Shown piece after piece: positions 1-35,725 of a stretch of DNA of 35,725 nucleotides (within the stretch, counting starts at the first letter, position 1; the number at the start of each line of letters is the position of its first letter). The stretch covers positions 1 to 35,725 of the IMG/VR virus record IMGVR_UViG_3300033987_000045. The stretch is one strand, 5' to 3'. The notes under the pieces are model-generated. The model did no database searches, was not told where the DNA came from, and worked only from the letters and a program-made list of their open reading frames with translations. The DNA comes from a virus (taxonomy: Duplodnaviria > Caudoviricetes). The position numbers and the translations under genes are program-made.

Positions 1-183
1 CGGGGCTCGCTCGGCGGCCACGAACACCGGGGCTCGCTCGGCGGCCACGAACACCGGGGATAGCTCGGCGGCCACGAACACCGGGGCTCGCTCGGCGGCC
101 ACGAACACCGGGGATTGCTCGGCGGCCACGAACACCGGGGCTCGCTCGGCGGCCACGAACACCGGGGATTGCTCGGCGGCCAC
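1..183 (+). repeat. 27-bp coding tandem repeat, about 6.8 copies
   Basis: Unit CGGGG(CTC/ATA/ATT)GCTCGGCGGCCACGAACAC starts at 1, 28, 55, 82, 109, 136 and 163 (last one partial). Confidence 0.97.
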
Positions 184-409
184 TGTAAAAGGCAAAGAGT
201 CTGTTGCCATGGCTCTCGGCTACCAAAGCAAGGCCAGAGGTGCCCTTGGGTGCTGGATTGTTTTGGCCGAGTGGGCTTGGGACGATAAAGGCGATTGGCA
301 CATTATAGATGTTCAGTGCGCCAAGGTGGACGGAGAGAAAATAAAGGCCGATACCTTCTACCGCTTAGAAAACGGCAAATTTGTTGAGTGCGAGGATGAG
401 GAAGAATGA
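2..409 (+). CDS. 5'-truncated phage protein with (NTGxxSAAT)n repeats
   Basis: Frame is open from base 2: GARSAATNTGARSAATNTGDSSAAT...VKGKESVAMALGYQSKARG...WIVLAEW...VDGEKIKADTFYRL. The track's ATG at 209 is internal. Confidence 0.85.
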   Translation, partial: GARSAATNTGARSAATNTGDSSAATNTGARSAATNTGDCSAATNTGARSAATNTGDCSAATVKGKESVAMALGYQSKARGALGCWIVLAEWAWDDKGDWHIIDVQCAKVDGEKIKADTFYRLENGKFVECEDEEE

Positions 410-606
410 AACGCGATGTCGCAGCCTTTGCAGGCAGCAAAATAGATTTTAGTCGGTATCTCGCTGACATGCGGGCGTGGCTTAAAGAGCACCCGGAGAT
501 GGATAAGTTCATCTGGGTCAATAGTTCATGTTCCGACGTTATTGCGGTAGGTTATGCAATTAACCACATGGCCGCAAAGAACACCAATATCAAGGAGGCG
601 GTATAA
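406..606 (+). CDS. Hypothetical phage protein (66 aa)
   Basis: ATGA overlap with the upstream stop; its stop abuts the next start. Confidence 0.65.
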   Translation: MKRDVAAFAGSKIDFSRYLADMRAWLKEHPEMDKFIWVNSSCSDVIAVGYAINHMAAKNTNIKEAV

Positions 607-1629
607 ATGTCCATGAATGCGGCTCCAAACCAGACCGCCATAGCGGTTTTGAATGAGTATCCTCCCAGTAAGTTTAACTTACTGATACCAGTCAAGACCA
701 TGCAGGAAATCAGCCCACTGCATAAGGTCGTAATTAACCAGGTCCAGATTAACCCGGACCCGAAAAGCGGCAAAGACGTATATGCCGAGAAAAACGGCGA
801 GCTTGCCCTCACCAAGAAGGGGCTGGCAAAACTGATGGCAGCGGCCAATATCCAAGTGGTGGACAGCAGGCCAGTAACGCCTCAAAAGTGTCAGCGTTGC
901 GCCGAGGTGGCCAGACAGACCAGAATGGCACCCCGGTGCGGAGATTGCCCCAGTTCAGATGATGTGGCCTACCAGGTGACCATTGCCGTTCCGGAGCCCT
1001 CTGGGACCTGGCGCATGGTCAGAGCCACCAAAGAGATCCGCGTCGAGGAAGAGCGCAAGCGCATGACCGAAAAACAGTTTGAGCAGTTTTTCCCGTTCAG
1101 GACGGAACATTGCGAGACCAAGGCTTTAAACAGAGCACTGCGTGAAGCCCTAATGCTCAGTCCAACCTACACAGCGGCAGAACTCCAGAAGCCTTTTGCT
1201 GTGGCCTATGTTGTTCCAAATATGGCTGACCCTGATATGAAAAAGGCTGTGGCCGCCAGATACGCTGGTTCAGTAATTGACTTGTTCGGCGCACAAACGC
1301 GCCGCGGCCACGGGGACCAGCTTCAGCAACGGTATCTTACCGGTGAGGTAGAACAGCCACCTATGGTAGAAATCGGTCCAGACGAGCCCGATGAGGCGGA
1401 TTATCAACTTATGGACGAAGAGCTTCCGCCATGGGAACAAGATGAACCAGCGGCTGAAATGACGCAGGATATTATCGCATGTGAGGGATGCGGCCAGGAA
1501 ATATCGGCCACGGGGAGTTGGTCGCCGGAAGCCATTCGAGATTACAGCCAGCGGACATGGGGTAAGGTTTTATGCCCTGAATGCCAGAAGGCTGCCCGCA
1601 AGAACGGAAAGGCGGGTGGCAGACGATGA
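607..1629 (+). CDS. Putative ssDNA-annealing/recombination protein with Zn-binding motifs
   Basis: AAGGAGG RBS; ETKALNRALREAL resembles the helix of RecT/Rad52-type annealases; CQRC..CGDC insert; acidic linker; C-terminal CEGC..CPEC; lies next to sbcD/sbcC. Confidence 0.55.
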   Translation: MSMNAAPNQTAIAVLNEYPPSKFNLLIPVKTMQEISPLHKVVINQVQINPDPKSGKDVYAEKNGELALTKKGLAKLMAAANIQVVDSRPVTPQKCQRCAEVARQTRMAPRCGDCPSSDDVAYQVTIAVPEPSGTWRMVRATKEIRVEEERKRMTEKQFEQFFPFRTEHCETKALNRALREALMLSPTYTAAELQKPFAVAYVVPNMADPDMKKAVAARYAGSVIDLFGAQTRRGHGDQLQQRYLTGEVEQPPMVEIGPDEPDEADYQLMDEELPPWEQDEPAAEMTQDIIACEGCGQEISATGSWSPEAIRDYSQRTWGKVLCPECQKAARKNGKAGGRR

Positions 1630-2816
1630 GCATCCGCGTTCTCCATTTTGCGGATCTGCACATGGGAGAATACCCCGGCCCAACAGTGGCCGGGGAAAAC
1701 TCCCGCCTCAAAGACATTGAGAAAATGCTGTACCATATCGCCAATGAGGCCCAGGTTGGCATGTATGACCTGGTGGTGTTTGCTGGAGATGCATTCAAAA
1801 CCCGCAGGCCATCATACCGTGAGATTCTCACCGTAGCCAACGGCTTGGCTCACGTTGCGCCCAGGGTGCCGGTGGTAGCCATATCGGGCAACCACGACAC
1901 CCCAAATGACGGCAGCGAGGGCGCATGGGATGTAATTGCAGCAATGAATATTCCGGGGCTGACGGTGCGAACCAGGCCAGCAGCGGATGTCATCCACACC
2001 AAATCTGGCCCGGTGCAGGTGTTCTCACTCCCTTACTTCACCAAATCAACCCTTTTGCAAAAAGAAGAATATCGCGACCTCACGCTGGAGCAGATTAACA
2101 AGCTCCTGGGCGAAAAGGCTATGGACATCGTGCGCCACTTCGCGGGCCAGCGTGACCCAAGAATGCCATCCATTTTGATGGCTCACCTATCAGTTACAGG
2201 TGCCGAGCTATCAAACGGTCAGAACATCTTCATGGGCGCGGAGCCTGTTCTGTCAGCGGTTGAACTGGAAGCGTTGGGGTTCGATTATGTGGCCCTGGGA
2301 CACATCCACAAGTTTCAACAGCTGTCACCGCGGGTGGCTTACAGCGGCAATCCGGAGCGCATAGACTTCGGTGAAGCCGACGAGGACAAAGGATACCTAT
2401 CGGTCGAGCTGGAGCCTGGCCAGGTGCCGGTGCTCGAGTTTCACAAGACGCCAGCGCGGAAGTTCGTAACTGTGGAGGTTGGTCTTGAGACACCAGAGGA
2501 CCTGGAGCGGTTCTATGATGACCTTTTGCTTCCGGATACCACTGGCGCAATGGTGCGGGTTAAATATCGGGCGCCAGATGACGTGGCGAAGATGGTCAAT
2601 CATCAGGAAATTATCCGGCGCTTGCATACAGCCGGAGCCCATTACGTGGCTGGCATCCAGGCCGAAGTCGAGCGTTCGAACCGAGCCAGAGATGAGGAAG
2701 TAACCGAGGCTATGAGTGTCCGTGACGCCCTGCTCAAATACCTGGATAAAAACAATATTCCTGATGATGGTCTCTCCAGCCTCGCTCAGGAACTTTTGCA
2801 GGAGGTGGCGATGTAA
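1626..2816 (+). CDS. sbcD: SbcD/Mre11-like metallophosphoesterase nuclease
   Basis: Motifs FADLH, AGDAF, GNHD, MAH, ALGHIH, YSGNPERIDFGE; ATG 1626 overlaps the upstream stop (ATGA). Confidence 0.92.
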   Translation: MSIRVLHFADLHMGEYPGPTVAGENSRLKDIEKMLYHIANEAQVGMYDLVVFAGDAFKTRRPSYREILTVANGLAHVAPRVPVVAISGNHDTPNDGSEGAWDVIAAMNIPGLTVRTRPAADVIHTKSGPVQVFSLPYFTKSTLLQKEEYRDLTLEQINKLLGEKAMDIVRHFAGQRDPRMPSILMAHLSVTGAELSNGQNIFMGAEPVLSAVELEALGFDYVALGHIHKFQQLSPRVAYSGNPERIDFGEADEDKGYLSVELEPGQVPVLEFHKTPARKFVTVEVGLETPEDLERFYDDLLLPDTTGAMVRVKYRAPDDVAKMVNHQEIIRRLHTAGAHYVAGIQAEVERSNRARDEEVTEAMSVRDALLKYLDKNNIPDDGLSSLAQELLQEVAM

Positions 2817-5362
2817 TGGAACCTATTAAGATAAGTTTAACCAATTTCGGGACTTATAGTCACGAGGATGTAGACCTGTCAGGCATCCACCTGGCGGTGG
2901 TCAGCGGTCCTAACGGTGCTGGGAAATCCACTCTTTTCACAGATTCTCTGCTCTATGCCCTCTTTGGGGCTAGCAGGACAGGCAATCTGGACGACCTGGT
3001 CCGCAAAGGCGAGCAGGATATGGCGGTTGAGGTCCAGTTTATCTTGAACGGACAGGAATATCGTGTCATGAGATCCAGGAGTACCAAAGGCCGGGGTAAA
3101 TCTGGTCTTGAGCTACAGGTCCGCAACGGGGATGAGTGGCTCGCGCGATCCGGCTCCAATATCAGGGATACGGAGAAGCGTATTCAGGACCTACTCAAGG
3201 TTACCCAGGAGACGTTCACCAGCTCATGCCTGATCATCCAGGGGCGAAGCAATGAGTTCACAGTCAAGGGACCGGCGGAGCGGAAGAAGGTCCTGGGGGA
3301 AATTCTAGGGCTGGAGGTTTATGACCGCCTCCAGGCGGCGGCCAAGGAAAAGGCCAAGGCCCTGGACGGCGAGATTAAAGCCCTTAAAGACCGCCAGGCG
3401 GCCATTGAGATCCAGCTGGCCGAAGTATCCGATTTGGAAGCCAGGAAATCCGATATTGAGGCAAGCATTGCGCAAAAAAATGCAACCATCGCATCCTTGC
3501 AGGAGCAGCTCGACCATGTGAAGCGGCAACAGGCAGAACTAGAGGCTAAAGCCGCTCAGTTTGATGGCCTGTCATCCGAGGATGATAGGTTGGAGCGGGA
3601 AATCGCAACGCTTCAACAGGAACGGGCAGGACTTGAACACCGGGTAGACAGGGCCAGGAAAATGTTGGCCAGCGAGCAGCAGATCCTCGCTAAGGTCAAG
3701 GAATGCGAGCAGGTCAAAGCACGGATAGCAGCCCTTGAGGCAAAGCTCCCACGCCTTCAGGCGGTAGCCGATGAGGCCAGGAAGTTGGAAAGCCAAAAGG
3801 CCCAGGCTTCCCGGACTATTGCGCAGGTAGTTGGGCAAATCAGGGAAATTGAGGCCGTCCTGTCTAACCGTGCAGAGCTGGAAGCGGCGGCGGAGCAATA
3901 TCAGAAAGCAACAGCGGACATTGAGACCATCGATGCTATTGGAGAGCAGTGGCTGGCGCTGGACCAACAGGTAAAAGACGCGCGGCGAATATGGGAACGG
4001 GCCAGCTTCGAGCTTGAGGCCAGGACCAGGGAGCTTGAGAAAGAGCTGCAAGCACTGAAAACCAAGGCAGCAATGCTCGAGGATAGCGGGTGTATTGACC
4101 CTGAACGAGCATCCTGCCGGTTCCTGGCCGACGCACAGCAGGCAAAAGCAAAGATGGCGGAAGTGCAGACGGAGCTTAATGCCCTGGATAAATCGGAGGT
4201 GGAACGCCTGGAGCAGACCTGGTGCGAGCTACAGGCCAAGAAGGACGCCATCGGTTACGACCCATCTGAACGACAACGATTGAGAAACCTGGTCACTTCC
4301 TTGCGGCATAAAGCCGAACAGGCGGCGCAATTGGGTGCTAAGGCTGAACTACTACAGAACCTTAAGCACCAGGAACGGCAGCTACGGGAAAGTCTGGCCG
4401 ATATCGAGGCCAGACATGCGGCACTGAACGACGAGGGGCACCAGCTCCAGGCCGAATTGAAGGACCTACAGGCGCTTAAGGCCTCCCTTCCAAACCTTGA
4501 ACGGTGGGCGGCAGCCAAGGATGAACTGCCAGCAGCTCGGCAAACAGTGGCCGAGGCGGAACAACGATTTACATGGTATCGGGAACAGATTGTCGAACGG
4601 ACAGCAAGGCGGGCAGAGATAGCGCGTCAGCTCGAGGAACGGGTTATCTTATGGGCCGAGCAATCAAAACTCGGGAATGAGGCGACATCCCTTAAGGCTA
4701 ACATCGATGAGTGCAACCGGGCGCTGTCGGCCCTCCAGCGAGAATTGGGCATGGTCGAGCAACGACTGAAGGCTATTGATGCCCTACGAGCAGAGGCTGA
4801 GGACCTGACGGGCAAGCTGGCACAAATCGCTGCGCTACAAGTGAAGTATCAGACCTTGGTGAGGGCCTTTGGCCGAGATGGCATTCCAGCCTTGATCATC
4901 GAGAACGCCATTCCAGAGCTGGAGAGCATCGCCAATGAAATACTGGGGCGTATGACTTCCAATGGCATGAACCTGCGGTTTGAGACCCAGCGGGAGTTGA
5001 AATCGGTTAAAGGCGCCGTCTCGGAAACACTGGACATCATTATCAGTGACTGGCGTGGAGAACGCCCTTACGAGACATTTAGCGGCGGCGAAAAGTTCAG
5101 GATTGACTTCGCCATCAGGATTGCACTGAGCAAGCTTTTGGCACGGAGAGCTGGGGCGAGCTTGCGGCTGTTGGTCCTGGACGAGGGCATCGGCAGCCAG
5201 GATGCTGAAGGGCGCGAGCGGCTTATGGAGGCTATAGCGGCCATTGAGAAGGACTTCGCGAAAGTTATAGTCATCAGCCACGTCGAGGAAATTAAAGAGG
5301 CCTTCCCCACTCGAATTGAAGTGGAGCCTGGGCCGGATGGAAGCAAGGTGAGGGTGGCATGA
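2816..5362 (+). CDS. sbcC: SbcC/Rad50-like SMC ATPase
   Basis: Walker A GPNGAGKS, Q-loop IIQG, long coiled coil, signature FSGGE, Walker B LVLDEG, H-loop ISH. Confidence 0.93.
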   Translation: MEPIKISLTNFGTYSHEDVDLSGIHLAVVSGPNGAGKSTLFTDSLLYALFGASRTGNLDDLVRKGEQDMAVEVQFILNGQEYRVMRSRSTKGRGKSGLELQVRNGDEWLARSGSNIRDTEKRIQDLLKVTQETFTSSCLIIQGRSNEFTVKGPAERKKVLGEILGLEVYDRLQAAAKEKAKALDGEIKALKDRQAAIEIQLAEVSDLEARKSDIEASIAQKNATIASLQEQLDHVKRQQAELEAKAAQFDGLSSEDDRLEREIATLQQERAGLEHRVDRARKMLASEQQILAKVKECEQVKARIAALEAKLPRLQAVADEARKLESQKAQASRTIAQVVGQIREIEAVLSNRAELEAAAEQYQKATADIETIDAIGEQWLALDQQVKDARRIWERASFELEARTRELEKELQALKTKAAMLEDSGCIDPERASCRFLADAQQAKAKMAEVQTELNALDKSEVERLEQTWCELQAKKDAIGYDPSERQRLRNLVTSLRHKAEQAAQLGAKAELLQNLKHQERQLRESLADIEARHAALNDEGHQLQAELKDLQALKASLPNLERWAAAKDELPAARQTVAEAEQRFTWYREQIVERTARRAEIARQLEERVILWAEQSKLGNEATSLKANIDECNRALSALQRELGMVEQRLKAIDALRAEAEDLTGKLAQIAALQVKYQTLVRAFGRDGIPALIIENAIPELESIANEILGRMTSNGMNLRFETQRELKSVKGAVSETLDIIISDWRGERPYETFSGGEKFRIDFAIRIALSKLLARRAGASLRLLVLDEGIGSQDAEGRERLMEAIAAIEKDFAKVIVISHVEEIKEAFPTRIEVEPGPDGSKVRVA

Positions 5363-5610
5363 TCAGGATTATTCACGGCAAACACATAGGGGCGTTCGGT
5401 TTAATGCCGGCCGCCCCGGGCACCTGCCCGGAGTGCGCGGTGGATCACCCGCCTGAGTTGCCCCATAACCAGCAGAGCCTGTTCTACCAATACAAATTTT
5501 ACAATGACCACGGTCGGTGGCCGACCTGGGAAGATGCCATGTCCCACTGCAGTGAGGACATGAAGACCATCTGGCGGGAGGAACTGCGAAAGCGGGGTGT
5601 AGAGATATGA
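5359..5610 (+). CDS. Small Cys/His-rich phage protein
   Basis: ATGA-coupled at both ends; CPECAVDH...HNQQSLFYQ...SHC. Confidence 0.75.
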   Translation: MIRIIHGKHIGAFGLMPAAPGTCPECAVDHPPELPHNQQSLFYQYKFYNDHGRWPTWEDAMSHCSEDMKTIWREELRKRGVEI

Positions 5611-5999
5611 AAACTGCAATCGAGTGGTGCCCATATTGCGAAAACGAAGTCGAGGTTCATGCAGAGAGTCCTTCTCCTTGCCCGGTTTGCGGGAAGACAT
5701 TGGTGCCATGTTCGATTTGCCAAGATAGCCTAAGCCGGCCTCATTTTGGCTGTAATTGGACTAATGAGAGGGGATGCTGGAGATTTAGAAGACCAGATTT
5801 GAATATTGAGTTATACAAATTCACGATCAACGCCATCGAAGCGAAAAGGAAGGCAAGCAAAGGTGAAGTTACGACACTTGAATTTGCTAGGATGGCACAA
5901 TTGCGCCCCGATATATGGTGCGATATTAGGGCGTTCCGCAAAGTAGCTACAACCAAAGAACTAAAAAATATAAAAAACGCTGCGGAGAAGTTGGTATGA
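5607..5999 (+). CDS. Zn-ribbon phage protein
   Basis: CPYC, CPVC, CSIC motifs; ATGA-coupled. Confidence 0.7.
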   Translation: MKTAIEWCPYCENEVEVHAESPSPCPVCGKTLVPCSICQDSLSRPHFGCNWTNERGCWRFRRPDLNIELYKFTINAIEAKRKASKGEVTTLEFARMAQLRPDIWCDIRAFRKVATTKELKNIKNAAEKLV

Positions 6000-6136
6000 T
6001 TATGATTTTGCAGTTATTATCCGCTTTACTTGTCTTTTTATCATCTGTAGAAATGTTTTTTGGTAAATACGAACCAGCTATATTCGGTATTCTCTTGGCG
6101 ATATGGATAAAACTTGTGCTAAACGATCGAACATGA
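5996..6136 (+). CDS. Small AT-rich membrane peptide (46 aa), not in ORF track
   Basis: ATGA overlap; MIMILQLLSALLVFLSSVEMFFGKYEPAIFGILLAIWIKLVLNDRT has two hydrophobic stretches. Confidence 0.55.
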   Translation: MIMILQLLSALLVFLSSVEMFFGKYEPAIFGILLAIWIKLVLNDRT

Positions 6137-6158
6137 GATGAGATCCCGGAGGTGGACA

Positions 6159-6356
6159 ATGCTTGAGTGGTCTTACCCCTACTGCAAACAGAGTATGTTT
6201 AGCGCCTACCCGGCGCGAGATCAGGAGAAAGTGAGGTGCATTCATTGTGGACGGTGGTTTAACAACCCATATCACGAGATTGCTGGTAGATCCCGAGCTG
6301 AACGAAGCACTAACGGCACTCCAGGTGGCAAAGAACCACCTGGACCTGGCTGTTGA
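6159..6356 (+). CDS. Small Zn-ribbon-like protein (YPYC...CIHC)
   Basis: GGAGGTG RBS before ATG 6159; first CxxC appears degenerate. Confidence 0.5.
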   Translation: MLEWSYPYCKQSMFSAYPARDQEKVRCIHCGRWFNNPYHEIAGRSRAERSTNGTPGGKEPPGPGC

Positions 6357-6621
6357 CCAGGACATGGTAGAAGCGGCTTGTTACGAGATTACAGCCGCGG
6401 AACTGCGGCTAAGGGCGATAATCAGGAGGGCCAAAGCGGAAAGGGGTGATATGGTTGGTCAAGTGGATGCCAGCAGAAAAAGGCTATTTGAAGATCAAGG
6501 TGCAGTGCCCAGAGTGTGGCCTCATGGTGGCCGGCAAAATAGACATACGGGAAGCGAAGGCCAATATCCCCTGTCAGTGTGGCCGGGCAACGCTCCAGAT
6601 ACTGCTGACGAACGGGTTTGA
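6247..6621 (+). CDS. YaaL/DUF2508-like helical protein with overlapping C-terminal tail
   Basis: LQVAKNHLDLAVDQDMVEAACYEITAAELRLRAIIRRAK resembles the YaaL pattern as recalled; start uncertain. Confidence 0.55.
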   Translation: MDGGLTTHITRLLVDPELNEALTALQVAKNHLDLAVDQDMVEAACYEITAAELRLRAIIRRAKAERGDMVGQVDASRKRLFEDQGAVPRVWPHGGRQNRHTGSEGQYPLSVWPGNAPDTADERV

Positions 6622-6679
6622 ATGGGAAATTGAAAGGCCGGCGGCAGGAAGTAATTTTTTTAACCTACAGGATTGGTAA
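6446..6679 (+). CDS. Small Zn-finger protein
   Basis: CPEC and CQC motifs; overlaps the tail of the YaaL-like ORF. Confidence 0.5.
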   Translation: MIWLVKWMPAEKGYLKIKVQCPECGLMVAGKIDIREAKANIPCQCGRATLQILLTNGFEWEIERPAAGSNFFNLQDW

Positions 6680-6728
6680 ATCTGACCTGCATTGCCAATT
6701 GCCTTTCCGAAAGTTGAAGGTGAAATGT

Positions 6729-7052
6729 ATGACCTACTTACCGGTTATAGATTTTCGGCGCAAGAAGTATCAAGCCTTACGCAAAGCAGTATATGAACGC
6801 GACAATTATACTTGTTGTGTTTGTGGAGCAAGACCTGACTATATCCCGTGCGATTACGACGGGCGATACACCTTATGGGTGCGAGATAGGGTTTTGGAGA
6901 TCGACCATATTAGGCCGCGCATTTTTGGTGGAGATCATTCCATGAAAAATCTTCGCACTATCTGTAGTTCTTGCAACTCACGAAAGGCCCAAACAGAACG
7001 AAAAGGGAGGTGGGGATGTGGCCTGGATAGAGAGCCATCAGGAATTAGCTAG
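6729..7052 (+). CDS. HNH endonuclease
   Basis: VYERDNYTCCVCG...EIDHIRP..FGGDHSMKNLRTICSSCNSRK; ATG 6729 follows GAAGGTG. Confidence 0.9.
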   Translation: MTYLPVIDFRRKKYQALRKAVYERDNYTCCVCGARPDYIPCDYDGRYTLWVRDRVLEIDHIRPRIFGGDHSMKNLRTICSSCNSRKAQTERKGRWGCGLDREPSGIS

Positions 7053-8046
7053 GCATCCAAAAACGAGAAAACTTGCCCGGATTTTGGGGGTTTCTATCCC
7101 AACGGTAATTGGCCACCTCCACCTCCTTTGGTGGTGGGCCATGGACTATGCTCAGGAAGGAACACTGGAACGGTATGACGATAGCGACATCGCCGATGCG
7201 GCCATGTGGGAAGGTGACCCTGCACAGTTTTTGGATGCTCTTTATACAGCGGGTTTTATTGATCAGGATGAACACGGAGTGTTTTCTATTCATGATTGGC
7301 ACGATTACGCAGGACGATTACTGGAAAAACGGCGTGCCGATGCGGAAAGAAAAAGGTCAACGCGGCACCGTCCAATGGATGTCCAACGGACGTCCATTGG
7401 ATGTCCAACGGACGGCGCAGGTAACCTAACCGTACCTAACCAAACCGAACATAACCAGACCGTAAAAATAGATACACATGCGCCTGGCGGCGCGTCCGCG
7501 CAACCTCAAAATCCATCTGACCAACCTGCTGACCAATCTGGCGAGCAGCGAAAGCGGGCCAAGACCCAGAAGCAGGAAGAGTTGTTTGCGAGGTTTTGGG
7601 CGGCCTACCCTAAGAAGCGTTCAAAGGGTCAGGCCGAGAAAGCGTGGGCTAAACTCCAACCGGACGAGCAGCTCGTGGAGACAATGTTAGCAGCCATCGA
7701 GCGGGCCAAGAAATCCGAGGAGTGGCGCAAAGAGAACGGGCGCTATATCCCATACCCTGCTACCTGGCTAAATGCCAAGGGGTGGGAGGATGAATACACC
7801 ATCGCAGCGGAGGTGAATTCAAATGCACAGCATCGGGGATGTACTCCAAAACCTTCGGCCTTTGGAAACGCAGTCCAGGCCAAGAACCGCTTTGCGGGCC
7901 TTGCAAGGGACGGAGGAACAGGGCGTGTCATTGGACGCCAGGATAGCCCAAATACAGGCGGAAATAGCCAGGCGTCAGGAAATCCTAGAGAAAGCGCCGG
8001 TGATAACGAAAGTCATAAAGTCGCCGCAGGAGTGTCCATGGCGTGA
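7018..8046 (+). CDS. Phage replication initiator (replisome organiser)
   Basis: N-terminal MAWIESHQELARHPKTRKLA..GHLHLLWWWA domain; internal iterons; C-terminal FARFWAAYPKKRSKGQAEKAW..YIPYPATWLN domain; followed by a DnaC-like gene. Confidence 0.85.
   Translation: MAWIESHQELARHPKTRKLARILGVSIPTVIGHLHLLWWWAMDYAQEGTLERYDDSDIADAAMWEGDPAQFLDALYTAGFIDQDEHGVFSIHDWHDYAGRLLEKRRADAERKRSTRHRPMDVQRTSIGCPTDGAGNLTVPNQTEHNQTVKIDTHAPGGASAQPQNPSDQPADQSGEQRKRAKTQKQEELFARFWAAYPKKRSKGQAEKAWAKLQPDEQLVETMLAAIERAKKSEEWRKENGRYIPYPATWLNAKGWEDEYTIAAEVNSNAQHRGCTPKPSAFGNAVQAKNRFAGLARDGGTGRVIGRQDSPNTGGNSQASGNPRESAGDNESHKVAAGVSMA
7370..7470. other. Putative replication origin: four 11-bp palindromic iterons plus an AACC-rich tract
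   Basis: GTCCAATGGAT/GTCCAACGGAC/GTCCATTGGAT/GTCCAACGGAC at 7370-7413, then GTAACCTAACCGTACCTAACCAAACCGAACATAACC, inside the initiator gene as in lambda-type origins. Confidence 0.75.
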
Positions 8047-8770
8047 AAATAGTTGGCGTAGGTGCGAGGAATGCCAGATGGGCAAGCGCGAGGAAAGCCA
8101 GCTGGAGCCTGAGCCACTCCGGACGATATATGACGTCAGCTCCTGCTATTCGGAGGTGCGATATCGGGAGCTTATCGAGAAAAGCGGTCTTATGGGTATT
8201 GAGTTAAACCACCTTTTCGAGAACGCAATCATCGACGAACATAACCGTGAACTTTACACCTACCTGATGGTATGGGAACCATCCGTCGGGGGCGGGATTT
8301 ATATAGCGGCAAAGAAGGACCCAGACAATCCACAGGGCAACGGAACTGGAAAGTCTTATGCCCTCCATGCGCTGACTCACCGGTTATGCCGGATGGGTAT
8401 ACCTTGCCTGTATGGGCGCACGGTGGATTTCTTGATGCAGCTCCGGGCGGCCTACGACGAAGGCAGCCAGGAAAGCGAGAGTAGAGTTTTGATGCGGTAC
8501 ACCCAGGTGCCTGTCCTGTTGTGGGACGACCTGGGCAAGGAAAGTTTCAGGACAGACTGGGGACCGGAAAAGTTTTACTACGTGATTGATTACCGGGTAA
8601 GGGCCAATAAGCCTATTATCATTTCGACCAACTTTGACCTAGCAGAAATCGAGGTTAGGTTTGGGCGCGATAACTTCGGTCCAGCAATAGCCAGCCGTCT
8701 GGCAGGGTTTTGCGAAACATGGACACTGGGCGGGCCTGATAGGCGGCTCGGGAGGAGGTGTGTCAGGTGA
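7823..8770 (+). CDS. DnaC/IstB-like AAA+ helicase loader
   Basis: GGAGGTG RBS; GNGTGKS P-loop; LLWDDLGKE Walker B; IIISTN; IASRL; DRR end. Confidence 0.88.
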   Translation: MHSIGDVLQNLRPLETQSRPRTALRALQGTEEQGVSLDARIAQIQAEIARRQEILEKAPVITKVIKSPQECPWRENSWRRCEECQMGKREESQLEPEPLRTIYDVSSCYSEVRYRELIEKSGLMGIELNHLFENAIIDEHNRELYTYLMVWEPSVGGGIYIAAKKDPDNPQGNGTGKSYALHALTHRLCRMGIPCLYGRTVDFLMQLRAAYDEGSQESESRVLMRYTQVPVLLWDDLGKESFRTDWGPEKFYYVIDYRVRANKPIIISTNFDLAEIEVRFGRDNFGPAIASRLAGFCETWTLGGPDRRLGRRCVR

Positions 8771-9087
8771 TAGCATTGCAGAACGGGTTTGAGGGGCAGC
8801 TGTGGCAGATTATCATTGATGCCTATGGGTATGACGAGGACACTCATTTGTTTCTACGGGAAATACGGCAAGATGGAGTAATCGCCTGGCTTGCCAAGCG
8901 CATTGAGCACATAGAGAGCGACCTGGTTTTCTTGCGGCATTGCAAAGGCTTACCCATCTGGGACGAGACCATCAGAGACGCCACCATAGTGCGCCGTATG
9001 CTGGAGGTCATCACTACCGGCCAAGACAGAGGTCTTTACTTGGGCCCTGGCGACGACCGCCTACGGGCGGGTGCAGCAGATGCTTAG
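8767..9087 (+). CDS. Hypothetical phage protein
   Basis: GTGA overlap with the loader stop; GGAGG upstream. Confidence 0.65.
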   Translation: MIALQNGFEGQLWQIIIDAYGYDEDTHLFLREIRQDGVIAWLAKRIEHIESDLVFLRHCKGLPIWDETIRDATIVRRMLEVITTGQDRGLYLGPGDDRLRAGAADA

Positions 9088-9268
9088 GTTTCCTTGTGGG
9101 TTTAAGATAACCGGACGGCTTGGCATAAGCGAAAAACCGCCAGGCATTGCCCAGAGAGGTAACCCAAAGGGCGATGAGTGCAACCGGTGCCCAATGGGTA
9201 TGCACTTGAGGGATGATTGGACGATTTGCAATGCAGAGATTTTGCCGGAGGGAGGGGATGAAGAATGA
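9080..9268 (+). CDS. Small Cys-containing hypothetical protein
   Basis: Fills the gap with overlapping start and stop; CNRC motif. Confidence 0.55.
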   Translation: MLRFPCGFKITGRLGISEKPPGIAQRGNPKGDECNRCPMGMHLRDDWTICNAEILPEGGDEE

Positions 9269-9687
9269 CCACGGTTTATTTGGCTGGCGCTATTGATGGT
9301 CAGCCAGCTGATCAAGTGACTTGCTGGCGACGGAAAGCAGCCCTGGTCCTTAAAGAGAACGGATTTTCGGTGATTGACCCAACAGAAGGCAAAGACCTGA
9401 CTGCCTTCTACGACCCGCGTGACATCGTTGAGACTGATCTGGCAAATGTGGACCGGGCTGACATCATCCTATTGGAGATGAATACCAAAGGCCACGCTTA
9501 CATAGGGACAGCCATTGAAATGAGGCGGGCCTGGGAGCAAGGAAAGCCTGTTATATGCTGGGGGACGGCCAACCGGGAGAGCTATTTTCTGCGGTATCAT
9601 GCCACGGCAATGCTGGATACCCTTGATGAAGCCATTGGGGTGATTGTGAATGGCAACTATCCGCGAGATACTGGAAGCCAGGAATGA
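9265..9687 (+). CDS. Nucleoside 2-deoxyribosyltransferase-like (NDT/Rcl fold) protein
   Basis: VYLAGAI..WR..VIDP..DLANVDRADIIL..GTAIEM..GKPVI pattern. Confidence 0.8.
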   Translation: MTTVYLAGAIDGQPADQVTCWRRKAALVLKENGFSVIDPTEGKDLTAFYDPRDIVETDLANVDRADIILLEMNTKGHAYIGTAIEMRRAWEQGKPVICWGTANRESYFLRYHATAMLDTLDEAIGVIVNGNYPRDTGSQE

Positions 9688-10066
9688 GATAGCTCTTGAA
9701 GGGCCATCGAACCTTGAGCAACTGGAAAAAATCATAACCCGAAAACGGAGCGAGAAGAAAGACAGGCCACCAAAGCAAAAGAGGACCAGACAGGATGTTC
9801 GTAAGGATTATATGAGCCGAACCGAGCGGGAGGAATTCATGATATTGGCGGCTATGGCCGGCAAACTTGAGGAGGTCATTGATAACTGGGAGAAACACAA
9901 CCGGCCACGTGAGAGGATTAAATGGGCCAGGACCTCTTTGACTTTCCTTTACAAGGCCATGGATGACTGTGTGATAGGAATTCCGCTTGAGACCATCGCC
10001 CAGATTGTGCGCGAGGTGGGCCTGTGCACTATTGGGGTTATCGAGTATGAACCCAGGAGGCGGTGA
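9650..10066 (+). CDS. Hypothetical phage protein
   Basis: 138-aa ORF tiled between neighbours. Confidence 0.65.
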   Translation: MATIREILEARNEIALEGPSNLEQLEKIITRKRSEKKDRPPKQKRTRQDVRKDYMSRTEREEFMILAAMAGKLEEVIDNWEKHNRPRERIKWARTSLTFLYKAMDDCVIGIPLETIAQIVREVGLCTIGVIEYEPRRR

Positions 10067-10341
10067 TAATGGCAGCACAACACAAGCGACCTGGAAGCAA
10101 GGCCAAAGAGGAACGTAAACGGCGAGCAGCAGAACGGGAAGCCAGAAAGAACTTAAAAATCATAGTGGGCTATCCCAAGAGAGGCCAGGCAAGAGACGAT
10201 TTCAACATTGGCCGCCTGGTGGTATGGGCGGAGGTGGTGAATGTTGACCAGGAGAAGAAAGAAAAGAGAGCCATCCCCGCTGCCGCCAATGCCTACGTCG
10301 GCAGAAAAGGACGCGCGAGAGCAGCGCAAGGCTTTAAGTGA
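10063..10341 (+). CDS. Basic hypothetical protein
   Basis: GTGA overlap; AGGAGG RBS; start may be ATG 10069. Confidence 0.6.
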   Translation: MIMAAQHKRPGSKAKEERKRRAAEREARKNLKIIVGYPKRGQARDDFNIGRLVVWAEVVNVDQEKKEKRAIPAAANAYVGRKGRARAAQGFK

Positions 10342-10342
10342 T

Positions 10343-10477
10343 ATGGAGTGGCAATTCAAGCCGCCAATTTTAAGCGTGGATATCAAAACAGGAAAGGTCA
10401 CCTGGTACCGCCCACTGTTCAAGGAGACAAGGCAGTGCCTTGATGTACAGAAAGGAGGAGCCGTAGATGGCAACTGA
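10343..10477 (+). CDS. Small hypothetical protein (44 aa)
   Basis: MEWQFKPPILSVDIKTGKVTWYRP... fills the gap exactly; weak RBS. Confidence 0.4.
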   Translation: MEWQFKPPILSVDIKTGKVTWYRPLFKETRQCLDVQKGGAVDGN

Positions 10478-10955
10478 ATACTTCGACGCCCCGGAGGTTG
10501 AGGAAATAGCCAGAAAGCTGATTAACACAATCCACAGCCATCTGGCAGAGGCTAAGATTAAATACCTGTTCAGGACCGGCGAATGGTCAACCCAGAAACG
10601 GGAAACATGGGGCAAGGCCCAAAGGATAACCGGCCAACAGGCATTTTTAACCAGGCTGGATTTCGTGATAACGATTCACCGGGATGTTTGGAACCAACTG
10701 ACTAACGAGGAGCGCATTGCTCTATTGGACCATGAACTCTCCCACTGCTGCCGCGGTGATGATGATTCTAACGGGAACCCAACCTGGTATATCCAGGGCC
10801 ACGATGTTGAGGACTTTATCGGGGTAATTCGGCGGCATGGTTTATGGAGGCCTGCGCTCAAGAAACTGCATAAGGCCGTGCAGGAGCATGAGCAACTGAC
10901 GTTATTCGAGCGGGCAGATTTCTTGCCAACGGGCACGGAAGGATTTATGCAGTGA
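10467..10955 (+). CDS. Putative phage metallopeptidase
   Basis: AAAGGAGG RBS; ALLDHELSHC (HExxH) and HDVEDFIGVIRRHG motifs. Confidence 0.8.
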   Translation: MATEYFDAPEVEEIARKLINTIHSHLAEAKIKYLFRTGEWSTQKRETWGKAQRITGQQAFLTRLDFVITIHRDVWNQLTNEERIALLDHELSHCCRGDDDSNGNPTWYIQGHDVEDFIGVIRRHGLWRPALKKLHKAVQEHEQLTLFERADFLPTGTEGFMQ

Positions 10956-11353
10956 TGAGTATGAAATGGGACGCACGGGTGGAGTCCACTTCTCCGCCTT
11001 CCATCTGGATCTGCATACCGACATTGCCGCCGAGTTTGAATGAGTGGTCGCGGAAGCACTGGAGGGTCCGACACCGGGCAGTTGAAGAGATGACAAATAA
11101 TCTGCGGTTGTTGGCTTTAGCGGTCAACATGCCAAAAATTGAGCGGGCCGAGGTCCGCTTGGTCTATTACTTTAGGGACCGTAGGCGTCGGGACCCAGAT
11201 AATTATGCAGGAAAGTTTATTTTAGATGGCCTACGGAAGGCTGGAATTATTTCGGACGATAATGCCGGGGTCCTTCGCCTACCACAACCAGAATTCATGG
11301 TGGATAGGCAGGCACCAAGGACAGAGGTTTGGATTACTGAGTGGAAGGAGTGA
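10952..11353 (+). CDS. rusA: RusA-like Holliday junction resolvase
   Basis: LPPSLN, RRRDPDN..K.ILDGL..AGIISDDN, PRTEVWI motifs. Confidence 0.82.
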   Translation: MMSMKWDARVESTSPPSIWICIPTLPPSLNEWSRKHWRVRHRAVEEMTNNLRLLALAVNMPKIERAEVRLVYYFRDRRRRDPDNYAGKFILDGLRKAGIISDDNAGVLRLPQPEFMVDRQAPRTEVWITEWKE

Positions 11354-11357
11354 AGCC

Positions 11358-11540
11358 ATGCGGGTAAGTGAACAAATTGTCGCAGAGGCCAAGTCCAGGC
11401 CAGAGAGAATGGACGGCGTCACCCATGGTAAGGTCACATTCGTGATACAGGACGGGAAACTGGTCCGGGTTGATGTCCAGGATGGATGGGTGACAACCAG
11501 AAAGGAAAAAAGCAACAACAGCCAAATAACGCATGGCTGA
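11358..11540 (+). CDS. DUF2292/YezD-like small protein (60 aa)
   Basis: AAGGAG RBS; HGKVTFVIQDGKLVRVD fits the G.V...IQDG.V..I pattern. Confidence 0.7.
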   Translation: MRVSEQIVAEAKSRPERMDGVTHGKVTFVIQDGKLVRVDVQDGWVTTRKEKSNNSQITHG

Positions 11541-11553
11541 CCCGTATATCGGG

Positions 11554-11597
11554 AGGCCGATGCTGCTGGTAGTGTGCCAGTGGTGTCGGCCTTTTTT
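11554..11597 (+). terminator. Rho-independent terminator upstream of the late activator gene
   Basis: AGGCCGA-TGCTGCTGG-TAGTGTG-CCAGTGGTG-TCGGCCT long stem (several G-U pairs) running into T6. Confidence 0.85.
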
Positions 11598-11621
11598 AGT
11601 TGATTTCGAGGGGGTGAAAAC

Positions 11622-12185
11622 GTGCACGAGGGCTTACGTGACCTGCTGGATGAATATTGCGAGTCACTGGCCAGGGTGCGAAAGCTTATTCGACGGGCTA
11701 AAGCAAATGGCTGGGAAGCAGACTTAAAAACACTTTATGGGATGGAGAAAGACCTGGAGTGGACTATCGAATACATGGTGACCGGGTATCCACCGCTGCA
11801 AAGCACCGGACCTTATCGGCGTGCTGTCCCTGTTGACCCCCAGAAAGTGTTGGTCTGGTTTTCATCACCACCCCCATCCCCGTTGCTACCTGTTGAGCAG
11901 GTGCGACGGAAAATCCTCGCTGCACTAGACATATTAAGCCCCCAGGAAAAGGAGGCATATCTGATGGTAGTTGGCGAGGGCCTTTCATATAAAGAGGCTG
12001 CGGAAATCATGGGCGTGAAGCGTGCGACGGTTCAAAGCTATGTAGAACGGGCAAAAGTCAAAATATCTAAACGCTGTGCCATACAGCAGAAACATAAAGG
12101 TGAGAGGGAAATTGCTGCTGCCTCTACAACCCGAGAGGAGGTGTTCAGGGATGGAAATCAAGAGGATACCGGTAGAGCAAATTAA
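11622..12185 (+). CDS. Xpf-like sigma-70 region 4 late transcription activator
   Basis: DLLDEY..DLEWTIEYMVTGYPP..VDP N-terminus resembles PBSX Xpf; C-terminal HTH LSPQEKEAY..GLSYKEAAEIMGVKRATVQSYVERAK; directly precedes the late genes. Confidence 0.82.
   Translation: MHEGLRDLLDEYCESLARVRKLIRRAKANGWEADLKTLYGMEKDLEWTIEYMVTGYPPLQSTGPYRRAVPVDPQKVLVWFSSPPPSPLLPVEQVRRKILAALDILSPQEKEAYLMVVGEGLSYKEAAEIMGVKRATVQSYVERAKVKISKRCAIQQKHKGEREIAAASTTREEVFRDGNQEDTGRAN
12077..12103 (+). promoter_or_regulatory. Candidate Xpf-dependent late promoter
   Basis: TGCCATAC-N7-ACATAAAGGTGA at the 3' end of the activator gene, about 50 nt before the first late gene; resembles the motif recalled just after PBSX xpf (from memory, not verified). 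Confidence 0.45.
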
Positions 12186-13500
12186 CCCAGCTCCCTATAA
12201 CCCTAGAAAAGACCTGAAACCGGGAGAGCCGGAATATGAGAAACTGCGCCGGTCCATCCAGGAGTTCGGTTTTGTAGAACCACTTGTCTGGAATAAGCGC
12301 ACAGGGAACCTTGTTGGAGGCCACCAACGCCTTAAAGTTTTAATAGAACAAGGCGTGCGAGAAGTTGAAGTGTCCGTCGTAGATTTGGACGACCAACGTG
12401 AACGCGCCCTCAATATTGCCCTGAACAAAATCTCGGGCGATTGGGATAACGAGAAATTGAAGGACCTTCTGGAGGAATTAGATACTGGGGATTTTGATAT
12501 CGAGCTTACCGGTTTTACCGAGGCTGAAATTGAGGACCTGATGATCCAGTTTCACGTTGAGAAGAAAGCCGACCCAGATGAATTTGACGCTGACGCAGCG
12601 GCCGAGGCAATAGCGGAACCGGTAACTAAAAAAGGTGTGATATATGCCCTGGGCCGGCATCGGTTAATGTGCGGTGACGCCACCTCCTTCGAGGACGTTA
12701 AAAAACTCATGGGGGGGGGCGTTGCGGATATGGTATTCACTGACCCTCTCTATAACGTGGCTTATAAAGACAGCAAAGGCAAAAGCATCAAGAATGACAG
12801 CTTATCTCCGGAGCAATTCAGGGAGCTGCTGGAGCGAGCCTTTGCCAATTATGCACTCGTTACCAGCGACCGGGCCGCCTTCTACGTCTGCTATGCATCC
12901 AGGGAGCATATTGCCTTTGAGCAGGCCATGAACAAGGCGGGTTTGGAGGTCAGAGCGCAGATTATTTGGGTTAAAACAGTAGCATCATTTGGGTTCGCAA
13001 ATTACAAGTGGCGCCATGAGCCAATTTTATACGCGGGCAAGGCTGGGAAGCCTATCAACTTTTACGGCAACCGCCGCCAGACCACGGTTTGGAATGAGAA
13101 CGACCCGTCATTCCAGGTTGAAAAGATCAAAGACGGCATAGTACTCAAGTTCTTTGATGGGGAGAAAACCTATTTTGCCGAGGTGCCGGCGGTCACTAAC
13201 ATTGAGATAGACGACCCAGCTCTAACCACGATTTGGGATTTCAGTCGGGAAGTCAAATATGTTCACCCGACGCAGAAACCAGTTGCACTGGTTGAAAGGG
13301 CAATAAAGAACTCCTCTAAATACGGCCAGGTGGTCGTTGACTTCTTTGGTGGTTCGGGCACCACCCTGATTGCAGCAGAAAAAACAGGCCGGACCTGCTA
13401 CATGATGGAGCTGGACGAGAAATATTGTGACGTCATCGTCCAGCGCTGGGAGGAGTTGACTGGCGAGAAGGCGGTGCTGGTCCATGACCCGGCCGCATGA
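12151..13500 (+). CDS. ParB-like N-terminal domain fused to a beta-class N4/N6 DNA methyltransferase
   Basis: GGAGGTG RBS; YNPRK..GNLVGGHQRL ParB part; HRLMCGD, FTDPLYN (motif IV variant), HPTQKP, DFFGGSGTT (motif I). Confidence 0.9.
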   Translation: MEIKRIPVEQINPAPYNPRKDLKPGEPEYEKLRRSIQEFGFVEPLVWNKRTGNLVGGHQRLKVLIEQGVREVEVSVVDLDDQRERALNIALNKISGDWDNEKLKDLLEELDTGDFDIELTGFTEAEIEDLMIQFHVEKKADPDEFDADAAAEAIAEPVTKKGVIYALGRHRLMCGDATSFEDVKKLMGGGVADMVFTDPLYNVAYKDSKGKSIKNDSLSPEQFRELLERAFANYALVTSDRAAFYVCYASREHIAFEQAMNKAGLEVRAQIIWVKTVASFGFANYKWRHEPILYAGKAGKPINFYGNRRQTTVWNENDPSFQVEKIKDGIVLKFFDGEKTYFAEVPAVTNIEIDDPALTTIWDFSREVKYVHPTQKPVALVERAIKNSSKYGQVVVDFFGGSGTTLIAAEKTGRTCYMMELDEKYCDVIVQRWEELTGEKAVLVHDPAA

Positions 13501-14041
13501 TGTTCACCAGGAGCCGTGGGAACGCCAAAAAGGAGAAAGCCGTCAGGCTTTCCAGGCTTTTGCCATATACCGGGACATGGGGGCCGCCCGAAGTCTACAA
13601 AAAGTCGCCCAACAGTTGTCCAAATCCCTGGCATTGATGAAGCGCTGGAGTGAGAAATGGTCATGGGTAGCTCGGGCGGCGGCCTGGGACGCCGAACTTG
13701 ACCGCAGGGCCCGGGAAGCACAGGAAAAAGCCAGGGCCGAGATGGCAGAACGCCACATCAAAGAGGCTATGTTATTTCAGCAGAAAGTTGTGGAACGGCT
13801 CAAGACATTGGAACCAGACGAGCTTTCCCCTTCCGACCTTGCCAAGTGGTTTGACATTGCCGTCAAGGTGGAGCGCCTGGCCCGGGGCGAACCGACCGAG
13901 AACGTGAAGCAGGAGGTGCAAGGGCAGGTGACACAGCGACATGAGTACGATCTTGCCCAGCGCATCCTCGAGGACCCTGAAGCCAGAGAGATCGCTAGAA
14001 GGCTTTACCGAAAAGGAGTTAATCGCGATATGGGAAGCTGA
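13484..14041 (+). CDS. terS: Probable terminase small subunit
   Basis: PWERQKGES..AF..YRDMG..RSLQKVA..WS..WSWVARAAAWD HTH-like region; immediately upstream of terL. Confidence 0.7.
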   Translation: MTRPHDVHQEPWERQKGESRQAFQAFAIYRDMGAARSLQKVAQQLSKSLALMKRWSEKWSWVARAAAWDAELDRRAREAQEKARAEMAERHIKEAMLFQQKVVERLKTLEPDELSPSDLAKWFDIAVKVERLARGEPTENVKQEVQGQVTQRHEYDLAQRILEDPEAREIARRLYRKGVNRDMGS

Positions 14042-15416
14042 CGCCAGAGATAGTCTCTCGTTTTTCCTGGAGTATGAGAGCGCTGGCGAATGGAAGCCGG
14101 CGAACCATCTAAACCTTTTGTGCGAGAAATTGGAGGCCATCGAGCGCGGCGAAATCAAACGCCTTATTGTGGAGATGCCGCCTCGCCATGGTAAATCAGA
14201 GGTGGTCTCCAAAAAGTTCCCCGCATGGTTTCTTGGAAGAAACCCTGACAAAGAGGTTATCCTGACTTCTTATGGCGCCGATTTGACATTTGATTTTAGC
14301 CGCATCGCCCGGGATACCTTTGAGCGGATGGGGCCTGTTTTGTGGGGGCTAGAGCTCTCTCCTCGCAGTTCAGCCGTTGGTCGTTGGGAAATTAAAGGAC
14401 ATCGCGGAGGATTGACTGCAGCAGGTATTGGTGGCCCCATTACTGGACGCGGTGCCCATGTGGCGATTATTGATGACCCGATTAAAAACTGGGAGGAAGC
14501 TAATTCCAAGACCTACAGGGAAGCAGTGTGGAACTGGTATCGCACTGTGTTGCGGACACGGTTGGCACCCCAGGGCGCGATCATCCTGGTTTTGACTAGG
14601 TGGCACGAGGATGACCTGGCCGGAAGATTATTGAAAGAAGCCAAAAATGGCGGTGAGCAGTGGGAGGTTCTACGCCTGCCTGCTGTAGCAGAAGAAAACG
14701 ACCCACTTGGCCGCCAGCCAGGGGAACCGCTATGGCCAGAATATGGATTCGACGCTACGTGGGCCAAGGAAACCGAGAAGGCTGTCGGCAGTTTTGTTTG
14801 GGCAGCACTTTACCAGCAGCGGCCAATGCCTGCGGAGGGCGGTCTATTCAAACGGACAAACTTCCGCTACTTCCAGGTTGACGCCGAGTGGTACACCCTT
14901 CACCGCCCCGAAGGAGACAAACGGGTCCCGAAAAATGCCTGCTGGGTGTTTCAAACTTGCGACCCAGCCGGGTCCACCAAGACAACAGCAGACTATTTTG
15001 TCCTGGGCACATGGGCGGTCACACCAGATCGGGAGCTGTTACTCCTGGACATTATTCGAGAGCGGTTGGAGGGCCCAGACCAGCCGCGGCTGTTTAGAGA
15101 GGGTTATCGGCGTTATTCCCCCTCCTTCCAAGGGGTGGAGACAAAGAACATGGGCCTCACCCTGTATCAGATGCTACTTCGAGAAGGCCTCCCAATCCGG
15201 GAACTGAAAGCTGACAGCGACAAGGTGACCAGGGCATTGCCGGCTGCAGCCAGGATGGAAGCAGGAATGATTTACTTCCTGGACGGTGCGCCATGGCTGG
15301 GTGATTATGAGAGCGAGTTGCTCGCCTTCCCGAATGGTGAGCACGATGACCAGGTTGACGTAACGGCCTATGCCGCTCAACAGGTGGCGGCCGGGCCACA
15401 ATATGAGATTTTCTAA
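13941..15416 (+). CDS. terL: Terminase large subunit
   Basis: MPPRHGKSE Walker A, AIIDDP Walker B, TRWHEDDL, YQQRP, CDPA and HDDQVD nuclease motifs; start uncertain. Confidence 0.95.
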   Translation: MSTILPSASSRTLKPERSLEGFTEKELIAIWEADARDSLSFFLEYESAGEWKPANHLNLLCEKLEAIERGEIKRLIVEMPPRHGKSEVVSKKFPAWFLGRNPDKEVILTSYGADLTFDFSRIARDTFERMGPVLWGLELSPRSSAVGRWEIKGHRGGLTAAGIGGPITGRGAHVAIIDDPIKNWEEANSKTYREAVWNWYRTVLRTRLAPQGAIILVLTRWHEDDLAGRLLKEAKNGGEQWEVLRLPAVAEENDPLGRQPGEPLWPEYGFDATWAKETEKAVGSFVWAALYQQRPMPAEGGLFKRTNFRYFQVDAEWYTLHRPEGDKRVPKNACWVFQTCDPAGSTKTTADYFVLGTWAVTPDRELLLLDIIRERLEGPDQPRLFREGYRRYSPSFQGVETKNMGLTLYQMLLREGLPIRELKADSDKVTRALPAAARMEAGMIYFLDGAPWLGDYESELLAFPNGEHDDQVDVTAYAAQQVAAGPQYEIF

Positions 15417-15435
15417 AGCGGGTGTTGCCGATGGG

Positions 15436-17466
15436 GTGAAAGATAGAATTCAATCTCTCCGCGCTGGCCTCGGGCTGGTCGGTGCGGGGTTTCAAGTAAT
15501 GATGGCTAGTAAGGCTCCAGGAACGTTCTTGTCACAAGTCTGGGAGGCCATACAGGCCCGGTGGGGCGAGCCGCCCAAGCGCAACTCCAAACAATGGCTG
15601 GAGATGTATGGGAAAAACCCACGCTTAAGGCCGGTCTATAAGATTGCCAAGGACGTAGCGGCGTCCCAGTGGCATCTTTATGTGGAGCGGGGCAAAGAAA
15701 AAGTCGAGCTACAGGACCACCCTCTGATTAGACTGCTGGAGAGGCCCAATCCTCGAATGACCGGAAACGCCTTGATGTATCTTACACAGGTTTACTTGAG
15801 CTTGCGCGGTGAAGCCTTTTGGCTGCAGGAAAGGAATGGACTAGGTAGCCCATCTGAACTATGGCCCATTCCTCCCTATTGGGTCGTCGAAACGCCGACC
15901 ATGAACAAACCTTATTACCGAGTTGATTTTCACAACGGCTCACAAGTCCTGGTGCCTGCGGAGGACATCATTATGCTTGTCGAGCCCGACCCAGTGAACC
16001 CATACGGTCGGGGCCTGGGGTCAGCCGAAGGTATCGGAGACGAGATTGAGACCGATGAGTACATGGCGAAGTGGGCAAAGAGGTTTTTCTGGAATAATGC
16101 CACTCCTCCTGTTGTATTTGAAGCACCAAACATCCAGAAGGAACAAGCAGAGCGCATCAAGGAGGAATGGATGGAGCGGTATGCCGGTTATTGGAACGCA
16201 CACAAACCAGCCATTCTGCCATGGGAGGCAAAAATCCACGAACTGGGCAAAGGCCAGAAGGAAATGGATTTCGTGGAGTCCAGGAGGTATATCCGTGACA
16301 CGGCCATGCAGCACTTCATGATTCCACCTGAGCTGATGGGGGTAATTGAAAACTCTAACAGAGCCACTATCGATGCAGCTTATTACATTTACGCGGCAAA
16401 CGTTTTAAAGCCATGCTTGGACCTCATCCAGGAGCATATACAAGTTTTCCTGGTGCCCCAATTCGACGATAAGTTGATTTTTGAGTTTGATGACCCTGTA
16501 CCAGCAAATAAAGAATTCCGCCTACAGCAGGCTAATGACGGCCTCAAGCAGGGCGCCCTTACCGTGGATGAATGGCGCGAGCGCAACGGCTTTGACCGCC
16601 TGGAAGAAGGCGGCGATGTCATTTATGTGCCTATTGGGTCGGTGCCCACGCCAGTCAAACAGGTAAAGGGTAGACTCAAAGGAAAGATGACCAGGGGGCT
16701 GACGCCCGAGCAGAAAACCGCTATTTGGTGGATGTTCGATAAAGCAGCCAGAAGCCAAGAGAGCAACCTGCAGCGGGCCCTGAAGCGGTATTTTCAAGCC
16801 CAGCAGGACGAAATTACCCGCAACCTTGAGGAACTGCTGGGAGAAAAGGCAAAGGCTGTGTATAAGGATGTGGATAATCTTCTGCAGTTGTTAGCTAATT
16901 GGCAGGAGCAATATCAAGCACTGCTGGATTTGCTGCGGCAGTTTTGGGATGCATCCGCCCGGGATGGCTGGCAGGCTGTTCAGGATATCTTTGACCTTCC
17001 GGTTAGTTACGAGCTAATTAATCCCAGGGTGGTTCAGTGGATGGAGACCAACGGTGCCGAGAAGGTTAAAGACATTACCGAGACTACCAAGCGGGCACTC
17101 GCCCAAACCCTGGCCGAAGGCATAGCCCAGGGGGATGGCGTTGCAAAGCTACGGGATAGGGTTTCGGAGGTATTCCGCCAGGCAAAAGTGGTCCGGGCCG
17201 AGACCATTGCCAGAACAGAGACGCACAACGCTGTAAGCATTGGCACCTTTGAGACCTACCGAGCTGGCCGGGTGGAGCAAAAAGAATGGCTGGCCACCCG
17301 CGATTCCAGGGTGCGGGACAGCCATATCTCCATTGACCGGGAGGTGAGGCCTATCGACCAGCCGTTTTCAAACGGTTTGATGTATCCTGGGGCGCCTGGA
17401 CCGCCCGGGGAGGTCATCAACTGCAGGTGTGCACTGTTACCGGTCATTGAAGGCGTAGAGGATTGA
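15436..17466 (+). CDS. Portal protein fused to a MuF/SPP1 gp7-like minor head protein
   Basis: Portal motifs (LLERPNP, LRGEAF, GRGLG, FFWNNATP, LTVDEWR) continue without a stop into RAETIARTET..KEWLATRDSRVRDSH..NCRC; start uncertain (GTG 15436 chosen). Confidence 0.88.
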   Translation: MKDRIQSLRAGLGLVGAGFQVMMASKAPGTFLSQVWEAIQARWGEPPKRNSKQWLEMYGKNPRLRPVYKIAKDVAASQWHLYVERGKEKVELQDHPLIRLLERPNPRMTGNALMYLTQVYLSLRGEAFWLQERNGLGSPSELWPIPPYWVVETPTMNKPYYRVDFHNGSQVLVPAEDIIMLVEPDPVNPYGRGLGSAEGIGDEIETDEYMAKWAKRFFWNNATPPVVFEAPNIQKEQAERIKEEWMERYAGYWNAHKPAILPWEAKIHELGKGQKEMDFVESRRYIRDTAMQHFMIPPELMGVIENSNRATIDAAYYIYAANVLKPCLDLIQEHIQVFLVPQFDDKLIFEFDDPVPANKEFRLQQANDGLKQGALTVDEWRERNGFDRLEEGGDVIYVPIGSVPTPVKQVKGRLKGKMTRGLTPEQKTAIWWMFDKAARSQESNLQRALKRYFQAQQDEITRNLEELLGEKAKAVYKDVDNLLQLLANWQEQYQALLDLLRQFWDASARDGWQAVQDIFDLPVSYELINPRVVQWMETNGAEKVKDITETTKRALAQTLAEGIAQGDGVAKLRDRVSEVFRQAKVVRAETIARTETHNAVSIGTFETYRAGRVEQKEWLATRDSRVRDSHISIDREVRPIDQPFSNGLMYPGAPGPPGEVINCRCALLPVIEGVED

Positions 17467-17478
17467 GGAGGTGATAAC

Positions 17479-18768
17479 GTGGACCTAAAACTTAAAGCGT
17501 TACCAATCAGCATCAAGCAAGGCGACAAAGACACTTTAGTTTTTACGATTAGCACCAGAACACAGGATAGAGACGAGGATATTTTGGAACCCAGCGGTTG
17601 CCGCCTTGACAACTACATGAAAAACCCTGTTGTGCTGTTTGCTCATGACTATAGAAGCCTTCCCATCGGCAGAAGCAAATCTGTTTCCGTGACAGCCGAC
17701 GCAGTGGTGGCTGAAGTAGAATTTGCGCCCACCCAGATGGGACAGGAAGTCAAACAGCTGTGCCAGGCAGGGTTCCTTAAGGCAGCATCTGTAGGGTTTA
17801 TCCCGCTTAAATATGAGCCGATAGGCGACAATTCCTGGGGCCACCGAATTTATGAATGGGAGCTGCTCGAGTGGAGCATTGTGCCGGTGCCATCTAACCC
17901 CACTGCTCTTATTAGCGAGGCAAAAGCCAAAGGCCTGAAGGTAGCGGCCATTGAGGAAGCCTTGGAGAAAGGGGTCATCAGTTATGGGCAGGCGCATCCT
18001 GATGGGACGCCAAAGGCTCCAGAAGATGAGAATTGGGACGGCGCTGCCGAGGTAGCAGCTGCCGACGTGGATGACCTTAAGGTAATGTGTGCTTGGGTAG
18101 ATAGTGAAAATGCCGAGAACAAAGGTGCTTATAAATTACCCCATCATAAGGCATCCGGTAACCATGCGGTGGTGTGGCGTGGGGTTGTCGCTGCCATGTC
18201 CTCCCTGTTGGGTGCCCGCGGCGGAGTAGATATTCCTGACGGCGACCGCAAGGCGGTATATAACCACCTAGCAAAGCATTACGCGGAGTTTGATAAAGAG
18301 CCACCGGAATTTCGCAGCACCGATGAAATTATCTCCGTTTATGCTGAAGGCAAGCCGAAGGCCCAAGCGGAACCTGGCCAGAAAGCCGGGGCGGTATTGA
18401 GCACTAAAAATAAGGACCGACTTACCCAAGCCCGGGACTTGATTAACGAGGTGCTGGCCGAGGCTGGCGAGGGCCAGGACGACGAGCCTAAAGGTATTTT
18501 TGTAAGGGTTGCGGCGGACCAGGTTGTTGACCAGGCCGGCCTTGCTGAGACAGTAGCCGGCGAGATTGCTAAGCACCTTAAAGACGTATTATCAAAGCCC
18601 CAGGACAGTGCACCTGTGGTGATTGACCTGGATGCTATACAGCTACCTGCGGCGGCCAAAGCCGATGACCAGGAACTAAATATCGAACCCGAGATGCTGA
18701 AAGATCTGCTGAAAAACGTGGTCAAGGAAGAATTGGACCGTGTTCGCGGGAAAGTCAACATTTTTTGA
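17479..18768 (+). CDS. HK97-type prohead protease with long C-terminal extension
   Basis: DRDEDI, NPVVLFAHD, PIG, SVGF, ELLEWSIVPVPSNP motifs; GGAGGTG RBS. Confidence 0.9.
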   Translation: MDLKLKALPISIKQGDKDTLVFTISTRTQDRDEDILEPSGCRLDNYMKNPVVLFAHDYRSLPIGRSKSVSVTADAVVAEVEFAPTQMGQEVKQLCQAGFLKAASVGFIPLKYEPIGDNSWGHRIYEWELLEWSIVPVPSNPTALISEAKAKGLKVAAIEEALEKGVISYGQAHPDGTPKAPEDENWDGAAEVAAADVDDLKVMCAWVDSENAENKGAYKLPHHKASGNHAVVWRGVVAAMSSLLGARGGVDIPDGDRKAVYNHLAKHYAEFDKEPPEFRSTDEIISVYAEGKPKAQAEPGQKAGAVLSTKNKDRLTQARDLINEVLAEAGEGQDDEPKGIFVRVAADQVVDQAGLAETVAGEIAKHLKDVLSKPQDSAPVVIDLDAIQLPAAAKADDQELNIEPEMLKDLLKNVVKEELDRVRGKVNIF

Positions 18769-18783
18769 AAGGAGATGTAAACC

Positions 18784-19923
18784 ATGACTTTAGAGGAATT
18801 GAAAGCCCTTATGAAAGAGACTGTGCAAGCAGAGCTGGCTCCTGTGTTGGAGACTCAGCGGAAATATGCCCACTTGCTGGATGGTAATGGACAACAGCAA
18901 ACACAACCCAAAGAGTTGGAACCGGGTATCAGATTGGCCCGCTTTGCAAAGGTTATGGCTCTTGCCAAGAACGATGTAGAGCGTGCGGCCAAAATTGCTA
19001 AAACCATGTATGATGACCCTGTGTTGATTAAGGCCTTGGGCGAAGGCACCCCCTCTGACGGCGGTTACCTGGTGCCTGAAGGGTTTAGCCAGGAGATTAT
19101 TCCTTTGCTCCAGGCACAGGCAGTTATCCGCAAAATTGGCGCCCGCGTTGTACCCATGAGTGGAAACGTTATGAACATGCCGCGTCAGACCGCCGCGAGC
19201 ATGGCCAGCTACATCGGCGAGAATACCAATATCCAAGTGAGCCAGCCGGCATTCGGCAACCTGAAGCTGTCTGCTAAAAAGCTGGCTGCCCTGGTGCCCA
19301 TTAGCAATGACCTTATTCGCGATGCCAGCACCCAGGCGGACCAATTCGTCCGTGATGATATAATTACCGCTTTAGCTCTCAAGGGTGACTGGGCGGCCCT
19401 CTATGGAACCGGAACTGGTGACGAGCCTCTCGGGCTGAAGAATACGCCGGACGTTGAAATTCGTTCCGTTGGAGCCGCTGTGGATGGCGATATCCTGGCA
19501 TCCGTAGTTGGTACTCTCATGCAGGCAAACGTGGCTTTCCTGCGTCCAGGCTGGATTTTCAACGGGATTATGTGGAGCAAGATTTACAATCTCAAAACTG
19601 CCACTGGCCAGTATCTGTTCCGTGAGGAAATGAACCAGGGCAAGCTCCTTGGATATCCATATCAGGTCAGCAACCAGATTCCGGTGGCAAACGACGCCAA
19701 CAAAACTACAGATGTTTTCTTCGGGGACTGGGCAGAGTTCATGATCGGCGAGAATATGAGGATTGCTGTAGATGCATCGACCGAGGCTGCTTATGTGGTT
19801 GGTGGCAACCTGGTTTCCGCCTACTCGCTTGACCAGACCATCATCCGTGCTATTGAGCGGCATGACTTCGGAGCAAGGCAACCAAAGGCCTTTATCGTGC
19901 TGACCGATGTTTATACCGCTTAA
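18784..19923 (+). CDS. HK97-fold major capsid protein
   Basis: DGGYLVP, KKLAALVPISNDLIRD, LLGYPY, FFGDW, RAIERHD motifs. Confidence 0.95.
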   Translation: MTLEELKALMKETVQAELAPVLETQRKYAHLLDGNGQQQTQPKELEPGIRLARFAKVMALAKNDVERAAKIAKTMYDDPVLIKALGEGTPSDGGYLVPEGFSQEIIPLLQAQAVIRKIGARVVPMSGNVMNMPRQTAASMASYIGENTNIQVSQPAFGNLKLSAKKLAALVPISNDLIRDASTQADQFVRDDIITALALKGDWAALYGTGTGDEPLGLKNTPDVEIRSVGAAVDGDILASVVGTLMQANVAFLRPGWIFNGIMWSKIYNLKTATGQYLFREEMNQGKLLGYPYQVSNQIPVANDANKTTDVFFGDWAEFMIGENMRIAVDASTEAAYVVGGNLVSAYSLDQTIIRAIERHDFGARQPKAFIVLTDVYTA

Positions 19924-19940
19924 GGCAAGGAGGGATTAAG

Positions 19941-20339
19941 GTGAGCTTAAGACTACATCAGGGCATCAAGTTCCAACCTGCTATCCGGCCTCAGACGGCT
20001 GCTGCCGGGACCATCAACGGCCTGGCCATTGACCGCCTGGGTTTTGAGGATGCAGCATTGATTGTGTCCGTGGGAGCCGTCACTGGAGCTCCTACCGCTC
20101 AGACAGTAGATGTGAAGGTCCAGGATAGCGCCGACGGGACCACATGGGCCGATGTGGAAGGACTGGCTGTCGAGCAAATAACTGCAGGAGACACCTATAA
20201 GGAACTGGGCATCAACCTATCTCCCCTGCGACGCTACATCCGGGCGGTGGCCACCGTAGCCTTCACCGGGGGTACTGCTCCCACTATTCAGTTGGCTACG
20301 GATATTGCCCTGGGCAAGAACCGGGTGGAGCCGGTCTAA
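19941..20339 (+). CDS. Beta-rich virion protein, possible capsid decoration
   Basis: Directly after the capsid gene; IDRLGF, VQDSADGTTW, RRYIR. Confidence 0.6.
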   Translation: MSLRLHQGIKFQPAIRPQTAAAGTINGLAIDRLGFEDAALIVSVGAVTGAPTAQTVDVKVQDSADGTTWADVEGLAVEQITAGDTYKELGINLSPLRRYIRAVATVAFTGGTAPTIQLATDIALGKNRVEPV

Positions 20340-20563
20340 TGCCGGTAAAAGTAAAAGTTAAACCGAGCCGGTCGCTTTACTATGGCGGCCGGCTTTATAC
20401 CAGCGGAGACGAATTCAATGCAGGGGAGGATTTCGACCGCTGGCAGCATGTGGATCGTTTAAACAAGGAGGCCGATGATGTGAAAACCGACGTACAGGCA
20501 AGAGCTCCAAAGGCCCCGCCTGCTGATAAGGCTATCAAAGGCGGTCAGGTCAGAAAGAAGTGA
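20339..20563 (+). CDS. Small head-region protein
   Basis: TAATG coupling; position between capsid and connector genes. Confidence 0.65.
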   Translation: MPVKVKVKPSRSLYYGGRLYTSGDEFNAGEDFDRWQHVDRLNKEADDVKTDVQARAPKAPPADKAIKGGQVRKK

Positions 20564-20568
20564 TGTGA

Positions 20569-21201
20569 ATGGCGCTTTCTGTGCATGCCTTGACCACACT
20601 TGCGGCGGTCAAGGATTTCCTAAAAATTGAGATTGATGATAACCAGTACGACACCCTTTTGGAGCGCATGATTAACGCAGCCTCGGAGGCAATAGAGGGA
20701 TATTGCAACCGACATTTTGAGCGCGGGGTTTATGATGAGCTGTATCGCGGCAACGGGCGGCAGTTACTCGGCCTGAACCAATATCCTGTGCAGGCCGTTA
20801 CATTGGTGGAAGCAAACGGGGCCCGAATAACGGACTACCAGGTTTACAAGGAAGAAGGAATGCTCTATCGATTGGCTTTATGGCCAGCCGGAGCATATTT
20901 TACCGGTCTTGTTGGTGACCCGGTTGGCTCCACTCGGAACATTCGAGTGGTATACGAGGCAGGCTATGTTTTACCCAAGGACGAGGATCTGCAGGCATCT
21001 CCCCCTATCATACGCACATTGCCTTACGATTTGGAGGATGCATGTATTGAGTTGGTAGCCCTGAAATTCAACCAGCGCCAGGAAGAAGCGGCCGGCAAGG
21101 TCACCAGGGCACAAGCTGACTACCAGACTACCTACCAGCAGGATATCCCTCCTCGCCTTCGCCAGGTGCTGGATAGGCATCGCAGACTGGTGGTGGTGTG
21201 A
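20569..21201 (+). CDS. Head-tail connector (gp6/gp15-like adaptor)
   Basis: LTTLAAVKDFLKI..D.LLERMINAASEAIEGYCNRHF; YEAGY; LPYDLEDACIELV. Confidence 0.85.
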   Translation: MALSVHALTTLAAVKDFLKIEIDDNQYDTLLERMINAASEAIEGYCNRHFERGVYDELYRGNGRQLLGLNQYPVQAVTLVEANGARITDYQVYKEEGMLYRLALWPAGAYFTGLVGDPVGSTRNIRVVYEAGYVLPKDEDLQASPPIIRTLPYDLEDACIELVALKFNQRQEEAAGKVTRAQADYQTTYQQDIPPRLRQVLDRHRRLVVV

Positions 21202-21674
21202 TGCAGTTTAAGGACTTGAACAAACTAGATGGCCTGCCGGAATACCTTTTGCTGCAATTCGCCAAGGCCGGGGAGCGCAAGATGAAGCTGCTTACACCAG
21301 TGGACAGGGGCCGCTTGCGTTCCAGCATCGGTTATGTTCGGGTGGGCGATGAAATCCAGATTGGCTCTAATGTCGAGTATGCTCCCTATATTTTGAGCGA
21401 TGCCGAGCCATACATCATCAGGGTTAAGCAAGCGCGGGCCCTGGCATGGGTGGTTTATCCCGGCAAGGGGTCAAAAAAGACTAGACCTGCTTCAGACGAT
21501 GCACAAGGTTGGCGCCGCCTCAGGAAGCGGGGTTTAGCCGCTTACGCAAAGTGGGTTAGACACCCTGGTGGCCGCAAAGTAATCAGTCGGACAGCTGAAT
21601 GGCTGGCCCAACAGCAGGATAAAATTGCCGTCAGCGCCATCAGGGAATATATGAAAGGGGTGTCAACTGAATGA
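21198..21674 (+). CDS. HK97 gp10-like neck/tail-completion protein
   Basis: TPVDRGRLRSSI..GSNVEYAPY motif. Confidence 0.75.
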   Translation: MMQFKDLNKLDGLPEYLLLQFAKAGERKMKLLTPVDRGRLRSSIGYVRVGDEIQIGSNVEYAPYILSDAEPYIIRVKQARALAWVVYPGKGSKKTRPASDDAQGWRRLRKRGLAAYAKWVRHPGGRKVISRTAEWLAQQQDKIAVSAIREYMKGVSTE

Positions 21675-22180
21675 GCTACCCCAGTTATCAGGCTATGGTA
21701 GAGGGAACGCTTGACGCACTGGTAGCACGACTGCAGACGGTCCAGGAATTAAAAACGGTGGCCATCACAGAGCCAGGGAAATTGGATGTAGGCAGGATGC
21801 CTGCCGCATATGTAATGCTGGATAAGGACGTAATTAAGCGCGGGACCAGGTTCCTCGAGGAACACACCCTGACTGTAGTGGTATCAGTTATTCGGACGGT
21901 ACGCGGAACAGCTCACGGGGATGTGGAGCTGGTCCGGGGATTTCAGGACGGTGTGGCCTTGGTGGGCGCTTGTTATGATGCCCTGGCAACCGACAGAACC
22001 CTGTCTGGAACTGTGAAAGACCTGACCATTACGTCGGTCGAGTACGGTCGGACACCTCTGGATGTTGGCGTGGTGTTTTGGGGTGAGCTGCAGATGGATA
22101 TTCAGACGGCATATGCCCCTGGCCAGCCCACCGAAGGCACGCTTATGCAAAAAGTCACCAGTGCGGGTCAGATACGTTAA
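21671..22180 (+). CDS. Probable tail terminator/completion protein
   Basis: Synteny before the sheath gene; DRTLSGTV motif. Confidence 0.6.
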   Translation: MSYPSYQAMVEGTLDALVARLQTVQELKTVAITEPGKLDVGRMPAAYVMLDKDVIKRGTRFLEEHTLTVVVSVIRTVRGTAHGDVELVRGFQDGVALVGACYDALATDRTLSGTVKDLTITSVEYGRTPLDVGVVFWGELQMDIQTAYAPGQPTEGTLMQKVTSAGQIR

Positions 22181-22195
22181 TGGAGGTGAATAACA

Positions 22196-22405
22196 GTGCC
22201 TAAGGACAAAGACAAAGTGGAAGAAGTGAACGCCCCGGTCGCGAGCACACACCCGCGAGCGGAGCTTATAGCAAATTCGCAGGCCATCTTCGGGGTTATG
22301 CCGGAGGTGGTCATTGGTGCTTTGCACGGCAATAATGCCGAAGAACTAACGGTGGTCGAAGTCAAGAAGGCCATCGAGGACTTTTTGAAAAGGAAGGTGA
22401 GCTAA
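22196..22405 (+). CDS. YqzN/YkzM-like small protein
   Basis: IFGVMPEVVIGAL..TVVEVKKAIEDFLKRKV just upstream of the sheath gene; GGAGGTG RBS. Confidence 0.65.
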   Translation: MPKDKDKVEEVNAPVASTHPRAELIANSQAIFGVMPEVVIGALHGNNAEELTVVEVKKAIEDFLKRKVS

Positions 22406-23854
22406 ATGGCAGGCGGAACTTGGAGCCCAACGGAAGCGAAAGTCAGACCTGGCTTTTACATGAATTTTGTGGCCGCTGCTCTGGCTGCTATCCAACCCGG
22501 AGCGCGGGGCATTGTGGCCATCCCTGTCAAGGCTAACTGGGGACCGGCCAAACAGATTGTAGAGATAACAGATGAAAAAGGCTTGATTGACACCTACGGT
22601 GTGGATGTGGATGGCGGCTTCACTGCCTATAATTCCATCCGGTTAGCCCTTTTGGGCGGAGCAAAAACTGTCCTGGGATACAGAGTGGTAGATAGTGCTG
22701 CGGCAAAAGCCTCCATCACCCTGAAAGATACCGCAGGAACTCCGGCTAATATTCTAACTTTGACCACGAAATATGAGACAGCCAGACCGTTTAAGGTTAC
22801 GGTAAGGGATAACGCCGTAGACCCCACCAACAAACAGGATATCGTTCTCTACGAAGATGCCAAGCAGCTTTATGTGTTTACCTTTGCCAAGGGCGCCGGT
22901 GTGGTGGATAATGCGGTCGCGGCCATCAATAATGATGCAAACAACAAGTGGATAACCGCCACTAAGGTAGCCGATGGAAATAACACCATCGCTAACGTGA
23001 CCAGCCAGGCCCTTACGGGCGGCAACGCCGGGGTGGGCGGTATTACGAACACCGACTATGTGGATGCTATGTCCGCTTTTGAGACCAGGCGCTTTAACTT
23101 CTTTGCCCTCGACGGTGCTACTGATGCCAGCCTTCAGACCTCGGTCAAGGCATGGATTGAGCGCCTTCGTAGCGAGGGCAAGGGTGTGGTCGCTGTTATG
23201 GGTGGCTCTGTAACTGATGACCAGACACCAGCTACAGCAAATAGCCGCTCCACAGGCTTTAATTACGAGGGCGTGATTAATGTCGGTGTAAGTGGCATCA
23301 TGGACGGCGTCACCTATTCCAGTGCTCAAGTAGCATGCTGGGTGGCTGGGAAGGCTGCAGGCCAGGCATTGAGCGAAAGCCTGACCTATGCCGTCACGCC
23401 TTTCGATGATGTCACCCCAAGACTGACCCATAATCAGGTTGTGGCAGGGCTACAGGCAGGAACGCTGTTGCTGGTCCACGACGGCGAGAAAGTAATTGTG
23501 GAACAGGGCATCAATACCCTGACCTCCCTCCGCCAGGGCCAGAACAACCAGTGGAAGAAGATCCGGGCCATCAGAGTCATGGACGCAATCAATGATGACC
23601 TGCTCAAGACGGCCCAGGACAACTATATCGGTAAAGTCAATAACAACGATGACGGCAAGGTGGCTTTAATCAGCGCCTGCAAGCAGTATATGGAGACACT
23701 GGTCAATGGTGGACTAATCGAGAAGGACTTCTCTGTTTACCTTGACCCGGATTATCATCCCGCCCTGGCTGCTCCTGACGAGGTATACATCAAATGGGAT
23801 GCCAGGATTGTGGACAGTATGGAGAAAATATTCGGGACCTTTGTGGTGCACTAA
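22406..23854 (+). CDS. xkdK: Tail sheath protein (XkdK-like)
   Basis: MAGGTW..KVRPGFYMNF, RGIVAIP..WGP, VEQGINTLT, KKIRAIRVMDAI, DSMEKI. Confidence 0.93.
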   Translation: MAGGTWSPTEAKVRPGFYMNFVAAALAAIQPGARGIVAIPVKANWGPAKQIVEITDEKGLIDTYGVDVDGGFTAYNSIRLALLGGAKTVLGYRVVDSAAAKASITLKDTAGTPANILTLTTKYETARPFKVTVRDNAVDPTNKQDIVLYEDAKQLYVFTFAKGAGVVDNAVAAINNDANNKWITATKVADGNNTIANVTSQALTGGNAGVGGITNTDYVDAMSAFETRRFNFFALDGATDASLQTSVKAWIERLRSEGKGVVAVMGGSVTDDQTPATANSRSTGFNYEGVINVGVSGIMDGVTYSSAQVACWVAGKAAGQALSESLTYAVTPFDDVTPRLTHNQVVAGLQAGTLLLVHDGEKVIVEQGINTLTSLRQGQNNQWKKIRAIRVMDAINDDLLKTAQDNYIGKVNNNDDGKVALISACKQYMETLVNGGLIEKDFSVYLDPDYHPALAAPDEVYIKWDARIVDSMEKIFGTFVVH

Positions 23855-23867
23855 GGAGGTGGCATAG

Positions 23868-24308
23868 ATGCCTGAACTGGATGTTAGTCGCGTAATCAAT
23901 GGCACATATGGTGAGGTATGGATGGACGGAAAGTGGTTGAGCAACTTCAACCATTTAGAGGCAAACGTTGAAATCCAGAAAGCCGAGCTGAAAATATCCG
24001 GCAACCGCTGGACCAAACGTAAAGTTACCGGGCTAAATGGCACGGGCACCATTTCTGGTTTCAAGGTCACCAGCGAGCTGATTCAGCTTAACACACCAAT
24101 GGCAGACAGCGCCAATCCCGCAGTAAGGGTTGAAATCATCAGCAAGCTGGCCGACCCGGAAGCATATGGATATGAGCGCATCAGGCTGAAATACGTCATG
24201 TTCGACCGTATTCAACTGGCTAACTGGACAGCTGGTGAGACGGTCAATGAGGAATGGCCATTTACATTCGAGGACTACGAGCTTCTCGATCCGATTGTCC
24301 AGAGTTAA
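23868..24308 (+). CDS. xkdM: Tail tube protein (XkdM-like)
   Basis: RVINGTYGEVW.DG, GTGTISGFKVTS, SKLADPEA.G.ER, EWPFTFEDYE. Confidence 0.92.
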   Translation: MPELDVSRVINGTYGEVWMDGKWLSNFNHLEANVEIQKAELKISGNRWTKRKVTGLNGTGTISGFKVTSELIQLNTPMADSANPAVRVEIISKLADPEAYGYERIRLKYVMFDRIQLANWTAGETVNEEWPFTFEDYELLDPIVQS

Positions 24309-24322
24309 AGGGGGAGTAAATC

Positions 24323-24730
24323 ATGGATACAAATAAACCCATGACCGAAGAGGAAATCCTTGAACGTCTACTGGATGCGGACCGGGTACCGGAGAGAACA
24401 GTCAAAATCGAGCGCCTGGGCATTCCGGTAACAATCCGGGGCTTAACCGGTAAAGCAGTATTTCAAATTCGCGAGCAGTGCACTCATCGCACCAATAAAC
24501 GTGGTCAAACCATCGAGACCCTGGACGAGGAGCAGTTTAATTGTCGCCTAATAGCTGCGGCCACGGTATCACCTAAGTGGGACCACCCTCGCCTTCTCGA
24601 GAAGTACAATGCCAGCGGTGCGGAGGAAGTTGTGAAACGCATCTTGCTGGCCGGTGAGCTGGCTGCTTTGGGTGATGCTGTATTGGATATTTCCGGCTTC
24701 AATGAGGAGCTGGAAGAAGTAAAAAACTAA
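24323..24730 (+). CDS. xkdN: Tail assembly chaperone (XkdN-like)
   Basis: Between tube and tape measure genes; LLAGEL..L..VLDISGF; ends EVKN on a slippery heptamer. Confidence 0.88.
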   Translation: MDTNKPMTEEEILERLLDADRVPERTVKIERLGIPVTIRGLTGKAVFQIREQCTHRTNKRGQTIETLDEEQFNCRLIAAATVSPKWDHPRLLEKYNASGAEEVVKRILLAGELAALGDAVLDISGFNEELEEVKN

Positions 24731-24912
24731 TCAAATCGGGCGGGTTGGCTCACCTGGTGCATCAGATTTTTCAGCGCACGGGCCTCCCGCCTGATGAATT
24801 TTGGGCAAAGCCGCGGGGTGCTCAACTGTTCATGCTTGCAAGCACCCAAATTGTTCTTGAGGAAGAACGCCGGCGCGAGAAAGCGCTTGAGGCCCTGACA
24901 CAAAGGAGGTGA
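24721..24912 (+). CDS. -1 frameshift extension of the tail chaperone (G/GT-type), not in ORF track
   Basis: A-AAA-AAC at 24721-24727; the -1 frame is open for 63 codons (KKLIKSGGLAHLVHQIFQRTGLPPDEFWAKPRGAQLFMLAS...) to TGA 24910-24912. Confidence 0.85.
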   Translation, partial: KKLIKSGGLAHLVHQIFQRTGLPPDEFWAKPRGAQLFMLASTQIVLEEERRREKALEALTQRR

Positions 24913-24917
24913 ACGGG

Positions 24918-27674
24918 ATGGCCGAAAGTAATTATAGGATTAGCCTGGTATTACGATTACATGACCGCATGACCGCGGCACTCCAGAAAATAGACGGGGC
25001 TGCCAGCAAGGTTGAGGATAGGGCCAAGAGGCTTGACCGGGTTACGGTCAGCCCTACCGTTCGCCTCATCGACAGGGCGAGCAAAACAATAAGCCGGGTT
25101 GGGGGCGGCCTCCATGCTCTTACCTCTCGGACTTGGAATATGACCATCCGGGCCCGGGACATGGCCAGTGGGGTCATCGGTCGAATTAAAAACAGCCTAT
25201 TCTCCCTTCAGGGAATGTTCGCGGTAGCTCTGGGTGCTTTAGGAGCTAGCAAGTTGTGGGACGCAACAGCAGGTGCAGCTATGATATGGGAAACCCAAGC
25301 GGTGAGCATGGAGCACTGGCTGAAAGGCAACAAGGCCCTAGCCCGAGAGGTCACCGGCTGGCTTGAACGCTTTGCTGCAGCTACACCATTCGAGATGGAG
25401 GACCTTTTTCCTTCCATGACCAGGGCTATCGGTATCAGTGAAGGCGACGTAAAAATGGCCGAACGAATGGTTAAACTGGCGGCAGATATGGCCGGCCTTA
25501 CCCCAGGCAAGACGGTCCAGGATGCTATGGAAGCCCTGGCCGACGCTCAGATGGGTGAGTTCGAGCGCCTAAAGGAATTCCAAATGAAGATGACCCAGGA
25601 GGAATATAAAAAACTAGGCGGATTCGTCGGTTTCTTGGAGGAAGCCGAGAGGCGTTTCGCTGGCGGTGCCGAGAAGTTAAGCCAGACGGCCCTTGGCCGA
25701 CTGTCCACCATCACGGATACGGTTAAGACCTTTTTCCGGCAGACTGGTATCGGTATTCTCGAAGCCATGAAACCACGCCTTGATAGAGTCACAGAGTGGT
25801 TCGGCAAAAATGAGGATACTGTGGAGCGGTGGAAAACATCCCTGATGAGATTCGGGCGCGAAGGTGCCGAGCAAGTGTTTAGCTTTTTTGAGCGTGCCTT
25901 TGCCCGCCTGGGCCGTATCCTGGATGACCCGAAGTTTCAACAACTGGACTTCTGGGGAAAGGTTAAGTTTATAATTGACGACATCTCGGCTGGCATCAAA
26001 GATTGGCTTGATTCCGGTGGACGTGACAAAATTGTTGCTGTTGGACGGGAGATCGGCGGGTTCTTGTTCTCAGGCATTAAGATGGGGGTCACTGAAGCAC
26101 TCAAAGGTCTGGGCAAGTTAAACTTGGAGGCCATTCGGAAACCGACTGCCGAGAATATTGGCAGTGCAGCTCTGGCAGACATTTTGGCAATCAGCGCAGG
26201 TAGCGCATTGCTTAGTCCGGTTTTCCGCCTCGGTGAAGGGGCCATCGGTCTTGGTAGGCGTATCCTGGGACGCGGCGTAGCCGCAGGTGTTGCTGCAGAA
26301 GCAGCGGCGGAAACAGCAGCAACGGCGGCGACAGCAGCTAAAGGCATAAACATTGGCCAGATCCTCCGTGACCTGTTTGTCAATCCGGCCAGCAAGCGGG
26401 CGCTTGAGCCGCTCAAAAGGATAGTAATCCCTGGAACGCCAGAACAGGTATTCCATTACCGCGGATTCTTACCAGGTGGACCGACAGTTGAAGCGTTTAG
26501 AATACCAGGAACGGCTGCAAAGACTGTTGGCGGCGGCTGGGCGCCTTTGCGCTATATCGGCATGTTTGGAAAGGTTGGGGACTTTCTTTCAAGGTGGGCC
26601 CTACCCATTACGCTTGCTACTGGAGCGGCCGAGGTCGCCTTTGCTCGCCCGGAAGACCGGCTGCAGACAGGCCTGAAAGTTGGTGGCCGTATTGCAGGTG
26701 GGATGGCCGGAGCATCTCTTGGAGCAAAGGCAGGGGCTGCCATAGGAACATTCTTCGGGCCAGGTATAGGAACGGCTATCGGTGGAGCTATAGGCGGCCT
26801 GGGCGGTGGCATACTCGGCGCCTTAGGTGGCGAGGCTATAATACAGCGGCTCTCCGGCATGCTGGATATGGTTGATTTTAGCTCCCTGAAAGAAAAGGCA
26901 ATTTCGTGGATTAAAGAATTGCCTGGGGAGGTTGCTGAACACCTCGGATATATTGCGGGTTACGCAGTCGAAAAACTGAGCCAACTTCCTGGAGTGTTCA
27001 GCGAGTGGTTCCAGCAGGCAAAAGACAGCGCTATTCAATGGATTATGGGACTACCTGACCAAATTGCTGGTTTTGTCGAAAGCATACCTGGTAGGGTGTC
27101 TGCTGCCATAGAAAGTGTGAAAGATGCCTTTTTGTCGCTAGGTAAAGCTATTCCTGAAGCCATAGTAGGAGGGTTTAACTGGGCCAAGGAACGCATAGGC
27201 GCTGCTGGTCAGTGGATTATCGATAAAGCTATGGCCGGTGTCGAAGCGGCCAAGAGCCTGGGCAAACGTCTGGTAGAGGGGTTCGAAGCAGGACGGCAAG
27301 CTGCCAAGGAACCTGTAACAGCCCACGCACTGGGTGGCATCCTCACCAGGCCCCATCTGGGTCTGGTAGCTGAAGCCGGCCCAGAGGCGGTTATTCCCCT
27401 CTCTGCTCGTTTACGACCGCGGGCTCTGGAGCTGTGGAGGGAAACCGGACGCAGGTTGGGTGTGCAGCAGTTCGAATTCGGCGGGTTTACGGCTCCGGTG
27501 GCTGTAGCTGGTGGAGGCTTAGGTGCGCCTACGGTCAACCTGAACTTTGACCTTGCTGGGCTGGTTGGGCAGATTACGGTTCAAGGGCGAGACGACCTTG
27601 AGCAAGCTGCTGACCAAATCGCAGCCGTCATCGCGACGAAATTAAAGGCCATTTTCTACAATTTGCCCGGTTAG
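24918..27674 (+). CDS. Tape measure protein
   Basis: AAAGGAGGTG RBS; FAAATPFE, GEFERLKEF motifs; Gly/Ala-rich hydrophobic segment; C-terminal HALGGI..LVAEAGPEAVIPL. Confidence 0.92.
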   Translation: MAESNYRISLVLRLHDRMTAALQKIDGAASKVEDRAKRLDRVTVSPTVRLIDRASKTISRVGGGLHALTSRTWNMTIRARDMASGVIGRIKNSLFSLQGMFAVALGALGASKLWDATAGAAMIWETQAVSMEHWLKGNKALAREVTGWLERFAAATPFEMEDLFPSMTRAIGISEGDVKMAERMVKLAADMAGLTPGKTVQDAMEALADAQMGEFERLKEFQMKMTQEEYKKLGGFVGFLEEAERRFAGGAEKLSQTALGRLSTITDTVKTFFRQTGIGILEAMKPRLDRVTEWFGKNEDTVERWKTSLMRFGREGAEQVFSFFERAFARLGRILDDPKFQQLDFWGKVKFIIDDISAGIKDWLDSGGRDKIVAVGREIGGFLFSGIKMGVTEALKGLGKLNLEAIRKPTAENIGSAALADILAISAGSALLSPVFRLGEGAIGLGRRILGRGVAAGVAAEAAAETAATAATAAKGINIGQILRDLFVNPASKRALEPLKRIVIPGTPEQVFHYRGFLPGGPTVEAFRIPGTAAKTVGGGWAPLRYIGMFGKVGDFLSRWALPITLATGAAEVAFARPEDRLQTGLKVGGRIAGGMAGASLGAKAGAAIGTFFGPGIGTAIGGAIGGLGGGILGALGGEAIIQRLSGMLDMVDFSSLKEKAISWIKELPGEVAEHLGYIAGYAVEKLSQLPGVFSEWFQQAKDSAIQWIMGLPDQIAGFVESIPGRVSAAIESVKDAFLSLGKAIPEAIVGGFNWAKERIGAAGQWIIDKAMAGVEAAKSLGKRLVEGFEAGRQAAKEPVTAHALGGILTRPHLGLVAEAGPEAVIPLSARLRPRALELWRETGRRLGVQQFEFGGFTAPVAVAGGGLGAPTVNLNFDLAGLVGQITVQGRDDLEQAADQIAAVIATKLKAIFYNLPG

Positions 27675-27675
27675 T

Positions 27676-27702
27676 AGGATTTTCCTGCTCAAATGGCGAA
27701 AT
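27676..27702 (+). promoter_or_regulatory. Sigma-H-like promoter of the moron
   Basis: AGGATTT-N12-GGCGAAAT is close to the Bacillota sigma-H consensus (AGGA...GAAT) and sits in the gap before the moron. Confidence 0.55.
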
Positions 27703-27733
27703 GTAGCATAATTAATTAGTGGAGGTGTGCTAC

Positions 27734-28438
27734 ATGGCTGTATTAGCAGGATTGCTTACGCTTTTAGGTATGGCTGGGGCAGCCGTTGCCCTGGTCATGC
27801 TGATTGTTCAGTTTATCTTTAAGCGGGGATGGGCCAAGAAAAGAATTTGGACGGTGGGGGCTGTCTCTCTGGCCCTATTCGTGGTCGGTATGGTAATGGG
27901 GGTTTCGTCGGTACCCGAGGGATATGAAGCTGGTCGACAAGCGGCGCAGAACGAAACGGCGGTTAACAAAGTTTCTACGCCAAATCCAGAGAAAGAACAA
28001 CCGCCATCCCCGCCCCCTTCTTCTGATAAATTAACGGAAACTACGGAAGCCACAGCGCCAGCGAAGTCTCTGCAAGATCAACAAGAGCAAAAAACAGAAG
28101 CAGCCCAAGCAGTCAAAAATAAAACCGAGGACATGCTAAAAAACATCGTAGTGACCGTTGAAACTCAAGAGGTTTACGACTCTAAAGACAGGCAAAAAGC
28201 GGTTGTTTGGGTAGTTAACAAAACTGACCATATATTCAGTGGCCAGTTGGATATTATGGTCAAAAGTGGAGAATTTAGCCGTGGCGCAGAGTTGTTTACG
28301 ATAACAGATCTTAAACCTGGGCTGCGAACATGGGGCATTATGTGGTTACGTACATCATTCATGGGAGCGGACACAGGACGCGGGGCCGAACCAAAAGTAA
28401 CATGGTCAAATGTCGAGTTTAAACAGCCCCAAGAGTAG
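27734..28438 (+). CDS. Moron: membrane-anchored protein (2 TM helices, P/E/T-rich linker, beta-rich C-terminal domain)
   Basis: GGAGGTG RBS before ATG 27734; interrupts the usual tape measure-XkdP adjacency; visibly more A/T-rich than neighbours. Confidence 0.8.
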   Translation: MAVLAGLLTLLGMAGAAVALVMLIVQFIFKRGWAKKRIWTVGAVSLALFVVGMVMGVSSVPEGYEAGRQAAQNETAVNKVSTPNPEKEQPPSPPPSSDKLTETTEATAPAKSLQDQQEQKTEAAQAVKNKTEDMLKNIVVTVETQEVYDSKDRQKAVVWVVNKTDHIFSGQLDIMVKSGEFSRGAELFTITDLKPGLRTWGIMWLRTSFMGADTGRGAEPKVTWSNVEFKQPQE

Positions 28439-28447
28439 GTGATGCAT

Positions 28448-29083
28448 ATGGATTTTTACATCCTGTCTCCCGACGGCCAAGACCTCCACTTTCCGGTTAA
28501 CCCGTCGGAGGTCACGGTTGAGGGAGCAAAGAAAATTGAGACGGTTTCAATTATCAACATCGGCGATGTTGATTTCCCCGTAGGCGATGAGCTGACGGGG
28601 ATTTCTTTTAGTTCGTTTTTCCCCCGGGATTATGACCCAAGCTATTGCCAGTACGCGGGAATTCCAAGCCCAGAGGAAGCTGTGAAGCGCCTTATTACAT
28701 TGCGGACAGCCGGGAAACCGGTTCGTCTTCTGATCACGGAAACATCGATAAACACACTGGTCCTCATTACCCGTGTTGTGCATCGTTATGTAGGTGGAGA
28801 GCCCGGAGATATCTATTTTGAGCTAGCCATGCGGCAGTGGCGCGAGGTAAAGGTCAGGAGCATTACCCAGGTAGCGCCAACCGCGCCGCCCAGGCCGAGG
28901 CCGGACACCAAGCCGGCTCCAAAAATATATGTGGTTAAGCCGGGAGATAGTCTTTGGAAGATTGCCAAACTCCAGCTCGGGAATGGGGCACGATGGCAGG
29001 ATATTTACGCTACAAACAAAGGGGTTATAGGCCCTAATCCAAACCTGATCTACCCAGGGCAAAAGCTGGTGATGCCCGCATGA
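28448..29083 (+). CDS. xkdP: XkdP-like LysM tail tube initiator
   Basis: FPVNPSE, ISFSSFFP, GEPGDIYF; C-terminal LysM YVVKPGDSLWKIA..NPNLIYPGQKL. Confidence 0.9.
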   Translation: MDFYILSPDGQDLHFPVNPSEVTVEGAKKIETVSIINIGDVDFPVGDELTGISFSSFFPRDYDPSYCQYAGIPSPEEAVKRLITLRTAGKPVRLLITETSINTLVLITRVVHRYVGGEPGDIYFELAMRQWREVKVRSITQVAPTAPPRPRPDTKPAPKIYVVKPGDSLWKIAKLQLGNGARWQDIYATNKGVIGPNPNLIYPGQKLVMPA

Positions 29084-30078
29084 TTACCCCTGGCCTAATA
29101 ACTTATGATGTAGTTCTTGCAGATAAATGGTCGCTGAAGGAGATTGTAGAGAGTATTTCTATCGAGGAAAGTCTGGACGAGATAGCAGCGAGGGCCACAG
29201 TTGTGATAGCAGTTACTCCAGATTTTCCGGGCATTGCTCCGGGTCAGGCCATGCGCGTGAGCGGCGTACCCTTCGGTGGTAATACTATGGCGGTATTGTT
29301 GGACGGAGTGATATGGGAATGTGACTCGGTCACTCGAGGGCAAAAGCACCTTACGGCCACCGTATATGACCGAAGCATTTATTTAGCCCGAAGCGAGGAC
29401 GAATACCTATTCCCTGCTGGGCAGACGGCTACTCAGAGACTGAAACGATACGCTGCAGACTGGGGTATCCCTTTGGGCCAGGTAGCAGACACCGGTGTCA
29501 TCCTTGCGAAGGCTGTTTACAGGGCGCAACCCATTTACAATATGTTACTCGCCGACTTACGGGAGACTGTAAATAAGGGTGGCGGGATGTTTCGACCCAG
29601 AATGGTCGGCACCACCCTAGACCTGGTGACTCTGGGGAGCAACCGGACAGTATGGGTCCTGGAAGCCAATCAGAGCGTCGAAGAAATCAATCAGCATCGT
29701 AGCTTAGAAGGGGCCGTCACGCAAGTGAAGGTCCTTGGAGCTGCACCAGAGGAAGGCCGTTCACCTGTCCTCGCGTTGGAAAAAGGCGAGACTGCCAAGT
29801 ACGGCACTCTTCAGCGTGTTATCCAGGACCCGAAAATCACCACTGCCGCAGCTGCAAAGGCAGCGGCCAAAGAAATGCTGGTGGGCGCCCAGGAAACCAT
29901 CACGGTCACAGCTTTGGACATAAATACCATTCGCGCCGGCGACAAGGTCCAACTCAATGGCATGGACCTCCTGGTCGCGTCAGTTCGGCATAACCTTGGA
30001 AGTCCTGGACACATGACCTTAGAATTGGCAGCGGAAAGCTACATAAGGAGGCGGTATTATGCCAAGGGACCCGTATAA
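29080..30078 (+). CDS. xkdQ: XkdQ-like baseplate hub protein
   Basis: Synteny; YD..IYL..SED, TQVKVLG, KYGTLQ, IRAGD motifs. Confidence 0.82.
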   Translation: MITPGLITYDVVLADKWSLKEIVESISIEESLDEIAARATVVIAVTPDFPGIAPGQAMRVSGVPFGGNTMAVLLDGVIWECDSVTRGQKHLTATVYDRSIYLARSEDEYLFPAGQTATQRLKRYAADWGIPLGQVADTGVILAKAVYRAQPIYNMLLADLRETVNKGGGMFRPRMVGTTLDLVTLGSNRTVWVLEANQSVEEINQHRSLEGAVTQVKVLGAAPEEGRSPVLALEKGETAKYGTLQRVIQDPKITTAAAAKAAAKEMLVGAQETITVTALDINTIRAGDKVQLNGMDLLVASVRHNLGSPGHMTLELAAESYIRRRYYAKGPV

Positions 30079-30496
30079 GGAACTTGCTGGGCTTATCGAG
30101 CAGCGGGCCGCTGGTCACGCGGGCCGGGTTGCCTCTACCCTGCCAGCTGAGCTTGGCACCATCACCCAAACCATGGCCCTGAAACTTGACCGCTTCCGTC
30201 ACGAGATACAGGATTATCTTGTGGCCGACTGGGAGTTAAAAATCGAACTTCCACAGGCCTCGAGGGTGATAAAAACAGCGGCCCCAGTCAACCCAGACGG
30301 TAGCGATGTCCCAGGAAGCACCCAATATTCAAGTCTTAGCAGGCTGGATTTCAATGTGCAAGGTATGGGCGATCCGGCCGCCACGGTAAAGGTCCACCTC
30401 AACATGAAAGCTGGCCTTAAACCTGGTGACCGGGTGCTGGTTCTCCCGGTGAACGGAGGGCAGGATTTTGTAGTGTTGTGCAAGGTGGTGAGTTAA
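30059..30496 (+). CDS. XkdR-like baseplate/spike protein
   Basis: ELGTI and GLKPGDRVLVL..GQDFVVLCKV; position after the hub gene. Confidence 0.75.
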   Translation: MPRDPYKELAGLIEQRAAGHAGRVASTLPAELGTITQTMALKLDRFRHEIQDYLVADWELKIELPQASRVIKTAAPVNPDGSDVPGSTQYSSLSRLDFNVQGMGDPAATVKVHLNMKAGLKPGDRVLVLPVNGGQDFVVLCKVVS

Positions 30497-30949
30497 ATGC
30501 CATCTCTTTTTCCAACTGAACAGGTAACAGCGGCTCCAGAGGAAACACAGACCAGCCAAGTCAAATATGGCAGGTCTTTTATCTTTGATTTTGAACAAGG
30601 GGATTTTGTTCTCTCCCCTACAGGCAAGGTGGTGGAAGCAGATGGCGTTGAGGCCTATCGCCAGTGGGCACATAAAACCCTACTTACCCCACGGTACCGT
30701 CATCCCATTTACTCGCGAAATTATGGGCAGGAATTTGAGGACCTTTTGCGTCGCAATCTTACTCGGGCTGGGAACGAAAGCGAGATTAAGAGGATGGTTA
30801 CCGAGGCGCTCATGGTTGACCATCGCACAGCCTCCGTAGGGGATTTTACATTTGATTGGCAGGAGGACACAGTTTATTTCACCTGCACGGTCACGACGGC
30901 TCAGGGTGAGCAGGTGCAAGTCTCCGGCCAAGTGCAGGGGGTGAGCTAA
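30497..30949 (+). CDS. xkdS: XkdS-like (gp25-like) baseplate wedge protein
   Basis: FDFEQGDF, QWAHKTLLTPRYRHPIYSRNYGQE, ESEIKRMVTEAL. Confidence 0.85.
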   Translation: MPSLFPTEQVTAAPEETQTSQVKYGRSFIFDFEQGDFVLSPTGKVVEADGVEAYRQWAHKTLLTPRYRHPIYSRNYGQEFEDLLRRNLTRAGNESEIKRMVTEALMVDHRTASVGDFTFDWQEDTVYFTCTVTTAQGEQVQVSGQVQGVS

Positions 30950-32062
30950 TTGGCTGACATTGTGTTACCTGATTTTCTTCAGGATGAGACTGAAGAACAG
31001 ATTATGGCCAGAATGATTGCGCGTTTGCCGTCAGACCTGGATGTGTCAGAAGGCTCTTATCTTTGGGATGCTCTAGCGCCAGTTGCGGCAGAGATTGTCC
31101 AGATGAAGATGGAGGCTAGGGAGATCCTCAAGCGGGCATTTATACAGTTTAGTTACGGTGAGTATGTGGATGCCCGGGTTGCCGACCGTGGGATAACGCG
31201 AAAACCGGCGGTCAAAGCAACAGGCCAGGTGCAGGTGACGGGTACGCCGGCCACGGTCATTCCGGCGGGAACTGTGTTTTCAACTACCGCTAACCTAGTT
31301 ACGGGAACGGCAGCCGTAGAGTTTATTTCAACTGCCCAGGTCACCATCGGGGCTGACGGAACGACATTGGTGGACATTGAAGCGGTCGAACCAGGTCCGG
31401 AGGGGAATGTCCCAGCGGGAGCAATTAATCAGCTTGTGGTTCCTATCGCAGGCGTGACGGCAGTGACTAACCTCCAGGCCACCAGCGGCGGTGCATCAGA
31501 AGAAAGCGATGAGGCACTGATTGCTCGCTATCTTGAGCAGGTCCAGCGGCCACCTGACACCGGCAACAAGAATGACTATATTCGCTGGGCCAAAGAGGTC
31601 CCTGGGGTGGGCGACGCTATCTGCATACCGCTTTGGGATGGTCCAGGAACAGTGAAAGTGGTAATTGTGGACAGCACCGGCGCACCTGCAAATTCGGCCC
31701 TGGTCGAGCAGGTGCAGAACTACATTTCACCTGCCCCAGGAACTGGCGAAGGCCGAGCACCAATAGGTGCAAGTGTAACGGTGACAGCGCCGACAACGGT
31801 GGCTATAGATGTTAGCGCTACTCTGTCCTATGCTGCGGGCTATGACCCGGCATCCGTTCGAGCTGAAGTAGAGGCTGCTATCGATACCTTAATCAAGGGA
31901 TTAAGAATTGGTGAAGATGTCCGCTATGCGGCCATCGCTAATGCAATATTTGATACCCCGGGCGTTGCGGATTACTCCAACCTATTGGTAAATGGAGGAA
32001 CGAGCAACGTAGCAATCGCCGAAGATGCTAAAGCGGTTAAAGGGGTGGTGAACTTGACGTGA
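30950..32062 (+). CDS. xkdT: Baseplate J-like protein (XkdT)
   Basis: TTG start; EGSYLWDALAP, GGASEESDEAL, GNKNDYIRWAKEVPGVG, PLWDGPGTVKV, APIGA. Confidence 0.92.
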   Translation: MADIVLPDFLQDETEEQIMARMIARLPSDLDVSEGSYLWDALAPVAAEIVQMKMEAREILKRAFIQFSYGEYVDARVADRGITRKPAVKATGQVQVTGTPATVIPAGTVFSTTANLVTGTAAVEFISTAQVTIGADGTTLVDIEAVEPGPEGNVPAGAINQLVVPIAGVTAVTNLQATSGGASEESDEALIARYLEQVQRPPDTGNKNDYIRWAKEVPGVGDAICIPLWDGPGTVKVVIVDSTGAPANSALVEQVQNYISPAPGTGEGRAPIGASVTVTAPTTVAIDVSATLSYAAGYDPASVRAEVEAAIDTLIKGLRIGEDVRYAAIANAIFDTPGVADYSNLLVNGGTSNVAIAEDAKAVKGVVNLT

Positions 32063-33138
32063 TCACTTCTAACCACGGCAAAGAAATGATGAATAATTCG
32101 CCCAGGTATTATCAGACCAGCCGGGTCTTTCAGGCCCACGTAGAGGCTAAGGGCATTGAGCTGGATAACCTGGACGCCATAATGAACGACATCGAGGCCC
32201 AGTTCTCCGCATCTACTGCAACCTGGGGACTTCGGTACTGGGAGGAAATGTGCGGTCTGCCTGTTAACGAACAGGAACCGCTTGAAAACCGCAGAGCCAG
32301 GGTGTTGGCAAAGTTAAGGAGCTTCCCTTCTGCCAGACACTACGACATACTCAATGTCATTAAATCCTTTGTAAAATCGGGCAGAGTCGATTTAGCTGTT
32401 TATCCTGGTGAGTATCGGTTCGTTGCTATCTTAGCGTCAGAGGCTGAGGCTAATGTGCCCGGAATTCTGGCGGCCATCGAGGAAGCGAGGCCAGCGCACC
32501 TGGCATTTAGCCTAATTCTCGCTATTCTATCACGATATGTGGTAACCCATGAACGCAGGGTAACCTGGCATGTGCCGGTCATGTCCGGGATGCCCTCCAA
32601 CATACGAAGGCTGGATAAGTATCGCCGTAATATAAACGGCGGTTTCAGGTTAAACAGCACGGTCACTCTTGCGCCAATCCCTGGCCTATCGGGAGTGACC
32701 TTGTTGGATGGACAAATCAAACATTCAGCCCGTTATAACTTTCAGTCGCAACGTCAGATGGGCGAAGTAAGAACCCTGGGCGTACCTCCAGACTATCTGG
32801 ATTCACGCTATAGGTTAGATGGTCGATTCAAACTTGACTATCAGGTCCAGGACACCAGGTGGTTTTTGGATGGAACTACATCAATAGGCTATATGGGGGC
32901 ATTAACGGGCGGCCTCTCTTTAAATGGCGCATGGTCGCTGAACTTCGCAAGGCGATTGGATGGTGAAATTGTAATAAAGCCACGTCATTTCCTTGTTGGT
33001 TTTGGGGATGCGCCCCTTCAAACCGAACACCGACAGCTTAATGGGTCGTGGAATATAGGAAATACTCTGGTCACCCATCGTCTGGCATGGGTCAAATGGC
33101 GTGATGGATTGGTAATTGAAAGGGGGTTGGCAAGTTGA
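32059..33138 (+). CDS. XkdU-like baseplate protein with repetitive C-terminal extension
   Basis: TATWGLRYWE..RRARVLAKLR..RPAHL, then about 200 aa with recurring L(D/N)G.(F/W).L motifs. Confidence 0.8.
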   Translation: MITSNHGKEMMNNSPRYYQTSRVFQAHVEAKGIELDNLDAIMNDIEAQFSASTATWGLRYWEEMCGLPVNEQEPLENRRARVLAKLRSFPSARHYDILNVIKSFVKSGRVDLAVYPGEYRFVAILASEAEANVPGILAAIEEARPAHLAFSLILAILSRYVVTHERRVTWHVPVMSGMPSNIRRLDKYRRNINGGFRLNSTVTLAPIPGLSGVTLLDGQIKHSARYNFQSQRQMGEVRTLGVPPDYLDSRYRLDGRFKLDYQVQDTRWFLDGTTSIGYMGALTGGLSLNGAWSLNFARRLDGEIVIKPRHFLVGFGDAPLQTEHRQLNGSWNIGNTLVTHRLAWVKWRDGLVIERGLAS

Positions 33139-33500
33139 ATGTTGTAACCACAGTATACGGCCGAGAGGCAATGGCAAAGGCTCACGCTGGCGACGCGTCC
33201 CTGCCAAAGATAACTCATATTGCCTTTGGCGTTGGGGGTGGAGCTGGGGTAACTCCCAATCCAAATGCCACTGCTTTGACATCAGAGATTATTAGAAAGC
33301 CGGTGGCCAGCCATTCATATCCAACGTCCACCACGGTCCGTTACCATGTAGACCTTACTGGTGATGAGATCGGTGGCGCAGGGATAAATGAAGCTGCACT
33401 TATTGATGCGACCGGCAAAGCAGTAGCCATCCAGACTTTCGGAACTAAAACTATCGAGCCTGGCGAAACCGTCGGTTTCGATTGGGATGAAGAATTTTAA
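33135..33500 (+). CDS. Tail-fibre N-terminal/collar-like protein
   Basis: TTG start; T.YGR..MA, HIAFGVG, TALTSEI.R, INEAALID pattern of fibre-attachment domains. Confidence 0.7.
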   Translation: MNVVTTVYGREAMAKAHAGDASLPKITHIAFGVGGGAGVTPNPNATALTSEIIRKPVASHSYPTSTTVRYHVDLTGDEIGGAGINEAALIDATGKAVAIQTFGTKTIEPGETVGFDWDEEF

Positions 33501-33516
33501 GGAGGTGTAATTCCTT

Positions 33517-33882
33517 ATGGCTACTTTAATAGGCATACCAGTTTATAAGAACAACGTAAGGAAACTGGAACCTACTGACCCGGCGGCTCCAGAAACCTGG
33601 GACCCTATCCACCAGGACCTGATTAACAATGACGTCTATCTTAAGCAACAGATTGACAGCATTCAAATTCAGACGTCCCAAGGCGAGGCCAATTTTGCTT
33701 CTACCAACGGGGTAACTATCACCCATAACCTTGGGAACACAAATTATATGGTGAACATTGTCCCCCTGGCCGATACCGGCGGCGACCTTGGAGACGTGTT
33801 TATTTCCAAGGCAGCCAATGCCTTCACGGTCTACAATACCGGGGGCTTTACAGGTTCATTCCGTTGGCAAATAGCCAGTTAG
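33517..33882 (+). CDS. Tail fibre-associated protein
   Basis: AAGGAGG RBS; LINNDVYLK and ITHNLG motifs. Confidence 0.7.
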   Translation: MATLIGIPVYKNNVRKLEPTDPAAPETWDPIHQDLINNDVYLKQQIDSIQIQTSQGEANFASTNGVTITHNLGNTNYMVNIVPLADTGGDLGDVFISKAANAFTVYNTGGFTGSFRWQIAS

Positions 33883-33891
33883 GAGGTGTTT

Positions 33892-34269
33892 ATGATGGCA
33901 ATTATTCAACAAAACCCAGAAAAACCAAACGGAGTTATTAGCATTGACCAAGCTAATCCTGCATGCCTGTCTATATCCCCATTCTCTTTCCCGGACGGAA
34001 ACTGTTTCGGGGGAACGATTGACTTGACCGAATTCCAGGGCGGACCTGCCAGGGTATACCTGGACAAGAACGGCAGCTTGTCGACCGACCTTTATCGCGA
34101 CCACTACTGGCTTTTGGCCGAGTGCGTCCTGCCGGAGCGCCAGTTCGACCAGCAAGAAACGGGTATGGTAGACGAGCAAGGTCAGCCGGTGACCATGATT
34201 GTGGAGCGACCGCTGGACCTTAATAACATCGATATTACAGCATTTCCTCTTCCGGAGGTGGTGGAATAA
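33892..34269 (+). CDS. Hypothetical tail fibre-region protein
   Basis: AGGAGGTG RBS before ATG 33892; stop abuts the next start. Confidence 0.65.
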   Translation: MMAIIQQNPEKPNGVISIDQANPACLSISPFSFPDGNCFGGTIDLTEFQGGPARVYLDKNGSLSTDLYRDHYWLLAECVLPERQFDQQETGMVDEQGQPVTMIVERPLDLNNIDITAFPLPEVVE

Positions 34270-35725
34270 ATGGCGAACGTTAGTAAATTATCCATTGCCG
34301 CACTTAGAGACAGGATTAACGCTGGCACTCGTGAGGTGGATGTCGTCCATAATTCCAAGGCTGACGGGACTGGCACCACAGTCGTTTCAAAAGCGATTTA
34401 TGTCCCAAGATTCCGCATCCCTGCTGGTCTTTGGGATAACGGTGCATTTCCTCCCTACGACCTTAAACTGGGTGGGTTCTTGTTAGATAAATACCCATGC
34501 AGCCAACCCGACGCCACCAGTTCCAGCCGGGGTAGCACTACGGCAAACAGCCCGGGCCAGACTGCAGCCGTGTCCCAGCAAGGAGTCGTTCCCTGGACCG
34601 ATATAAACTGGGATAACGCCAAAATCGCCTGTGCAAACCGGAAAACAAACGGGCGTTCTTGGCATCTGGTAACCATGAAAGAATGGGCTACTATTGTATT
34701 TTTAATTAAGTTGTTGGGCCATGATATCAGGGGCAATAACAACTGGGGACGTGACTACCGTGACCCAGACTCCTGGGAGTATTACGGCATTGCCGACCCA
34801 GTCGTCGCAAGCTATACGGCCAGTTATAATAAGACTCACTCCCGCCTGCTCACAGGCACAGGCCCGATTTCCTATAGCCACAACGGGATGGCGAACGGCA
34901 TCTTTGACATCGTGGGTAACGTCTGGGAATGGGTTGATTTCCTAATTGACTGCGGCCGTTACCAGGCCATTAAGACTGCGGCCATTAACGATGCGGACGG
35001 CATTACCGCTACTGACACTGCCATCGTCATAGACAACGTGCAGAACCCTGAACTTTGGCCTGCCAGCAATGGTTTGGTTTTAATCAAGGCAGAGGGCACC
35101 AACACAGATGAATATGTGCTTTACTCCTCCTTCGTTGATAATGGCAACGGCACCTATACCCTTACTGGCTGCCAGCGTGGCCAGAATGGCACGGCGGCCA
35201 GCGCCCATGCCAACGATGCGGTGGTGCAGCAGATCACCGATTACTGCGTCATCCCTGGCGGATGGACTGCCAAGGTGGCCGATGCTGGCCTGAACAATAC
35301 CACCAGCCCGGCCACGTTTACTATATCCAATCTGGTTAACGGGCCTGGTTGCACTGGCCCTGCTGTAGGAGATGTGCTCCAGTGTCAAACTGAGCAGATG
35401 ACCATAACCGCAGTAAGCGGCAACAGTATCACAGTGAGCCGCGGCGCTAACGGCTCGACGGTCGCTGCCCATGCCCAGGGAACTGGCATAGCCAAGATAT
35501 CTCCGCAAATGAGCAATGATAACCCAACGTCCACAGACGCCACTTATGGAGCTTCACAATTCGCTAAGTTCCTGACGATGAGAACAGAGGCAGAACTGGC
35601 AGCACTGGCACTTCCAGCGACCGTTTCCTCTGGCGGAAGCGAGGAATGGAAGGACGGCTTTTGGTTACGGAACTATGGCCAGCGGGCTGCCCTCCGCGGC
35701 GGGTACTGGTACAATGGCTCGTATG
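34270..35725 (+). CDS. 3'-truncated receptor-binding protein with FGE-sulfatase/CLec fold (Mtd-like), probable DGR target; not in ORF track
   Basis: Translated by hand: open for 485 codons from ATG 34270 (GGAGGTG RBS). Motifs GFLLDKYPCS, PWTDINWDNAKIAC, WHLVTMKEW, SHNGMANGIFDIVGNVWEW, and it ends ALRGGYWYNGSY. Confidence 0.88.
   Translation, partial: MANVSKLSIAALRDRINAGTREVDVVHNSKADGTGTTVVSKAIYVPRFRIPAGLWDNGAFPPYDLKLGGFLLDKYPCSQPDATSSSRGSTTANSPGQTAAVSQQGVVPWTDINWDNAKIACANRKTNGRSWHLVTMKEWATIVFLIKLLGHDIRGNNNWGRDYRDPDSWEYYGIADPVVASYTASYNKTHSRLLTGTGPISYSHNGMANGIFDIVGNVWEWVDFLIDCGRYQAIKTAAINDADGITATDTAIVIDNVQNPELWPASNGLVLIKAEGTNTDEYVLYSSFVDNGNGTYTLTGCQRGQNGTAASAHANDAVVQQITDYCVIPGGWTAKVADAGLNNTTSPATFTISNLVNGPGCTGPAVGDVLQCQTEQMTITAVSGNSITVSRGANGSTVAAHAQGTGIAKISPQMSNDNPTSTDATYGASQFAKFLTMRTEAELAALALPATVSSGGSEEWKDGFWLRNYGQRAALRGGYWYNGSY

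What the first reader, a model, noticed from the sequence alone, without database searches (positions are those of the whole stretch)
35680..35725. Window ends inside a probable DGR variable repeat showing an adenine-mutagenesis footprint
Seen: CGC GGC GGG TAC TGG TAC AAT GGC TCG TAT G = RGGYWYNGSY at the C-terminus of a CLec/FGE-fold tail protein. Known: DGR template repeats for such targets typically read RGGNWNNGSNAG, with AAC/AAT codons whose adenines are randomised by the reverse transcriptase. Inference: TAC, TAC and TAT are each one A-to-T change from AAC, AAC and AAT, so this looks like a diversified VR for host-range switching. The template repeat, avd and RT are not in the window and are predicted just downstream. 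DGRs are a known class, but this instance is invisible in the ORF track.
Basis: partly seen in the sequence, partly recalled or inferred. Interest (0 to 1): 0.82.

Follow-up and report, generated by a model that had tools for sequence, protein, structure and literature searches.

The report
Phage diversity-generating retroelement variable repeat
The window stops inside a hypervariable gene tip, and a near-identical copy of the same phage carries the matching template and reverse transcriptase right after it, so this is an ordinary new example of a known mutation cassette that likely lets the phage change which host cells it binds.

Summary
Confirmed, and ordinary. Window 35682-35725 is the first 44 nt of a 117-nt variable repeat (VR) of a diversity-generating retroelement (DGR). 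The window's record ends there. Record G001 (locus L008) is colinear with it, with 13 differences in 35,644 nt, 5 of them in the VR. G001 continues into a GRNA-loop hairpin, avd, the template repeat (TR), an Rfam RT-14 spacer and an intact YMDD reverse transcriptase. Over 18 related loci, 215 of 225 mismatches do. Near-identical phage copies each carry a different VR, and 3 of 4 public assemblies break inside it, so the window end is probably caused by this diversity. The target folds like the DGR protein TaqVP (Z 29.3), with two tail-tip-like beta-barrels inserted. The same cassette type, with a 73%-identical target, is already catalogued in Desulfotomaculum reducens MI-1. Host-range switching and virion location are inferred, and no raw reads were available. 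New member of a known kind.

The parts
35682..35725 (+). 5' 44 nt of the 117-nt variable repeat (VR); the record ends here. The other DGR parts lie beyond the window and were read in L008 (window position = L008 position + 28269): rest of VR and stop 7457-7542, hairpin 7572-7591, avd 7619-7987, TR 8015-8131, RT-14 spacer 8132-8286, RT 8297-9385
   Evidence: 36 of 36 non-A positions match the TR; 3 mismatches, all at TR adenines: 35704, 35710, 35722. Parts beyond the window:
34270..35725 (+). Target gene, first 485 of 513 codons; predicted FGE-type C-type-lectin fold
   Evidence: model of cluster-mate P0002, pLDDT 94.9; best match TaqVP 5vf4, Z 29.3, E 7.8e-17
34969..35238 (+). Inserted beta-barrel 1 (aa 234-323), Rcc01698_C-like
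   Evidence: Pfam PF23666 E 3e-6; phage Chi tail tip 8vjh_A, Z 11.4, rmsd 1.8, 81 aligned
35260..35508 (+). Inserted beta-barrel 2 (aa 331-413), homologous to barrel 1
   Evidence: hhalign probability 97.4, E 1.6e-11; JBD30 baseplate 8rk3_o, Z 10.1, rmsd 1.9, 79 aligned
33135..34269 (+). Three small upstream ORFs (tail-collar-fibre N-terminal domain, 121 aa, 127 aa); likely link the target to the tail
   Evidence: PF12571; the 121-aa ORF precedes the target in 22 of 22 loci and the 127-aa ORF in 21 of 22; atlas gave leads only

Best explanation
The last 44 bases of the window are the start of the variable repeat of a diversity-generating retroelement, whose hairpin, avd, template repeat and reverse transcriptase follow directly in a 99.96%-identical copy of this phage; these parts likely rewrite the adenine-templated codons at the tip of a predicted lectin-fold protein that is likely a tail receptor-binding part, which would change the hosts the phage can bind. 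Shown: the cassette order target-avd-TR-RT, the adenine-specific VR/TR differences, and different VR versions in otherwise near-identical phage copies. Taken from the Bordetella BPP-1 system: an avd-TR-spacer RNA is reverse-transcribed by RT/Avd with errors opposite adenines, and the cDNA enters the VR at its G/C end with help from the hairpin. This can change 12 residues (aa 479-505; about 9e12 protein versions in theory). Inferred: the CLec fold (predicted model), location on the virion (gene position and tail-tip-like inserts), the receptor-binding role, a Clostridia host, and that the assembly broke here because the VR is mixed in the population.
For: G001 colinear with the window and continuing into avd/TR/RT. 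Window vs TR: 3 of 3 mismatches at A. 18 related loci: 215 of 411 TR adenines changed against 10 of 1,715 other bases. TR and avd in 20 of 25 close loci L003-L027 and RT in 19; four misses are contig ends, one is a deletion. 16 of 16 further RTs checked have no stop and keep YMDD. The 6 proteins of the target's cluster all differ in the VR; 5 of them differ from each other at one residue or none outside it. In contigs of 4 runs, 18 of 20 listed VR differences are at TR adenines and the other 2 restore the TR base. Runs X1 and X2 hold the window's 2-kb end with 0 other letters up to the VR, and TR-bearing contigs identical to L008. Fold matches TaqVP, TvpA and Mtd.
Against: The TR, avd and RT are not on the window's own record; the link rests on G001 and on separate contigs. 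No raw reads were served, so diversification within one sample is not shown directly. X1-X4 are one study and may be the source of the window, so they are not independent. The related loci share ancestry, so pooled counts overstate independence. L008's own VR has 2 non-A changes among 14. No experiment places the protein on the virion, and no cultured phage has a full-length relative (0 of 51 matching records cover 80%).
Confidence: 0.95

Rival explanations
1. A real VR, but frozen: the window's own phage has lost all or part of the avd-TR-RT cassette and keeps an old diversified tip.
For: Such losses occur in this family. L013 lacks 1,749 nt (hairpin to RT) relative to L012, L024 lacks 1,173 nt (spacer and RT) relative to L015, and L004 lacks the VR 3' end. 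The window itself gives no downstream sequence.
Against: G001 differs at only 8 of 35,600 nt outside the VR and has the full cassette. Runs identical to the window's end hold the cassette at similar contig depth (X2 18.3 vs 17.7; X1 9.7 vs 6.8). Breakage inside the VR suggests a mixed VR.
Confidence: 0.03
2. The DGR is real, but the target is not the host-receptor-binding protein. It would be another surface or accessory protein, and the variation would serve something other than host switching.
For: No virion or binding data. The target has no fibre or trimerisation domain by Pfam. Its closest solved relative TaqVP is monomeric (PMC6328139, passages).
Against: The gene is last in the tail module, after the baseplate and collar-fibre genes. 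The inserts match tail-tip and baseplate domains. Viral DGR targets are mostly structural proteins (10.1101/2020.04.01.020958, passages).
Confidence: 0.2
3. The Tyr codons are ordinary drift or end-of-contig assembly error, not retrohoming.
For: Only 3 differences, in the last 22 nt of a contig, where errors are common (general knowledge).
Against: All 3 are at TR adenines. L003 independently has the same base at 35704 and 35722. X1's contig matches the window to 35713. The same adenine rule holds in mid-contig VRs of 18 loci.
Confidence: 0.01

Closest known systems
Desulfotomaculum (Desulforamulus) reducens MI-1 prophage DGR (Wu et al. 2018, PMC5758913, supplementary table ST1 entry 217; also in Fig. 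5 legend of Guo et al. 2011, PMC3240598)
   Same: Listed as TG-AVD-TR-RT, architecture B1, CLec1 VR, FGE-sulfatase target, strong stem-loop, phage genes nearby. Its 1,503-nt target range fits the 500-aa Dred_1225 (my match, by length and organism), which is 73% identical to this target over 511 columns, inserts included.
   Different: A different phage and strain; TR with 22 adenines here against 27 listed there. The table names no inserted domains. I did not fetch that genome's DNA.
Thermus aquaticus prophage DGR, TaqVP (PDB 5VF4; PMC6328139)
   Same: Best structural match (Z 29.3, rmsd 4.1, 304 aligned, 26% identity); same cassette order; C-terminal VR.
   Different: TaqVP is a 381-aa single domain with short inserts. 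This 513-aa target carries two extra beta-barrels of about 85 aa inside the fold.
Bordetella phage BPP-1 DGR (mtd-avd-TR-brt)
   Same: Same order, G/C end of the VR, 8-bp hairpin with GRNA loop (PMC3240598, passages), AAY-rich TR, YMDD RT. Top solved RT hit is 8ub7 (that it is the BPP-1 enzyme is recalled). Mtd fold Z 12.8.
   Different: Host is likely Clostridia, with a contractile tail. No Mtd beta-prism/beta-sandwich match. The hairpin lies 42 nt after the shared G/C run. The spacer is RT-14, whereas BPP-1's is RT-10 (PMC5737381, passages). Only BPP-1 has experimental proof of tropism switching among these three.

Membership tests
Diversity-generating retroelement | TR/VR pair differing almost only at TR adenines | tested here: met
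   Window 3 of 3; L008 12 of 14; 18 loci 215 of 225
Diversity-generating retroelement | Intact DGR-type reverse transcriptase next to the TR | tested here: met
   362 aa, YMDD, best PDB hit 8ub7 E 1.2e-70; seen in G001, not on the window's own record; no RT tree built
Diversity-generating retroelement | avd accessory gene (architecture B1, target-avd-TR-RT) | tested here: met
   NF033474 above cut-off and PF22296; order; architecture definition from PMC5758913
Diversity-generating retroelement | G/C-rich shared end followed by differing IMH/IMH* tails | tested here: met
   Alignments; sequence pattern only, function untested
Phage-type DGR | 7-10-bp G/C stem with 4-nt GRNA loop downstream of VR | tested here: met
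   L008 8 bp with GATA. Perfect stem in 14 of 18 loci; the other 4 have interrupted stems around the same loop
Diversity-generating retroelement | Ongoing mutagenic retrohoming within a population | tested here: inconclusive
   Different VRs in near-identical copies and assembly breaks in the VR, but contigs only, no raw reads
CLec1 / FGE-type DGR target (category b) | C-terminal VR inside an FGE-subtype C-type-lectin fold | tested here: met
   Predicted model vs 5vf4 Z 29.3, TvpA 2y3c Z 14.6. Pfam FGE-sulfatase is below its cut-off (19.4 vs 23.3 bits), so the call rests on the structure and the PDB profile hit
Mtd-like tropism determinant | Sits at the tail tip, binds the host receptor, and VR changes switch tropism | not testable with these tools
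   Gene context and fold of the inserts only
Group II intron or retron | RT of those classes above family cut-off | tested here: not met
   TIGR04416 135.7 vs cut-off 300; retron St85 53 vs 235

The most novel reading that the evidence does not exclude
This Clostridia phage DGR family uses an undescribed sequence-specific targeting signal: a run of 2-5 TCTG copies after the VR, the last fixed two bases before the hairpin arm (20 of 24 loci). It also displays its variable lectin with a tandem pair of tail-tip beta-barrels inserted into the fold, which may dock it on the baseplate. Together with RT-14 as its primer RNA, this would be a compact, portable variant for dissecting how the cDNA finds its target.
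Probability: 0.2. Interest if true: 0.5.

Novelty: new member of a known kind. Interest (0 to 1): 0.2.

Why it matters
It adds one well-supported, probably active DGR from a subsurface Clostridia phage to a class with many described members. Practical points: a contig that ends in an adenine-substituted CLec motif can correctly predict a DGR just beyond an assembly break; Rfam RT-14 can be assigned as a DGR TR-RT spacer in this family; and the family offers natural deletion variants plus a conserved TCTG/hairpin spacing for studying target recognition.

Tried and rejected
Searching the window's own assembly: it is only the window. Second target or second VR: an adenine-blind scan of the window and of G001 35001-46212 found none (next best 47% of non-A positions). 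Raw reads: all 20 listed runs are contigs, so the read-level test failed. Cultured phages: no full-length relative. Earlier scan findings by sequence and by place: nothing. Atlas searches of the 127-aa and 121-aa ORFs gave unnamed clusters and weak tail-fibre leads only. I considered pairing between the VR-flank TCTG and a CAGA in the TR spacer and rejected it as unsupported, since four loci (L005, L006, L012, L022) keep TCTG without CAGA at that place (by eye). Literature: no paper held RT-14 with DGR terms, or two of Rcc01698/PF23666/diversity-generating. The three papers holding TCTG with DGR terms gave only oligonucleotide hits in the two I checked. These searches cover open-licence full text only; bioRxiv supplements (such as the Roux et al. 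tables, which may list this very DGR) and figure images could not be seen. No complex prediction and no RT tree were run. Rows dropped before the 18-locus count: L001, L002 and L026 (duplicates), L004 (truncated VR), L003, L013, L014, L016, L025 (no TR held), L028-L038 (distant).

Full report
Observation. The window ends in an open reading frame that starts at 34270 and runs off the end after 485 codons, reading ...QRAALRGGYWYNGSY. The quoted bases are at 35695-35725. The window is a partial genome of a contractile-tailed phage: replication genes, terminase, portal, capsid, sheath, baseplate and a collar-fibre N-terminal domain precede the gene. It holds no second repeat copy, avd or RT, and its assembly is this one record.

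The missing downstream DNA. Searches with the protein found 17 viral and 19 genomic loci. One, L008 in record G001 (46,212 nt), is colinear with the window from position 82 to the end. There are 13 differences in 35,644 nt, 5 of them at 35704-35724. L008 finishes the gene at 513 aa. It then carries a hairpin (7572-7591), avd (7619-7987; NF033474 above cut-off), a 117-nt repeat of the gene's end (8015-8131), an Rfam RT-14 match (8132-8286) and a 362-aa RT with YMDD (8297-9385). Lysis genes and a serine recombinase follow, so the phage is likely temperate. The RT's best solved relative is 8ub7 at E 1.2e-70, against 1.8e-19 or weaker for group II intron RTs.

Adenine footprint. The window matches the TR at 36 of 36 non-A positions and differs at 3 of 8 adenines. 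All 22 TR adenines lie in 10 AAY and 2 ATC codons, covering 12 residues between aa 479 and 505. Over 18 loci with a full TR/VR pair, 215 of 411 TR adenines differ in the VR against 10 of 1,715 other bases. The dropped rows are listed under Tried and rejected, and the loci are related, so I give no weight to a pooled p-value. Among the 25 close loci L003-L027, TR and avd were found in 20 and RT in 19; four misses are contig ends, L013 has lost the cassette and L024 the RT. Against: L008's own VR has two non-A changes; such changes are reported for some DGRs (PMC5758913, passages).

Signs of activity. The six proteins of the target's 90% cluster all have different VRs. Five are identical or one residue apart elsewhere, and the sixth (P0125) is 96% identical. 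P0124 and P0126 share the first part of the VR and differ only at its 3' end, as expected if homing starts at the 3' end and stops at variable points (inference from PMC5758913). Of the 20 VR differences listed (the table showed 40 rows and hid 182), 18 are at TR adenines and 2 restore the TR base. These runs are contigs from one study that may be the window's source, so they are consistent with activity but are not a read-level test. The window's own end is most simply the same kind of break.

Target protein. An AlphaFold2 model of the cluster-mate P0002 (99% identical over the window's 485 aa; 94-sequence alignment) has pLDDT 94.9. Its best match is TaqVP, the variable protein of a Thermus aquaticus prophage DGR (Foldseek E 7.8e-17; VIA Z 29.3, rmsd 4.1, 304 aligned), then TvpA, PvdO and Mtd (identity of 5VF4 from PMC6328139, passages). 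Residues 234-323 and 331-413 are two homologous beta-barrels (hhalign 97.4%) inserted in the lectin fold. They match tail-tip and baseplate domains of phages Chi, JBD30 and R4C (Z 11.4, 10.1, 9.6); I did not fold them alone. With the gene's place at the end of the tail module, this supports a tail location but does not show it.

Mechanism. By the BPP-1 model (PMC3240598 and PMC12875486, passages), the avd-TR-spacer RNA primes cDNA synthesis, RT errs opposite adenines, and the cDNA enters the VR at the G/C end, aided by a GRNA hairpin. Every cis part is present here: a perfect 8-9-bp stem with a GRNA loop occurs in 14 of 18 loci (L008 z -5.6), and RT-14 covers the spacer in L008 and 11 of 13 further loci. 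Weinberg et al. assigned only RT-10 to a DGR and speculated that other RT motifs do likewise (PMC5737381, passages). Receptor switching is inferred by analogy.

Comparison and novelty. Wu et al. list a DGR in Desulfotomaculum reducens MI-1 as TG-AVD-TR-RT, B1, CLec1, FGE-sulfatase, strong stem-loop (supplement row), and Guo et al. include it among phage DGR hairpins (figure legend). Its target size fits Dred_1225, 73% identical to this one. So this is a new member of a catalogued family. Two details I did not find in print: the inserted barrels, and 2-5 TCTG copies after the VR with the last one two bases before the hairpin arm (20 of 24 loci; background 0.1 per 42 nt). That pattern was derived from these related loci, so it is a lead only.

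Papers seen: PMC5758913 (passages and two supplement rows); PMC3240598, PMC6328139, PMC5737381, PMC12875486 and 10.1101/2020.04.01.020958 (passages); all others as search listings only. Verdict: real, correctly predicted, ordinary; interest 0.2.

Noticed in passing
L013 (vs L012 3720-5468), L024 (vs L015 8145-9317), L004 about 3393: Frozen derivatives: clean loss of hairpin-avd-TR-RT (1,749 nt), loss of spacer and RT (1,173 nt), and loss of the VR 3' end. No microhomology at the first two junctions. Assembly error not excluded.
   Followed up: partly
L020 about 7985-8290: About 300 extra nt, with a short ORF-like stretch, lie between avd and the TR in a Tepidanaerobacteraceae MAG whose target is 96% identical.
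   Followed up: no
L020, L005, L022, upstream of the target: Targets 83-96% identical sit behind baseplate J genes only 31-35% identical to the window's, suggesting the target and DGR move between phages as a module.
   Followed up: partly
window 35519-35555 and ending at 33739; L008 8643-8672: Short phage-matching pieces are flanked by one recurring unit of about 30 nt that looks like a CRISPR repeat (recalled, not tested), suggesting host spacers against the target and RT genes.
   Followed up: no
L008 7530-7571 and equivalents: 2-5 TCTG copies between VR and hairpin, the last at fixed spacing; four loci have an interrupted stem around the same loop core.
   Followed up: partly
L017 7991-8111: The TR has only 13 adenines; its 5' half already carries VR-like non-A codons identical to the VR, which narrows the diversifiable region.
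   Followed up: no
L028 1651-1777 and 2425-2551: A distant relative has TR, avd and RT inverted relative to the target.
   Followed up: no
window 27719-28438: A 239-aa gene between tape measure and LysM genes with no PHROG match and only a sub-threshold O-antigen-ligase-like Pfam hit; possibly an inserted membrane-protein gene.
   Followed up: no
window 15370-17466: Portal fused to a Mu gpF-like head morphogenesis domain; matches an existing PHROG.
   Followed up: no
runs X1-X4, over L008 8072-8134: Many other contigs share only the TR 3' end, so the same samples probably hold several unrelated DGRs.
   Followed up: no
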